A DNA stretch of 64,000 nucleotides from Bdellovibrionales bacterium (lineage in GTDB: Bacteria > Bdellovibrionota > Bdellovibrionia > Bdellovibrionales > UBA1609), in contig DAHVQG010000003.1 of the NCBI GenBank assembly GCA_027317865.1, positions 32,001 to 96,000 on the forward strand. The letters are read 5' to 3'. The notes under the pieces were generated by a model. That model had not been told where the DNA came from and did not search any database. It worked only from the letters and a program-made list of their open reading frames with translations. The translations under genes were made by a program, and so were the position numbers. Shown piece by piece: positions 1 through 64,000 of the stretch. Each line of letters starts with the position of its first letter. The stretch's first letter is position 1.

Positions 1-137
1 TTGAACTATTAAACCTACGTTAACACACAACACTGGCATTCCCAACATGCATATCCAGATAAACAAGCTAATTGTAGATTTTCAGCGCTTAGCTTAAACA
101 AATCGGGAACATACATTTATCGGACAAAGGTCAGCAA

Positions 138-368
138 TCAGCTAAGATTCTTGCGCTTCTTTATTTGCTCGAGACCTAATTCGAGTGCGCGAAGAAAGAC
201 TGCGTTCTTCTTCAAATTAATCCGACGATACTCCGGCTGGGCCTTTAGAAGTGTTAGTACCGATTCAAATTCCGACACGAATGACTGCTTCTCTTCCTTT
301 GCCACTCTATAACCGAGCATTGGATAGTTAGCATTGATGTCAGCGCTCTTCTTTTTTCGACTTCCCAT
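138..368 (-). CDS. Small basic hypothetical protein, possible DNA-binding regulator
   Basis: 76-aa K/R-rich ORF, divergent from 451. Confidence 0.5.
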   Translation of the reverse strand: MGSRKKKSADINANYPMLGYRVAKEEKQSFVSEFESVLTLLKAQPEYRRINLKKNAVFLRALELGLEQIKKRKNLS

Positions 369-416
369 AACCTAATTATTATATAATTTGCTAATAAAAA
401 TACACTAATTATAGGC

Positions 417-444
417 TAACGTTTAGGTCTGTTTCCGCCGATAA
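417..444 (+). promoter_or_regulatory. sigma28/FliA-type promoter
   Basis: TAAC-N16-GCCGATAA, with ATG 6 nt downstream at 451. Confidence 0.55.
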
Positions 445-450
445 GTAACT

Positions 451-639
451 ATGTCAAAAACCTATAGGGAGTCACATATGACGTATTTAAAAAGAATTGA
501 GCGCGAACTGATACTCGATTGGCATAGGTTGCAGCTTGAGACGGTGCCAGCTCTTAAAGCAGCTGCCCTGAGGGCTTACAACATAAAGTGGGCTCTTTAT
601 CGCAGATCGAAAACGTGGAGCCTTGAATTGGCTCAATAA
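451..639 (+). CDS. Small hypothetical protein (start 451 or 478)
   Basis: ORF track; GGGAG precedes the ATG at 478. Confidence 0.45.
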   Translation: MSKTYRESHMTYLKRIERELILDWHRLQLETVPALKAAALRAYNIKWALYRRSKTWSLELAQ

Positions 640-819
640 CTGCGAGATCTATGAGGATCCCGTCCGAGAATCCATCAGAGATCCACCAACCTCGACCTGA
701 AAGCGTCCCGCATCAGCCGGGAAGTACAGGGAATTCACTTTTGAATGATATCGATAAGTAACCGAATTCCGTGTCACTCAAAAAATCCCCAGCCCTGTAA
801 CTCCTGGAAATTACTCAGC

Positions 820-1046
820 TGGAGGAAAATGGTGGAGGATCGGGGAGATGCCCCTAAACTTTCTTCTCCACATCGACATGCATACAGTGGAGAAATTAAC
901 TGAAATCTTAGGGGCTTAGCAAGTCAGAAAAACCTAGCTAAGGAGGTTTGCCATGTATCTGACGCCCCGAAAATTCTCGCCGCCGCGATTTTATCTGGAG
1001 AAGAATCCGATTTCGTGGAGAAGAATTCTTCTCCCTCTAAATCGCG
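820..1046. repeat. Array of TGGAGAAGAA-type direct and inverted repeats
   Basis: TGGAGAAGAAT at 996 and 1016; perfect 18-bp palindrome GGAGAAGAATTCTTCTCC at 1017-1034; inverted copy at 861-870; stems 850-857/908-915 and 864-871/887-894. Confidence 0.7.
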
Positions 1047-1114
1047 CTGGCTACGTGCCCACTAAGCAACGCTTACCAGTTATTTACATCGTGCTTAGTT
1101 GGAGGGCCTAGATC

Positions 1115-1525
1115 ATGCATGAAATCAACTCGTTAAATGAATTGTCGACCGTCACGCCGGCCAGTAAGCGCACCGCTCGCGTGATTATGAGCGACGAAGC
1201 ACGAGTTTTACGGGATCTGCGCGAGGCGCGCGGACTTTCCATGAGAGCGCTCGGCGCTTTGATGGGAAAATCCGACAGCTACATTAGCCAGGTCGAAAAC
1301 GGCCGAATGGACGTACCGACAGGCGCGGCGCTTGAAAGATATCTCACCGCCATCGGCGGAATCAATGAGAGGAGCTTTTACGAGCGCGTTCGTCGCTTTC
1401 GTCTGGATGCCGGTCCTTCTTACCGCGACGAACTCATTGAAATTGCGAAAAGGGCGACAGATGCACAAACAAAGCAGATTTTAATTTTAGCAAAGACGAT
1501 TTTGGCAACCCCAATAAATTTTTAA
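1115..1525 (+). CDS. XRE-family helix-turn-helix regulator
   Basis: LRDLREARGLSMRALGALMGKSDSYISQVENG matches the HTH_3 pattern. Confidence 0.9.
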   Translation: MHEINSLNELSTVTPASKRTARVIMSDEARVLRDLREARGLSMRALGALMGKSDSYISQVENGRMDVPTGAALERYLTAIGGINERSFYERVRRFRLDAGPSYRDELIEIAKRATDAQTKQILILAKTILATPINF

Positions 1526-1537
1526 TCGGAGGCAATT

Positions 1538-1723
1538 ATGAATACATTAATCGACTGGATACTTACCTTGGTTTCGGTCGCAGTCATTGGTGTCGGCGGA
1601 ACATACACCGTGAAGCGGGCGTTTACGTGGAGTCGCACGGCTGCTCTCGAAAAAGTGGCACATGGACTCGGGCAACTAGAACCAGCGGCGCAAAAAATGA
1701 CCGGAGGTAAACTCGACTTCTAG
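1538..1723 (+). CDS. Small single-TM hypothetical protein
   Basis: GGAGG RBS; hydrophobic N-terminus. Confidence 0.6.
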   Translation: MNTLIDWILTLVSVAVIGVGGTYTVKRAFTWSRTAALEKVAHGLGQLEPAAQKMTGGKLDF

Positions 1724-1785
1724 ATAAGCGAAACGCTGGATGGTCCATAGGTCGGATATAACCAAATTCATTAAAGAGAGAGACT

Positions 1786-2142
1786 ATGGGCAAATTTAAA
1801 CAAATGATGCTTGATGAAGAAACAAGCATTCAATCGGCGAGAAGATTCCATGCCGCAATGGCAGTTTTAAATGCTGACAAAGACCTGAAGCGCAAAGTAT
1901 TACCCTTTGTCGATTTTGCGTTGGAACAAATTGATTGGAACGATTTGTACGATGAGAGTTTTAGCTTGAAGGAATTGGCCACACTCGTTTGGGTCAAGGC
2001 CATATGGTACAATCAGGTTAAGACAGCACGCGATCCCTTCGATGTTGCTTACGTAATGGACAGCGACTTACAGAATGCGGTGCTTGAGGCCCTTGCGATC
2101 CGATGGGGCTTGATGGATTCGTTCGCAGAGGGGGCCGCCTAA
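1786..2142 (+). CDS. Hypothetical protein
   Basis: 118-aa ORF; stop overlaps the resolvase start (TAATG). Confidence 0.65.
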   Translation: MGKFKQMMLDEETSIQSARRFHAAMAVLNADKDLKRKVLPFVDFALEQIDWNDLYDESFSLKELATLVWVKAIWYNQVKTARDPFDVAYVMDSDLQNAVLEALAIRWGLMDSFAEGAA

Positions 2143-2837
2143 TGAACGAACGCAAAGTATGCCTCTACGCGAGAGTGAGCACCGATCAGCAGGCCACAGG
2201 CCTTGAGGCCCAAGTGCGTGCACTAAAAGAATATTGTCGACTAAATAATATCACGCAGTACGAGCTTTACGCTGACGAAGGGATTAGCGGAACAAAGAAC
2301 AGTCGTCCGGCGCTCGACCGCATGATGGCCGAAGTCAGAACTGGCAACGTTGAAACTGTTGTTGTATATTCGTTTTCGAGATTCGCGAGAAGTACAACGC
2401 ATCTTCTTGCAGGGCTTGAAGACATGAAGAAAAACAATACGAATTTTTCGTCGCTTACCGAGCGCATCGATACGAATTCCCCCATTGGAAAAGCCGTGTT
2501 TGTGATCATTTCGGCCATCGCGCAGCTCGAACGCGACTTAATAGCCGAGAGAGTCAAAAATGGTTTAGCCAACGCTCGCGCAAAGGGGCGCTTGATTGGT
2601 AGAAAGAAACTTCGCGATTCAGATTTAATCCGAAAACTTTTAAAGAGTGGGTTAAGTTATCGTGCCTGTGCAGTCATCGCAAAATGTTCGCACGGAAGTA
2701 TCCACCAGGAAAAACTGGCGATGAAACGCGATGAAGCAAAGGCGAAAGAACTCGCGGAACAACAAGCAAAAGAAGAGGCTCTAAAATTGAGTCAAGCAAT
2801 CGAAACTGCTGCACAGTTTCCAGCTCCGGCAGCGTAA
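2142..2837 (+). CDS. Serine recombinase, resolvase/invertase family
   Basis: YARVSTDQQ, DEGISG, RPAL, SRFARS and AQLERDLIAERVKNGL motifs. Confidence 0.95.
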   Translation: MNERKVCLYARVSTDQQATGLEAQVRALKEYCRLNNITQYELYADEGISGTKNSRPALDRMMAEVRTGNVETVVVYSFSRFARSTTHLLAGLEDMKKNNTNFSSLTERIDTNSPIGKAVFVIISAIAQLERDLIAERVKNGLANARAKGRLIGRKKLRDSDLIRKLLKSGLSYRACAVIAKCSHGSIHQEKLAMKRDEAKAKELAEQQAKEEALKLSQAIETAAQFPAPAA

Positions 2838-2861
2838 CAGTTCATTTGGTTTGAAAATCAG

Positions 2862-2888
2862 AAGGGTCCCGACTGGGACCCTTTTTTT
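2862..2888 (+). terminator. Rho-independent terminator
   Basis: AAGGGTCCC-GACT-GGGACCCTT followed by a T-run. Confidence 0.85.
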
Positions 2889-3277
2889 GCAGGCCAACCG
2901 CTCGGCAAACCTGGTTTTAAATCGCGTCGCTACCGAATGCGGCCATTTAGTTCGCGCCAACAAATTCAGTCAATTAGCCTGCAATCAGTTTTTCGGCGCC
3001 TGCCTGTGTTTGAAGTGGTTTTGATAACACACCTGCCAAACAAATTTTGATTTTCCTAAACGATTTAAACGGTTACTGAGGAAAAATTTAGATCGAGATT
3101 TGTGTAGATTTCATAAATTTCTGCTCGACCGCGTGAGTTTTAATCCATTTAATTTTCATGAATGCTCTCAATTCATGGTTTTCAAATTCTCGAAAAATTA
3201 CTCTGGTCTCGCTACAGTTGTAATCCATCTTGATTAAAAGCCAATGCAAAACTTGTCACAGAAAAATTTTAGTTTCT

Positions 3278-4381
3278 TTAATGTTTGCTAAAATTCGCGT
3301 TTAGCCAGTTAATATTCAGCACTACGGAAGCCTCAACAGGCTCAATCATACCGGCGATTACCATTCCGATCACTTGGCCATTTGAATTGAGTACTGGGCT
3401 CCCGCTGCCCCCAAAATATTCAGCGTTTGTAAATTGCAGCCTTTCTCCATTCAAATTTTGCTTTGGATACCCAGGTACTTCCATTGGTTTGCCAGAAGAA
3501 ATGACCAAGACCCGCCCTGGCGCGTCTTTTGCGCCAATTTTCGCAAATACATGTGTGCTATTCGGATATCCTATTTCATAAGTCCTCGACTGATCGGTTA
3601 GTTGAGTATTATGAGCCATGACAAGTGGCTTTGCGTTTAATGGAGCATCCAAACTAATTTTGATGAATTCCTTGGCAAAATCCTCATCTGTATCTTGAGG
3701 TGTGGTTGTCCAATATGAACGATCAGAGTCACTCGCATCTAACATTGCCTCCCCCGAAGTTTTTACTAAAACTTTATTTTTATAGAGCAATACCGGAATT
3801 CGAATTTGTGCTAACGAAAGGCTTGGATTGTCATTTAGCGTGGTCTTAACCCAGTGGTGAATCGTGTGGGCAGCTGTTGCTAATGTCGATGAATTTCCAG
3901 TTAACCATGCAGTGCCGTCACCTTTTTCCGCAAAGATCGGGCAATTTGAAATCTTCTGATTAAGACAATTTTTAATTTGTAAATTAACCCACTCGTTATT
4001 TGTTTGCATTGCGGGGGCAGGTAAATGCCATATAACGGCTTTACCCTTGGGATACACGATTTCAAAGATTGATTTCTGAACGTTATGAACCCAACCCAGT
4101 TTACTTGAATGTATTTGTCCGGGTTTTCGAAAACCAGTCCAGTTGAGTAGGTCGGACTGCAATTGCATAACACTTTTTTGGAGTGATCTTTGTGCACCGG
4201 ATTCACAATTGCAAAACACCCCTATTTGCGCCGAAGTGGCTTCCAGCGACGGGCCAAAACTACGTCCACTGGTCGAAAAGAGAGTTAATAAAATAATGCC
4301 ACTAGTTCCGGCTGCTTTTAAAACACTCATAAACTCTGTAAAGTAGCAATATTTGAGCCGTAAGTTTATCAATAATTTCAT
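3278..4381 (-). CDS. Secreted trypsin-like serine protease
   Basis: TAAH and GGSGSPVLN..G.VIG motifs; true start probably downstream. Confidence 0.8.
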   Translation of the reverse strand: MKLLINLRLKYCYFTEFMSVLKAAGTSGIILLTLFSTSGRSFGPSLEATSAQIGVFCNCESGAQRSLQKSVMQLQSDLLNWTGFRKPGQIHSSKLGWVHNVQKSIFEIVYPKGKAVIWHLPAPAMQTNNEWVNLQIKNCLNQKISNCPIFAEKGDGTAWLTGNSSTLATAAHTIHHWVKTTLNDNPSLSLAQIRIPVLLYKNKVLVKTSGEAMLDASDSDRSYWTTTPQDTDEDFAKEFIKISLDAPLNAKPLVMAHNTQLTDQSRTYEIGYPNSTHVFAKIGAKDAPGRVLVISSGKPMEVPGYPKQNLNGERLQFTNAEYFGGSGSPVLNSNGQVIGMVIAGMIEPVEASVVLNINWLNANFSKH

Positions 4382-4464
4382 TTACTTAAATAACCCATTC
4401 GGGCTTTAGATGGTTAATTGTCACTTTTCTGACAAATCTTTTGACAGACATCTAACGCCAGATA

Positions 4465-4493
4465 TTGCTATATGCATATATATATGGCACAAT
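4465..4493 (+). promoter_or_regulatory. sigma70-like promoter of the TA pair with a palindromic operator
   Basis: TTGCTA-N17-CACAAT overlapping the perfect palindrome TATATGCATATA (4469-4480). Confidence 0.55.
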
Positions 4494-4502
4494 GACCTTG
4501 AT

Positions 4503-4754
4503 ATGCCAACGGTTCTGAAGATCATAAACCTCATTTTTATTATCCACACCAAGGACCATGGATATCCGCACGTGACAGTTTATCGTGGTACGCCCGAAAA
4601 CCATGATGCTTATGCCAAGGTGAGATTAGACGAGATTGAGGTCATCGAGCTTCGAGGATTTAAAGCATCGGCTGAGGCAGTCATTTTAGAAATAGTATCC
4701 AAAAACCAAGACGACTGGCTGGAGGTATGGAATGAAACACGCGAGACAAAATAA
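4503..4754 (+). CDS. DUF4160-like putative toxin
   Basis: MPTVL..FIIHTKDHGYPHVTV..AKVRL..EVW pattern. Confidence 0.75.
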   Translation: MPTVLKIINLIFIIHTKDHGYPHVTVYRGTPENHDAYAKVRLDEIEVIELRGFKASAEAVILEIVSKNQDDWLEVWNETRETK

Positions 4755-4998
4755 AAAAATAAAGCATGGCGATGTCGAACTGGGCACCGAATATCTTGAC
4801 CCGAAGAACCAGAAACATCGAGTTACATTTTGGATGGATGGCGATCTTAAGGAAGAACTTATTCGACAAGCCAATGAGGTTGGTGCAGGTTATCAAACCT
4901 ACATGCACAAGCTTTTGAGGGACGCTGCCTTTAAACACCAATCCCTCGGTGATCGTGTCGAAAAACTTGAAAAAGCATTGAAGAGTAAGACTGGTTAA
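4732..4998 (+). CDS. Putative antitoxin, BrnA/CopG-like ribbon-helix-helix
   Basis: RVTFWMDGDL..GYQTYMHKLLR; overlaps the upstream gene. Confidence 0.75.
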   Translation: MKHARQNKKIKHGDVELGTEYLDPKNQKHRVTFWMDGDLKEELIRQANEVGAGYQTYMHKLLRDAAFKHQSLGDRVEKLEKALKSKTG

Positions 4999-5238
4999 TT
5001 TAGCACTGACTTTTAGTCGGCTTTTCAATACGCCGGCGCGAATCCTAACAGCTCGACGGAATAAAAATAGCCATCTGCCCGGCAGATTCGCAGCCATGCG
5101 ATCTCACTCAAACAAGTGAAATCTGGTCATGTGAAAATTTTCCCACGCGAATCAATCAAATTAATTTGGATTCGAACACCGTACAGAAGAAATACCCATT
5201 GCATTTAATGTCTAAACAGTTCTATAAGGTGAACAGTT

Positions 5239-5661
5239 ATGAAAAATTGGCTTAGCCGCTTTTTGACCCCAAAAAATCAGAATTCTGGCACAAGTTCAGC
5301 GCCGTCTGCACCCCAAGAGTTACTTAATTTTGGAGATCGACCTTATTCCTTTGATGACGACAAAGATGAGTATTTCGCTTTCGGCGAAACGCAATTTTCG
5401 GTTTTAGCTCACGAACCCGGTTTGAGCACAGCGGATGCGGATGGGCCTCGAGTTGAACATGTACACCTTGAAAGAGTAATTGACCTGACTGAACCAAAGA
5501 CGCTGGCTCAATTCAAAATTACGCGCGACGAATTAATACATAAATCAAAAAATTGCGTGCAACTTGCAATTGGCGATGCGGCTCGTAGACGCGGCTTTCA
5601 GGCCCTCATCGTACCGACTCCAAGGGTTAAAGACGGAAAAGTCCTAGTACTGTTTAAATAA
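5239..5661 (+). CDS. Degenerate RES-domain protein
   Basis: VIDLT..Q.IGDAARRRGFQALIVP..R..G.VLVLF resembles the RES C-terminal half. Confidence 0.65.
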   Translation: MKNWLSRFLTPKNQNSGTSSAPSAPQELLNFGDRPYSFDDDKDEYFAFGETQFSVLAHEPGLSTADADGPRVEHVHLERVIDLTEPKTLAQFKITRDELIHKSKNCVQLAIGDAARRRGFQALIVPTPRVKDGKVLVLFK

Positions 5662-6082
5662 TCTTCTATTTGTTTATCGTTTAACAATTGTTGGGTTCAC
5701 ATTGCCGTATCGAAAACAAATCTTACCTGGCATACACGCGATCTGATGAAAACCGATGTTATGACCGAGCTGATGGGGACGACTCCCATGCGGATAGGCA
5801 TTCCATATAAAAGGACGTGCGCCGAATTCTCGTCCCCACGTGCGTGGTCAGTAAGCGGCGGATATTGACCGGAGCGGTGACTTTGAATTGAAGACCAACA
5901 TCGGGGTCAAAGTTCGATTTTGGGCGAAGTCTTTTGAAATCGCCACAGTACCACGCCGACTTTAAGCTGCGTTTTCCTGACCAAAGCTAAAATCTCTACT
6001 TATGACGTTGCTCAGATTCACACAGTTACTTTGGACAGGTCGACGTTTGACCATCTTGAACGATAGCGTAAACCCTGCGTAA

Positions 6083-7678
6083 TCAGCGGTATTGACGAAG
6101 CCGCCCGGCATGTTGAAGCGGTGTTTCGATTTCGTCGCTTTCGGCTAACCAGTTGAGAGACATTAGAAGGTAGGACCTTGGGTCGAGATCGTTTTTCTTA
6201 CACGATTCGATAATTGTGAACAGCGTCGCCGCCGTGTCGGCGCCAGTGTGGGAACCCGAGCCATAATAATTTTTCCGACCGATCACCGCATGGCGGATCG
6301 TTCGCTCGGCTTCGTTATTTGAGAGCGGGATTCTCGTATCGGTCAAAAATAACTCAAAGCCAGGCCAACGCTTACTGATGTACAAAATGGCCTTTCTCTT
6401 TTGCGATCCTTCGCGGGATTTCGGGTATTCATCGAGTAGAAGCTCTTTCAAGTCTCGAACCACCTGGGCACTCTCTGTTGCACGAAGCCCCTTAAGCTCT
6501 GAAAAATTCTTAGCTCGACGCTCGATTTTAAATAATTCATCGATGAGATTTAAAATTGGCGTGACAGTCGGGTCGTGTGATTCGATTTTAAAAAACTCGC
6601 GCCGGGCATGTGCCCAGCAATAAGCATGCGGGATCTTCGCCTCGTCTAAAACTCCGTTATACGTTTCAAGACCATCCGTCACGACGGGCCCCTTATAGCC
6701 CCGCATCTTCTCCATTAAAATTTTTGCCGATCGGGTGGGCTTAAAAAAGTAGTAGCTCCCACATCGATTCGAGATCACCCACATAAAACCATCTCGCTCA
6801 TTTTTATTTTGGATCCCCCAGGGAGTTTCATCGATATGTAGAGCCGTGTCGCTTTCTAAAAGCTCCGATAATATCGCCTCTTGTATCGGCTCAAGTGCCG
6901 AAGCCGCGACAGCGCACAGGCGAGATAGCGTCGAGTTCTGTATACCCTTAAGACCGAGCGATTCCATCTGCCGAACTTGCCGCTCAAGCGGGATGTGGCT
7001 GATATATTTATCCGCCACAACTGACGCCACAAAATCTGTCGTATAGTTCATGCCAGGCATTAGCCCCGGCACAGATGCCGTCAAAATCACATCCTTGTCG
7101 CCGACCTGCACCGTGTAATGCTCCTTGAGCTTATACTTTTTTTTCTTAAAGACTTTTTTGATGTAGCGCCGCTCGATGATTTCAATTTGAGTCAGCCGCT
7201 CAAAAGTGTTCGGGATCTCTTCCCATAAATCCGACCATTTTTCTAAATCGTGCTTTTCGATTCCGCGAAGACGCCCCTCTTCTTCGAACTCACCCTCATT
7301 CATCGACACTTCGATTTCTTGCGTGTCCAAATCCGCAAAGCGGGTTTTGATCGTTTGACCCGATTCATCTCGAACTTCGTCCGTTGGGAACATGGCTTGG
7401 CTAAAAAGTAAGTTATCGCGCTGGCTTTTCGTCCTCGGTCGATCACTCGCATCGGCTCGTTTCTCACGACTGCGGCCAAAAATCGACCGGCGGATCAGCT
7501 TTAGCCTTTCTTCGATAGTAAAACTTCTCTGATCGCGCTTTGCCTGTTCGTCCCGCAGATGTTTGATTTCGTTTTTTTGCCCCTCAATGTGCTCGGCCAT
7601 GTCGGCCATGAGGGCCGCGACAACGTCTGGATGTTCGTTCTTTACGATTTGCTTCATTCGCTCTTTAACGTCCATCAC
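6083..7678 (-). CDS. tnpC: IS66 transposase TnpC
   Basis: HIDETPW, CWAHARREF and SNNEAERTIR..VIGRKN motifs. Confidence 0.95.
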   Translation of the reverse strand: MMDVKERMKQIVKNEHPDVVAALMADMAEHIEGQKNEIKHLRDEQAKRDQRSFTIEERLKLIRRSIFGRSREKRADASDRPRTKSQRDNLLFSQAMFPTDEVRDESGQTIKTRFADLDTQEIEVSMNEGEFEEEGRLRGIEKHDLEKWSDLWEEIPNTFERLTQIEIIERRYIKKVFKKKKYKLKEHYTVQVGDKDVILTASVPGLMPGMNYTTDFVASVVADKYISHIPLERQVRQMESLGLKGIQNSTLSRLCAVAASALEPIQEAILSELLESDTALHIDETPWGIQNKNERDGFMWVISNRCGSYYFFKPTRSAKILMEKMRGYKGPVVTDGLETYNGVLDEAKIPHAYCWAHARREFFKIESHDPTVTPILNLIDELFKIERRAKNFSELKGLRATESAQVVRDLKELLLDEYPKSREGSQKRKAILYISKRWPGFELFLTDTRIPLSNNEAERTIRHAVIGRKNYYGSGSHTGADTAATLFTIIESCKKNDLDPRSYLLMSLNWLAESDEIETPLQHAGRLRQYR

Positions 7679-8095
7679 TTACAATGATGGTGCCATTCCA
7701 ACCGGCAATGCAAATGACTCCCGTTGCGTCACTGATTTTTGTGATTCTGATTTTTGCGGTACAAACGAACGATCAATGAGTGGCCCACGCAAAACACTTC
7801 CGTGAACGATCAATTTTAATTCCTGTAAACTGATTTCGGCTCTACCTAAAAGTTCGGCGTGCGACATAAACCCGCCACGCTCCATTCGCTTTGCAATCAG
7901 CACAAGCCCCGAACCGTCGTAAATTAGTAACTTGAGTCGTCTTCGATTCTTGCCAAAAAAGATATACACATGCCCTTGGTTCATCTCGGCTCCCAAATGA
8001 TGTACGCAAAAACTCAAAAGCTTTTCAAACCCCGCGCGCATGTCGATCGGCTCACGATAAACAAAAACCCGCATGCCACGTTTATCAAAAAACAT
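7679..8095 (-). CDS. tnpB: IS66 accessory protein TnpB
   Basis: PIDMRAGFEKL..KLLIYDGSGLVLIAKRMERG. Confidence 0.95.
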   Translation of the reverse strand: MFFDKRGMRVFVYREPIDMRAGFEKLLSFCVHHLGAEMNQGHVYIFFGKNRRRLKLLIYDGSGLVLIAKRMERGGFMSHAELLGRAEISLQELKLIVHGSVLRGPLIDRSFVPQKSESQKSVTQRESFALPVGMAPSL

Positions 8096-8492
8096 CGCGA
8101 CCTCCGCACGCCGTCAATACATCGATGACCATTGCGGCCGGCAACCCCTCGATCAAATACCCATCAGGTGTTGTAACTGTCACAGTTACAAATGCCGCCC
8201 CCTGAATTGGCCGGGCGTCTGTATCCGTCACAGATACAGATCTGCTCTTGGCTATGGTTAGCTGCTTAAAGCCTTCCGCCTTTGACTTTGACCGCCAGGC
8301 GTAAACCGAGTCGGTTGAAATGCCGACAAGCTCCGCCGCCCCTTTGACCGACCCCACGAGTTCACAAAGTTTCATCACGCGATCTTTGATCGCGCGCGGC
8401 CACACTCGACGACGGTTGGCTCCGACTTCCGCTTCATATTGTGCGCGGATTTGTCTTATCTCATTCGCTAAAATTTTAATCTCGGAATTCAT
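8085..8492 (-). CDS. tnpA: IS66 accessory protein TnpA (HTH)
   Basis: HTH with SVYAWR; first gene of the IS66 triad. Confidence 0.85.
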   Translation of the reverse strand: MNSEIKILANEIRQIRAQYEAEVGANRRRVWPRAIKDRVMKLCELVGSVKGAAELVGISTDSVYAWRSKSKAEGFKQLTIAKSRSVSVTDTDARPIQGAAFVTVTVTTPDGYLIEGLPAAMVIDVLTACGGRDVF

Positions 8493-8633
8493 CGCGCCGG
8501 AGTATCGCCGAAAACCGGGAGCCTTAATAGACGTGAATTACGCCGGGGTTACACGATAGCGCCGTTACCTACGGCAAGCGACGCGAACTACATCTTTTAC
8601 GTCGGCAAATTGAACACAAATCAAGATGGTTGG

Positions 8634-9395
8634 CTATTTATCAGTTAACAGATGCGGACAACTATTCAAATAGGCCGAGAGTCGCTGCCGATAAGGCACG
8701 ATTGATTCATCGAAATACCTTCCCCAATAATTCCAGGGATAACCATTTTTGCTATTGTAAAGTTTAATCCAGGCGGCGCTATTTTCTGGGACGCCCACCC
8801 CCCAAAGTTTAGGTGTCAATTTAATATTTTTTCGTTTTGCCCACGGCAAAATCACTTTCAAATAGAACCGTCTTAACTTGAGAATAGCTGAATATTCTAT
8901 GCGGGCATTATCGAGTACGTATTGACTTCTGGTATAAGTATTGTCCGTTAAGGCTCTTTTGAGTGACTTTTCGAACAGTTTTGCGTTTTCCATGTTAAAT
9001 GCCTCGAAAAAGAAAGTCTTCCAAAGATTTTCAAAGTCCATCGGCATTCCGACAGGACCATCGTGATTATAAGTTGGCGAAATTCGAATGCGTCCAAGTA
9101 TATCTGCTGCTGGATAAGTATGGTTACCGTTCGCGGCTGGAGTCGTTGGGTTGGGGTCCCAAAGGATATGCTTAGATCCATATATTACGAGCGCGTATTT
9201 GAACGGCGCATCGGTCACAAGAAGTTCATGGCGGGCATTATTCGAATCAAAATACGCCGTCATATTTGGTCTATCGTGAAGCATTGCCTCAAGTTGCTCT
9301 TGGCGAACCGACTGAGTTGCAAATGCGGGCCTAACGATGAAAAGCATTAAAATCGGAATCAAAAAATGATAGCGCCCTTTAAACTCCAGAGACAT
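8634..9395 (-). CDS. Secreted hypothetical protein
   Basis: Signal peptide ending in AFA; 253 aa. Confidence 0.7.
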   Translation of the reverse strand: MSLEFKGRYHFLIPILMLFIVRPAFATQSVRQEQLEAMLHDRPNMTAYFDSNNARHELLVTDAPFKYALVIYGSKHILWDPNPTTPAANGNHTYPAADILGRIRISPTYNHDGPVGMPMDFENLWKTFFFEAFNMENAKLFEKSLKRALTDNTYTRSQYVLDNARIEYSAILKLRRFYLKVILPWAKRKNIKLTPKLWGVGVPENSAAWIKLYNSKNGYPWNYWGRYFDESIVPYRQRLSAYLNSCPHLLTDK

Positions 9396-9469
9396 ATTTT
9401 GTATATTACTGGTCCAACGCAGAATTTTAAATATTACTGAAATTTTTCCTCAGCTGTCATTAATGTGGT

Positions 9470-9592
9470 CACTCGGCCGTCGGATACAAGAGCCCAGAGG
9501 AATTCGAAGCGGAGATTTTGAAGACTAAACCAGCCAACCGGCCTGTACAAAAAATCTGGGGCTACGCTGTCTAGTCAAAGGGGCGCATTCCA
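9470..9592 (+). pseudogene. IS3-family remnant (transposase C-terminus plus right IR)
   Basis: Translates HSAVGYKSPEEFEAE.. with stop at 9574, followed by ..GGGGCGCATTCCA ending in CA. Confidence 0.7.
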
Positions 9593-9691
9593 TTCTCCTT
9601 ACCCGAACAGTCACCTCTTGCCATACCTGTTCGGAAAATGCCAATCGGTGTTCAGTAATTCTTAGGGGAATATCTGACCTCAGGGGCGCAG

Positions 9692-10069
9692 GCTATAACA
9701 GATTTCAAGAATGGGATTTTAGATTCTGAAGGATATGAGCGGAGGGTGGCACGGGTGAGATCTGAACGAAAACGCTTTAGCCATCAGCTCGAAGAGGCTC
9801 AGGTTCAGATTACAGATGCAGGTATCGAAACGGCGAAAACAACTATCGAACTCGCGAAGTCCGCGAAAACATTATGGAATGACGCCACAGTAGAGGAGCG
9901 TATGCAAATTCTAAAACGTGTACTTTCGAACCCGGTGCTCGATGGGCCAACGCTGCGATATGATTTGAAAAATTCAGTGGCGGCGTTGGCCGCAATGGCC
10001 ACTCAGAGTGAGTGGCGTCCCCTACGAGATTCGAACTCGTGTCTACTCCGTGAAAGGGAGTTGTCCTAG
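9692..10069 (+). pseudogene. C-terminal remnant of a large serine recombinase (integrase) running into tRNA-Glu
   Basis: DFKNGILDSEGYER coiled coil, LWNDATVEERMQILKRVLSNPVLDG, and a tRNA-derived WRPLRDSN tail. Confidence 0.75.
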
Positions 10070-10088
10070 GCCTCTAGACGAAGGGGAC
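10013..10088 (-). tRNA. tRNA-Glu(TTC)
   Basis: GTCCCCTTCGTCTAGAGGCCTAGGAC..CTTTCAC..GTTCGAATC..GGGGACGCCA, 76 nt. Confidence 0.97.
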
Positions 10089-10105
10089 ACATGAGTACAA
10101 AAAAA

Positions 10106-10181
10106 TGGTGATCCGCGATGGATTTGAACCATCGACCCTCTCCTTAAAAGGGAGATGCTCTACCAACTGAGCTAGCGGATC
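10106..10181 (-). tRNA. tRNA-Lys(TTT)
   Basis: GATCCGCTAGCTCAGTTGGTAGAGC..CTTTTAA..GGTTCAAATCC..CACCA, 76 nt. Confidence 0.97.
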
Positions 10182-10243
10182 ACTGTTTGCACTTGCAAAG
10201 ACGGTCAATTTCGAAGAAATGCCGTTTCAAGTCAATAATTTAA

Positions 10244-11572
<1,329 letters not shown>

Positions 11573-11599
11573 TCAGTTGAAGCGCCAAGTCGTGAAGGT

Positions 11600-12550
11600 T
11601 CACGATTCGATTGGGATTGGATTTGAACGCTCGCCCGAAACCAAAGCCGCAATGAGCGCATTGACGGCCAAGTCAGACGCGCGGGCCATGGCTTCGTTGG
11701 TAAATGCTCCCATGTGGGGAGTGATGACAACATTCGAAAATTTGCGCAGGCGCGATTCGGCCGCGAGCGGCTCGGTTTCAAAAACGTCAAGTCCGGCGGC
11801 GCTTACCTCACCAGAATCAAGGCTTGCGATAAGAGCGCGCTCGTCAACAACCGATCCTCGGGAGGTGTTGATCAAAATCACACCATCTTTTGCCTGTTCA
11901 AGCGTGCGTTGATTGATAAAATGGCGTGTTTCATCGTTCAGGGGCACATGTAGCGACAAAATATCAGCTTGGGCCAGAACCTCTGAGAAACCGAATCGTT
12001 CAAGATTAAAACTGCGAAATACGTCATCCTTTTGGTAAGGGTCGTGAGCGACGACGGTTGCGCCAAAACATTGCGTCAGTCGCGCGACGCGAGACCCGAC
12101 CCGGCCGAGACCGATGATGCCGACAGTTTTGCCGGAGAGTTCAGCGCCAAATTTCAGAGCGTCCTTCCACTCCCGGTTACGTAACGCGCGTTGGGCCTCG
12201 GTTTGCCTGCGCAAACACGAGAGCATGAGTAAAAGCGTCAGCTCAGCCGCCGCTGGAGCGTTAGCATCAGGAGTGTAAAGTGCGGCGATATTTTTTTGCG
12301 CGCAAAGTTCGGCATCGACATGGTCGTAACCGCTCGTTGCAGAAACGACGACTTTTAATTTTGGCGCTTGGGCTAATAGTTCGGCGTCGACAACGGTGCG
12401 AGAACGAATGAGCAAACCATCTGCGCGGGCCAGTTCGGCGGCGCTTGGTCGTCGATCCGTTCTCACAATTTCGCAGGGGTTCAACGCGTGCCGAAGTTTT
12501 TCAAGCGATTCAGTCAAATAGGTATCGGTAACAAGAATGGTTGTGCTCAT
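11600..12550 (-). CDS. D-2-hydroxyacid dehydrogenase, SerA-like without ACT domain
   Basis: GIIGLGRVG, INTSRG, LDVFETEP and TPHMGA motifs. Confidence 0.9.
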   Translation of the reverse strand: MSTTILVTDTYLTESLEKLRHALNPCEIVRTDRRPSAAELARADGLLIRSRTVVDAELLAQAPKLKVVVSATSGYDHVDAELCAQKNIAALYTPDANAPAAAELTLLLMLSCLRRQTEAQRALRNREWKDALKFGAELSGKTVGIIGLGRVGSRVARLTQCFGATVVAHDPYQKDDVFRSFNLERFGFSEVLAQADILSLHVPLNDETRHFINQRTLEQAKDGVILINTSRGSVVDERALIASLDSGEVSAAGLDVFETEPLAAESRLRKFSNVVITPHMGAFTNEAMARASDLAVNALIAALVSGERSNPIPIES

Positions 12551-13702
12551 TTATTTTAGTTCTGCGCGCAAGGCGGCGAGCGCTTCTTCGCGTGCGTTTG
12601 CCGCTAACGGCACTCCTAGATCTTTAAGTGCTAGGTATAGGATTTCAGTTGTGGCGGCCATGTCGTCGTCCGTAATGTAACCGAGATGACCGATGCGTAA
12701 GATTTTGCCCTTCAGTTGATCTTGCCCGCCCATTAGCGTGAGATTGTATTCCTTTTCAATATGCTCCCGCAGTTTTTGGCTGTCGATTTCGGCCGGGGTA
12801 AGAAGTGCTGTCACCGATGCACTCGGAAATTTTGAATAAATTTGCAACCCCAGCGGCTTCGACATTTCACGCGTGGCTTTTGCCAGTTTTTTGATCCGTG
12901 CTAGCGTTTGCGTTTTTTGTTCACCCGTCAAAAACTGCAGACTGATTTCAAGTGCGCGAATCGTCGCGACGGCTGAGCTAAAATGAGTTTCGCCTTTTTC
13001 AAGCGATTTTTTTTCGGTACGTAAGTCCCAATAATATTTTGGCAGTCGCGATTTTTGGTTAAACCCCCACGCCTTTTCACTCAAGGCAATGAAACTCAAC
13101 CCGGTTGGGAGCATGAACGCCTTTTGCGAACTGCCGATGACGACATCGAGACCCCACTCATCCATTTTGAGTTCCATCGCGCCGACGGCGGTGATCGCGT
13201 CTACGATTAATAGCGTCTCACTTCGTTTACGTACGATTGAGGCGATATCGCGAATGGGATGTACAGTTGCCGTGCTCGTTTCACAATATTGCGAGAACAC
13301 GGCTTTGATAGTCGGGTGTAGAGCAAGCTGCTTTTCGATTTCTTGAGGATCAACCGCATTGCCCCATTCGACGAGTAGAGGATGAACGTTAAGCCCAAAC
13401 TGTTTAACCATATCCGCCCAACGTTCGCCGAATTTGCCTGAGACTACGACGAGTACATCATCGCCCGGAGAGAGCGTGTTGACGATAGCCGATTCCATGG
13501 CTCCTGTTCCGGTCGACGTGTGCATAAAAACCGGCTGCTTCGTTTCGAATACGTCTTTTAATTTTTCACTGACATTTTTTAGAACTCGTTTGAATTCAGG
13601 AGTGCGATGGTGAAGCATCGGCTCAGCTAGGATTTTTCGAACTTCGGGATGCAAAGGCACCGGCCCGGGAGTCAACAATCGATAGGGGTAGTTTTTTGTC
13701 AT
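12551..13702 (-). CDS. Class V PLP aminotransferase (alanine-glyoxylate/serine-pyruvate family)
   Basis: LLTPGP, TGTGAME, SSQKAFMLPTG and RIGHLG motifs. Confidence 0.93.
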   Translation of the reverse strand: MTKNYPYRLLTPGPVPLHPEVRKILAEPMLHHRTPEFKRVLKNVSEKLKDVFETKQPVFMHTSTGTGAMESAIVNTLSPGDDVLVVVSGKFGERWADMVKQFGLNVHPLLVEWGNAVDPQEIEKQLALHPTIKAVFSQYCETSTATVHPIRDIASIVRKRSETLLIVDAITAVGAMELKMDEWGLDVVIGSSQKAFMLPTGLSFIALSEKAWGFNQKSRLPKYYWDLRTEKKSLEKGETHFSSAVATIRALEISLQFLTGEQKTQTLARIKKLAKATREMSKPLGLQIYSKFPSASVTALLTPAEIDSQKLREHIEKEYNLTLMGGQDQLKGKILRIGHLGYITDDDMAATTEILYLALKDLGVPLAANAREEALAALRAELK

Positions 13703-13754
13703 GCGACCCAATATAAGTTGTTACCGCCTAGTTGTCATGCTAGCGTAATCGATT

Positions 13755-14336
13755 ATGAATAAGTGGCGTGCGATTTTATCGATCATTGCGTTATGCAGTT
13801 TGGTCGGGTGCGCCTATCAGTTCGGTTATCAACAGCGGTCGTTGCCCGACGGGTACAAAAGGGTTGCGATCCCCATGTTTAAAAACCTTTCAGATCAGGT
13901 TGACGCCGAAAAATATTTTACCGAGGCGATCGTTCGCGATTTTGATCGTTCACGCGTAGCGAAAGTGGTCGGCCTGAGACAAGCTCCGATTGTTCTTGAC
14001 GGCACAATCACTTCGATCACCTATACCCCCGACGCGTACATCTATGCGGGCAATACGGAGTCGAATACAATTGACCTGCCCGTCAACACCGTTTTGGCGA
14101 GCTCCTACCGTTGTTCGGTCAACGTCAATATCAAAATTCGCCGTAAATCTGACAATAAAATTATTTGGCAGGGCGATTTCAGCGATGAACGCGAATATCA
14201 GGCGCCGCAAATTGGTTTGGCCGTTATTAATTCGGCGGACCCGCTGTACAACCATAGCGCGCACAACGAAGTGGTCGAGCAACTTGCAAATGATATGATG
14301 CAAACGGCTCACGACCGTATAACTGAGAATTTTTAA
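13755..14336 (+). CDS. lptE: LPS-assembly lipoprotein LptE-like
   Basis: Lipobox LVGC-AYQF; VAIPMFKN; lies upstream of holA. Confidence 0.8.
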   Translation: MNKWRAILSIIALCSLVGCAYQFGYQQRSLPDGYKRVAIPMFKNLSDQVDAEKYFTEAIVRDFDRSRVAKVVGLRQAPIVLDGTITSITYTPDAYIYAGNTESNTIDLPVNTVLASSYRCSVNVNIKIRRKSDNKIIWQGDFSDEREYQAPQIGLAVINSADPLYNHSAHNEVVEQLANDMMQTAHDRITENF

Positions 14337-14348
14337 AGGACTTGTAAG

Positions 14349-15356
14349 ATGGCTCGGCCGGCAGAATGGGATCTGCGCAAACTTCAAATGAGTCTTGAAA
14401 AGGGAACTCCCGGCCCAATTTATTTGCTGCATGGTGAAGAAACGTTTTTGATCGATCAGGCGATTTTGGCGATTCGGACGAAAACACTGGCGTCGGGTTT
14501 GGCTGATTTTAATTGCGATGTGCTAACGGCACCCGAGACGACTCCGGGGCAGGTTCGCGACATTGTTGAAACGCTCCCGATGATGGCCGAACGGCGTCTG
14601 GTTATTTATCGCGGAATTGAATCCGTTAAAGACGAAGCGTGGGAGCAGCTTTTGCCGGTCGTCGAAAATCCGATTTCATCTACGGTTTTAGTGTTGGTGG
14701 CGGACAAATTAGATAAACGGAAGAAGTTTATAAAACGCCTGAATGAAGTCGCAATATTGGTTGATTTAAAAAAGCCGTATGAGAATCAAATTGCGTCATG
14801 GATCGAATATATAGCCTTTCTCGAAGACCTGAAGCTCGCTCCCGACGCGATGGCCGCTATTCAACAGATCGTCGGTACGAATCTGTGCGAAATTCAGAAC
14901 GAAATTCGTAAAATTAAACAGTTTTTGGGGCCAGATGCGAAATCGGTCGCGCTTGCAGATGTGCTAAAAGTCGTATCGAAGGCGCGAGTCGAAAGCGTTT
15001 TTAGCCTAACCGATGCCATTGGCCGGCGCGATCGCGCTCGGGCTCTGTTATGTCTGGCGAATTTGCTCGAACACGGCCAAAACGAAATCGGTGTGTTGTC
15101 GCTCATTTACCGGCAAATTCGAATTTTGTCGGCCGTTTATGACGGTAAAAAGGCGGGACTTAGCGGAGTTCGTTTATCGCAAAAAGTGGGTGTCCCCGAA
15201 TTTTTTCTCAAGCAGTATCTGGAGCAGGTTCGCCTATGGGACAGTCAAAAATTCGCTTGTACCATCAAAGCTTTGCATGAAACCGATAAGGCACTGAAAT
15301 CGTCGCCGGTTGCTTCGCACATTTGGCTCGAAAATTTTGTCGTCCAAATCTGTTAG
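14349..15356 (+). CDS. holA: DNA polymerase III delta subunit
   Basis: IYLLHGEETFLI, LPMMAERRLVI and LDKRKK motifs. Confidence 0.93.
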   Translation: MARPAEWDLRKLQMSLEKGTPGPIYLLHGEETFLIDQAILAIRTKTLASGLADFNCDVLTAPETTPGQVRDIVETLPMMAERRLVIYRGIESVKDEAWEQLLPVVENPISSTVLVLVADKLDKRKKFIKRLNEVAILVDLKKPYENQIASWIEYIAFLEDLKLAPDAMAAIQQIVGTNLCEIQNEIRKIKQFLGPDAKSVALADVLKVVSKARVESVFSLTDAIGRRDRARALLCLANLLEHGQNEIGVLSLIYRQIRILSAVYDGKKAGLSGVRLSQKVGVPEFFLKQYLEQVRLWDSQKFACTIKALHETDKALKSSPVASHIWLENFVVQIC

Positions 15357-15407
15357 AAGCACGTTCATTGAATCCAGAATCGCGTGACTCATTTTGAAAC
15401 GGTGTTT

Positions 15408-15432
15408 TAAAAGTGCCGTCGGTTGCCGATAA
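15408..15432 (+). promoter_or_regulatory. Possible sigma28 promoter of the PilZ gene
   Basis: TAAAAG..GCCGATAA with a short spacer. Confidence 0.45.
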
Positions 15433-15452
15433 GTTGTGTTGAGGGCAAGTTG

Positions 15453-15902
15453 ATGGGTAACGAACGAGATCACGCGCAAAACACAACGCAAAGTGCTGTG
15501 CCGAATTCGGTTGAACCATTTGCCGATATTTCCGGTTATGTCGGTCACCGTCGTGTGCCGCGCCGACCGGTATCTTGCCGTATCGGTGTTCTAATTGGTG
15601 GGAGCTATCACCTCGCCAATGCGTATGAAATGGGCGAAAACGGAATGATGATCGACTCGCCGATTGAGTTAAGTGAGAAGCAATTGATTGTTGTTGCTAT
15701 TCGGGTTGTCAACGTTGTTCAAGGCGTGATGCTCTCGCGCGTGGTTTATAAAGTCCCTGCAAATGAACCAGGGCAACCCATAAAGTATGGGTTGCAATTC
15801 GAGCAAATTGGTTTTGACGTGAAACGTATGATTCGGAATTTCGTCGCTTCAAACCGGTCGAGCGAAAATGTCGTCGACCGTAACGAAATTAAAGCCGGTT
15901 GA
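15453..15902 (+). CDS. PilZ-domain protein
   Basis: RRVPR..EMGENG (variant of DxSxxG) ..YGLQF. Confidence 0.8.
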   Translation: MGNERDHAQNTTQSAVPNSVEPFADISGYVGHRRVPRRPVSCRIGVLIGGSYHLANAYEMGENGMMIDSPIELSEKQLIVVAIRVVNVVQGVMLSRVVYKVPANEPGQPIKYGLQFEQIGFDVKRMIRNFVASNRSSENVVDRNEIKAG

Positions 15903-16197
15903 TTTGCGCCGACAAACGGCCGATGCGGCGAGCGGCGCGCCGGACATGAACAGCGCCTTTTTGAGCCGCGCGATCAACAGTCGACATAAACGTCACCAGC
16001 GCTTTTTTGGCCGATTCGACGTCCTTTTTTTGAATCGCTACTAAAACGCTTTTCTCGATTGTTTTGACTTGGCTCTTCCAGCTCGTATTGCGGGCTGCAC
16101 GGCGGACCGTCTGACGCGCCCGTTTTTGCGCGGATTTGTGGCGGCCTTTGATCATTTTTCTTTTTTCTGCGGCGGCTTTATTCGCTTCTTCTGCCAT
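15889..16197 (-). CDS. rpsT: 30S ribosomal protein S20 with N-terminal extension
   Basis: HKSAQKRARQ..RN..KS.VKT..DRAAQKGAVH..AARR. Confidence 0.93.
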   Translation of the reverse strand: MAEEANKAAAEKRKMIKGRHKSAQKRARQTVRRAARNTSWKSQVKTIEKSVLVAIQKKDVESAKKALVTFMSTVDRAAQKGAVHVRRAARRIGRLSAQINRL

Positions 16198-16329
16198 GTG
16201 GTTCCTTTCAACCGGGAATGGTCACATTTTCTTGCCATGCCCACTCAAATTTCAACTATGCGCTTCTACCATATTGGAACAACAGTTGCAATGCCCTATC
16301 GACAACCATGATAGCTGACCACAATATAG

Positions 16330-17385
16330 TTAAGAGTCTGAAACTGTATGAATCACTCGCTGCGGAAAGGGTATGTCGATGCCTTCTTTTTTAAATCGGG
16401 CATGCAGCGCCTTAATGAATTCGTGCTTGATAAGGTAATTGTCAACATACGTCTCGGCTCTTAAGTTTACCGATAAATTAATCGATGAATCGCCAAATTC
16501 ATTATACCGTACTGAAGGTACGTAGGAACGGACAGCTCCGGGAACAGTGGCTATAACCTGTTTGGCCACCTCGACAATCACCTTTTCGATTTGTTCAAGG
16601 TCGCCGTCGTAAGACACTCCTACAGGAACAGAAACCGAGGTTTCGCGGTTTGGTAGATTGTAATTCGTCAATCGTGACGAGGCGATTTTCGAATTGGGTA
16701 CAACAATGACATTACCGGATAACTGCTGAATGCGTGTACTGCGCCAGCCAATATTGACGACGTACCCCTCCATACCGGCGCCGTCGTTGAGATTGACATA
16801 GTCTCCTATATTAATTGGCCGGTCGGCCAGAACATAGATGCCGCTGAAGAAATTGCTCAAAGTGTCTTGCAGCGCGAGTGCTACGGCAACAGAACCGACG
16901 CCTAAAGAAGCGAGTAGGGGAGTGATTGAAATCCCAAGGCTGTCGAGAATAATGAGTGCGCCGATCGAGTAAACAAAAACCCGGATCGCAATTTGAATCA
17001 GTTGGCGGCTACCGACGTTAAACTGTGCAAAGTAGCGATGGCTATGGATTATGACTTTCGCAAACCGGTCAACAACGACAAGACTGACAACAACAAAGTA
17101 AATGAGCAGGGTATTTGTTAAAAGATTGGCATGGTGAAACGTGCTGGGGACGAACCCCTGGGCGAACGAAAGGGTCAATCCAAAGACGGTTAACTTGGCC
17201 GGTAGATCGAGCTCGTCTAAAATCTCTTTGCGCCAGCCGCTTTCCGAGGCGTGAGTCCAGTGACGAATTCGTGACCATAGCCATTTCTTCAACACTGTTG
17301 CAACAATCAACGCGCAAACGAACACAATGGCGAATACGGTCCAAGGAGCGAGGAGCGTCAGTATTTTATTTGCATTCATATTCAA
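16330..17385 (-). CDS. Small-conductance mechanosensitive channel (MscS family)
   Basis: ALALQDTLSNFFSG, IGWRSTRI, VPNSK and GIDIPFPQR motifs. Confidence 0.93.
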   Translation of the reverse strand: MNMNANKILTLLAPWTVFAIVFVCALIVATVLKKWLWSRIRHWTHASESGWRKEILDELDLPAKLTVFGLTLSFAQGFVPSTFHHANLLTNTLLIYFVVVSLVVVDRFAKVIIHSHRYFAQFNVGSRQLIQIAIRVFVYSIGALIILDSLGISITPLLASLGVGSVAVALALQDTLSNFFSGIYVLADRPINIGDYVNLNDGAGMEGYVVNIGWRSTRIQQLSGNVIVVPNSKIASSRLTNYNLPNRETSVSVPVGVSYDGDLEQIEKVIVEVAKQVIATVPGAVRSYVPSVRYNEFGDSSINLSVNLRAETYVDNYLIKHEFIKALHARFKKEGIDIPFPQRVIHTVSDS

Positions 17386-17451
17386 TTGCCTACAGTTTAC
17401 GAGATTATTTAGAATAACAAGTGGCGCGAGTTTTTTTCAAATCAATAATTT

Positions 17452-20400
17452 ATGACACTGTCTGACCTTTCTATTCGACGACCGGTTTTTGCATGGATGC
17501 TCATGCTTGGCCTTATTGTGTTCGGGCTCATCAGCTATTCGCGGATGGGCGTCAGCCAGTTCCCGGATGTTGATTTTCCGATTGTAACTGTAACGGTCAC
17601 CTGGACCGGGGCATCTCCTGAGACTATGGAATCGGCTGTCGCGGACGTCATTGAAAACGCCGTGATGGATATCCAAGGGGTTCGTTCGGTGACGTCGAAC
17701 TGCCAAGAAGGGCTCTCCACCACCACAATCGAATTTAATTTAAATAAAAATATCGATGCGGCGGTACAAGAGGTCGATGCGGACATCGGGCAAGCGCAAA
17801 AGCAACTACCTCCCGATATTGATCCGCCGATTGTCCAAAAGGCAAATCCGACGGATCAACCGATTATGTGGATCACGCTGACGGGGGGCAAGTCGCTTCG
17901 TCAACTTGTTTTATTTGTTCGCGATCATTTGCTTGACGCGCTTACCACGGTCGAAGGCGTTGGCGATATCAACGAGGGTGGGTACGTCGACCCTGACATG
18001 CGCGTTTGGTTAAACAGCAAAGAAATGAACGAGCGCGAGATTACCGTTAGCGACGTGATATCGGCTCTGCAAGCCGGCACGATTTTGACTCCATCCGGAT
18101 ACATGGATAACGGTCCAAAAGAAACAAACGTTCAGATCATGAGTCAGGCCCAGACGGCCAAACAATTCGGCGATCTCGTGATACCGACGCGTAACGGTCA
18201 GCCCGTATGGAGTATCATCCGCATTCGTGATGTCGCCCATGTGGACGCGGGGCTAGCGGATATCCGTCGAATTTCACGGGTCAACGGGCAAAGAACCGTC
18301 GGCCTCGGAATTATTCTACAGCCTGGTGCTAACGCCGTTAACGTCGCCAACCGGGTAAAAGCGAAAGTCGCACAGATTGATAAAATTTTACCTCCCGGTT
18401 TGCACTTGAGAGTTGTTGTCGATGGAACGACATTCATTCGCGCTGCTGTTCGAGAGTTGATACGAACTTTGATTATTTCAGCGCTTTTGACTTCGTTGGT
18501 CTGCTGGTTATTTCTCGGGTCGATGAGCTCGGCATTCAACGTCGTTTTGGCCATACCGACATCGTTAATCGGCGCGTTTATTGTCATGTATTTTGCCGGG
18601 TTCACGTTGAACAGTTTCACGCTACTGGCGCTTTCGCTCGCCATTGGTATCGTTGTTGATGACGCCATTATGGTGCTTGAAAACATCGTTCGCTATCACG
18701 AGATGGGCTACAGTAAAGTCCGAGCTGCCCTCGTGGGCGCGCGCGAGATCACCGGTGCGGCGGTTGCGGCGTCAATGGCGATTTTGGCAATTTTTATGCC
18801 GGTCGTTTTTATGGGCGGCATTGTTGGCAAATTTTTCTTTCAGTTCGGGGTTGCGATGTCGGTGACTGTGCTGCTTTCGCTCCTCGAAGCATTAACACTC
18901 GCGCCAATGCGCTGTGCGCAGTTTTTGCACGTCGGTGAAGTGAATGTTTTGAGCCGCGGTGTCGGTCGCGGTATGGACCGTCTTACCGTAATTTATAAAA
19001 AAGTTCTTGGTTGGTCACTTGATCATCGATGGAGCGTCATTGGCATCGCCTTTGCAGTTTTCTTTAGTTCGTTATTTATCGCCAAGAAATTACGCAAAGA
19101 GATGGTACCATCCCAAGACATCAGCCGTTTTTTGATTACCATGTACACGCCGCTTGGTTCGTCATTGCAGCACACAAACAAAGTTTTCAAAAAGGCGGAA
19201 GCGTTTTTCAAAAGTCGACCCGAAATCGAAACCTATTTCGTTGCCATCGGCGGCTTTCAGGGCGGGCTGGTCAACCAAGGCAATATATTTATTATGATGA
19301 AAGATCCGGGCAAGCGCGGCGTTTATCCGCCTTTTCGTCACGAGCCGACTCAGCAGCAGTTTATGTCTTTTGTTCGTAAGCATTTGAAGGCGATCAAGGG
19401 GGTAACGCGGGTTTCGCTTATGGATCTCTCGCAGGCGGGGTTTTCGGCGCAAAGAGGGTACCCCATTACATTTTCTCTGCAAGGTCCGAGTTGGCATATG
19501 CTTGCACAGTTAGCAAAAAAATTAATGTTGAAAATGCGCAAGTCCGGTCTGATGACCGATGTCGACACCGATTACAATCCTGATATGCCTGAACTTCGAA
19601 TCATCCCCGATCGGGCCAAAGCGGCGGCACGGGGAGTGACGATTGAGAATATTGCCAACTCGATTAGCGCGTTGGTCGGCAGTTTGGTTGTGGGTCAGTA
19701 TACCGATTCGGCAGGACATCGAGACGACATTCGCGTGCAACTAATGAGCAAATTTGACCGCACGCCGAACGACATTCGAAAAATCATGGTGCGAAATATT
19801 CAAGGGCAAATGGTGCCGCTGGCGAGCGTTGTTAAATTTGAAAACAAGCCGTCTTTGCTAACCATCACGCGCTACGACCGTCAACGGACCATTTCGCTGT
19901 TTGCAAACGTGAAGCACGGGAAGTCACAGGCGGCCGCATTGGATTATGTTGAACATTTAAGAAAAATCCTGCCGCCGAATTACGATTTGATTGAAAGCGG
20001 CTCTTCAAAAACCTTCAAGCAAACTCAACGGAATTTATTGATGGCGATGGCCCTAGGTATATTGTTTGCATACATGGTCTTGGGCACACAATTTAATTCG
20101 TTTATTCATCCTTTTGTCATTTTGCTGGCCTTGCCATTTAGTGTAACGGGAGCGTTTATAGCGCTATGGATCACCGGCATCAGTCTTAACATGTACAGCA
20201 TGATCGGCCTCATTTTACTCATGGGGATTGTGAAAAAGAACTCGATCTTGCTTGTGGATTTTACGAACAACCGTCGCGCTAAAGGGATGGGGGTGCGCGA
20301 GGCACTGCTCGATGCGTGTCCAGTACGGTTGCGCCCGATTCTAATGACATCAGCGGCAATGGTTACAGCCTCGCTCCCTGAAGCTTTGGCGATCGGTGCA

Positions 20401-20652
20401 GGGTCTGAGACGATTCGCCCAATGGCGGTTGTCACCATCGGTGGCGTGATTGTTGCGACATTTTTGACCTTACTTGTCGTACCGTGCGCTTACTCACTTC
20501 TTGCGCGGTTTGAGAATCGCCAACACGAAGGTGAAATTCGCGAAGCGGTCGAGAGTCTCGAAGTTGAAGCCGCCGAAAGATATCAAAAACTTATTGGCCG
20601 TAAACGCGTTCAAGATCCACGCCCATCAACTTCCGAGCCGTCGCGAGCGTAA
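17452..20652 (+). CDS. RND efflux permease (AcrB/MdtB-like)
   Basis: SIRRPV, GIVVDDAIMVLEN, GIVKKNSILL and RLRPILMT motifs. Confidence 0.97.
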   Translation: MTLSDLSIRRPVFAWMLMLGLIVFGLISYSRMGVSQFPDVDFPIVTVTVTWTGASPETMESAVADVIENAVMDIQGVRSVTSNCQEGLSTTTIEFNLNKNIDAAVQEVDADIGQAQKQLPPDIDPPIVQKANPTDQPIMWITLTGGKSLRQLVLFVRDHLLDALTTVEGVGDINEGGYVDPDMRVWLNSKEMNEREITVSDVISALQAGTILTPSGYMDNGPKETNVQIMSQAQTAKQFGDLVIPTRNGQPVWSIIRIRDVAHVDAGLADIRRISRVNGQRTVGLGIILQPGANAVNVANRVKAKVAQIDKILPPGLHLRVVVDGTTFIRAAVRELIRTLIISALLTSLVCWLFLGSMSSAFNVVLAIPTSLIGAFIVMYFAGFTLNSFTLLALSLAIGIVVDDAIMVLENIVRYHEMGYSKVRAALVGAREITGAAVAASMAILAIFMPVVFMGGIVGKFFFQFGVAMSVTVLLSLLEALTLAPMRCAQFLHVGEVNVLSRGVGRGMDRLTVIYKKVLGWSLDHRWSVIGIAFAVFFSSLFIAKKLRKEMVPSQDISRFLITMYTPLGSSLQHTNKVFKKAEAFFKSRPEIETYFVAIGGFQGGLVNQGNIFIMMKDPGKRGVYPPFRHEPTQQQFMSFVRKHLKAIKGVTRVSLMDLSQAGFSAQRGYPITFSLQGPSWHMLAQLAKKLMLKMRKSGLMTDVDTDYNPDMPELRIIPDRAKAAARGVTIENIANSISALVGSLVVGQYTDSAGHRDDIRVQLMSKFDRTPNDIRKIMVRNIQGQMVPLASVVKFENKPSLLTITRYDRQRTISLFANVKHGKSQAAALDYVEHLRKILPPNYDLIESGSSKTFKQTQRNLLMAMALGILFAYMVLGTQFNSFIHPFVILLALPFSVTGAFIALWITGISLNMYSMIGLILLMGIVKKNSILLVDFTNNRRAKGMGVREALLDACPVRLRPILMTSAAMVTASLPEALAIGAGSETIRPMAVVTIGGVIVATFLTLLVVPCAYSLLARFENRQHEGEIREAVESLEVEAAERYQKLIGRKRVQDPRPSTSEPSRA

Positions 20653-21928
20653 TCAGATAATCAAAATGGGTTGAGATGAAAAGCTTTTCGGCATTGTAGC
20701 GAGTTGTCTGTACGTCCAACACATCTTGAGTTGTTGCGATACCACGCCGGTAGTCGCTCATTCCGCGAATTAAAGCCTGGCGGGCAATGAGGTCGGCTTG
20801 GCGCGCGAGTAGTAGGCGTTTGTAGCTCGCTTTTAACTCGGTAAGTTCAGACTGTAGTTGTGCTCCGATCTGCAATTGCGAGGCTTCGAGGGCACGTGTT
20901 GCGCTTTCGGTTTGCTCCGCGTAGCTACGTCGCTTGTAAATGGAACTGAGCCCCGAGAACAACGGCACTTTGAGCTCCAGCATGACTTGTGAAAAGTTAT
21001 TATTGGGATCAATCCACATCGACGCGTTTGCCGATTGGTAACCGTATTCACCGGTCAAATAAAGGCTGGGCATATCTTGCGACAAGTCTACGGCCTTTTG
21101 ATTGGCAATTTCGTTACGTTGTTTTTTAAGCAGCAAAATGTCGGGATTATCGACCATGGCTTTTGCCACGGCATCGATGGTGTTGAGGACTTCGACCTTT
21201 TCTGAAACTAATTTAGTTGGTACAGCAATTTCAGGCGGCTCGGGGAGCGCCAAAAGTTGGCGCAATTGCTCTAGTTGCTGCTTGAGTTGTGACTCGGCAT
21301 TATTTTGGTCGGCTCGCGCTGAGAGCAGATTAACGTCGGCCTGCATTTCATCAATGACGCGCGCGCGGCCAATTTTACGGTAGTACCGTATGACATTGTC
21401 GTAGTTACGCAGGATTTCGACGTTTTTAGTCGCCGCGTGGGCGAGGTGATATTGTTCAGCATAATTGTAATATGCCGTCACAAGATTCAGCACAAGATTT
21501 TGCTTATCCGATTGATTTTGAAGCATTTGAGCTTGTTCCATTTGCCGGCGCAAGGCAATGCCACTTGAAATCAATCCGCCAACGTAAAGTGGCTGAGATG
21601 CTCCGATATAGCTTTTGTAAAACTGGTTGCCGAACATCGCCGATAGCGGGCTGCTGGTTGTAGTTGAAGTGAAACCCGCATAGTGGTTCATTGTTTCGCT
21701 GGCGTCGGCGTAAATAGTCGGAAACACTCCCGCTTTATATTCGTTCGTTTGTGCGCGCATGCTGGCCAGACTGGCGTCGTCTTTTTTAATTATGGGCGAG
21801 CGATCAATGCCAATTCGCACAATTTCTGCCAATTGCAATTTGCGGGCTTGGCTTGTGCTCGAAATGAAGACAGCTGCTGCCAAAAATAAGAAGGTCGCAA
21901 GCCGTGTTGCTTCGTGAGTAATTCTCAT
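20591..21928 (-). CDS. TolC-family outer-membrane protein
   Basis: Signal peptide; QPLYVGG and LKVPLFSG repeats. Confidence 0.9.
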   Translation of the reverse strand: MRITHEATRLATFLFLAAAVFISSTSQARKLQLAEIVRIGIDRSPIIKKDDASLASMRAQTNEYKAGVFPTIYADASETMNHYAGFTSTTTSSPLSAMFGNQFYKSYIGASQPLYVGGLISSGIALRRQMEQAQMLQNQSDKQNLVLNLVTAYYNYAEQYHLAHAATKNVEILRNYDNVIRYYRKIGRARVIDEMQADVNLLSARADQNNAESQLKQQLEQLRQLLALPEPPEIAVPTKLVSEKVEVLNTIDAVAKAMVDNPDILLLKKQRNEIANQKAVDLSQDMPSLYLTGEYGYQSANASMWIDPNNNFSQVMLELKVPLFSGLSSIYKRRSYAEQTESATRALEASQLQIGAQLQSELTELKASYKRLLLARQADLIARQALIRGMSDYRRGIATTQDVLDVQTTRYNAEKLFISTHFDYLITLATARKLMGVDLERVYGQ

Positions 21929-22094
21929 GTTGAACACCTCATTCATCCATAGTTTAGAAGATGCCTGACTGCGTGCCCAGACCTGAAATTGTTGAAGGAA
22001 TGTTAAAGATAGGCTATGAATTGTGGCTTCGTAACGGTGATTAGTCACTTCGAGTCGCGATTCGCCGATATTTTGGCAAACGGATCGTGGATAA

Positions 22095-22170
22095 GCGGGT
22101 GTAGCTCAGTTGATAGAGCGTCGGCTTCCCAAGCCGAAGGTCGTGGGTTTGAGACCCATCACCCGCTCCA
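22095..22170 (+). tRNA. tRNA-Gly(CCC) with non-canonical A19 and U56
   Basis: GCGGGTG acceptor stem, TCGGC-TTCCCAA-GCCGA anticodon arm, ends TCCA. Confidence 0.93.
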
Positions 22171-22257
22171 AGCTAAGGTTTTGAAAACCTTAAGCTTACC
22201 GGATCGCGACCCACCTTCGACTTAAGTTTATTTAGGATCTTGCCACAAATTTGCCAC
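22171..22257. other. Post-tRNA hairpin and tandem TTGCCAC repeats (att-like remnant)
   Basis: AGCTAAGGTTTTGAAAACCTTAAGCT hairpin; TTGCCAC at 22240 and 22251. Confidence 0.45.
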
Positions 22258-22262
22258 GGATT

Positions 22263-22555
22263 TCATTCAAGATTATAGCCAATGGTTTCGTATACGTTTT
22301 TCAGCAGAAATATCGTAGGGTTTAATTCTGCGATAATTACTTTCAATTGGTCACATTCAGATTTCAACTCTGTCATCGCGATTGTCGTTGAATCAAAAAT
22401 GGGCTCGTTGGGCGTATTTAACCTTCGGCCCTGTCCAATCCAGTACTTTGCTGTTGTTCGAGGAATATTGAGATGAGGGAATAGGTTTGTTCGTCCCGTT
22501 TTTACAAATAGCGATTTTACCCACGGCTCATAAGAAGCATACTTACGTCGTCTTT
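22263..22555 (-). pseudogene. N-terminal fragment of a transposase-like protein
   Basis: Reads RRRKYASYEPWVKSLFVKTGRTNLFPHLNIPRTTAKYWIGQG (HTH-like) then a coiled coil; no catalytic domain follows. Confidence 0.55.
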
Positions 22556-24732
22556 ACTGATAATCGCGGCGCAGTTAACCACATAACAGTGTTACTCATA
22601 CTCGTACAGCGCAATATTATTATTTACAGTTAAAACTGCGTAAATTTTCGAGTTGAGAGTAAATAGAGAATCAACGACTTCACCGCTCGGTGCTAAGGTT
22701 GACATTTGCGTAACAGTACTGCCGTTGTATGAATAAAGATGCGGCTTTCCTGAAGCATCGTTGGCTTGAAAATAAACAATTGAATTGATCACCGCTTCCA
22801 GAATTGGTGAATCGTTGCCTCCCCCGCTAGTATTCGAAATTTGGGAAACAGATGTACCATCATACTTGTATAAATGCTGATTTGAATTCGCATCGTTATT
22901 TATAAAAAAAAGATTTGGCCCGTCAAAGTCGAGAGCGCTTGGACTATCAGTGCTTGCGTTGGTGATTTGTTTCACAGTCGAACCATTATAGTAATATAGG
23001 TGTTGTGTGCCTCCGGAATCGTTAGCAGTAAAATAAAGTGTGGATCCATTGAGGGTTAGATTTGACGGACCGTCATTACCGCCCCCGCTTGTATTTGAAA
23101 CCTGCGCTACTGTTGTGCCATTGTAAAAGTAAATATGGTCATCTCCACTTGAATTGTGCGCTGAAAAATAAATTCCTGAACTTGTCGGGGTAAAAAGACT
23201 GTAATAGCTATTTGCATAACCTAAAATAAAACCGCCAGACTGGTTTAGATCGCTATTGCCTGGTCCAGATGTCGATGACACTTGAAGTACCGAGGTGCCA
23301 TTATAAAAATACAAGTGCGAGTAACCTCCACTGTCTTCTGCGCCAAAATAAAACCCAGAGCCCGAGAGAGTTAGATCGCCAGGATAATCGTTGCCGCCGG
23401 AGCTTGTATTTGAAATTTGTGTGACGGTTGAACCGTTATAGACATAAATATGTTCGTCACCTGTTGAGTTGGCTCCAACAAAATATAAATTTGACCCGGA
23501 TACCGTTAGGTTTTGCGGATGATCACTGCCGCCCGAGCTGGTGTTTGAAATTTGGGTCACGCTTGTGCCATTGTAGCAATAGATATGACTTTTAGATGAA
23601 GCCACGCCAACAAAGCAAAGGTTCGTACCGAACGGCGTCAGGTATAAAATATTTTGAAAGTTCGTGGCTGTGATTTGTGATGCAGTTGAACCGTTATACA
23701 TATAGACGTTTTCTTGCCCGAGTGCATTTGCCGCCGTGAAATAAAGATTGCCGTTGAGCGGGGTTAGGTTACTTGCAATATAGCTGGCGAAGTCGTTGCC
23801 GCCATTTGTGTTTGTGGTATTCGAGACTTGTTGAAAATGGGTGCCGTCGAAACTGAAAATATGTTCACGTTCTATGTTATTAAGTTGGCCCCACAGTGAG
23901 TCGTAATAAGGGCCTGAAAAGTTTTCTGAATCAATGGAGTAGCTCGTTAGAGTCGTAAAGTAGGCGTTGTTACCGCCAATAGTTGGAGTGCCAATGTTAT
24001 CGTCGCCCGCAACGTTATTGCTAGGTTGGCTGAGCTTTGAAACGGAGCTGCCATTGTAAAGATACAAGTGAGTATAGCCGCTAGAGTCGGCCGCCGAAAA
24101 ATAGACATTGCTCCCTGAAATTCCGAGCACCGTAGCGGCATCCCCTCCCGATGGGTTAGTCGATGAAATTTGCGTTACGTTTGTCCCGTTATATAAATAA
24201 AGATGTCCGTAACCGTTTGAGTCATGTGCTGAAAAATACAGATCGCCGCCTGAAACCATGAGGCCAAATGGATTGTCATTGCCGCCAGAGCTCGTATTGG
24301 AAATCTGTGTGACGGTTGAGCCGTTCGTGTAATATACGTGATAATCTCCTGTTGTAGTCGGGTCGTCGACAAAATAAGCATCAGTTCCGGATGCAACAAG
24401 GTCGTAGTCTGAAGCTGAGTTTGATAGTAAAGTAGTTGAGGAGCCATTATAAACAAAGAGTTGGAAAAAATTAAAATAAACATTCGAACCTGCGGGGACG
24501 GCATTGGTAAAATTGCCCGCTGACGTTAAGCTGTAAAGGTTGGATATGGTGCTGCCATTAAAACTACCCAGGGTTTTGAGAAACGTTGAGCTATTTAGGT
24601 AACCAAAATAAACTTTACCAGAACCGGCAAAGAGTCCGCTTAAGGCCATTAATCCCGTGGGCACTGATGTAGTTGTGCTACCATTCCAAGCATAAACATA
24701 GGTGTGGTTGATCCAATACAGATATGCGCCGA

Positions 24733-26089
24733 GAGGGCGAAAATTTTTTTGTGTAAACCAACCAAGTTAATAGATCAGTTCACAGTTTCTGGGATGCGGT
24801 CGCCAAAAACAATTTTTAGCTGACCGAGCATCTGAGCCCAGCCGAGCTTACTCTTAAACGCCCCCTTTAAGTCAAGTGTCGCGAGATAGAGCATCTTTTT
24901 TAAAGCGTCGTCCGTTGGGAAGGCGCCCTTGGTTTTCGTGACCTTGCGGTACTGACGGTGCAGCGCCTCGACGGCATTTGTCGTGTAAATCATTTTTCGT
25001 ATCTCCGGCGGAAAGGCGTAAAATGTCGATAAATTCGTCCAGTTATTCTTCCACCCCGCAACAGCAGACGGACACTTTGGCGACCACTTTTCATCGAGCT
25101 TTAATAAATTTGTCTCGGCCACGTCGAGCGTCGGCGCCCGGTAAACCTCTTTCAGATCCGCCAGAAATTCCTTGTGATACTTCGAGCCCAAGTAACGAAG
25201 CGACGCCCGAATTTGGTGCACCACGCAGAGCTGAATCCGCGTATTCGGGTACGCACTTTCGATAGCCTCTGGGAAGCCCTTAAGTCCGTCGACACAAGCG
25301 ATTAAAATATCCTTCACGCCGCGAAGCTTGAGGTCGTTTAAAACCGTCAGCCAAAAATGGGCGCCTTCGGTTTCAGCAAGCCACAGGCCAAGTACATCGA
25401 CTTTGCCGTCGAGATTGATGCCCATGCAGGTATACGCGGCTTTCGATATGACCTTGGCGTCCTGGCGGATTTTGTAGTGGATAGCATCCATAAAAACCAC
25501 CGCGTAAACGTCGTCAAGAGCCCGCTGTTGCCACGCTTGCACGCCCTCTAAGACTTTATCGGTGATTTTTGAAATGAGCGCCTGCGACACTTCAGTGCCA
25601 TAAAATTCTTGCAGCTGTTGGCCGATATCGCGAGTCGACATCCCGCGTGCGTACATCGATGTCACGCGTCTTTCGAGATCGGGATCGAAGCTTTGGTGCT
25701 TAACCACAAACTGCGGCTCGAACGTGCCTTTGCGATCACGGGGGATTTCGATTTCAACTTCGCCCGAAGACGTTTTTATTTTTTTTGTTGAAAATCCGTT
25801 CCGACTGTTATCGGGAGATTTACCGTTTTTCTGATACGGCTCGTAACCGAGATGCGCCTCTTGCTCCGCTTTCAAAATTCTCTCGACGGTGCCCTTAATC
25901 ATTTCTTGCACAACGCCATTACTTCCTGTGAGATCAGAAAGTGACTTCACATTCTTAAGCATCTCCGTCACTTTCGCGACGTCGAACGGTGGGATTTCTT
26001 TTTCCATTTTCCAGCTCCTTCCATGGGTGGACTTCAAAAATCCTAACCCATATTGTTTGGGCTGGTTACACAAAACTTTTTACACTCCC
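24733..26089 (-). mobile_element. IS256-family insertion sequence (1357 bp)
   Basis: Imperfect IRs GGGAGTGTAAAAAGTTTTGTGTAA and GAGGGCGAAAATTTTTTTGTGTAA; 8-bp TSD TGCGCCGA at 24725-24732 and 26090-26097. Confidence 0.95.
24775..26007 (-). CDS. IS256 transposase
   Basis: SRNG..IPRDR, MYARGMSTRDI, DGLKGF, QLCVVH and YTTNAVE motifs. Confidence 0.97.
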   Translation of the reverse strand: MEKEIPPFDVAKVTEMLKNVKSLSDLTGSNGVVQEMIKGTVERILKAEQEAHLGYEPYQKNGKSPDNSRNGFSTKKIKTSSGEVEIEIPRDRKGTFEPQFVVKHQSFDPDLERRVTSMYARGMSTRDIGQQLQEFYGTEVSQALISKITDKVLEGVQAWQQRALDDVYAVVFMDAIHYKIRQDAKVISKAAYTCMGINLDGKVDVLGLWLAETEGAHFWLTVLNDLKLRGVKDILIACVDGLKGFPEAIESAYPNTRIQLCVVHQIRASLRYLGSKYHKEFLADLKEVYRAPTLDVAETNLLKLDEKWSPKCPSAVAGWKNNWTNLSTFYAFPPEIRKMIYTTNAVEALHRQYRKVTKTKGAFPTDDALKKMLYLATLDLKGAFKSKLGWAQMLGQLKIVFGDRIPETVN

Positions 26090-26716
26090 TGCGCCGACGC
26101 CCACTAACTCTAATCCGTAGCTTCCAGGATTTGCGACATCCGATCCGCCCGGGTTGTTATTTGAAATTTGCACAGTTGTTGAGCCATTGTATTCATAAAC
26201 ATGGCTGTGCGAAGCGGAGTCATCGGCAACATAATAAAGATCGCCACTCCACCAGGTTAAATTTGTTGGAGAATCGTTGCCGCCGGCGCCTGCCGTGCTC
26301 GAAATTTGAAACACTTTTGAGCCATCGTATTCGTAAACATGCTGATTCCCAGTCGAGTCGTTGGCTACGAAATAGAGATTTGTATTATCGGTAACGAGAT
26401 CCGTCGGGGTATCGCTGCCCCCGTTGCTTGTATTAGAAATTTGTACTGCATTTGTGCCGGTGTACTCAAATACATGTTCACCTGTTGTGCCTGTAGCCAC
26501 GTAATACGGCGTTGACCCGACGAACACCATGTCGTGGGGATCTTCGCTTTGGTTGGTGTACGAAACACGTATCATCTGTAGCTGAGTTTGTGGCTGCTGG
26601 TGCACTGTGATTTCAACCCATACCTTTCCACAACCTGTAAGGCTGATCAAAGGTGCCAGAAATAAAATCATTGCGACTAAAGCCGCTAATCGGAAACGTC
26701 CAGTCCGCATAATTAC

Positions 26717-26743
26717 TTATCGGCAAATTTTATGAGCTTATTA
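26717..26743 (-). promoter_or_regulatory. sigma28/FliA-type promoter, predicted leaderless start
   Basis: TAAT-N15-GCCGATAA-GTAATT-ATG. Confidence 0.65.
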
Positions 26744-27315
26744 CATTAGTCATGAATCATATTGAGATTCTTAATTTTAATTTGAGAAAAAATAACGCAT
26801 TAGAAGATTTTCCGTTCTATAGTTTTTAGCGGAACAGTTTGTTCACCGGAGGTACGTGGAATGGCCCCCAAATCAACAGGACAGTTGTGTTGTAGTAAGG
26901 AGAAGTGATGGAATTACTAAGAAACTCACGCCGGCGCCGAGATTCGCGGACCGACACTCAGTTTTCGAATTCATTCATTCTAAGCAGTGACATCGCGTCC
27001 TTCGTTGCCAACGCGTTAGTCACGCCGTATGCAATACCAACGGTCAACACAATTGCAAATCCGCCGATTGATCGATTACCGTTACCTTCGAATGTGGGCC
27101 GACCGGGGTCGCCAAGTCTACTGGCATAAAGCTCGCGTTGAGTTTCTTTGAGGCGCAAAATTATGCCCCCCTTGGATCGTCTATTATAGAGACACTGACT
27201 ATTTCCTATACGCTAAAAACTCACACGATGGATAGGGCCTGGCCCATGGTATGCATAAGCAAGAGATAATAGGGTTGAGCTATGGACTTAAGCGCCGATG
27301 AAGTAAACTGGGGAG

Positions 27316-27918
27316 GTGAATACGAAAAACAAAACAATCTACGGTTCCATTTCAATCGTTTTTGTCGCTTCTTTATTTCTATTTCAGAATTGTGCCAAAA
27401 ATCCAAATTTGAGTTCTTATAGCCAACAAGCTTCGACGAGTCCGACACCCACTCCAACTTCTTCCTCTAATCCAACTCCGACACCTTCAACTCAATATCC
27501 AATAAGTGTGGCCCTAGCCGTGTTTGTACAGAGCTATACATCAACCTTGACACTTACGTCTGCGCCGACAAATCCGATTGATATTGGTTACTATTATTCA
27601 GTTGCGTCGCCTGTGCCAAGCGATTTAACAAATTCGAACTTTACTGAAACTATTGAATCATCAAGTGGCTATTTTGCTGCGCAAATGACTTTTCCAAATA
27701 TCATAAATGCCAACGTCCCCGTCGTGAACGGGCAAATGAGTGAGGGCCTCGCAACCGGCATTCAGTTGCCTTCGAATCTGCCACCTGGGACTTACACGCT
27801 TGCCATTGAATTTACAGATTCTTCAGGTAATCCCATCTCTATGCACCCAGAAACAGGTGTGTCACAAGATCAATTTCACTCGGGATACTATGATGTGGGC
27901 ACACTCATAATGAAATAA
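27316..27918 (+). CDS. Lipoprotein with FQNC signal, PT linker and Ig-like beta domain
   Basis: GGAGGTG start context; LFQNC; SPTPTPT linker. Confidence 0.75.
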   Translation: MNTKNKTIYGSISIVFVASLFLFQNCAKNPNLSSYSQQASTSPTPTPTSSSNPTPTPSTQYPISVALAVFVQSYTSTLTLTSAPTNPIDIGYYYSVASPVPSDLTNSNFTETIESSSGYFAAQMTFPNIINANVPVVNGQMSEGLATGIQLPSNLPPGTYTLAIEFTDSSGNPISMHPETGVSQDQFHSGYYDVGTLIMK

Positions 27919-27928
27919 GCACGTATCA

Positions 27929-28240
27929 TTGGACACCGAAGTGTACTGGTATAACGACACAAGCAATTCTTACTCGGGGGGCTTCCCGTTTGACTCAACT
28001 AATGGCGGTTCGTCTTATAGTCCAATCGCTAGCGGCGATGATCAAACCTTTAAAATAACCAGTGGATCGGCGAATTTTATTTACACGTATAATTCTGTGA
28101 ACTCGACTACGTATACAACCTATCCGGCTGGGCAGTCGATAACGATTGACGGTGGAGTGGCTGGCAAATTAACTTTCGTCCCGTCGTCCACGCAACCTTC
28201 CAGTACAACCGAAAGCGACTCAGTGATGGTTTTGCAATAG
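27929..28240 (+). pseudogene. Orphan S/T/Y-rich beta-domain fragment
   Basis: Composition typical of an extracellular domain, but no signal peptide and only a weak TTG start. Confidence 0.45.
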
Positions 28241-28477
28241 TGGCGGTTACTTCATCTTAACGTCAGTAAAATTCCCGATGCGCTGGTCATCCAACAAGGT
28301 GGATGACCTTAGAATTTTTGATCATACTAATTGACGTCATAACCGATCCTTTAGGCAGAGCGATAACGCCAAGAAATAATTTCTCAAAGATCAGAATTTT
28401 CATCGTAGCGAAGTAAAACTGTGGTCAACATTCGCCATTTATGCGAAGCGAGTCACAGTTAAAGTTGGGGGATATTC

Positions 28478-29350
28478 ATGAAAATCGCCGCACTCGCGTT
28501 TTTGTTATTGTATTGCTGCACAATTTTGGCCATTACGGGAGGCAAAACGGTTTCACCAAGTGATCCTATTGCCAAACACCTCGCTTATCTCGAAATGTAT
28601 GGAGCTAACGGGCAGCCATACAATTGCACGAGCGTCATTATCGCCAAGAATATGCTTCTCACTGCAGCTCATTGCGCGAAGTTTTACGCTCCGTGGAGGA
28701 TGTGGGCGGCATTTACAACTCAAGTTCAAAAATACAATCAAAATTGGGCATCCGCAGAATATAAAAAGGGCAATCTTATACAGGTAAAAACATATGCTGT
28801 GAATAAAGCCTATGTCGTATACGAATCACCTTCTTATAACTTCAAAACGGAAACAACAAAGCAATACGACAAAATAGCCGATCAATACTTTGCCAACTAC
28901 GTCCGGCACGCCGCCGATCTTGCTGTTGTTGTTTTAACAAAAAATATTCCGCCTGGATTTCAACCCGTGCCCATTTATCAAGGACAAATTTCAGACAATA
29001 CGATTCTTACGATTAGTGGATATGGGCTAAACAGCGTTCAGGATTACCTCGGTGGTGCCGTTAACACGTTCACACTTCGCAAAGTGCGGATGAAGATCAA
29101 CCAGATTAACAAAAATACTTTTGGTAGTAACGGAGTTTCGCAGACGGACTCCGTTTGTAGTGGCGACTCGGGCGGCGCGGCGTTTATCCGACAAAACGGA
29201 AAGCTTTATTTAGCCGGAACAACAATTCTTGGTTCGTGTGGCAAAAACCGCGAACAGAACATTTTCGAGCAAGACAAAACGTTTAAAAATTGGATTTTGA
29301 ATCAAGCCCCGGCCCAAGCACAAAAGTTTCTCGCTAAGGTTACGAATTAA
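28478..29350 (+). CDS. Secreted trypsin-family (S1) serine protease
   Basis: ITGG N-terminus; LTAAHC, DLAVV and CSGDSGG motifs. Confidence 0.95.
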   Translation: MKIAALAFLLLYCCTILAITGGKTVSPSDPIAKHLAYLEMYGANGQPYNCTSVIIAKNMLLTAAHCAKFYAPWRMWAAFTTQVQKYNQNWASAEYKKGNLIQVKTYAVNKAYVVYESPSYNFKTETTKQYDKIADQYFANYVRHAADLAVVVLTKNIPPGFQPVPIYQGQISDNTILTISGYGLNSVQDYLGGAVNTFTLRKVRMKINQINKNTFGSNGVSQTDSVCSGDSGGAAFIRQNGKLYLAGTTILGSCGKNREQNIFEQDKTFKNWILNQAPAQAQKFLAKVTN

Positions 29351-29385
29351 GACATCAGTTATTGGCGGCGAAGGCAGCCGTAATA

Positions 29386-29799
29386 TTATTTGCCGTCGCA
29401 TTCAGCAATGGCTTTCAGGGTGGATTGATTCACGTAATACGGTTTCGACGTTGTGAAACAATCCAAAAAACCACTGCCGGCTCTATTGCATTTATTTACG
29501 GCCGCAGCTGAATTGAACCAGCCCGAATTTAGCGCTGTTGAATAACAGTCGTCAAAACCGCCCGCAGCTCTTTTGCACTCGTCGACAGCTTGGATATGAG
29601 TATACCGTCCCGTATTTAATGCGTCCTTATAGCAATCGGCAAAGCCGCTACCGGCTCTGTTACATTCTCCGATTGCATCCACTCTGGGGATCCACCCTTT
29701 TGCGGCTGAATAGCAATCGCTAAAACCTGACGCAAAAACCGGTTGACTCAAGGTAAAAAACAATAAGAACAAAACAAAAATAGATTTGCGGTGTGGCAT
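29386..29799 (-). CDS. Secreted protein with four two-cysteine repeats
   Basis: Signal peptide; 4 x [SG]GFxDC[YF]..A[IV]x[EK]C. Confidence 0.8.
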   Translation of the reverse strand: MPHRKSIFVLFLLFFTLSQPVFASGFSDCYSAAKGWIPRVDAIGECNRAGSGFADCYKDALNTGRYTHIQAVDECKRAAGGFDDCYSTALNSGWFNSAAAVNKCNRAGSGFLDCFTTSKPYYVNQSTLKAIAECDGK

Positions 29800-29966
29800 C
29801 TCGGACCTCCAGGCGTCTTTGCGATCTCACATAATTCAATAATTGTGCCACTGCTAAACGAGCCCCGGCCGACGGGTGGGGCGATGAGCTGCTTAATTGG
29901 TAGACATAATGAGGACGAAAATTGGCGCTTCGAAAATCCGGCAGCCGCATCTCAAGGTAAATTAGT

Positions 29967-30329
29967 CTATGATTTTTCTTTTAGTTTAAATATGTCAGCG
30001 ATTGCCCGATCAAAACTGTCTTTGGGCATAAAACCAGACGACATAACCGGGTCGCCTGCAACTGGGATGAACAATACGGCGGGGATGCCGCGAATCCCAA
30101 ACATGGCCGCTAATTCGGGCGACGCTTCGGTATCGACTTTGTAGACATCGATTTTGCCGGCATAGGCAGTTGCAACTTCTTGCAATACCGGGGCAAGTGC
30201 ACGGCATGGCCCACACCAATCGGCATAAAAGTCGACGATAACCGGGCGTTCGCCGTTATATGCCCACTCCTTATTAGTTTCATAGTTGAACACTTTCGCT
30301 TTGAATGTTTCATTATTTAAAACTTCCAT
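29967..30329 (-). CDS. Thioredoxin
   Basis: DFYADWCGPC. Confidence 0.95.
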   Translation of the reverse strand: MEVLNNETFKAKVFNYETNKEWAYNGERPVIVDFYADWCGPCRALAPVLQEVATAYAGKIDVYKVDTEASPELAAMFGIRGIPAVLFIPVAGDPVMSSGFMPKDSFDRAIADIFKLKEKS

Positions 30330-30349
30330 CTTGCACCACCTTTTAAAAT

Positions 30350-30379
30350 ATAATATATTATCATTTTATAATATGTCAA
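30350..30379 (-). promoter_or_regulatory. sigma70 promoter overlapped by a palindromic ArsR-type operator
   Basis: TTGACA on the minus strand (30374-30379); ATATTAT-N6-ATAATAT at 30355-30374. Confidence 0.6.
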
Positions 30380-30447
30380 TTTGATGATTGACGAATCTTA
30401 TAATGAAACAGTCGGGGTTGAAATAACAGCGCGCCGGAGGGTTTAAA

Positions 30448-30756
30448 ATGGCAACGGCCATATCGATTCAAAAGATAGAACGAACATGCGAGGACGTCAG
30501 CCAAATTTTAAAAGCTTTGGCGCACCCGGGTCGTCTTTTAATTTTAGGTCATCTTCTGAATGGGCCCAAAACGGTGACCGAATTGACGGACTTGTGCCAC
30601 ATTTCGCAGTCGCAGATGTCGCAATTTCTTATGCGAATGAAGATCGAGGGGCTTGTGAGTGTCGAAAGCGATGGAAAGTATCGAATTTATTCTGTCGCCG
30701 ATAAACGTCTCGGCCGCCTGCTCATGACGATTCAGCACGAATATTGCCAAAATTAA
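30448..30756 (+). CDS. ArsR/SmtB regulator, BigR/SqrR/YgaV-like
   Basis: LKALAHPGRLLIL, SQSQMSQFL and C-terminal YC. Confidence 0.9.
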   Translation: MATAISIQKIERTCEDVSQILKALAHPGRLLILGHLLNGPKTVTELTDLCHISQSQMSQFLMRMKIEGLVSVESDGKYRIYSVADKRLGRLLMTIQHEYCQN

Positions 30757-30780
30757 ATCGCAAACGCGAGGAGGCCAATT

Positions 30781-31140
30781 ATGACATCTTCAAATCTCTA
30801 TCTGTACGGAACAGTCGCACTAATTGTGTTATTTTTTGCATGGAAGAAATGGAGGGCCATAAAAATGCGACCGATCATTGCCGACTATCTCAATAAAAAA
30901 GCTGTCGTCATCGATGTGCGAAGTCCGCAAGAGTTTGCCGGGGGACATTTCGAGGGGAGCATCAATATTCCTTTAAATACTTTGGCCGGTAAAGTGTCGA
31001 CTCTTGATAAATCTCGTCCCACTATTGTTTGTTGCGCATCGGGAGCGAGAAGCGCGGTTGCTCTCGGTATTCTCAAAGGCCAAGGCTTCGAACAGGTAAT
31101 CAACGCCGGGCCGTGGACAAATACCCTCATTTCCCCTTGA
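30781..31140 (+). CDS. Membrane-anchored rhodanese-domain protein
   Basis: TM helix; IDVRSPQEFAGGH and CCASGARS motifs. Confidence 0.92.
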   Translation: MTSSNLYLYGTVALIVLFFAWKKWRAIKMRPIIADYLNKKAVVIDVRSPQEFAGGHFEGSINIPLNTLAGKVSTLDKSRPTIVCCASGARSAVALGILKGQGFEQVINAGPWTNTLISP

Positions 31141-31248
31141 AAGCGAAGGTCGCAATATTTTGGTGTTTTACCGACGCGGTTGAAAAGTCATTAAAATTTG
31201 AACTGTTGACCGCGCACCCAGGGAGATTGAGGGAGGTCTTTTTGGTCC

Positions 31249-32160
31249 TCAAACTCCCTGGGCGAAAATTTCTCCCATTTCTCTAGGGAGCTGCGCGATA
31301 ATGTGTCTAGTCTCGCCAATTGTTGTGACCTCGCCAAATTTGCGCCAAAATTTTTGTAAGATGATTTTCGTTTCGCCTATATTTTTGCCAAGGCGATTGC
31401 TGATTTCGCCGATGATTTCGTCGGTTGTCATTTCAGAACCTCCAAACGAAATTTCAGACATCAGTTCCGCTTGTAAAACATAGGGGAGCTGTGAAAGCAG
31501 ATTTTTGCCCTCACTCGGCGTCACTTTTCGCAAAATCGCAGTGATGGCATAAAGCGTGAGGTTTCGAGCGTCGCCGCGGCTCAAATCTGTAGCACCTGCA
31601 ATTTGGCTGATGAACCGATGGTAAGAATGCTGTCTTCGATCTTGGTGGCGAAACGCGGATCGAGCTGTACCTCGAGCCGGTGGTCTTTGCCCGCTAACGG
31701 GCTTTTCAAGTTGAGACTCAATAATGGCCTTGCTGTCATCGACCTCGATGAGATGCGACTTTATGAGATCGTCGAGTGTAATGACGCCGATGCATCTTTG
31801 GTGCGAATCGGAATCGTCACGAATAACGGGTACGCGTCGAATACCTTCTTCGCGCATCAGCGTGACAACGTCTTGCAATGTCGCTGTTTCTGTGACGGCG
31901 ACCAGTTTGCCGGCGCCCATCAGCTTTTCGATTAAATCATCAGATTTGATTTCTTTAAATGCAAACGCGAAAGCCAAATCACGATCAGTTAATATTCCGA
32001 GAAGATGCCCTTCACGATTATTGATCAAAACACTGCCGATATTTTGGCTTTGCATGGCATGGGCGGCCTGTTTAACAGTTTGATTGGAAGTCAAAATCAC
32101 CGGCCGATGCATCGGGAGCTTGCGTACACTTTGCGTTGTGACTCTTTTTTGAACCGCCAT
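31249..32160 (-). CDS. CBS-pair protein with C-terminal DUF2267-like domain
   Basis: GILTDRD, IRRVPV and GVITLDD; twin QLP motifs. Confidence 0.85.
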   Translation of the reverse strand: MAVQKRVTTQSVRKLPMHRPVILTSNQTVKQAAHAMQSQNIGSVLINNREGHLLGILTDRDLAFAFAFKEIKSDDLIEKLMGAGKLVAVTETATLQDVVTLMREEGIRRVPVIRDDSDSHQRCIGVITLDDLIKSHLIEVDDSKAIIESQLEKPVSGQRPPARGTARSAFRHQDRRQHSYHRFISQIAGATDLSRGDARNLTLYAITAILRKVTPSEGKNLLSQLPYVLQAELMSEISFGGSEMTTDEIIGEISNRLGKNIGETKIILQKFWRKFGEVTTIGETRHIIAQLPREMGEIFAQGV

Positions 32161-32265
32161 GCCGGCATTATGCTACGAAGGGCTTTATCTGAAGTTACGA
32201 TTTGGTGTTGAAATTTTAATACCTAATGTAGACTTGAAGCTGCGATCGCGCTATTGATCAACGTT

Positions 32266-33153
32266 ATGACAACAGTCGTTTTACTCGCTCACAGTAGCGA
32301 TACTATTATCAGCCAGAATATTTTTTGCCTGTTCAGCCTTCTTCATCAGGTTGGGGCTACCAGTTCAGGCGACTTGCAAATTTTCATTTACACCGACCAA
32401 CCGGCGCGGTTTCAAAAATATTTTGGCGACGACAGCCGCATTAAATATGTGGAGCTGACACCGGCTCGCGTGCGAGAGTGGCGTGGATCCATAGATTTCG
32501 TTCATCGCGTAAAAGTCGAAATGCTTCGCGACGCCGGTACAAAATTGTCGGGCCAAGTGAAAACCACCATTTTTTACGTTGATGGCGATACGATTTTTTT
32601 AAAAGATCCCGCGCCGCTTTTTGCGAAAATTGACGCAAAAAATAGCGTTATGCACGAGCTTGAAAATTATTTGGACGAAGGGCGCGATCCGTTATCAAAA
32701 AAAATGGCCCGATTTCTGCGCAAACAATGGCCAGCGGCTTATCGTAAAAAGCAGTTGAGCATGGACCGAGCTAATGAATTGAATGAGCATGTGGCGATGT
32801 GGAATTCGGGCGTGCTTGGATTTACCTCGGATTTCGTTCCTCGTCTTGACGATGTATTACGGCTTACAGAAGAACTTTACACGCAATATCCAAAACACGT
32901 AATGGAACAACTCGCGCTATCTTTTTACATGCAAAAGTGCACTCACATTCACGATGCTCGGGAGTACATATTCCATTATTGGCGTCAGAAAGACGCTTAT
33001 AACAATTGGATCGCGCAATTTTTGTCAGAACACCCAAATGTCGAGGCGGCTCATCGCGATTTTGATTTAGCCAGGCTGCCCTCAGTCGATATTGCAGCAG
33101 CGAAACCTGATAAGTTGAAATGGTTTAAAAAGTGGCGTTCGCTCCGAGCGTAA
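32266..33153 (+). CDS. GT-A fold glycosyltransferase-like protein
   Basis: YVDGDTIF, WNSGVLG, MEQLALS and HYW motifs. Confidence 0.65.
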   Translation: MTTVVLLAHSSDTIISQNIFCLFSLLHQVGATSSGDLQIFIYTDQPARFQKYFGDDSRIKYVELTPARVREWRGSIDFVHRVKVEMLRDAGTKLSGQVKTTIFYVDGDTIFLKDPAPLFAKIDAKNSVMHELENYLDEGRDPLSKKMARFLRKQWPAAYRKKQLSMDRANELNEHVAMWNSGVLGFTSDFVPRLDDVLRLTEELYTQYPKHVMEQLALSFYMQKCTHIHDAREYIFHYWRQKDAYNNWIAQFLSEHPNVEAAHRDFDLARLPSVDIAAAKPDKLKWFKKWRSLRA

Positions 33154-36061
33154 ACAGTACGTTTGTGCCCGAGTAGGTGGAATGGGCTTCGAGCCACGTC
33201 ATACGAAACGGATATTTGTTGGCCAGTAGAAATTCAAATTCAATGCCGCCGCCCGTTTCATCAAATAGATGGTCAGGCGAGCCGTGGGATCTAAAAGATC
33301 CGTCATACCGGTTGTAAACTCCTAGTACTGCAAATCGGCGTAAACTTAACGGAAAAGTTGTGAAATATAATCCGTAATCAAAGGCTTGTTTTAGCTCAAA
33401 ACTGGTTCGACGGACTTCATAATAATATTGGTCGGCATAATCGGTAAGACGGTAAACCGTGGCTGCCGTCGATAACAGAAACGGGTGTTGAAAGTTGCGC
33501 AATTCAACCACCGGCGTGCGCCCGTCTGTCCAAGAATCTTGGTAAGCCGCTGAGAGATAAGTTTGGTGCCAAATGTCGTACTCGAGAGAAGCTTCACCGG
33601 CGTAAACGTTTGATGGGTTTACCCACTGAGGCGCATCGTGGAGCAGTTCATGATCGAATTCGAGACTGAAATGGCGATAATCGTCAAAGCCTAAAGGTTC
33701 AACGACATGCCGGTCGAGAACGAATCGTGTTAGGTCGACATACTGATTGGCATCGTAAAAATTGCGCAACAAATCTTGGTCGTCTTCATAAGCGAAATAC
33801 TCACTTATTTCGCTGGACCATTGTGGCCGTACAAAAAACGGATATATCACTCCGGTTGTGCCGACCCACGCATCATAGTGGCCAAGCACAAAATTCTTGC
33901 CGCTCGAGTTGGATACGACATCGGCGCCGTGAATGTATTCACCAGACAACTCCCAGTTTAAAACGTACTGCGTGTTGAGATAACTCAGAGTTGAATCCGC
34001 ATAGTTGTAACTTCCACCACCGACTGAAAAAGCTAAATTTTGATCTTGTAGAGGATCTGAAAAATGCATATTCAGACCGCCGGTCGCTAAAACGCCATTG
34101 ATCGAATCCCACCCCACATCTAAGCTCGGATCAATACCCTCGTAGTGCAAATTTCTCCACGAACTGTAGGGCCGCTCGTTCTTCAAATTCAGTTTGGGTA
34201 GTTGAACAGGTGTAGATTTGGCGGGTGTTGAAGTCGAACTGGCCGTAGAATTTGCCGTAGTATTGGCTGCGGAGACCTCGGTGGGGTGAGCTGACTGGCG
34301 AGTTGAGTCCGCTAAATCATACAAATGAAAATTCGGACTTGATTCGAATTTGTATTTATAATCGTACGGTGATTGCGCTATGTTTTGAAGCGTAATAATT
34401 TTATACCGGTAGCCCGTGGCCGAAAACTCTGCGACGAGCGCGTGTTGCGAATCGATTATCTGTGCGTCGACGACGACGTCCGAATCAGTCAGGCGGGTAT
34501 ACGTACCGTTCTGCCATTTAAAAAGCGATGAACCGCGTTTAACCGGCGCGACGAAATAAACGGCACCATTTTTGCTGACCTTGACCGGAAACCCCCAAAA
34601 ACCTTTGTATGAAAATAGCTTTGTGGGCCCGCGATACAAGATATGGTTCTTCTCGTTTTGGCCAAAATAATACGGATGCATATGGGGGCCAAAAATAGCC
34701 GAAGATACCGTTTTGCCGATATAGGTTCGCTGATCAGATGGCGTGCTACTTTTTACGCCTTGTTGTCGACGGTCACATTCGCTCCATAATGAAAAATGCA
34801 AAAACGACTTGTTGGCGTCGGCGTAGAGCCTGCAAGAACCCTGTTGATCGTAAACGATTTGATTTTCAGTCCCGCGCCTTAACGTATAGCCATCGCCAAA
34901 AAGCCCCGCTTTGAAATTGGCATTGTCGATTTGCTCAGCGCTCGCTGAAACAAGATGGCCTTTTTCATCTTGAAATATCGAACCCATAGGTAAATCAATT
35001 TTTCGATTTTCCCACTTTCCGGTTTTAATATTATAGATGTGCACGGTCGGCTCGGATTCAAGATCAGTCGTCAAAAAGCGAATTTTATTGTTCTCTTGTG
35101 TAAGAGGACCTTCTTCCATTGAAACAAAAAGCGTCGGACTTGCAGCGGACTTCTGGGTGGAATAAATCGGTTGCCAATGCTTGAGAAAATCTTTTATGGC
35201 GGCCTCATAACCAAAGCCAAATGTGCGCACAAATGCTTCGCGTACATTGAGCGGATTAACATAATTAAATGAGTGTTCATAAAAAAAGTGATCGACTTTT
35301 TGGACGCCAAATTTATCGCTCAACCAATCTTGAAGATATCCGCCCACCCAATATTTTTCATTCGTATACGGAAAGTAAAGATGATCGTTCATAAGGCGCG
35401 TTGAATTTACGTCACCCGCTTTAGCAAGTGCGAAAACCGCCGCGCGGACGCTGCCGCTGTACAACCGCCCGCCGTTACCGAATCGACTCTCGTTCAAAAC
35501 GGCATTGCCTTCGAGAAGAAAAGTCGGAAGAAATTCATTAGGGTACTCCATATAAGTGAAAGGCAGGCTCAAAAATGCGCTCCAACCTAAACTGGTGTCG
35601 CCGAAATATTTTTTTAAAAAAGCCGAATATCCTTCTTTTTGATCGAGTTGATACATATGACTGGTTTCGTGCGACAGCAGCATGTAGAGCCACGAATTAG
35701 CCGCAAATTCATCGGGGATTTCAGCTCCCGCGGGGAAGAATACGGTAAAAAGGCGCGGCAAAATTGTCGTTTCACCGTTAGCGATTTGGTTATGATTCGA
35801 TGCCAGAATTAGGTAAGGAGGGTCGTCAAATTTCCAATTAAAATCTTTTTGATAAAGTGCGCGTAATTTTGAATTGAAAAATACCAGGTCGCGAAGCAAT
35901 GGCCGATCGCTTTTTGTATAGATATATCGGTAGAAGCCATCGTTGTAGATATAATAGGGTTCATCGCTTGAGACGGTGAATCGATTTGAAATCGGCGCAG
36001 TTTGAGCATGGGCGGGTAATGGAATCGCAAACAAGCAACAAAACAGCATCGCGAAGATCAT
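33125..36061 (-). CDS. Outer-membrane protein with N-terminal zincin-like domain, propeller region and C-terminal beta-barrel
   Basis: Signal peptide; HETSH..EGNAV; S/T linker; terminal Phe. Confidence 0.7.
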   Translation of the reverse strand: MIFAMLFCCLFAIPLPAHAQTAPISNRFTVSSDEPYYIYNDGFYRYIYTKSDRPLLRDLVFFNSKLRALYQKDFNWKFDDPPYLILASNHNQIANGETTILPRLFTVFFPAGAEIPDEFAANSWLYMLLSHETSHMYQLDQKEGYSAFLKKYFGDTSLGWSAFLSLPFTYMEYPNEFLPTFLLEGNAVLNESRFGNGGRLYSGSVRAAVFALAKAGDVNSTRLMNDHLYFPYTNEKYWVGGYLQDWLSDKFGVQKVDHFFYEHSFNYVNPLNVREAFVRTFGFGYEAAIKDFLKHWQPIYSTQKSAASPTLFVSMEEGPLTQENNKIRFLTTDLESEPTVHIYNIKTGKWENRKIDLPMGSIFQDEKGHLVSASAEQIDNANFKAGLFGDGYTLRRGTENQIVYDQQGSCRLYADANKSFLHFSLWSECDRRQQGVKSSTPSDQRTYIGKTVSSAIFGPHMHPYYFGQNEKNHILYRGPTKLFSYKGFWGFPVKVSKNGAVYFVAPVKRGSSLFKWQNGTYTRLTDSDVVVDAQIIDSQHALVAEFSATGYRYKIITLQNIAQSPYDYKYKFESSPNFHLYDLADSTRQSAHPTEVSAANTTANSTASSTSTPAKSTPVQLPKLNLKNERPYSSWRNLHYEGIDPSLDVGWDSINGVLATGGLNMHFSDPLQDQNLAFSVGGGSYNYADSTLSYLNTQYVLNWELSGEYIHGADVVSNSSGKNFVLGHYDAWVGTTGVIYPFFVRPQWSSEISEYFAYEDDQDLLRNFYDANQYVDLTRFVLDRHVVEPLGFDDYRHFSLEFDHELLHDAPQWVNPSNVYAGEASLEYDIWHQTYLSAAYQDSWTDGRTPVVELRNFQHPFLLSTAATVYRLTDYADQYYYEVRRTSFELKQAFDYGLYFTTFPLSLRRFAVLGVYNRYDGSFRSHGSPDHLFDETGGGIEFEFLLANKYPFRMTWLEAHSTYSGTNVLFTLGANATF

Positions 36062-36251
36062 GTGTTATCATTTGTGAGGGGCAGAAAAGTGTCAAAGTTC
36101 CCATGACCGTGAAGAAGTTTTCATGTCGCAGTATGCCAAACGTCTTTTCAAGATAACCAAGTCAGCGAAAAATTTACGCAAATTTGAAATATGAAGGTTT
36201 ATAGTGTATAGATTTTAGACAGTGCATCTAGACAGTTATCGAGGAGGTTTC

Positions 36252-36737
36252 GTGCTTAATCCCCAGCAAAATGAGTCCGCGTCGAAAGAAATGCTAAAAG
36301 ACATCCCTAAGGACATTCGAGAAATAGCTCGAGTGGTGACGAAGGTCACAACATTCTCAGAGCCTGAGGATGATTTGAGTTTCATCGATCGCATCGACAA
36401 TATTTTGGACTTGGCCGAAAATGAGTACCCCGTATTTACGTTGGCTAAAAATAAAGCCCGCTTTTTGCGCATGTTGACCTGGTACAAACAAAAAGAAACA
36501 TGGTTGGATGTGGCGCCGCTTTCAGGCGTGAGCAAGTTGTTCAAACAACAAACGAAAGAATTAGAAGGCATTCGCTCCAATAAGCTGGATTATGAAATGG
36601 AACTTGAAACGGGTACTTTAACTCCGAGCCAAAGGTCGTACCGGCGCGATGAGCTAAAGATGTGCAAGGTTCAAGAAAAGATGGCTGTGCATTTGATTGC
36701 GAAAATGCAAGTCAAAATCAAATCGGGCCGTCGATAA
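36252..36737 (+). CDS. Hypothetical helical protein
   Basis: GAGGAGG RBS before GTG. Confidence 0.75.
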   Translation: MLNPQQNESASKEMLKDIPKDIREIARVVTKVTTFSEPEDDLSFIDRIDNILDLAENEYPVFTLAKNKARFLRMLTWYKQKETWLDVAPLSGVSKLFKQQTKELEGIRSNKLDYEMELETGTLTPSQRSYRRDELKMCKVQEKMAVHLIAKMQVKIKSGRR

Positions 36738-36793
36738 AACAGCTTTAATTTCAGATAGTTAGAAACTATTTTCAAAATGAGGCAATTTTTGCC

Positions 36794-36821
36794 TAATCAT
36801 CTCGTATTGATCCGCCGATAA
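36794..36821 (+). promoter_or_regulatory. sigma28/FliA-type promoter
   Basis: TAAT-N16-GCCGATAA upstream of the Fis-HTH gene. Confidence 0.5.
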
Positions 36822-36914
36822 GGTCTTTGTAGGGCTTAGTGGGAGTGTTGTCGATGCAATAACCACATAAGCCACAAGGCTTTGAGTCTCAAAAATAAAT
36901 TGGGAGGGATCAAT

Positions 36915-37346
36915 ATGGGACGTAAAGTGGTTATCGTGAGCGATGACAATGAATTCATCGGTCAGGTTCAATCTTACTGTGCGGATAAAGGTGCTACAGT
37001 TCATGTGTTTTCACTCGATGAGTGGCACAAGCAAGGCGCAAAACCTGGATTCGACTATATTGCTTTAGGCGAAAATCCGCCGTTGGCAAAAGGTACGGTA
37101 CCGATGGAAGGCGCCAAGATTTTACAATTCCCGCAAGGTACTCACGGTCATCGCGTGCAGACGATGAACCAGCTTGAAAGCGCGGCTATTAAAAATGCAA
37201 TTCAAAACTACAATGGCAATCTGACTGAAGCTGCTAAAGCCTTGGGTATCGGCCGGGCGACGCTTTATAGAAAAGTTAAATTGTTCAATATTGATCCAAC
37301 ACAAGCTCGCCGTAACAATAACCGAAATGTGAAAAAAGTGGCCTAA
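36915..37346 (+). CDS. Fis-type (HTH_8) protein with a degenerate receiver-like N-terminus
   Basis: NGNLTEAAKALGIGRATLYRK; GGAGG RBS. Confidence 0.88.
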   Translation: MGRKVVIVSDDNEFIGQVQSYCADKGATVHVFSLDEWHKQGAKPGFDYIALGENPPLAKGTVPMEGAKILQFPQGTHGHRVQTMNQLESAAIKNAIQNYNGNLTEAAKALGIGRATLYRKVKLFNIDPTQARRNNNRNVKKVA

Positions 37347-37356
37347 TAGTTTGCTG

Positions 37357-38382
37357 CTAGGGTGACGAGTCGTCACCCTGGCAAATCGCCGTTTTCGCGT
37401 CGTATTTGTCCGCCATATTATCGTTTCTTTCGTCGCGCAGCTGGGTAGCTGCATTTTCAAATTGGGTATAACTATCGCTCTTTTTGTCGAGATGGCAGGC
37501 GATATTAAAATGAGTCAAAGCCTGATTGTATTTTTTAATTTTAAATAACGATTGAGCGAGCGTCAGTTGCGAACGCACTGATTTGGGCTTGATCTTCGCG
37601 GCAAGAGATAAATACCGGACCGCCGCAGGATAATTTTTTTGCGTGTAGTAGAATTGGCCGGTTGCGTATTGTGCAAATTCGGATTTTTTGAACTGTCGGG
37701 CGACGTCATTAAAAACGCGCTCGGCGGCTGTCACCTTGCCGCTATTGTAGTAGGCTTGCGCGAGAAAAATCCGGTTATCGGGTAGCGATCCGTCGGCCGC
37801 AATTGCCCGCTCGCACGTTTCAATAGCTTGTTTAAGAAATCCGTCATTTGAATAGAGCTTACATTGACGGGCGAGCAGATCCTTTTGGCGGCCAAACTCT
37901 TGAATCATTTGCCTGAGAAGCGTGCGGCTTTCATAGTCCAGCTTGTGTTTTGCAAAAATTTTTAACAGTTCATCATAGCTGGGGCGATATTTGGGGGCGA
38001 GTGCGATCGTTCGTCTCAGACTTTGAACGGCTTTTACGGTTTTACCGGCACGGTTGTATGCGATACCGAGAAAATACTCCGCCCGAAACTGATGCGGATC
38101 ATGTACCAGTACCTGTTGGAGCATTTGAATTTCGCTTTGTACGTCGCCAGTCTTGCCGTACGCCAGAGCTAGAGCCATAGCCGCGATGTCTGAAATTTCA
38201 TTTGAGTAAGGCGCGAGTAAATTAATCGCCTTTTGATACGACTTTTTCTTTAACAGTTGAAACGCCAAATGTTCACGGGCTGGAATCGAAAGGGACGCCG
38301 TCTCTGCGGCAAACACCTTTGGCCCCAGGGCTAAAATCGAGATTATGAGCACCATTTGAGCGGAATGCGCGATTTTCTTCAT
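37357..38382 (-). CDS. Secreted TPR protein
   Basis: Signal peptide; repeated YFLGIAY and LAQAYY TPR helices. Confidence 0.88.
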   Translation of the reverse strand: MKKIAHSAQMVLIISILALGPKVFAAETASLSIPAREHLAFQLLKKKSYQKAINLLAPYSNEISDIAAMALALAYGKTGDVQSEIQMLQQVLVHDPHQFRAEYFLGIAYNRAGKTVKAVQSLRRTIALAPKYRPSYDELLKIFAKHKLDYESRTLLRQMIQEFGRQKDLLARQCKLYSNDGFLKQAIETCERAIAADGSLPDNRIFLAQAYYNSGKVTAAERVFNDVARQFKKSEFAQYATGQFYYTQKNYPAAVRYLSLAAKIKPKSVRSQLTLAQSLFKIKKYNQALTHFNIACHLDKKSDSYTQFENAATQLRDERNDNMADKYDAKTAICQGDDSSP

Positions 38383-38405
38383 GTCTCAATAATAGAAATT
38401 CCTAT

Positions 38406-38432
38406 TAAGGAGCGCAATGGAGTTTCCGATGA
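38406..38432 (+). promoter_or_regulatory. sigma28/FliA-type promoter, predicted leaderless start
   Basis: TAAG-N15-TCCGATGA-N7-ATG(38440). Confidence 0.6.
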
Positions 38433-38439
38433 ATATCAT

Positions 38440-39090
38440 ATGGCAGAACAAGACGATTCAAAAAAGAAGGATAACGGCAAAATCGTGGAATTCCCGCTGC
38501 ATAGGGTGCGAAAACCTAAGGCCAGCGAAGTTCCCCCTGTTCCTAAAACCCCGGAACAAAAAAAGCAGGCACTGGTCGTGTCGCTGCTTTCGGCGATTGT
38601 GGTTGCGATGTTTTTTTCGCACCACACTGCTCCGAGCAGGGCTCCTCAGTCCATCGACATTCGTCCCGGTCTTCACCATGACATTGTCATGGCGGCAAAA
38701 ATCAATCAAGAGTCGCTACGTGAACCTTCAAGTTTGGGTCTTGAGCCGACTTTGGTGGATCAGTTACGGTTCGGGTTACTTGGTAACCGGTATTCATTAA
38801 AGCTAACGTCGGATCACTCTCTGCGGTCGATCAGCTTTGAACAAAAGTCTGGTGCTCACCGCATTCGTGTTCAAGATCTGAACGCATTTGTTAAACAATA
38901 CGGGCCGCTATTTCAAATTCCGTTCGATGACATTAAGGGCCCGACCAAGTTTCACGATAAACAGTATACCTTTGAGATTTTTGAACTTCGCGATAGGTCG
39001 CGATTAGTTGCACATGTGAACTTTATGCTTTTGAAAAATCACGCTCTCGAAGAAATGAACGTTCAACCCGTGGCAATGAAGAATAATTAG
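38440..39090 (+). CDS. Single-TM hypothetical protein
   Basis: TM segment ALVVSLLSAIVVAMFF; first gene of the operon with RDD and rhomboid. Confidence 0.75.
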   Translation: MAEQDDSKKKDNGKIVEFPLHRVRKPKASEVPPVPKTPEQKKQALVVSLLSAIVVAMFFSHHTAPSRAPQSIDIRPGLHHDIVMAAKINQESLREPSSLGLEPTLVDQLRFGLLGNRYSLKLTSDHSLRSISFEQKSGAHRIRVQDLNAFVKQYGPLFQIPFDDIKGPTKFHDKQYTFEIFELRDRSRLVAHVNFMLLKNHALEEMNVQPVAMKNN

Positions 39091-39096
39091 GACAAC

Positions 39097-41097
39097 ATGT
39101 CGTTACTTTTTGGTCCGCAAAGTTCGAAATCCGAAGACGCTAACCGTGATGGGGCGGCACCACTTGATCGATTTGCAGCGGGCGTTATCGATTACGCCAT
39201 TGTACTGATGCCTTTTATTTATTTGATTCTGGCGCCGTTTCAACGCGCGATCAAAGTGGCTGCAGTTTTTGGCACAGCTCCGGCGTGGGGCATTCCAATT
39301 ATAACGGCACTTTCTGTTTTTTCTGTCGTCGTCATGATCTTTCTTTATCAGACGCTGATGGTGACTTTTTGGGGTGGCACGGTTGGTCAGTTACTTTTGG
39401 GCTTACGCGTTTGCAATCTTTGGGATCGTACTAAACCGCGCTTTGGCCAATCGGCGATGCGCTCGTTTTTTTGGTTTTTAAGTTGGATCGCATTAGGCGT
39501 TCCGTTTTTGGCAATTTTTGGCAATGAACTTCGGCGGACGATTCACGATCGCGTGGCCGACACGGTTGTGATTTCAGTGCGAAACGATCGGAAAGTTGAA
39601 AGCCCGACGCGACGGGCGGCGCTGATTGTTTCGGGTATTTTTTGGGCCGTAGGCGTCGTGGCCGTAATCTTTTTAGCCTCAACCGTAATTTCTTATCTCA
39701 ACCAGTATTCGCAACAAAACGGGCTTATCGCACAGCTCGAAGCCGACAACGTTTTGTGCGAACAAGTTTCGGATGCGCAGGCGAACTGGCCGAACGAAAA
39801 TGGTGCGCAAGCGAAACGCCTAAGTGTCGCCATGTCACTCTATACAGCCGGCATCATTGGCAGACATTGCCTTCAAGGGGAAGTTGAAAATTTGCCGTAT
39901 GGTAAAACGGAACAACCTCTTCTTGACCTTGCAAAATCGTTTGTTTACGCCGATGCGCCCGGCCTTTCACAGAGCTACTTAACAAAAATTTGCCAGCTCA
40001 ATTCTTCTAGTGTCGAATGCGCGATGAGCCAGTGGATGACCCAAATTGCGCACGGTAAATGGTCGAACGTTAAGGGCGAATTGGCCGCTCTCAATCATGT
40101 GCAAAAGGTCTTTCCATTTATATGGGCCGAGCGCGAGGCGATGGCACATAATGACTACCGGCTTGCGTGGTCGTTTCTACAAAAGTTGCCGGACGTAAAG
40201 GAACTCGCCGATTTTGCCACTCCCCAACGATTGAAGCTTCTGGTAGCGCTTGGCCATAATAAAGAAGCACACGGTGTCGCTGCGGCCGCATACTCCGCGC
40301 TTGATGACGATGCTAAACTTCGCGTGTCGTCATTTATGTGTGACGAGAACATTGGGTTGTCCTGTGCAAAACTTCAGAGTCGTGGATGCCAAATCTTTTC
40401 GCGACTGACATCTGAATATTCCGACGCGTTGAATTCCACGCAAGCTTCGTTGGCCTACCTACGCTTGTACGAGTGCGGCGACTCTACGCAAAACCCGGCG
40501 TCTATTAACTATGAACCGCTTTTGTCGCTTCCTTTAAATCGTAACGTCAAGGAATTAGTCGAAGCGATCAGCCGCCCGGGTACGCGGGCATTGAATAAAA
40601 TCCGGCAACGAAAATCGCTTGGCGAAAAAGTTGTTGCGGAGGCTACGTGTCGAATTATCGAACGTACTTCCAACATTCAAAAGCTGACGGCACTGATGCG
40701 CTATTGGCGGGATAAACCCGATACGTTGGCTTGGCAAAGAGTCGGTGAACAATTGTTTAACAAGCTTTATCAATCGCACTCCTATGCATTGTCGGCCCAG
40801 GTTGGTAAAACCCTTCTTGCAGAAAAGATGTCGCAAATGAGACTTGCCCGGCAAATCCTCGCGCTCAAACATTCGAATCAAATGGCGCGGGCGCGAATGC
40901 GGTTGGCGGAATATCTGGCACGTTACCCGTCGCCACAATATGCAATGGGTGCAACGTCTGAAGATATGCGTATGCCGGCAAGTCTGCCGTTGCATAGCGC
41001 GGCGGCGACCACTCAATTCCGCACATTTGTTGATCGAACCGGTTTTGTGCACGTGGTTGAATTTTTGGAGAAGAACGCATGCCCGAGGGGAAAATGA
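39097..41097 (+). CDS. RDD-domain membrane protein with large Cys-containing periplasmic helical domain
   Basis: RFAAGVID, GGTVGQLLLGLRV and RRTIHDRVADTVV motifs. Confidence 0.88.
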   Translation: MSLLFGPQSSKSEDANRDGAAPLDRFAAGVIDYAIVLMPFIYLILAPFQRAIKVAAVFGTAPAWGIPIITALSVFSVVVMIFLYQTLMVTFWGGTVGQLLLGLRVCNLWDRTKPRFGQSAMRSFFWFLSWIALGVPFLAIFGNELRRTIHDRVADTVVISVRNDRKVESPTRRAALIVSGIFWAVGVVAVIFLASTVISYLNQYSQQNGLIAQLEADNVLCEQVSDAQANWPNENGAQAKRLSVAMSLYTAGIIGRHCLQGEVENLPYGKTEQPLLDLAKSFVYADAPGLSQSYLTKICQLNSSSVECAMSQWMTQIAHGKWSNVKGELAALNHVQKVFPFIWAEREAMAHNDYRLAWSFLQKLPDVKELADFATPQRLKLLVALGHNKEAHGVAAAAYSALDDDAKLRVSSFMCDENIGLSCAKLQSRGCQIFSRLTSEYSDALNSTQASLAYLRLYECGDSTQNPASINYEPLLSLPLNRNVKELVEAISRPGTRALNKIRQRKSLGEKVVAEATCRIIERTSNIQKLTALMRYWRDKPDTLAWQRVGEQLFNKLYQSHSYALSAQVGKTLLAEKMSQMRLARQILALKHSNQMARARMRLAEYLARYPSPQYAMGATSEDMRMPASLPLHSAAATTQFRTFVDRTGFVHVVEFLEKNACPRGK

Positions 41098-42131
41098 TTT
41101 TTCCGCTTTTAGCCGGATTTCAGTCAATTTTTCGCGCCCCGGTCACTTGGGCGCTGTTCTTTTTGAATTTGGCCGTTTTGGTTTACACCTATGTGCCCGC
41201 GCAAAAATCGCAAATTGTTTTAGAAAATGAGTTACGCCAACCGGCTTTCAGTCAAATGCAGGGTCTCGTCTTTGCCCATTACATTAAGTCGAATCCGACG
41301 CGATATTTGGCCAGTGTGGTGAATCTTGCGAATCGAGCAGTGGAGCCTGGCGGCCGAGATGGTCGTGAAATTTTGGGTGGCATTGCCGTTCGCGATAACG
41401 GATTTATCAACCGCTCCACGCGCCTCACGGATAATATCGGCGATCCTATTGCGTTCAACTGGTGGAAGAAGAAGGTTGCTGAATTTAAAAGCGTGCGTGA
41501 TGCCGACCCGAGCTATCAACTTGGAGTGACCGCCGCACATAATGATCTCAAACATTGGATCACCTACCAGTTTGTCCACAGCGGGGTCGCACACTTCTCT
41601 GGCAATATGCTTTTCTTTCTTATTTTCGGTTGTAGCCTTGAAATGATTTTTGGCGGTTTGGCCGTGCTTGTTATTTATTTGATGTCAGGCATAGCGGGAG
41701 CCATGATGTTCATGACGGTAAACCACGGATCGGCCATTCCACTTATTGGCGCAAGCGCTGCAATTAGCGGTATTGCCGCATTCTTTTGCGTTATGCTTTG
41801 GACTCGTCCCGTTCGTTATATCTATTTTTTATTTATACCAAAACGCGATTATGTGGGTTTTGCGTATTTGCCCGCGTGGATCACTTTGGTGCTTTGGATG
41901 CTTTCAGATATCGCAGGGCAGTGGGCTACGCCTCCCGGGTTGGGTGGTATCGCTTATGCGGCGCACTTCGGTGGCGAATTATGCGGTATCGCGGCCGCGC
42001 TTATTTTGTTGAGTATGCGTAAAATTCGAGGTCAACCATTGCTACCAGAGCTCAATAATTGCCCATCATTTTGGAGCAAACCCTCGGCGAATGGTGTTCT
42101 CGGTAACAACTCGCGGGTCCATGTATTGTAA
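41094..42131 (+). CDS. Rhomboid-family intramembrane serine protease
   Basis: FVHSGVAHFSGNM, GASAAISG and AYAAHFGG motifs. Confidence 0.93.
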   Translation: MIFPLLAGFQSIFRAPVTWALFFLNLAVLVYTYVPAQKSQIVLENELRQPAFSQMQGLVFAHYIKSNPTRYLASVVNLANRAVEPGGRDGREILGGIAVRDNGFINRSTRLTDNIGDPIAFNWWKKKVAEFKSVRDADPSYQLGVTAAHNDLKHWITYQFVHSGVAHFSGNMLFFLIFGCSLEMIFGGLAVLVIYLMSGIAGAMMFMTVNHGSAIPLIGASAAISGIAAFFCVMLWTRPVRYIYFLFIPKRDYVGFAYLPAWITLVLWMLSDIAGQWATPPGLGGIAYAAHFGGELCGIAAALILLSMRKIRGQPLLPELNNCPSFWSKPSANGVLGNNSRVHVL

Positions 42132-45077
42132 AAGGTATTCTGGGCCGCCGGTTTTACTTCCAAGCCCTGACATTTTAAAGCCACCGAACGGATGGCGCCC
42201 GACCATCGCCCCCGTGATTCCGCGATTCACGTAAAGGTTGCCGCACAAAAATTGATCACGCACTTTTGCGATATTGGCAGGGGAGCGCGAATAAAGTCCG
42301 CCGGTTAAACCGTATTTTGTGGCATTTGCGATCTCTATTGCTTCGTCGAGATTATTCGCTTTTATCACAGCTAGGACTGGACCAAATATTTCTTCTTGCG
42401 CCAACTCGGAATTCGGGTCGACATCCGCGAAAATATGCGGGCCAATGTAATACCCTCCGCTTGGGGCTTCGCCACGGTAAACCAGACGCGATTGCGTCCC
42501 AGCACCCTCGCTTTGCTCGGAAAATTTTTGAATCGTGCGTGTGATACGATCAAATGCTTCGTGATCGACAATTGGGCCCATGTAAGCATGCGGGTCGGCG
42601 GCATCGCGCACATAAATGCTGCGAGCCGCTTCGACAAGACGATTGAGAAAGCGTTCGTAATTTTCTTCAAGTACAATCACTCGGCTGCATGCCGAACATT
42701 TTTGCCCTTGATATCCAAAAGACGAATACAAAACTCCAGTAACGGCCTCGTCAAGATCTGCGTCCGAGTCGATAATTATTGCGTTTTTGCCGCCCATTTC
42801 AATAATCGCACGTTTCACGAAATTTTGGCCGGGTTGAACATTTGCGGTTTGTTTTACAATTTCAAGACCCACGGCTCGTGAGCCAGTGAAACTAATGGTT
42901 CGAATGGCGGGATGCGCGACGAGATAGGCACCGACGTCTTCGCCCAATGCTGGAACAAACGAAACCACTCCCTTGGGGCAACCGGCTTCAAGCAAATGGC
43001 GCATAAGTCGTGCGCCTATGAGTGAGCTTTGCTCCGCCGGTTTCATGATGCACGTATTGCCACTAACAATTGTGGCGGCCACTTGGCCGCACAATATCGC
43101 AAGCGGAAAGTTCCACGGAGAAATAACAAGTGTCGGACCGCGAGGGATATGTTCGAGCCGACTGTCTTCACCGAGTACAAAACTAACTCTTAAACCCGCT
43201 CCAAGCCGCTCGGCTTCGCTCGCGTAGTATTCACAGAAATCAACGGCCTCGGCAATATCGCCATCGGCTTCCGTCCAAGTTTTGCCGACTTCTAGAACTT
43301 CAAGTGCCATGAGTGAAAAACGCTCTCGTCGAAATATAGTCGCGAGGTTGCGCAAAACTTTCGCGCGTTCACGGGCTGGAGTCGCCCGCCAATTCGTAAA
43401 AGATTTCACGGCCGTTGCAACGGCCAAATCCGCTTCGGCTCGGGTCGCCAGTTCTATTGTTCCTACAGTTTCGGTTGTACAGGAGGGATTTTCACGCGCG
43501 ATCGTCGGTGCTTGCTGCGGCCGAATTTCGCGTCCGTCGATAATTGGCCGAACCACTCGTTTCGAGGATTGCGCACGTACCGTGCGTAAAGCTTCATCCA
43601 TTTTCTCGCGGTTCTTATCAATTCGCCAATCTAAAAGCGGTTCGTTATAAAACCGCCCCGGTTCACGGTCGGGCACTGGCTTTGATTCGGTCATGATCGC
43701 CGCTGGATTCTGCAACAATTTTTTCGTTGAAACGTTCTCCGCAAACTTCGACCGCAAAAATGATTCATTCGACGTGTTTTCGAGTAAGCGGCGCACCAAA
43801 TAAGCCATGCCGGGTATTAATTCGCCAATCGTTGCATATTCTCGAACGCGATAGCCTTGTTTGACGAGCGCCTTTTTTATCGGGTCGGCCATACCGTAAA
43901 GCATTTGAATTTCAAATGCGCGCGAATCAACGCCGAGCTTCTTTGCCGCGACTATAGTTGATGCCATCGACCGAACGTTGTGAGTGCCAGCGGCAAGGCG
44001 CACCCATTGATGATTTGAAAGCATCGCATATGCGCACTTTTCGTAATTATAATCGCTTTCATATTTATTGGTGAAAACCGGAATCGGCCAACCCGCCTGA
44101 TCACTCCACAAGACCTCTTGATCCCAATAGGCGCCTTTTACAAGACGCACGGTAATAGGTGTGCCACGCTTTTGTGCAAATGAAATCAATTTATTTGTGT
44201 CGGCGAGGGATTCACGCAAATACGCTTGTACGACAATGCCGAAATGCGGGTACGAGCGGAATTCATCTTCGAGAAGAAGTTCTTGAAATACCTGTAGCGT
44301 CATGTCTTTGAAACGGTATTGTTCCATGTCGACGTTGACGAAAACACCGCGTTCACGCGCCAGCGAAAAAATGGGGCGCAAACGATCTTTCAATGTGCGA
44401 ACCGAATCGCTCCACGCCTTTTCTGAAACTTGCGAATAAAGAGCCGTCAACTTAACTGAAACGTTCACTTTGGGGATTGGTCCACGATCGTCGCTGTCGA
44501 TTTGCGGATTATTTGGCCACGTTTCGGCATCCTGGCAAAGCCGGCGGATAAGATCGAAATAGCGCGATTGGTATTCAAGCGCTTCCTTTTCAGACAGAGT
44601 TGCTTCTCCCAAAAGATCAGCTGTGAACGCGAGAGAATTTTCACGCGCTTTACGCAAAACTTTCAGCGCCGCTTCCGGATTTTCGCCGGTAATAAACATT
44701 TTGGCCATTTGCGTGACATTTTTTCGGATCGCGCCGGCCATCAGCGCTGGTGCCAGAGAACCGACTCCGAGTCCGAAACTTAAAATACCCGAAGCATCTT
44801 CTGGTAGATCCGCAAAATATTCTTTCAGGTGGCGCGCGACCTCCGAGCTGGAGTTCAAATACGGCAAGACATCGACGAAGCGAAACATCCGCGTCTTGAA
44901 CTGTTCATTTTTCATGCTCCAGTCCATAATGCGGCCGTACCACCAATCTTTGTTGAAAATGGACGACGAATCGTTGGCGATCATTTGAAAAATCTGTTCG
45001 CCCGTTTGTTCCACCTCGGCTTCAAAATCGACCGCCTGAGTTGTGGATTGCGAACGTTCAAAATCTTGAGTGTTCAT
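42066..45077 (-). CDS. putA: Bifunctional proline dehydrogenase / P5C dehydrogenase
   Basis: RLVKGAYWD, YLVRRLLEN, EMGGKN, GQKCSAC and EEIFGP motifs. Confidence 0.97.
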   Translation of the reverse strand: MNTQDFERSQSTTQAVDFEAEVEQTGEQIFQMIANDSSSIFNKDWWYGRIMDWSMKNEQFKTRMFRFVDVLPYLNSSSEVARHLKEYFADLPEDASGILSFGLGVGSLAPALMAGAIRKNVTQMAKMFITGENPEAALKVLRKARENSLAFTADLLGEATLSEKEALEYQSRYFDLIRRLCQDAETWPNNPQIDSDDRGPIPKVNVSVKLTALYSQVSEKAWSDSVRTLKDRLRPIFSLARERGVFVNVDMEQYRFKDMTLQVFQELLLEDEFRSYPHFGIVVQAYLRESLADTNKLISFAQKRGTPITVRLVKGAYWDQEVLWSDQAGWPIPVFTNKYESDYNYEKCAYAMLSNHQWVRLAAGTHNVRSMASTIVAAKKLGVDSRAFEIQMLYGMADPIKKALVKQGYRVREYATIGELIPGMAYLVRRLLENTSNESFLRSKFAENVSTKKLLQNPAAIMTESKPVPDREPGRFYNEPLLDWRIDKNREKMDEALRTVRAQSSKRVVRPIIDGREIRPQQAPTIARENPSCTTETVGTIELATRAEADLAVATAVKSFTNWRATPARERAKVLRNLATIFRRERFSLMALEVLEVGKTWTEADGDIAEAVDFCEYYASEAERLGAGLRVSFVLGEDSRLEHIPRGPTLVISPWNFPLAILCGQVAATIVSGNTCIMKPAEQSSLIGARLMRHLLEAGCPKGVVSFVPALGEDVGAYLVAHPAIRTISFTGSRAVGLEIVKQTANVQPGQNFVKRAIIEMGGKNAIIIDSDADLDEAVTGVLYSSFGYQGQKCSACSRVIVLEENYERFLNRLVEAARSIYVRDAADPHAYMGPIVDHEAFDRITRTIQKFSEQSEGAGTQSRLVYRGEAPSGGYYIGPHIFADVDPNSELAQEEIFGPVLAVIKANNLDEAIEIANATKYGLTGGLYSRSPANIAKVRDQFLCGNLYVNRGITGAMVGRHPFGGFKMSGLGSKTGGPEYLLQYMDPRVVTENTIRRGFAPK

Positions 45078-46063
45078 AATTTTGGTCTTTGTTTATAGCC
45101 TTGTTTTTCTAGGAGGCGCACCATACCGTCAATATGATTTTTTGGTACAATGGCGAGCATCTTAGCCGCGCCCTGGCGTCCCCGCAATACACGAATAATA
45201 TTTTTGACCATCGTTACACTTCTACCGTTCATAATGCTTATGCCCATAGGGAAGTAACGCTGGTACCAGGCTCGCAATTTGAATTGCGGAGAGGTGATTA
45301 TGAAATGATTGGCATAGCGGTAAAAGTTGGCACCGGTAAAGGCCAAATCAGTGAACCATTGGGCCCAATTCGGTATGTGGCCGGCCGCGAAGTAGAACCC
45401 CGTAAAAAGCGCCGCTGAAATATACGAGCTAATGGACTCGAAGTTTTCTCCCAAAGTGGGGGAATGGTTTTTTTCAAGATCAATAATTTGGAGCTGCGGT
45501 GAGAATAGCGATCGACCCAGAGAAGCATTTTCGATGTCGACAACGGTGACGGCATCGGGTTGACCGTACTGGCCGTATATTCGGCCCAAAATTCGAATAA
45601 TGCCAAGTCGTTTTGTCACGTCCGCCAAACTGAAACTAAAATGTTGTCCGGCTAAATGAAACAACCGGGCATTGATTTGACCACCCCAAGTACTGTGAAC
45701 GCCGTTACCGGTGACACCGATATGGTCAAAATGGCTCATGAGGGGACGCGCGCTGGTTAAATTGACATTGGTTTTAGGAGCAATCAGTACAACTGTTTTC
45801 AATTGACCGTTGATCGGCTTATGTAAGACCCGAATATCAAAATCGGCTCGTGCTTCTTGGATCGCAGACTCGAATGTTCTAAAGGGTAACGGCGGTGCCG
45901 GCGGACTTTTTAGAATTTGATAACAAGAACCGGCAATTTCTCCTGATGAAAGTGCTGTTGTTGGATCGGCAACGGCCTGATGGCCACGTCCAATTAAGCC
46001 CAAAATGAAAACGGCGACGATCAAACTTTTAAAATTTGAAACTAATGTATGTCGGGGTTTCAT
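45074..46063 (-). CDS. Hypothetical membrane or secreted protein with weak TraB/GumN-like C-terminus
   Basis: R..TMVKNI..LAIVPKNHIDGM. Confidence 0.55.
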   Translation of the reverse strand: MKPRHTLVSNFKSLIVAVFILGLIGRGHQAVADPTTALSSGEIAGSCYQILKSPPAPPLPFRTFESAIQEARADFDIRVLHKPINGQLKTVVLIAPKTNVNLTSARPLMSHFDHIGVTGNGVHSTWGGQINARLFHLAGQHFSFSLADVTKRLGIIRILGRIYGQYGQPDAVTVVDIENASLGRSLFSPQLQIIDLEKNHSPTLGENFESISSYISAALFTGFYFAAGHIPNWAQWFTDLAFTGANFYRYANHFIITSPQFKLRAWYQRYFPMGISIMNGRSVTMVKNIIRVLRGRQGAAKMLAIVPKNHIDGMVRLLEKQGYKQRPKL

Positions 46064-46166
46064 TACGTGCGTTAATATACCAAACGGCAGCACGCGCCGC
46101 CATAACGCCCTTACATTAAGCGTGGTAATAATTTTCAAATTATGGAGCAAAAAGTGGCAGTTCGGG

Positions 46167-46802
46167 CTATTTACCTGATTTTAATTTCGCCACCCATTCC
46201 TCAGATTGTTTAACAACGCGCTGGTACGCCGGTCGATCCGTGCAACGTGCGACGTATTTTTGAAACGCGGGACGTTGCTCCAATATTTTGGTCATAAAGC
46301 CAAAGCCAATGTTTGACGACAAATAGAGGTCCGCCGCCGTGAAATGATCGCCTAAAAGGAATGGCTTGTCGCTCACGGCTTTTTCAAGTGTGTTAACGGC
46401 GTCTTCAAAGGTCCCGTAACTCAGTGCCCCAGTGCGCTCAACTGGCGGTCGCCCGAGCATTTTGTCAACAATGGCCGGCTCAGCGCAAAGGCCGCCGAAA
46501 AACATCCAACGGTAATAAGTGCCGCGTTCAGGCGAGTCTGTTTCTGGCGCGAGTTTCGCTTTTGAAAACGCATCGGCTAAATAAGTGATAATCGCCGGTG
46601 TCTCGGTGATAACGACTCCACGGTGAACAATCGCCGGTACCTTACCCATGGGGTTGATCGCAAGATATTTTGGCTCTTTATGTTCGCGCTTATCAAAACT
46701 CAAAAGTTTAGCTTCATACGGCGCGCCGGTTTCTTCGAGCATCCAATGTACGGTGCGTCCGCGTGACATCGGGTTTGTGTAAAACGTAACTTTGTTATCC
46801 AT
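46167..46802 (-). CDS. Glutathione S-transferase
   Basis: PMSRG..WMLEE, INPMGKVP and FTAADLY motifs. Confidence 0.95.
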   Translation of the reverse strand: MDNKVTFYTNPMSRGRTVHWMLEETGAPYEAKLLSFDKREHKEPKYLAINPMGKVPAIVHRGVVITETPAIITYLADAFSKAKLAPETDSPERGTYYRWMFFGGLCAEPAIVDKMLGRPPVERTGALSYGTFEDAVNTLEKAVSDKPFLLGDHFTAADLYLSSNIGFGFMTKILEQRPAFQKYVARCTDRPAYQRVVKQSEEWVAKLKSGK

Positions 46803-46838
46803 GCTGCCCCCCTTGAATTGTTAAAGCATACACCCAAC

Positions 46839-46872
46839 AAAAACAGGCGGGGAGGTTTTATCCTCCCCATGC
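46839..46872 (-). terminator. Terminator of the candidate sRNA
   Basis: GGGGAGG-ATAAAA-CCTCCCC then GCCTGTTTTT. Confidence 0.65.
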
Positions 46873-46949
46873 GGTGGGCTAATTGGCGGGCTGATTTGCT
46901 CCCCTTTATGGTCCTCCAGATCAGGAGAAGGAGCGGGTGGGCCGTTGTT
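46839..46949 (-). ncRNA. Candidate sigma54-dependent small RNA (~110 nt)
   Basis: Lies between a -24/-12 promoter and a GC hairpin with U-run; internal hairpin; three GCCCRCC motifs. Confidence 0.6.
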
Positions 46950-46959
46950 TAGTGAGTAC

Positions 46960-46976
46960 TGCATACTTGAGACCAA
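46960..46976 (-). promoter_or_regulatory. sigma54 (-24/-12) promoter
   Basis: TTGGTCTCAAGTATGCA = GG-N10-GC. Confidence 0.6.
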
Positions 46977-47293
46977 CTTTGGTGGAGTCAAAATGGAACA
47001 AAAATGCTGTATAAGCCCAACAGTTCGTTTTTCGCACGAGCCAAAAGTTTTACTTATGTGTCACTTTCAGCGCACTTGGTAGCGAAACGGGACCGTAGCA
47101 CAAATGTGGAACAAAAATTGTCATTTGCCCGTAGTCGAATTGTCTACATTTTAGGCGATTCATTTCAGCTACTGATTTCAATCAGTTCGGCGTAATTCGG
47201 CGGTTTATGGTTGTAGTGTATTCGTCGTTGCCAACAATTGGTAGCCAGGGGTCAGTTTCTTTGTCATCTGGCAAATTTTGAAATCATAAACGA

Positions 47294-47335
47294 AATCAAA
47301 CTGTTGCGAAATGGCCCGCGGGCATTCGATTTGCC
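47294..47335 (+). promoter_or_regulatory. IHF site plus sigma54 promoter of the matrixin gene
   Basis: AATCAAACTGTTG matches WATCAANNNNTTR exactly; GGGCATTCGATTTGC = GG-N10-GC. Confidence 0.65.
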
Positions 47336-47348
47336 ATAACGGTAAAGT

Positions 47349-48032
47349 ATGAACTACGAACAATTGCCCCCCAAAAAAACACGATTTTCTCAGATGAAAA
47401 TTATGGCAATACTCGGAATTTTAACGGGATTGTTCTTGGTTGAAGCTTGCGGGCGTAAAATTAATCCTCAATCGGCCGACGGTTTCGTTGAAAACCAAAA
47501 CTTGCAACGAGTTTCATGGAGTCCAAACGACTTGCCGGTAAATCTATATTTAGACGCGTCGGTTCCGCAACAATATGTTCCTACGATTGAAAAGGCCATC
47601 GCCATTTGGAATCACGTTGGGCAAACAATCGCCCACGAAGACTTTTTTGTTTTGCGTACAGGCGACCCCGGCAGCCCGACGCCGGCGCAGGACGGTTATA
47701 ACAAGATCTATTTTGTACACAACTGGAACACCACTACTGATAACGAACAAGGGTTGACTACAGTCTATTGGGCGGGGACGCGGATTTATGAAGCCGATGT
47801 CCGGATTAATGCGACGGGAACATTTCAATATTTTACTGAAAGTACAAACCCAAACCGTTACTCGGAGGTCGATTTTGAATCCTTGATTATTCATGAGTTG
47901 GGCCATGTGCTGGGCCTTGCCCACGTAACTGCGAGCGATAGTGTGATGCAACCGAGTCTAGCTGATGGCCAAGTTCGAAATACACCTGGACCGACGGACT
48001 ATAAAGATTTGGCTTCTCAGTACGGGACATGA
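47349..48032 (+). CDS. Matrixin-family (M10) metalloprotease lipoprotein
   Basis: HELGHVLGLAH, SVM Met-turn, lipobox VEAC; start may be 47394. Confidence 0.92.
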   Translation: MNYEQLPPKKTRFSQMKIMAILGILTGLFLVEACGRKINPQSADGFVENQNLQRVSWSPNDLPVNLYLDASVPQQYVPTIEKAIAIWNHVGQTIAHEDFFVLRTGDPGSPTPAQDGYNKIYFVHNWNTTTDNEQGLTTVYWAGTRIYEADVRINATGTFQYFTESTNPNRYSEVDFESLIIHELGHVLGLAHVTASDSVMQPSLADGQVRNTPGPTDYKDLASQYGT

Positions 48033-48160
48033 GTAAAAAGTTCCAAATTGGAACTAGACACTGGAGAATTTTACGAATTTAAGATGATTTAAGTTTTGCG
48101 AATTGAAGACAGGATCTAGCATTAAGTAGTGCTATTGAATAAGACGAAAGAAGAGGTCAC

Positions 48161-48406
48161 ATGAAGGCCAATCAAGCGATCGACGAAGCCGCGACAAGTG
48201 AAAACACGGCGAGACAAGTAAAACAATTCAACCGCGTGACGGATGAATCAATCGGTTGGACCGCAGGTGAGAATTTTTCTCGCGAAGCTTTTGAAAACGA
48301 AGACGGTTTATTGTCGCAATTTCGAGCCCATCTAGACCAGATCGAAGAACTTAATGCACGTTTACATTTTGTATTGGGCGAAATTCGCCCGCTGATTCGC
48401 CGCTAA
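48161..48406 (+). CDS. Small hypothetical protein
   Basis: GAGG RBS; C-terminal amphipathic helix. Confidence 0.65.
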   Translation: MKANQAIDEAATSENTARQVKQFNRVTDESIGWTAGENFSREAFENEDGLLSQFRAHLDQIEELNARLHFVLGEIRPLIRR

Positions 48407-48411
48407 TTTAT

Positions 48412-49629
48412 TTAACTTTCTATCGGTAATTTTGGAATTCGAACGACGAGATAACCGTTCTCGTAAGTTTTCTCGACATCTTTAGGAATGGTCGGATGTT
48501 CTAGCGGAATTGTTTCGTGAAATGACTCTGCGGAATTGGACGAAAAGGTTTTGCCCGCCAACTTCGTCTGATCGTTAAATTCACGCTCGCAGCTGATTAC
48601 GGCTTTATTTGATTCGACATATACATTCACATCGTCTTTTTCAAATTCCGGTACTTTCGTTTTCAAAATATAAAAGTTGGGCGTTTCTTCTAGCGTCGTT
48701 TCAAATGCGTGCATTCGGTAAAATGGATCTTCTGAAGCCTTTTCGTAAACGCCAAACTCTTGAAATAGGCGTTTCTTTTGGTTCATCAATGCATTTATAA
48801 ATTGATTATGTTGATTTTCGAGTTGCCCTTCATCGACCCCTTGGTTTGCATTATATATTCTATGAAAATCTTGCGCTTGTTCGCGCAGCGCCTTTGATTC
48901 GATTTTACGTTGTTCCGCCAATTGCTGTTGTTCCAACTGCGTTTCGTGTTTTTCATCACTCTGTTGGGTCATTCGTCTTTTTTGCATCTCTGCCTTATAG
49001 CCGAGATCTTGCTGGGCGAGTTGTTTTTTGTATAATTTTTTTTGTGTCTCTAGGGCCTGTTGTCCGTGTTCACGAATGGCTTTGAGTTTACTGCTGTAGC
49101 GTTGATTGGCGAGTTTGAGTTGCTCCGTACCGCGATCCGTTTCATTACTGAGATTTTCTTCGTCTGTTTTTTGTTGGGCGGCAAGACGCTCCTCGCCCAT
49201 AGTTTTTTCTTGAGCGTATTTGGTTTGTAGGTCTCTTTGCAGCCGGTCGAGTTTTTGGCTGTCTAATTTTTGTTGATTGCTATATAGGTATTGCGATTTT
49301 TCACGTTGATCCTGCAACGTTTCGTCTGAAGCCGTTTGTTGTTTTTTGAGCTGGTCGCGTGTTTCTTGCCGAATGTGATTAATGGCGGCTTCGGTTTGCG
49401 CTTGGTCCTCATTGACCTCTCGATTGGAACTTTTTCGTTGCTGTTGCAACTGTTCATGCGTCTCGTTTTGAATGTTATTGAGCGCAGATTTATTTTGCGC
49501 CTGTTCTTCGGCTATTTCTCTTCGGTAACGTCGGCGGATATCCTGAAGCTCTCGCTCGTTTTTCTGAATAACTTCCGCTCGGCGTTGTCGATACCTATTG
49601 TTGAGGTCTGCAATGGAATCGGCCATCAA
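48412..49629 (-). CDS. Long coiled-coil protein with C-terminal Hsp20/alpha-crystallin domain
   Basis: Q/E/K/R heptads; ..VPEFEKDDV..YENGYLVVRIPK. Confidence 0.85.
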   Translation of the reverse strand: MMADSIADLNNRYRQRRAEVIQKNERELQDIRRRYRREIAEEQAQNKSALNNIQNETHEQLQQQRKSSNREVNEDQAQTEAAINHIRQETRDQLKKQQTASDETLQDQREKSQYLYSNQQKLDSQKLDRLQRDLQTKYAQEKTMGEERLAAQQKTDEENLSNETDRGTEQLKLANQRYSSKLKAIREHGQQALETQKKLYKKQLAQQDLGYKAEMQKRRMTQQSDEKHETQLEQQQLAEQRKIESKALREQAQDFHRIYNANQGVDEGQLENQHNQFINALMNQKKRLFQEFGVYEKASEDPFYRMHAFETTLEETPNFYILKTKVPEFEKDDVNVYVESNKAVISCEREFNDQTKLAGKTFSSNSAESFHETIPLEHPTIPKDVEKTYENGYLVVRIPKLPIES

Positions 49630-49665
49630 TTCAATGCTAACACGAATTGGTATTGAAAATAAAAA

Positions 49666-49971
49666 CTAGAGAGGATTTCCCGTCTTCTGGAGGGGCGCAA
49701 TCGAGGCGCCAGCGGGTTTCGAGCAAATCGGGTGAAAGTGGCTCATGTTGCCGTGGCACATCCATGAATCCACAGGTTGAATCGTTTCGGAGGCTTGCAG
49801 GGGATGGTAAGTTGGGTATTGCCGGCTGTCGAGAATCGAAACAACCGTGCGCGACTCGCCTGAAGTCGAGTTCGTGATTTTAAGTTTATAAGCGCGGTAC
49901 CCGCCTAGCACAAGGTCCGGAAAAACAAAAACAGCAATTGTGAGAACGATAACAAGCATACCGATTCGCAT
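49666..49971 (-). CDS. Small secreted hypothetical protein
   Basis: Signal peptide; WMCHGN..PIC. Confidence 0.7.
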   Translation of the reverse strand: MRIGMLVIVLTIAVFVFPDLVLGGYRAYKLKITNSTSGESRTVVSILDSRQYPTYHPLQASETIQPVDSWMCHGNMSHFHPICSKPAGASIAPLQKTGNPL

Positions 49972-49978
49972 GATGCCC

Positions 49979-50005
49979 GTATCGGAAAAAAAAGGTCGCG
50001 CTTTA
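49979..50005 (-). promoter_or_regulatory. sigma28/FliA-type promoter, predicted leaderless start
   Basis: TAAAG..(N15)-TCCGATAC-N7-ATG. Confidence 0.7.
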
Positions 50006-50326
50006 GTGTCGCGTCGGTTTGTGAGTCAGTAAAGTCGACTCGACAATGTGAAAATATGTGCGTAATAGAATTTCATATTGTGCGGGGTCGAGCCGTTCAA
50101 TAAAAGCTCGTTTTTCTTCAATCGACGTTTTCTGAATGAGCTGATCAAAAAGGCGCTGAATAACATTCATGTTTTCGGCAGTAAAAAAATCCAGTTCTTC
50201 GGTTGGTTTTTTTAATACATGCGCGATTTGGTTATTATCAAAAAGATGATGAATGCCCATCATCGACTGATTTAATAACTTTTCTAGTGCGGCTATATTA
50301 ACGTCTTCGATCTTTGCATCTTCCAT
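50003..50326 (-). CDS. Hypothetical protein
   Basis: GGAGG upstream of the ATG at 50326; 107 aa. Confidence 0.75.
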   Translation of the reverse strand: MEDAKIEDVNIAALEKLLNQSMMGIHHLFDNNQIAHVLKKPTEELDFFTAENMNVIQRLFDQLIQKTSIEEKRAFIERLDPAQYEILLRTYFHIVESTLLTHKPTRH

Positions 50327-50357
50327 CGTCGCGCGAACCTCCGTTTTGTTGCCTGGT

Positions 50358-50510
50358 TGTCTCATCTTGAGACACGCGATGTTCCTAAATTGATTAGAAA
50401 AACAATTATCCTCGAGGGCAAGCGAAAAGGCGGCGGATTTGACATGATCGGCCGCAATCCCTATCATTAATATAGAGGTGATGTACCTCGCTTTGTCTCA
50501 AGACGAGACG
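50358..50510. promoter_or_regulatory. Two TGTCTCA-N3-YGAGAC palindromic sites in a divergent promoter region
   Basis: TGTCTCATCTTGAGACA (50358-50374) and TGTCTCAAGACGAGACG (50494-50510). Confidence 0.7.
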
Positions 50511-50549
50511 GGGTGCAAATGAAACTGGACTTTCAACGGGATAATAAAA

Positions 50550-51395
50550 ATGAGCCGTCGAATGGCAAAAAAAGATCTTGAAAAGATCGTCATCGATGAG
50601 TCGAAAAATCTCGTTTTTGATTCTGAAGACGAGCTTTATCAACATTTCTTCAAAGAGATTTCTTTTTTGGAGAAAGAGTTCTTTTCGCTTCGGCCGCAAG
50701 ACGACATCACCGAAGCGGAATTCGACAACTACGAAAAAAATCTGAGCGTTCTTCTCGAGAATCCAGATGAAATTTGGCATGATACCTCGACTATAGCCGG
50801 GGTTGATTTTTATATTTACATTCGAAAATTCGAAGTTGAAGAGCCGGAGGGTGACGAGTCCGTACTGTATCATGTCGCATTCGTCTATTTAACCGGTAAA
50901 GTTCCCAGTTTTGTTTACCTGCACTTTCCGACTCGCAGTGAAAGTCTTGTCGCCAAATACCGGCGCGGCGAGAAAAGTTATGACCGAATTGAACAGAATG
51001 TCCCGTTGGGCGCTATTGACGGGGATGCTTTACATGAAAGTGACGAGCTCGCACGCGGGCTTTATTTCGCAATGCTAAAAGTTCGCAGCGAAAGCGACAT
51101 AAAAGAAGCTGAATTTCGTGATTTTGCACGGCTTCGCGAAAGTACGATCGAGCAACCTGACGAAATATGGCGCAACAATGATTCTATGGGGAATGTCTTG
51201 GTCAGTTTTATCCGCGAGTATCCGGAAGAAGAATTGAAGGGGCTATATTATATAGCTGTTACTCTTGAGGATATGGCATCGAACAGCCACGCGCTTTTGT
51301 TTTCGTTTCCGACTGTGGACGAAGCGCTCGTCGGCCGCTACCGGCATGGCGAAAATTTGCAAGCTGATGAGGTCGTGCAAGAGGCGAGTCACTGA
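50550..51395 (+). CDS. Acidic protein with an internally duplicated PBECR2-like domain
   Basis: Two copies of PDEIW..[YF]IR..FPT....LV..YR.GE. Confidence 0.7.
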   Translation: MSRRMAKKDLEKIVIDESKNLVFDSEDELYQHFFKEISFLEKEFFSLRPQDDITEAEFDNYEKNLSVLLENPDEIWHDTSTIAGVDFYIYIRKFEVEEPEGDESVLYHVAFVYLTGKVPSFVYLHFPTRSESLVAKYRRGEKSYDRIEQNVPLGAIDGDALHESDELARGLYFAMLKVRSESDIKEAEFRDFARLRESTIEQPDEIWRNNDSMGNVLVSFIREYPEEELKGLYYIAVTLEDMASNSHALLFSFPTVDEALVGRYRHGENLQADEVVQEASH

Positions 51396-51469
51396 TAAGT
51401 TTAGCTGCTTCCGGCCATCTTTTCTTCTGGGGCCACCTCGTATTTTGGGGTGGCCTTGTGTTTTGCGGT

Positions 51470-54250
51470 CTACTTATGCTTTGCGGGCATCGATGATTGA
51501 GCAGACGGCAATCCCAACATTCCGCCCGGTCCGGAACTAATCAAAGCCATCGTGACAAGGTTGCTCTCCGTTTCGAATTTATTTATTTCTTGTTGGGTTG
51601 CAGGCGGGAGCTTAGCGCCAGAAGATTTGCTGGTGAAGTGATCCGTCATCTCTCGGTAAGCTTGGATAAGCTGCAATCGATGGTTGTACATCCACATCGG
51701 ATTTTCGCTTCGATCTGCCGCCAAAAGTTGGGTTGCAAGTAAGCGGAACTTTAACGGTACCGTAAATTTCGGCAATAAAAGCATAGTCGTTGTGGATTTT
51801 TTGCCGGTCAATTTTTGTAATCCGAGGGGCAGTTTAACCGTTGGCCCCGCAAGTTTTTCGACACCACCGCTTAAAAGAAATTGCGCTTCGACTTTGAACA
51901 AATATCTTCCAAAATCGTTAGCGAGCGGGTTATCGGCTAACCTTAAAGGTTGCGGCTGTTGGCCGGGGCCCGACCTGGTGACCATGCCGTTGCCGGCGAG
52001 CAGTTCCAAGTTGTGTTTATTGTATTCTTCAGCAAATTTTTGAAAGAAGAGCCGCGCATTGGTGTTGATCGTATTAATTTCGTGCGGGCCAAATGCACTC
52101 GACCCGTTCGGGATAAGCCCTTTTTCGTAACGGCTGTACAATAAATGATCGAGGCGAGCCATTTCTGTGTTCACAAAATTGGGGGGCAAAAATCCGAAGA
52201 TCTTACTAAATCCGCCGTTTTGTTTAATTTGGTCGTCGATGCGATGCCATTCTTGCCACCGTACCATGCTGGCGTTTGATTCGTCGACGGCCGTGAATTG
52301 GCGCTCAACCGACACGAGTCGAACTTCTTTTGTGAATTGCTTCATCAGCTCAAGACGCGGTGCCAGCATTCGTTCGGCATCTTCTGTCGGATGCAGCACA
52401 ACTTTGCTGACGGGAATGGCGAGTTCGTTTTGAAACGGTGTTTTGGCGGCTAAGTACACCTCAAGTAAAATATCGGGTAACGTTTTGAGATTATGCTCGC
52501 CCTCATACGCGACGTAACCGACTTCGGAATTACCCGAATCGAATCGCTGACAATCATAATATTTTGGATCTCCCGAGTCGGTACAATAAAGCGGCCATTT
52601 TGCGGGGCTTTTGCCGCCGTATAAAAAGCGGATGGTATCGCGGTCGTAAGCCATTGCCTTACCGCGCGCGATTTGGTCACCAAGCATAAAGTCGTCAAGC
52701 ATTGGCATGTAATCCATCACCGAACTGCTGACGACGACACCTTTGGGAGTGTGCCCTGTTTTAAAATAAGATTGAAGTAAGCTTGCGCGCTCAGCCATCG
52801 TATAATTCGCTGCGAGCGTTCCGGCGAAATTGTGGCGGAGCCCTAAAGTGTGACCGACTTCATGGGCGACCACCACACGAAGTAAATCCGAAGCCGCTCT
52901 TTGAATGACGGAGTTTGTGGCTCCGTTGTTTATAAACCAGTCAATCGTGCTTTGAATTCCGTAAGACCCGTCATAATCGCATAGCGGCGGTTTGAAGAAT
53001 CCTCGAATTCCGATTCGAAGCGACGAAGTTTGTTTCGTCGTGTTGCTAGTCGAAACTCCCCCATGAAGTTGCCGGACCAAATCTTGAAGTGAGTTAAACA
53101 CAAATGAGCTCGAAATATAAACTTGCGCGTGCAGAATTTCACCCGTGCGCGGGTCCGCCTGCACATCGGCATACGACATTGGAGCCGTGTTATACGGCAC
53201 CCATTGAATCATATTGTAATCGGGGTTTGGTGCACTCACGCCTTTAGGGGTCATCACGACTTTAACGATCGGCATGCCTAACATGTGGTTCCAGTACAGA
53301 GCGCCGCTTTTGACCGCTTGAACATATTGCGCGGGGGTATTGGCCGAGATCGCATAGGTGATCGGAAAATTGCTTGGATTCCATCGCTCGGCGTATTGTA
53401 CGGAATCTCCGTCAAAGGTCATTTGCGGTGCGGTTTGAAAATAACCGTAGTGAGTAAAATTGTCGAATTCTTGAAATGGTAGATAATTTGGATCCGGTCG
53501 ATACGGCGACAAATAATAGCGAACTTCAAACGGCATTGATGCCCCGGGTTGCCCGGATAACGGATTGCTCAGGTAAGCCTGCGCCACTTGGCGAATGACC
53601 AGGCGATGAATGGATTGCGTGTCTTCGATGCGTGCGCTGTCGATATAACTGTCTTCAAGCGGCAGACTTTGAAACTCGTTCACCGGATTGTATTGTGAAC
53701 CGCCAAAGTCCGAACCGGACATGTCGGTGAAGAAAAACAATTTTGACATCCCCGAATTAAAATCAAAAACAATTCTTGTTTTGTTGGTAGAAAGAATCGG
53801 AAAGCGCGCCAGAAGCAAGTGTTGTGGCAGATCGGTGGTCACCGAATTGCCGTTATTTGATTCGAGCATATACAAATTATTATTGCGCTTTATGAATGTA
53901 ACGATCCGGCTACGAATTGAATTGCTCCACGCGACGGGGACGACCTGCGTGAATTCCCCTTGAAGGAGAAATTCTTTATTTAGCGCAACCCGCGCAATCG
54001 AAATGTGATAATGGGAGTCAATACCTAGTTCGGCGCTTTGGCTCGGCGAAACCACGTGAAATGATTGACCGATATTTTTCGGAGCCAACTTTGACTGGCT
54101 CTTTTGGCCGCAACCGGAAAGTAACCCGAGAGCCAAAATTGAGACTAATGAACAGGTAAACTTGCGCAAAACAAAGCGACGAGTTTTTTTGCGCTGTAGT
54201 TTTAAAAATTGTGTTCCAAAAAAACTTCGCGAACGAAGGACCTTACCCAT
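51470..54250 (-). CDS. Zinc metalloprotease lipoprotein (EcxA/DUF4953-like metzincin)
   Basis: Lipobox LSGC; DPRTGEIL, HEVGHTLGLRHN and SSVMDY motifs. Confidence 0.92.
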   Translation of the reverse strand: MGKVLRSRSFFGTQFLKLQRKKTRRFVLRKFTCSLVSILALGLLSGCGQKSQSKLAPKNIGQSFHVVSPSQSAELGIDSHYHISIARVALNKEFLLQGEFTQVVPVAWSNSIRSRIVTFIKRNNNLYMLESNNGNSVTTDLPQHLLLARFPILSTNKTRIVFDFNSGMSKLFFFTDMSGSDFGGSQYNPVNEFQSLPLEDSYIDSARIEDTQSIHRLVIRQVAQAYLSNPLSGQPGASMPFEVRYYLSPYRPDPNYLPFQEFDNFTHYGYFQTAPQMTFDGDSVQYAERWNPSNFPITYAISANTPAQYVQAVKSGALYWNHMLGMPIVKVVMTPKGVSAPNPDYNMIQWVPYNTAPMSYADVQADPRTGEILHAQVYISSSFVFNSLQDLVRQLHGGVSTSNTTKQTSSLRIGIRGFFKPPLCDYDGSYGIQSTIDWFINNGATNSVIQRAASDLLRVVVAHEVGHTLGLRHNFAGTLAANYTMAERASLLQSYFKTGHTPKGVVVSSSVMDYMPMLDDFMLGDQIARGKAMAYDRDTIRFLYGGKSPAKWPLYCTDSGDPKYYDCQRFDSGNSEVGYVAYEGEHNLKTLPDILLEVYLAAKTPFQNELAIPVSKVVLHPTEDAERMLAPRLELMKQFTKEVRLVSVERQFTAVDESNASMVRWQEWHRIDDQIKQNGGFSKIFGFLPPNFVNTEMARLDHLLYSRYEKGLIPNGSSAFGPHEINTINTNARLFFQKFAEEYNKHNLELLAGNGMVTRSGPGQQPQPLRLADNPLANDFGRYLFKVEAQFLLSGGVEKLAGPTVKLPLGLQKLTGKKSTTTMLLLPKFTVPLKFRLLATQLLAADRSENPMWMYNHRLQLIQAYREMTDHFTSKSSGAKLPPATQQEINKFETESNLVTMALISSGPGGMLGLPSAQSSMPAKHK

Positions 54251-54379
54251 TTGATTTCCCCCTTAGATATTTCGGCTCAAACCCACCCGCTGAACTGCTT
54301 TACTGTAAAGCACTTTGTCGGTGGCTTTACTAGAGGTCGTGTAAATTATTTAGTGTATTGGATGAAGATTGCGGTTTTT

Positions 54380-55312
54380 CTAATACTTCGGTGGCTGATC
54401 GAGCGGCCGGCATTGAACAGGCACAGAACCTAAAAGGTTCTCGTCGCTCGGTTTTACAACGCTTGAAACCATGCACGAGCGAATGATAATCCGGGTGTTC
54501 TTGCCGCTCAAGCTTTCTGACGAAACCAAATACGAATACAAAACTGTGCCTCGGGTGAGTGAAAAGAGGAGCGACCCATTCATTGAACTCACAAATTTCG
54601 GCAGTTTGTTTGCGCTACCGTCATTTTCGGATCGCGTGGGTTCAAGTTGAACCGTGCCTGTCAAATCGATTTCAGCGCAGCGGCCGGTTGTTCCGCATTT
54701 GCGGATAGCCCGCAACGTTGAAAGGGTTTTCATTTTAAGCGGAAGTCCCGATTTCAAACTCACCCACTCCGAAGTCATTGGCCACGAATCTCCGACTTTA
54801 ACCGGTTTATTGGGGAGTGAAACTGGCGGCACAAAAAACAACGTGCCCGGCGGATAATTGCCCGCTCGCAAAACCTTACCTTGATTGGTGAGCATAAGTT
54901 CAAGCGTTTCACCTAAATCGGGCATGGCAAAATCAGAAAGGTCGACCAAACCTGTTTTTTTGATTGTTGTTAAGTCATAAGTTGCGGTTTGATTTTGGTT
55001 GTCGACTGCAACTGTTTTCGTTTTAACCGTAAAATTAGCGATATCAGTGAGAGTTTTTACAAGTTCATTATCGGAATACGCGTGGGTCGTCGATCGGGAA
55101 TAATAATTGGTGATGTCGATATGGTTGAGAACCGGTTTGAAAACAATTTGAACGGGTCCGCTTGCTTTTAACCGTTTCGCCGTCGGCCCTTTCGCGACCG
55201 CGCCACTCGCCGTAAGTCCGGCCGTGTCGAGTGAACCGTTGGACATCAAATTCGCACAGCCCGAGAGAAATGATAATGAAAGGAAGAGCTCAAGACAAAG
55301 AAGGTATCGCAT
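54380..55312 (-). CDS. Hypothetical lipoprotein
   Basis: GGAGG RBS; lipobox LSGC; LPNKPVKVGDSW. Confidence 0.8.
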   Translation of the reverse strand: MRYLLCLELFLSLSFLSGCANLMSNGSLDTAGLTASGAVAKGPTAKRLKASGPVQIVFKPVLNHIDITNYYSRSTTHAYSDNELVKTLTDIANFTVKTKTVAVDNQNQTATYDLTTIKKTGLVDLSDFAMPDLGETLELMLTNQGKVLRAGNYPPGTLFFVPPVSLPNKPVKVGDSWPMTSEWVSLKSGLPLKMKTLSTLRAIRKCGTTGRCAEIDLTGTVQLEPTRSENDGSANKLPKFVSSMNGSLLFSLTRGTVLYSYLVSSESLSGKNTRIIIRSCMVSSVVKPSDENLLGSVPVQCRPLDQPPKY

Positions 55313-55427
55313 TGTTAATGCCTCCGCACTGTTGAGAATATCGTGATCAGATACAAGAAGCAAAGCTGGACTTACGAAGTCGCGACCGCGTCGTTACAAT
55401 TAAAGAAATATCATGTGAGGGCTTCTC

Positions 55428-56390
55428 ATGCGGTGGGCATTTTTATCGTTGGCTTTCATTTCGCTATTTTTTTCATCACTTTTTTTAAGTGGCTGCGGTG
55501 CGAGCAGCTCGAATGCCGACTCAAGTCGGGGAACGGTGTCGTCGGCGTCATCTTACATCAGCCCGACGGCGGCACTGGCGGAATGCAATAATATTTCAGG
55601 TTCAGAAATGGTGTTATCCGGGCAGGTGAGCACTTATTATCAAGCTGGCCAGCTTGTGCCGAGCGATCTGTTATTGAACTTGGCCTCTGTGCCGCCCACA
55701 GTTGAATCATCAAACACCGCATACCTTCAATTTGTGCCATATTACGAGCCGACGCCCGGAAACATTTCATACGGTTCCGCGCTTTCAATGGTGTTTATGG
55801 ATAAACTTACGGGGGCGACATCGAATCAGTATTCTGAAATTTCGCTTGCCAACATTCAATCGGCGCTGAAAGATTTGGCGCTCACGTCGACTATTACGCC
55901 GTCTCAGTTTTTTTCTCGCGTTTACGTTTTGCTGGTGGGAGTGGCCCAGCAATATGTCGCGGCTTCGGCTGAACTTTTCGATTCGAGTAAAGGTTCCGGC
56001 GCGCTCTCTTCATTAAATTTTTTATTGCCAATATTTTACGCTAATCCCTCTGTGTATCAGGTTTACGAGCCGTCGCCAGACCTTGATCAACTGCATCCCT
56101 TTTGGTCGTATTTAAGCAGTGGTTACAGTGACTCCGAATTCGCTTCGATGGACGAACAAATCTGCCAAGCCATGTCGGGCGGCGGTCGCATCCCCGCTTC
56201 TGTGGGGGCAATGGATCAAGTCGACATGGTTTCGATGGCGAAAAACTTGAAAGGGTTTTTACATACGCCGCTGGGCGCGCGACTCGTACATGTGAATTTT
56301 TTCGCGAGGATTTGGACGCAATTCCTGGTCAGCTACTTGCAGCCGACATGGCGGCAAATCATCCATTCAATTCTTGATTTGAATCTTTAG
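55428..56390 (+). CDS. Hypothetical lipoprotein
   Basis: Lipobox LSGC; Ser-rich linker. Confidence 0.8.
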   Translation: MRWAFLSLAFISLFFSSLFLSGCGASSSNADSSRGTVSSASSYISPTAALAECNNISGSEMVLSGQVSTYYQAGQLVPSDLLLNLASVPPTVESSNTAYLQFVPYYEPTPGNISYGSALSMVFMDKLTGATSNQYSEISLANIQSALKDLALTSTITPSQFFSRVYVLLVGVAQQYVAASAELFDSSKGSGALSSLNFLLPIFYANPSVYQVYEPSPDLDQLHPFWSYLSSGYSDSEFASMDEQICQAMSGGGRIPASVGAMDQVDMVSMAKNLKGFLHTPLGARLVHVNFFARIWTQFLVSYLQPTWRQIIHSILDLNL

Positions 56391-56419
56391 GTGATAGTCG
56401 CTTAACGATTTAAATTAGC

Positions 56420-56881
56420 TTAGCTCGGTTCGATGCCAAGGCGCTTTGCCACGTGAATCGAAACGAAGATGAGCCCTGCGGCGATGGTCATATATCCAAT
56501 ATTCATGCCCGCGGCGCCCCAGTAACGTTCGCACGCCGTGTGCGGAAAAAAGTAGTCAGGTGCCAGCACAAATACGGTCACTGTCGTTGTAATAGCCATT
56601 ACAAGCAGGCCAATCGCACAGGCAAAATTCCATCGCGCCGACATACCGAGACCCAGCAGCAAAAGAAAATCGGGAAGTGCTACCGCTGGCCCTTCGACGG
56701 CGTGCTTAGTAATAACTCCGACAATAATGCCGATGATTCCGATTGCGATGAACGCCCAACTCAACTGTTTTACAAGTGAAGGTTGCGTTTGCCACTTATC
56801 TTGGTTCGATTGACTTGTTTTCATGTTTTTCAATTTAAATGGACTCGTGCGGGTTTGTCTAGAGCTGATCGAAAAAATCAA
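56420..56881 (-). CDS. Four-TM membrane protein
   Basis: Four hydrophobic segments; start probably near 56824. Confidence 0.65.
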   Translation of the reverse strand: MIFSISSRQTRTSPFKLKNMKTSQSNQDKWQTQPSLVKQLSWAFIAIGIIGIIVGVITKHAVEGPAVALPDFLLLLGLGMSARWNFACAIGLLVMAITTTVTVFVLAPDYFFPHTACERYWGAAGMNIGYMTIAAGLIFVSIHVAKRLGIEPS

Positions 56882-56910
56882 ACGGGGCGCTGACGCTTCG
56901 GGTTGTCATA

Positions 56911-58881
56911 TTGTCACGCAAAGCTTACACTTCAACCGCGAGGAGGCAAATGGCGCGCGAGATCCCTGGGTATTTGAAGCATTACATGGCTCGGCAAAAT
57001 TACAAAGCCTATACCGCCATCGATCATGCGAGTTGGCGTTATATCATGCGTGTGTCGCGGGCTTTTTTTAAAGATCACGCTCATCAGAAATACCTTACGG
57101 GACTTAAAGAAACCGGAATCACAATTGAGCGGATTCCGCGCATGACCGAAATGGATAAAAAGCTGAAACGTTTCGGTTGGCGCGTGGCCACTGTTACGGG
57201 GTTTATACCGCCATCCGTTTTTTTGGAGTTTTTAAGCCTCAATATTCTGCCCATCGCGTGCGACATGCGACGTCTCGAACATTTGGAATACACTCCCGCG
57301 CCTGACATTGTGCACGAAGCGGCAGGGCATGCGCCGATTATTTCGGCGCCCAACTATGCCGCCTATTTAAACCGCTTTGGTGAAATCGCGCGTAAGGCTA
57401 TTTTTGCCAAAGAAGATCTCGATGTTTACGAAGCCATCAAAGAATTGTCTGAAATAAAAGAAAGTGCCGCGGCGACGGCCGACGAAATAGCGGCGGCTGA
57501 GCGAAAACTTCAAGAAATGTACAAAACTGTGACCTATACGAGCGAAGCGACGAAACTTGCGCGTTTGGGTTGGTGGTCAATTGAATACGGACTGATAGGC
57601 GCGCGCGGCCAATTTAAAATTTACGGCGCCGGTCTATTATCTTCAGTCGGCGAGAGTTACGATTGCTTCTCAGATCGGGTCAAAAAGATTCCGCTCACCA
57701 TGGACTGCGTCAGCGTGAATTACGACATAACAAAACCGCAGCCGCAGCTGTTTTACGTCGAAAACTTTAAACAACTCGAAGGCGTGATTGATGAGTTGTC
57801 ATTGGAGCTGGCTTACAAGTTGGGCGGTATCGAGGGGCTCGCGCGGGCGAAGCGGTCGGGGCTAGTCAATACGGTTGAATTGGATTCCGGGCTGCAGATA
57901 AGCGGAAAATTAACAGGTGTTTTTTGTGGCGGTAGAACCGGCGCGGATTCGCGGGGGCAAACGAGCGACGTAAAAGAAATAGGTGAGCCGTGGCGCGCGG
58001 GAGTTGACATTGCGTTTTCAGAATTTTGTGACGCCTCAGCCGACGAACTCAATGCGCAAATCGAGAAAAGGTACGGGTGCCCGATATATTTGCAGTTCAC
58101 GGGGCCCGTACAGCTCAGCTATGCGGATAAACAGTTGCTGGGACATTCGGCGAAATATCACGCACAAGGATACGGTACGCCTCTCGGGAGAATTCGGGGC
58201 TTGAATAAAACAGCTGCCGAACTAACTAAAAAAGATTTAACGAAGTGCGGGTTTAAGGGTCGGTCGCGCGGTCGGTTGGAATACGAATCGGGTATTGTTG
58301 TCGAGGGAGTTTTGAAACGCGTTTTGCGGAAAAGCGGGGGCGGAGCGAACCGACATGTTCGCAATCTCGTCCTTACGTTTTCAGAATGCCGCGTCTACAG
58401 GGCGCAAACACAATCCGCATGTGAGCAGGTATTTTTCGCTCCAGAATGGGGGCTGTTCGATCTTGCTTGCGGTGGGGCCGTAACCGGAGTGTTTGGCGGA
58501 GCGGCGGATCGTCGCTCTTATTTGCGTGACACGCGTCGTGAGCGGCCGAAAATTCGCGCGCAAAATATAAATTTGACCGATGATAACCGGCCGCTTGTTC
58601 CGCTTTACGAGCGCGTTCGTAAACTGCGCGAATCGCTTGTTCGTCAAACGCACGCGCGTACTTTAGCTGAGGCGGAGCAAATTGCTGTCAAATTACAGCA
58701 TCATTTTTCGAACGACTGGTTGCTGCGGCTCGAACTCATCGAAATTTTGCAGCAGCTCAATGATCTTGAACAGGCGCGAAATCTGAGTTTACGTTTAAAA
58801 AATGAATTGCTCGGCCTAGGCGCAAAAAATGCGAATATTGCCACGCTCGTTCGGCGCGGTTTGAAACTCATAGAGAATTAG
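56911..58881 (+). CDS. phhA: Aromatic amino acid hydroxylase (long-form phenylalanine 4-monooxygenase)
   Basis: YTPAPDIVHEAAGHAP, WWSIEYGL and YGAGLLSS motifs. Confidence 0.92.
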   Translation: MSRKAYTSTARRQMAREIPGYLKHYMARQNYKAYTAIDHASWRYIMRVSRAFFKDHAHQKYLTGLKETGITIERIPRMTEMDKKLKRFGWRVATVTGFIPPSVFLEFLSLNILPIACDMRRLEHLEYTPAPDIVHEAAGHAPIISAPNYAAYLNRFGEIARKAIFAKEDLDVYEAIKELSEIKESAAATADEIAAAERKLQEMYKTVTYTSEATKLARLGWWSIEYGLIGARGQFKIYGAGLLSSVGESYDCFSDRVKKIPLTMDCVSVNYDITKPQPQLFYVENFKQLEGVIDELSLELAYKLGGIEGLARAKRSGLVNTVELDSGLQISGKLTGVFCGGRTGADSRGQTSDVKEIGEPWRAGVDIAFSEFCDASADELNAQIEKRYGCPIYLQFTGPVQLSYADKQLLGHSAKYHAQGYGTPLGRIRGLNKTAAELTKKDLTKCGFKGRSRGRLEYESGIVVEGVLKRVLRKSGGGANRHVRNLVLTFSECRVYRAQTQSACEQVFFAPEWGLFDLACGGAVTGVFGGAADRRSYLRDTRRERPKIRAQNINLTDDNRPLVPLYERVRKLRESLVRQTHARTLAEAEQIAVKLQHHFSNDWLLRLELIEILQQLNDLEQARNLSLRLKNELLGLGAKNANIATLVRRGLKLIEN

Positions 58882-59996
58882 TTTGTCGTATACAGCCCGA
58901 CATCGGTCGCCGCGTATTGAGCGGCCGCCATCATTTCATTTAGGCGCGTGGCAGATGAAGTCGCGTCAAGGCTAACGGCCCCAGGTTCACCTTTTATGTA
59001 GAGGCTCTGCGCGGACGATTGAATATTAGCCGTGAGCGTTTGCTTTGGAACGGTGGCGGTCAAAGTAAACGGGATTGCGCCAACCGGTACTCCGTTTGAA
59101 AAGGGGATAAAATTTGTTTGCGGGTTTTGAATTTCAATGCTCCCGCTGGCAAGGGGTTGGCTTTGTGACGGACCTGTAGCTAAATATTGAACCGAAAATT
59201 TTGTCAGTTCAATTTTTTGTTGAGTTGAGTTGCGACGATCGAGTTCGCCTTGAATCGTAACGGTTGCGGTAAGAATTTTTTGATTATTCCGTTGGCCTTT
59301 TACGTTCGACGTGTCGTAAGTGAATTGCATAACCGTGTTTGCGCTGAATTGATAGATCCCGTTTTGGTTGGTCAACGTGATTGATTCACCGGGTGATGTG
59401 TTCCCGTTCGATGCCGTCGTTTCATTGGGGATCGTCAAAGTTTGGGAAATTCTTTGATGGTTAGTTGTACTTTGTTGATTGAGCGCGAGTACCGGATAGG
59501 CGCCATATTGAAACAGTGACGGATCTTTCGACGAGTCGTAATTCAATGAAGCGATCTTGCCGCTTTGATCGGTGGTGAACGAAAACTGCGAAGTCCATTT
59601 ATTGATTGCTCCGCTGCTGCCACAATTACTGCTGTCAACGCGGTAAGTGACCGACCCGTTTTTGGCCGAAGACACGGGCGTCACTTTCTCACAGCTTGGG
59701 AGTATATTTTGTTCGATGGTTTGTTTTTGATTGCCCGACGTTACCGGAAATTTTGTAGTCCCCGTTTCAGCAATGTCTAAATAAATATCGAGATTTTTAA
59801 GAGCGATTACGCCGAGGGCATAAGCTCCGAGCACAGCCATGTTTTGGCGATTGGTCGGCGTTAAAATCTGGACGTTGTGGTTTCCGGCAAATCTCATGTC
59901 GAGTTTCGGCGGGAGCGATTGACTGCAAGCCGTTAAAAACATGAGCACAGCCACAAAACTAAAATGAACAGTACTTTTGCAATAATTCGATTTCAT
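58878..59996 (-). CDS. Hypothetical lipoprotein
   Basis: Lipobox LTAC; S/T/N/Q-rich beta content. Confidence 0.75.
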   Translation of the reverse strand: MKSNYCKSTVHFSFVAVLMFLTACSQSLPPKLDMRFAGNHNVQILTPTNRQNMAVLGAYALGVIALKNLDIYLDIAETGTTKFPVTSGNQKQTIEQNILPSCEKVTPVSSAKNGSVTYRVDSSNCGSSGAINKWTSQFSFTTDQSGKIASLNYDSSKDPSLFQYGAYPVLALNQQSTTNHQRISQTLTIPNETTASNGNTSPGESITLTNQNGIYQFSANTVMQFTYDTSNVKGQRNNQKILTATVTIQGELDRRNSTQQKIELTKFSVQYLATGPSQSQPLASGSIEIQNPQTNFIPFSNGVPVGAIPFTLTATVPKQTLTANIQSSAQSLYIKGEPGAVSLDATSSATRLNEMMAAAQYAATDVGLYTTN

Positions 59997-60248
59997 GTCA
60001 AAATGACTCCTGCCGAGACAATGATGCACAATTGGCGTGTACTACAATCCGGTACGGCTTTTTAGCCTACAAACTGTGTGCCACAGTACAAAGTTTATGT
60101 GTCCAATTTGCCCGACTTAAAATGGAGGTTAACGGGTGTGGTTGTCAAATTTTTGGACATCGCGTGCCATTATCTGACATAACCATGACAATTAACGGCG
60201 TTTATTAGGGCATAAAATGAGAAAAATGGGTTTCAAGGAAAACAAATA

Positions 60249-61154
60249 ATGAATGGTTCAACAGATGTCGTCATCGTGCATCGACGGCGGGATTCGCAGC
60301 CGGCTGCGTTTTCGTTTCACAATCCGCAATGGTTCATTTGGGAGACGTGTGTGCGCCGGCTCGCATTTGGCAGCGAAAGTTTCGGGGTTGAAAAAGCCGA
60401 AGACGGCGATGAAGTTTACACAGGTCAAAACGCCTTTCGATTTTTGCTTGAAATCGTTTGTGGGTTACATTCGCCAGTACGCGGTGAAACCGAAGTCCAC
60501 GGCCAATTTCGCCAGTTCTTGAAGTCCATACCGCAAGATTCTTGGTTGAAACCTTTTTTAGACAAAACACATTTGCAAGCACGACGTGTTCGCGATGAAT
60601 TTTTACGTGATCTCGGCAGCCAATCTTACGGCAGTCTAGCGCGACGAAAATTTCGCGAGTGTGACGGTGTGGATATAGTTGGTGGCGGACAGTTGGTCCG
60701 AGATGTACTCCCTTGGCTTTTGAAAATGGGCCATCCCGTACGAATCTGGGTGCGATCACCGGAAAAGATGGCATGGACAGCCGAACGTTATTCGCCGGTT
60801 TTACTCGAGAAGCTCACAATTTGCGCCCTGGCCGACTTTGAACGTAAAAATGGAGGCGAGAGCGGTTTAGCTGATGAGCGGCGAGGTTTGATGATTGCGG
60901 CACCTATTGAAGCAAAAGACCTCAAACCGTGGGCCGAAAAGGCTCAATGTATCTTAGATTTTCGTGCCGATTCAGCGACAGATCGAATTGCCGATTTGAT
61001 ATCAAAAGCGGCGGTGAATCGCGCACATATTCTCACTTTGAACGATATTTTTTCTGAAATTGAAGCCACTCGCGGTCGTGTCGACCAGCAAACGCAGCGC
61101 GCGCTCGAACACATCGGCGCCTTGGCACTCGATCATAACAAAAGATATAAATGA
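60249..61154 (+). CDS. hemA: Glutamyl-tRNA reductase (short form)
   Basis: TCVR, CGLHSPVRGETEVHGQF and GGGQL motifs; first gene of the hem operon. Confidence 0.85.
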   Translation: MNGSTDVVIVHRRRDSQPAAFSFHNPQWFIWETCVRRLAFGSESFGVEKAEDGDEVYTGQNAFRFLLEIVCGLHSPVRGETEVHGQFRQFLKSIPQDSWLKPFLDKTHLQARRVRDEFLRDLGSQSYGSLARRKFRECDGVDIVGGGQLVRDVLPWLLKMGHPVRIWVRSPEKMAWTAERYSPVLLEKLTICALADFERKNGGESGLADERRGLMIAAPIEAKDLKPWAEKAQCILDFRADSATDRIADLISKAAVNRAHILTLNDIFSEIEATRGRVDQQTQRALEHIGALALDHNKRYK

Positions 61155-62746
61155 ATTCAGTTTTGCGAATAGCATCTCGAAAAAGCGATTTGGCGCGATT
61201 GCAAGCCTACGAGGTGGGGCGTGCGATTTTGCGTGCTCATCCGGAAGTGCGGATAGAATATCGTTTTTCAAGTTCGCTTGGCGACGCGAATTTAAATGAC
61301 CCTTTGTGGAAAATGCCAGAAAAAGGCGTTTTCACAGCTGACTTGTCGGAAAAACTCGCGCTCGGGGAGTGTGACCTCGTCGTGCATTCTTGGAAGGATC
61401 TACCGACGGAAGTGAATCCTCGTACCGAAATTGTTGCAACACGACCGCGGGCTGATGTGCGTGACGTCGTATTAGTGAAACGCGATCACCTCATGAGACA
61501 CAGTGACGCCAAACTGCGAGCAAGCGGACCGCGCGGGGCAGTCGAGCCGCGTCCGTTTCAAGTGTTTTCGTCATCGCCTCGGCGTGAATATAATATTCGC
61601 GATTTTTTGCAATGGTCGTTGCCAACGCGGCAACAAATTATTTTTTCGCCGGTTCGGGGCAATGTGGCCACGCGTGCGCAAAAATATTGTGAAAATCAAA
61701 AAGTTTCGGCTTGGGTTGTCGCCAAAGCGGCGCTCGATCGTCTTTTGTCTTCGCAAGACGTTGCAAATGCTTCGCCAGCCGAGTTTGCGACTTCGCGGGC
61801 AATTTTAAGGAAGGCATTATCGATATCGAAGTTTCAGGTTTTGCCGGTTTCACAAGCTCCTACTGCTCCAGCGCAAGGGGCGCTTGCCGTTGAAATAGCG
61901 CGCGACCGTGAGGATATGCGTTCGCTGTTGCAGGCGATCAATGATCAAGCGACATGGTTTGATGTTTGTGCCGAGCGCGAAATATTTCAGCGCTACGGCG
62001 GGGGCTGCCATCAAAAAATTGGCATTACGTATGAGACGCGACCTTACGGGCAAATTCAAAATGGCCGGGGCCAAGGCGTTGATCAGAAATCGTTTTGGTT
62101 TACCCGGCTGGTTCAAGACCGCTCGCAATTTCAAATTCCAAAAACAACTAGAGAGCATATTTATCCGCTTGAAACGGGAGCAAATAATTTCGTTTCAGGG
62201 CGTCGTCTGATTCAATTTGATAGATCCGAGCTAAAGGATCGCGATTTATTTGTCGCGCGAGCGGATGCGTGGCCTGAAAATTTTGGCGAAGGTTTTTTAG
62301 ATAGCGACTGCATTGCCTGGGCGAGCGGAATTAAAACGTGGCGCAAACTGGCGGCGCGGGGCATTTGGGTCTCAGGCTGCCAAGACGGCCGCGGCGAGAC
62401 GGAACCAATGGCTCTTGAACACATACTTGGCCGTTTACCTCAATTTACGAAGTTAACTCATCGTGAGGGCGACACTGGGTCAAGCGAGCGCGAAGGTATG
62501 CCGATCGTCGCAACCTACGAGTTAGTTGATGCGCCTGAATCGGACCTGCCGGATTTAACCGGTAAAACCCATTTCTACTGGAGCAGTTTTTCGCAGTTTG
62601 AGCGGGCCGATCGTCATTTTCACGACGTACTTCAAAAAGGCTACCATTCTTGCGGCCCTGGGAGCACCTACGAGCGTCTTCGCAACGTGACGTCGCGAGT
62701 TTCTGTTTACCTTTCGCACGAATCGTGGCTACAAGATGTTTTATGA
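61151..62746 (+). CDS. hemC: Hydroxymethylbilane synthase with C-terminal extension (possible HemD-like domain)
   Basis: [30 protein letters not shown] and GGGCH motifs. Confidence 0.92.
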
Positions 62747-64000
62747 ACGAATTCGAAATGAACTCCCACGATTTGTTTGAACGGGCCAAAAGGGTTTCAC
62801 CCGGTGGTGTGCATAGTCCGGTGCGATCTTTTCGTTCCGTGGGTGGTGACCCGATTTTTTTTAAAACTGCGCAAGGCGCTTATCTGACTTCTGTCGAAAA
62901 TAAACGGTACATTGATTTTTGCCAGAGTTTCGGTCCGAACATTTTGGGCCACCGCGATCCGGATGTCGAAAGCGTCGTGCGAACGGCTGTGGCTGAAGCG
63001 TGGACATTCGGCGCGTGTGAACCCTATTCGCTTGAGCTTGCCGAGTGGATCACCTCCCGGTTGCCGTTTGTTGAATCGATCCGTTTTGTTTGTTCCGGAA
63101 CCGAAGCCGTGATGAGCGCACTTCGTGTGGCCCGGGCGGCGACAAAGCGTGATCTTGTTTTGAAATTCGATGGTTGCTATCACGGTCACGCCGATTCGCT
63201 TCTTGTCCGCGCGGGCAGTGGACTTGCCGGCAGCTCGGCATCGGACAGTGGCGGAGTTTCTTCGCAAGTTGCCAGTACAACCGTTGTGTGCCGGCTCGAC
63301 GATGAACGTGAATTTTCGAAGGCTGTGGCAAATTTCGGTCACGAACTTGCGGCGGTGATCATCGAACCTCTGCCGGCTAATTTTGGTTTGCTCCCGCAGA
63401 GAAGAGAGTGGATTGAACATGTGGTTAGGCGGGCGCGCTCTTGTGGGGCGCTTGTTATTTTCGACGAAGTCATTTCCGGTTTTCGCGTTGGGCTGGGTGG
63501 CATGGCTGAACAGCTCGGAATAAAACCGGATCTCGTAACCTACGGTAAGATTATCGGCGGAGGGTTTCCGGTTGGCGCCTATGCGGGCCGGCGTGACCTT
63601 ATGGAGCTTGTGGCCCCTACGGGTCCGGTTTATCAAGCTGGAACGCTCGCGGCTAATCCGATCGGCATGCGCGCGGGGCTTGCGACATTAAAGAAAATTG
63701 AAACTCACCATGTTTATACTGAACTCGAAAGCCGAGCGAAATATTTCGGCGATTGGGTCTCAGCCGAACTTAATGCGCGCGATTTGCCGGTGCGATTGGT
63801 ACGGCGTGCGAGCTTGTTTTGGTTGCATCCGATTCCTGAAAATCTTGGCAGCGAAACGACGCCAGAAGCGGCAGGTGAGCGGATGATTAGAAGACCGGAC
63901 CAAATGCATCCCGAAGCACGCGAGTGGTATTCGCGATTTTTTCGCCATGCGCTTAATGCCGGTGTATATTTGCCGCCCAGCCCCTATGAAGTGTGTTTTA
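62743..64000 (+). CDS. hemL: Glutamate-1-semialdehyde 2,1-aminomutase (runs off the window; absent from the ORF track)
   Basis: [67 protein letters not shown]. Confidence 0.96.

Follow-up and report, generated by a model that had tools for sequence, protein, structure and literature searches.

In Pseudomonas, the non-coding RNAs CrcZ/CrcY and NrsZ depend on sigma-54 and answer nutrient or envelope signals. CrcZ captures Hfq/Crc with A-rich motifs, and GlmY is a decoy for RapZ. The Qrr RNAs of Vibrio require Hfq, and qrr1 lies divergently beside a gene of its own circuit. In the RsaE/RoxS-type sRNAs of the Firmicutes, unpaired C-rich motifs occur repeatedly and pair with G-rich ribosome-binding regions independently of Hfq. 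Transcription of the Qrr RNAs has been described as sigma-54 dependent (PMC10162802), and GlmY/GlmZ of enterobacteria are likewise reported as sigma-54 dependent sRNAs (PMC3045617). As outlined in PMC5568312, the Pxr RNA, a developmental gatekeeper, is about 108 nt long, forms multiple stem-loops, has a predicted sigma-54 promoter and keeps a conserved intergenic position. The regulatory RNAs of predatory bacteria are almost unexplored. For Bdellovibrio bacteriovorus HD100, eight attack-phase sRNAs are listed in PMC3627812, where no significant homology outside B. bacteriovorus is given for them.

Here we describe a predicted RNA gene on the minus strand of the window, which is the whole stretch of 64,000 nt of Bdellovibrionales DNA that was analysed. 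The nearest analogue is Pxr of related myxobacteria and of Myxococcus, a genus once grouped with Bdellovibrio. The two RNAs are similar in size and in their sigma-54 promoter type, and Pxr, as its published probe shows, likewise has a C-rich stretch. They differ in architecture, Pxr having three stem-loops and the RNA described here a bipartite stem-loop and a 3' hairpin with an unpaired linker between them. They also differ in their neighbours, which are the enhancer-binding protein gene nla19 for Pxr and a matrixin-like protease gene here. Our covariance model R2, run with filters off on 11 loci in which the published Pxr probe sequence of 26 nt occurs, gave at most 8.8 bits (E 0.06 or worse), and thus no sign of Pxr homology; the hits were not consistently at the probe site, and these loci were taken as Pxr by probe match alone.

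The Qrr RNAs are comparable in that they are sRNAs of about 100 nt that depend on sigma-54 and an enhancer-binding protein and expose a conserved unpaired seed, but the Rfam models do not match our RNA, an Hfq gene was not found here, and the neighbour is the protease gene and not the activator gene. The RsaE/RoxS RNAs share with it the short length, the repeated unpaired C-rich motifs and the mechanism that we propose below, but Rfam again gave no match, the phylum and the promoter type are different, and the motif is CCYAYC here and CCCC/UCCC there. For CrcZ/CrcY, NrsZ and GlmY/GlmZ there was no Rfam match either, and their motif types and partner proteins are inapplicable here. The search of Rfam 15 with E values up to 10 returned for the RNA only RAGATH-25, a chance hit over 17 nt that scored 14.2 bits where the threshold is 49 (E 3.5), and in the whole window only tRNAs scored above the thresholds. 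A match to a known Rfam family, which by the initial annotation would have removed the novelty, was thus not obtained. Our search of the open-access literature found no description of the RNA, of its HD100 loci or of a sigma-54 dependent sRNA in Bdellovibrio. As judged from the genomes compared here, the RNA is a new family among the predicted sigma-54 dependent sRNAs, order-wide and single-copy. Overall, we think that it is best explained as a stand-alone sigma-54 dependent sRNA that would form a module with the protease gene and act in trans through its C-rich boxes (probability about 0.5).

The RNA gene, its structure and its distribution

Direct reading of the sequence from 46976 to 46836 located all the minus-strand elements that the initial annotation had named, that is, the promoter, the motifs and the hairpins (Table 1). 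The RNA of the window is a full-length covariance-model match at G000:C33:78836-78949 of the source genome, with 114.3 bits for model R1 and 81.1 bits for model R2, and it is present there as a single copy. A terminator scan placed a terminator at 46869-46848. The fold z-score of the window RNA was weak (-1.37). Because the evidence from the window by itself was weak, the case rests on conservation, covariation and the fixed position of the promoter in other genomes.

Table 1. Predicted RNA gene, its promoter region and its neighbours; positions are counted from the first letter of the window.
Feature	Position	Strand	Remarks
Matrixin-like zinc metalloprotease gene	47349..48032	+	227 aa as called; Pfam PF00413, E 1.7e-9
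Matrixin promoter GGGCATTCGATTTGCC	47320..47335	+	sigma-54 type; GG 47321/2, GC 47333/4
Distal enhancer-like box GGTCCCGTTTCGCTACC	47078..47094	-	in the family GGTGTC-N-TTTTG-CACC; lies about 100 nt before the -24 element
GTGACAC half-site, then ATAAG-TAAAACTTTTGG	47041..47064	-	genus-conserved; four-genome alignment
Promoter-proximal box TTTTGACTCC	46984..46993	-	family form AAAGTGACYCC; aligned upstream regions
RNA promoter TTGGTCTCAAGTATGCA	46976-46960	-	sigma-54 type; GG 46974/46973, GC 46962/46961, 10 nt between
Predicted RNA, about 114 nt	46836..46949	-	5' end estimated from the -12 element, 3' end from hairpin and U-run
5' GCCCACC motif	46942-46936	-	genus-specific in alignments, unconserved across the family
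Stem-loop P1	46898..46934	-	two-part hairpin GCUCCUUCUCC...GGAG...GGGGAGC; RNAalifold
P1 helices in the window			basal GCUCC/GGAGC, apical CUCC/GGAG
Box A, GCCCGCC	46891-46885	-	family form CCYAYCA; predicted unpaired, C-rich; conserved column block
Box B, GCCCACC	46879-46873	-	family form ACCYACC; predicted unpaired, C-rich; conserved
Stem-loop P2, GGGGAGG-AUAAAA-CCUCCCC	46868-46849	-	terminator-like; followed by C-rich tail, then UUUUUGUU
U-run UUUUUGUU after P2	46843-46836	-	read from sequence
GST start codon	46802	-	34 nt past the RNA 3' end

When 41 related genomes were searched at the DNA level, three congeners proved to have the stretch, at 87% (G006), 71% (G001) and 70% (G002) identity, and these matches span the predicted RNA. 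Model R1, built from the four sequences of the genus, matched over its full length in 52 of the 109 family genomes. Model R2, built from 30 hits, matched 64 of the 109 genomes and 26 of 35 genera, nearly always with one copy per genome; among the family genomes that are at least 90% complete, 48 of 83 were positive. Across the order, R2 matched 102 of 151 genomes and 51 of 70 genera, and none of the 13 families sampled was without a hit. In a phylum-wide sample, 21 of the 24 genomes of the order were positive versus 2 of 127 genomes from other orders, and we rejected the latter two matches (E 3e-4 and 8e-4) as false positives, without a sigma-54 promoter and without the features of the family. 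The complete genome of Bdellovibrio sp. HCB337 carries the RNA. A search for loci by means of a matrixin alignment returned mostly generic zincin motifs and only six Bdellovibrio-like loci, three of them with the RNA.

The consensus RNA consists, from 5' to 3', of a short 5' tail, the stem-loop P1, an A/C-rich linker, the stem-loop P2 and a C-rich tail. P1 has a basal helix GGCUC/GAGCC and an apical helix that is usually CCAC/GUGG. Its tetraloop ends in a conserved UC, and its 3' internal loop, UCCUAA, is conserved as well. The linker, of about 30 nt, holds two boxes, CCYAYCA and ACCYACC, that are 5-8 nt apart, and its mean unpaired probability is predicted at 0.7-0.9. P2 is a G/C-rich hairpin of the form GGGGAG.../...CUCCCC. 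The three GCCCRCC motifs of the initial annotation fared unequally in this comparison: GCCCGCC and the second GCCCACC are the window's versions of the conserved boxes A and B, although in the looser form CCYAYC, while the 5' motif is confined to the genus. In one congener (L009, genome G006), a 29-nt insertion lies between the promoter and the first conserved helix of the RNA, suggesting that the 5' tail tolerates large changes.

Covariation supported the predicted structure. In the alignment of 68 family members, double changes occurred in all 17 modelled pairs (185 cells), and 90.7% of the cells were paired, a level reached by none of 500 shuffles. The covariation score was 0.444 for the family, against 0.08 or less for controls with slid partners. 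The 21 members from other families showed double changes in 13 of the 17 pairs, with a score of 0.540 against 0.111 or less for the slid controls. For P1, double changes were seen in all pairs of the family alignment and in 6 of 10 pairs in the other families, and for P2 all pairs covaried. These alignments were fitted to the covariance model, which biases all these values in favour of the structure. A hairpin followed by a U-run, as had been proposed for the 3' end, is present in the window and was found by the terminator scan, but a tract of at least 5 U in the 8 nt after P2 is present in only 44 of 89 members, which makes it uncertain where the RNA ends and how efficiently it is terminated.

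The RNA region of the window is overlapped by two ORFs, one of 56 and one of 44 aa, yet no reading frame is conserved among the homologues: at most 42 of 84 members keep any one frame open, and the longest ATG/GTG ORF of a member has a median length of 14.5 codons. These results agree with the initial view of an unannotated, structured, non-coding RNA gene, and we regard it as almost certain that the RNA gene is real.

Sigma-54 type promoters of the RNA and of the protease gene

Within the window, the promoter pattern by itself is not distinctive. TGG-N9-TGCA was found 13 times against 8.3 expected, which is chance level, and when the genome was scanned with a matrix derived from the family, the RNA promoter came about 41st among 103 hits. 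Its position relative to the RNA is, by comparison of loci, highly conserved. Of 68 family loci, 60 have TGG-N8-TTGN or TGG-N9-TGC 20-27 nt upstream of the model start, where 1.3 would be expected from shuffles; in other families, 20 of 21 loci have it at the same fixed distance, against 0.4 expected. In the family the consensus reads yTGGyMy-N5-TTGC, and the RNA promoter agrees with the standard used for comparison, which has GG at -24, GC at -12 and the form TGGCAC-N5-TTGCW. From the fixed position of the promoter, the 5' end of the RNA would lie near 46949. The sigma-54 type promoter that had been claimed from the window is therefore conserved at a fixed distance in most loci, and the RNA gene is very probably sigma-54 dependent.

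Conserved words are found further upstream. The word GACACC peaks within the 20 nt directly upstream of the -24 GG, with 11 occurrences. In the upstream regions of 81 loci, GACACC/GGTGTC was present in 52% versus 3% of control stretches and was concentrated at -80 to -120, TGACAC/GTGTCA was present in 46% versus 1%, and TATAAG in 40% versus 4%. This layout, with words 80-120 nt from the -24 element and others adjoining it, is what would be expected of a putative enhancer. We propose that the RNA of about 114 nt would be transcribed from a sigma-54 dependent promoter requiring an enhancer-binding protein, and that the activator is probably bound at the conserved GACACC/GGTGTC boxes. In the source genome, of 2.6 Mb, we found 15 strong PF00158 matches representing enhancer-binding protein genes. 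The rpoN core-binding domain was found at G000:C22:3-878 (-), with the N-terminal and core-binding parts only; the DNA-binding domain was missing from the search because the gene is cut by the contig end.

The constant neighbour of the RNA is the gene for the matrixin-like protein. All 29 orthologues compared have HExxHxxGxxH and, in a lipobox-like context, an N-terminal Cys, suggesting that the protease is probably a lipoprotein. Of the first 30 loci, 29 have a gene of about 210-230 aa upstream in divergent orientation, and a script placed a matrixin gene upstream of the RNA in 48 of 68 family loci; the same was found in 18 of 21 loci of other families. In four loci (L128, L131, L132, L145), the matrixin gene is downstream of the RNA and co-oriented with it. 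The association with matrixin orthologues that the initial annotation had raised thus extends across the Bdellovibrionales, with orthologues beside the RNA across the order.

The matrixin gene has a sigma-54 type promoter of its own. Of 48 loci, 40 have GG[CT][ACT][CT]-N5-TTG[CAT] next to the matrixin start, where 1.6 would be expected, and the pattern is also kept in the four co-oriented loci. The presence of this promoter in 40 of 48 loci suggests that the conserved unit is a pair of sigma-54 promoters, one for the lipoprotein protease and one for the RNA. We propose that the RNA and the gene for the matrixin-like lipoprotein protease would constitute a two-gene module kept throughout the Bdellovibrionales, usually in divergent orientation. 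With sigma-54 promoters before both genes, one signal probably switches on both.

In the source genus, only 14 nt separate the end of the matrixin promoter from the first ATG (window 47349-47400 (+)). The matrixin mRNA would then be either nearly leaderless, or translated from a real start at the downstream ATG of the signal peptide (MKIMAILG...). Beyond the matrixin gene, the window encodes a 405-aa protein with a C-terminal HSP20 domain (48412-49629 (-)), a PBECR2 nuclease-domain protein (50550-51395 (+)) and a 926-aa Met-zincin (DUF4953) protein (51470-54250 (-)).

For B. bacteriovorus HD100, Table S1 of PMC3627812 places Bd1264 (3-isopropylmalate dehydrogenase) at 1,198,682-1,199,683 and Bd1265 ('metallo proteinase related protein') at 1,200,178-1,200,819, which leaves a gap of 494 bp (PMC3627812). 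Judged by gene order alone, this succession of Bd1264, gap and Bd1265 corresponds to the Iso_dh-RNA-matrixin arrangement in the complete genomes of that group. None of the eight HD100 sRNAs listed in PMC3627812 falls in the gap. A copy of the RNA at putA (Bd1251) in HD100 was considered and rejected, as the RNA adjoins the leuB-like gene in that group. In the same Table S1, if its attack and growth columns are ordered as the rows for pilus genes suggest, Bd1265 is given 1 attack-phase read and 0 growth-phase reads, and Bd1264 is expressed in growth phase (PMC3627812). Bd1265 is absent from the examined rows of three supplementary tables of a predation proteome, in which Bd1264 and sigma-54 (Bd0843) are present (PMC12546842). 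Nearly silent and absent from these proteome tables, Bd1265 suggests that the module may belong to a part of the life cycle beyond laboratory predation.

Downstream genes and candidate targets

We classified the genes downstream of the RNA by hand in 68 family loci. The gene directly downstream on the same strand is putA in 26 of them, with its start 35-150 nt past the RNA, and a convergent gene follows in 23. The convergent genes mostly encode an OmpR-type response regulator, and otherwise Hsp33, FecR-like, TonB-like, DUF3617 or unassigned proteins. The other same-strand genes in the family are GST (in the window), cNMP-binding, GDPD, hydrolase, Iso_dh and matrixin genes. Four contigs (L012, L016, L129, L152) end directly after the RNA. 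In the 21 loci of other families, the downstream gene is convergent in 11, putA in 2 and Iso_dh in 5; Iso_dh is probably also downstream in L189 and L190, masked by a longer ORF on the opposite strand.

Overall, a convergent gene lies downstream in 34 of 89 loci and ends 3-400 nt past the hairpin, and these loci have kept the RNA intact together with its promoter and boxes. Since the RNA and the promoter are kept in 34 of 89 loci without a co-directional gene, they are not a leader of GST or putA, in agreement with the independence from the GST gene that the initial annotation had supposed. A constant position in the 5'-UTR of one gene class, as expected of a riboswitch or leader, was not found among the loci, the downstream genes being unrelated or convergent. 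By this comparison of genomes, the RNA is likely to be an independent transcript. Read-through into a same-strand downstream gene (putA, or GST here) is possible as a second role.

In the window, the GST gene is followed by a gene of 358 aa without a Pfam match and then by putA (42066-46802 (-)). In relatives, putA comes directly after the RNA, or a convergent OmpR-type regulator gene lies in between, and from these gene orders the spot between the RNA and putA appears as a hot spot of gene insertion. As for a promoter of putA itself, -10-like hexamers between the RNA and putA were at chance (12 of 26 loci versus 11.7 expected), and a conserved TAGACT/TATAGT-CCG box before putA was visible in one genus. 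Among the sequencing runs listed for this DNA, none was an RNA run. Three metatranscriptome contig sets from the same study yielded one unrelated 35-nt piece within GST and none on the RNA, and are uninformative either way.

Targets of the linker were searched among the neighbours and in the source genome. There was no excess complementarity of the linker to the 5' regions of matrixin (mean z -0.23, n=44) or to the start regions of putA (mean z +0.55, n=21) or of the response regulator (mean z +0.33, n=9), and we rejected these three neighbour genes as linker targets on the mean z. The linker alone was used in these comparisons because RNAduplex with the full-length RNA gave long meaningless duplexes with the matrixin leaders. 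A scan of 2460 crude gene starts in the source genome produced no outlier, the best value being -32.8 kcal/mol against a mean of -15.4 (sd 4.8).

The most continuous duplex was with a CagX-like conjugal-transfer gene, located at G000:C22:277060-277786 (-) and, in the relative G006, at C4:277714-278436. These two genes are 98% identical, compared with 87% for the RNA loci, and the gene was not found in three other congeners; it thus looks like a recently shared mobile element, and we rejected it as a target.

Genes for Hfq and ProQ were not found in the source genome, which is 99.2% complete. One CsrA gene was found, at C22:194080-194235. CsrA binds GGA motifs, and RNAs that sequester CsrA/RsmA expose many of them in loops. 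In our RNA, GGA occurs only on the 3' side of the P1 apical helix and within the P2 stem, and the exposed conserved motifs are C-rich.

Proposed mode of action and alternative readings

The exposed, repeated C-rich boxes, together with the failure to find Hfq, suggest direct pairing with G-rich mRNA segments. We propose that the RNA would act in trans and free of Hfq, its C-rich boxes pairing with G-rich stretches of mRNAs. Base-pairing through the boxes is put forward tentatively, at a little under even odds. The main rival is that the RNA binds or sequesters a protein, with the two CCYAYC boxes and the conserved P1 loops as binding sites. The two boxes are similar, unpaired and conserved in their spacing of 5-8 nt; the terminal loop of P1 (..UC) and its internal loop (UCCUAA) are conserved in sequence, which would be needless for an RNA that acts purely by seed pairing; and no mRNA target stood out in the searches. 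However, we know of no bacterial C-rich-binding regulator in the Bdellovibrio group, and CsrA, the only global RNA-binding protein that we found, prefers GGA, in which the RNA is poor. We consider protein binding unlikely, although less so than the readings that follow.

Another reading makes the RNA a cis-acting 5' leader or attenuator, in which the promoter would drive the operon that follows (GST-hypothetical-putA in the window, at other loci putA or a leuB-like gene) and P2 would be a regulated terminator. It would account for the close same-strand putA in 26 of 68 family loci, for the GST gene that starts 34 nt past the RNA in the window with putA two genes further, and for the same-strand Iso_dh in one genus of complete genomes; the weak U-tract in half of the members and the chance-level -10-like boxes before putA are also in its favour. 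The same promoter and boxes are kept intact, however, in the 34 of 89 loci with a convergent next gene, the same-strand genes (GST, cNMP-binding, putA, Iso_dh, GDPD, hydrolase) are unrelated, the constant neighbour is the upstream protease gene, and the linker has no complementarity to the start region of putA. In HD100, moreover, the leuB-like gene is expressed in growth phase, whereas the adjacent protease gene is silent according to the expression table of PMC3627812. This reading is accordingly quite improbable. Still less probable, and in our view very much so, is a convergent-gene terminator or antisense device, in which sigma-54 transcription would enter the 3' end of the OmpR-type regulator gene and interfere with it. 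Although a convergent response-regulator gene ends 4-40 nt past the hairpin in many loci of several families and the U-tract is weak, the window locus and more than half of the loci keep the RNA without a convergent regulator, and neither the covarying P1 nor the conserved unpaired boxes are needed for a terminator or an antisense transcript.

The preferred reading of a stand-alone sRNA bears on the biology of the order. Being present as one copy across the 13 families sampled, with a covarying structure and a promoter for an alternative sigma factor, the RNA is a strong candidate for a core regulator. It would also be a test case for Hfq-independent regulation by C-rich seeds in a Gram-negative lineage. 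A bolder idea, which we regard as rather unlikely, is that the RNA and the protease are an ancient two-part switch, ancestral to the order and silent in the standard attack and growth phases, in which the RNA, as an Hfq-independent riboregulator or as a decoy for a C-rich-binding protein, would reprogram the physiology of the predator when the protease is deployed. If true, this RNA would be the first in predatory bacteria to have a regulatory role across a whole order.

The pairing of RNA and protease provides two reporters for one signal, and thereby a direct route to the activator and the inducing condition. A search for the activator among the sigma-54 type promoters of the source genome that carry the same upstream words yielded one further candidate promoter and no regulator gene. 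This second promoter, AGTTGGTCCGAAGTTTGCGTAT (17.7 bits), lies outside the window at G000:C33:157550 (+) (L205, about 751-772). It has GACACC boxes at -137 and -51, a layout like that at the RNA promoter, and is followed by an ORF (L205:831-1520) for a putative lipoprotein of 229 aa with an LGAC lipobox and no Pfam match. The gene behind this promoter may belong to the same regulon as the RNA.
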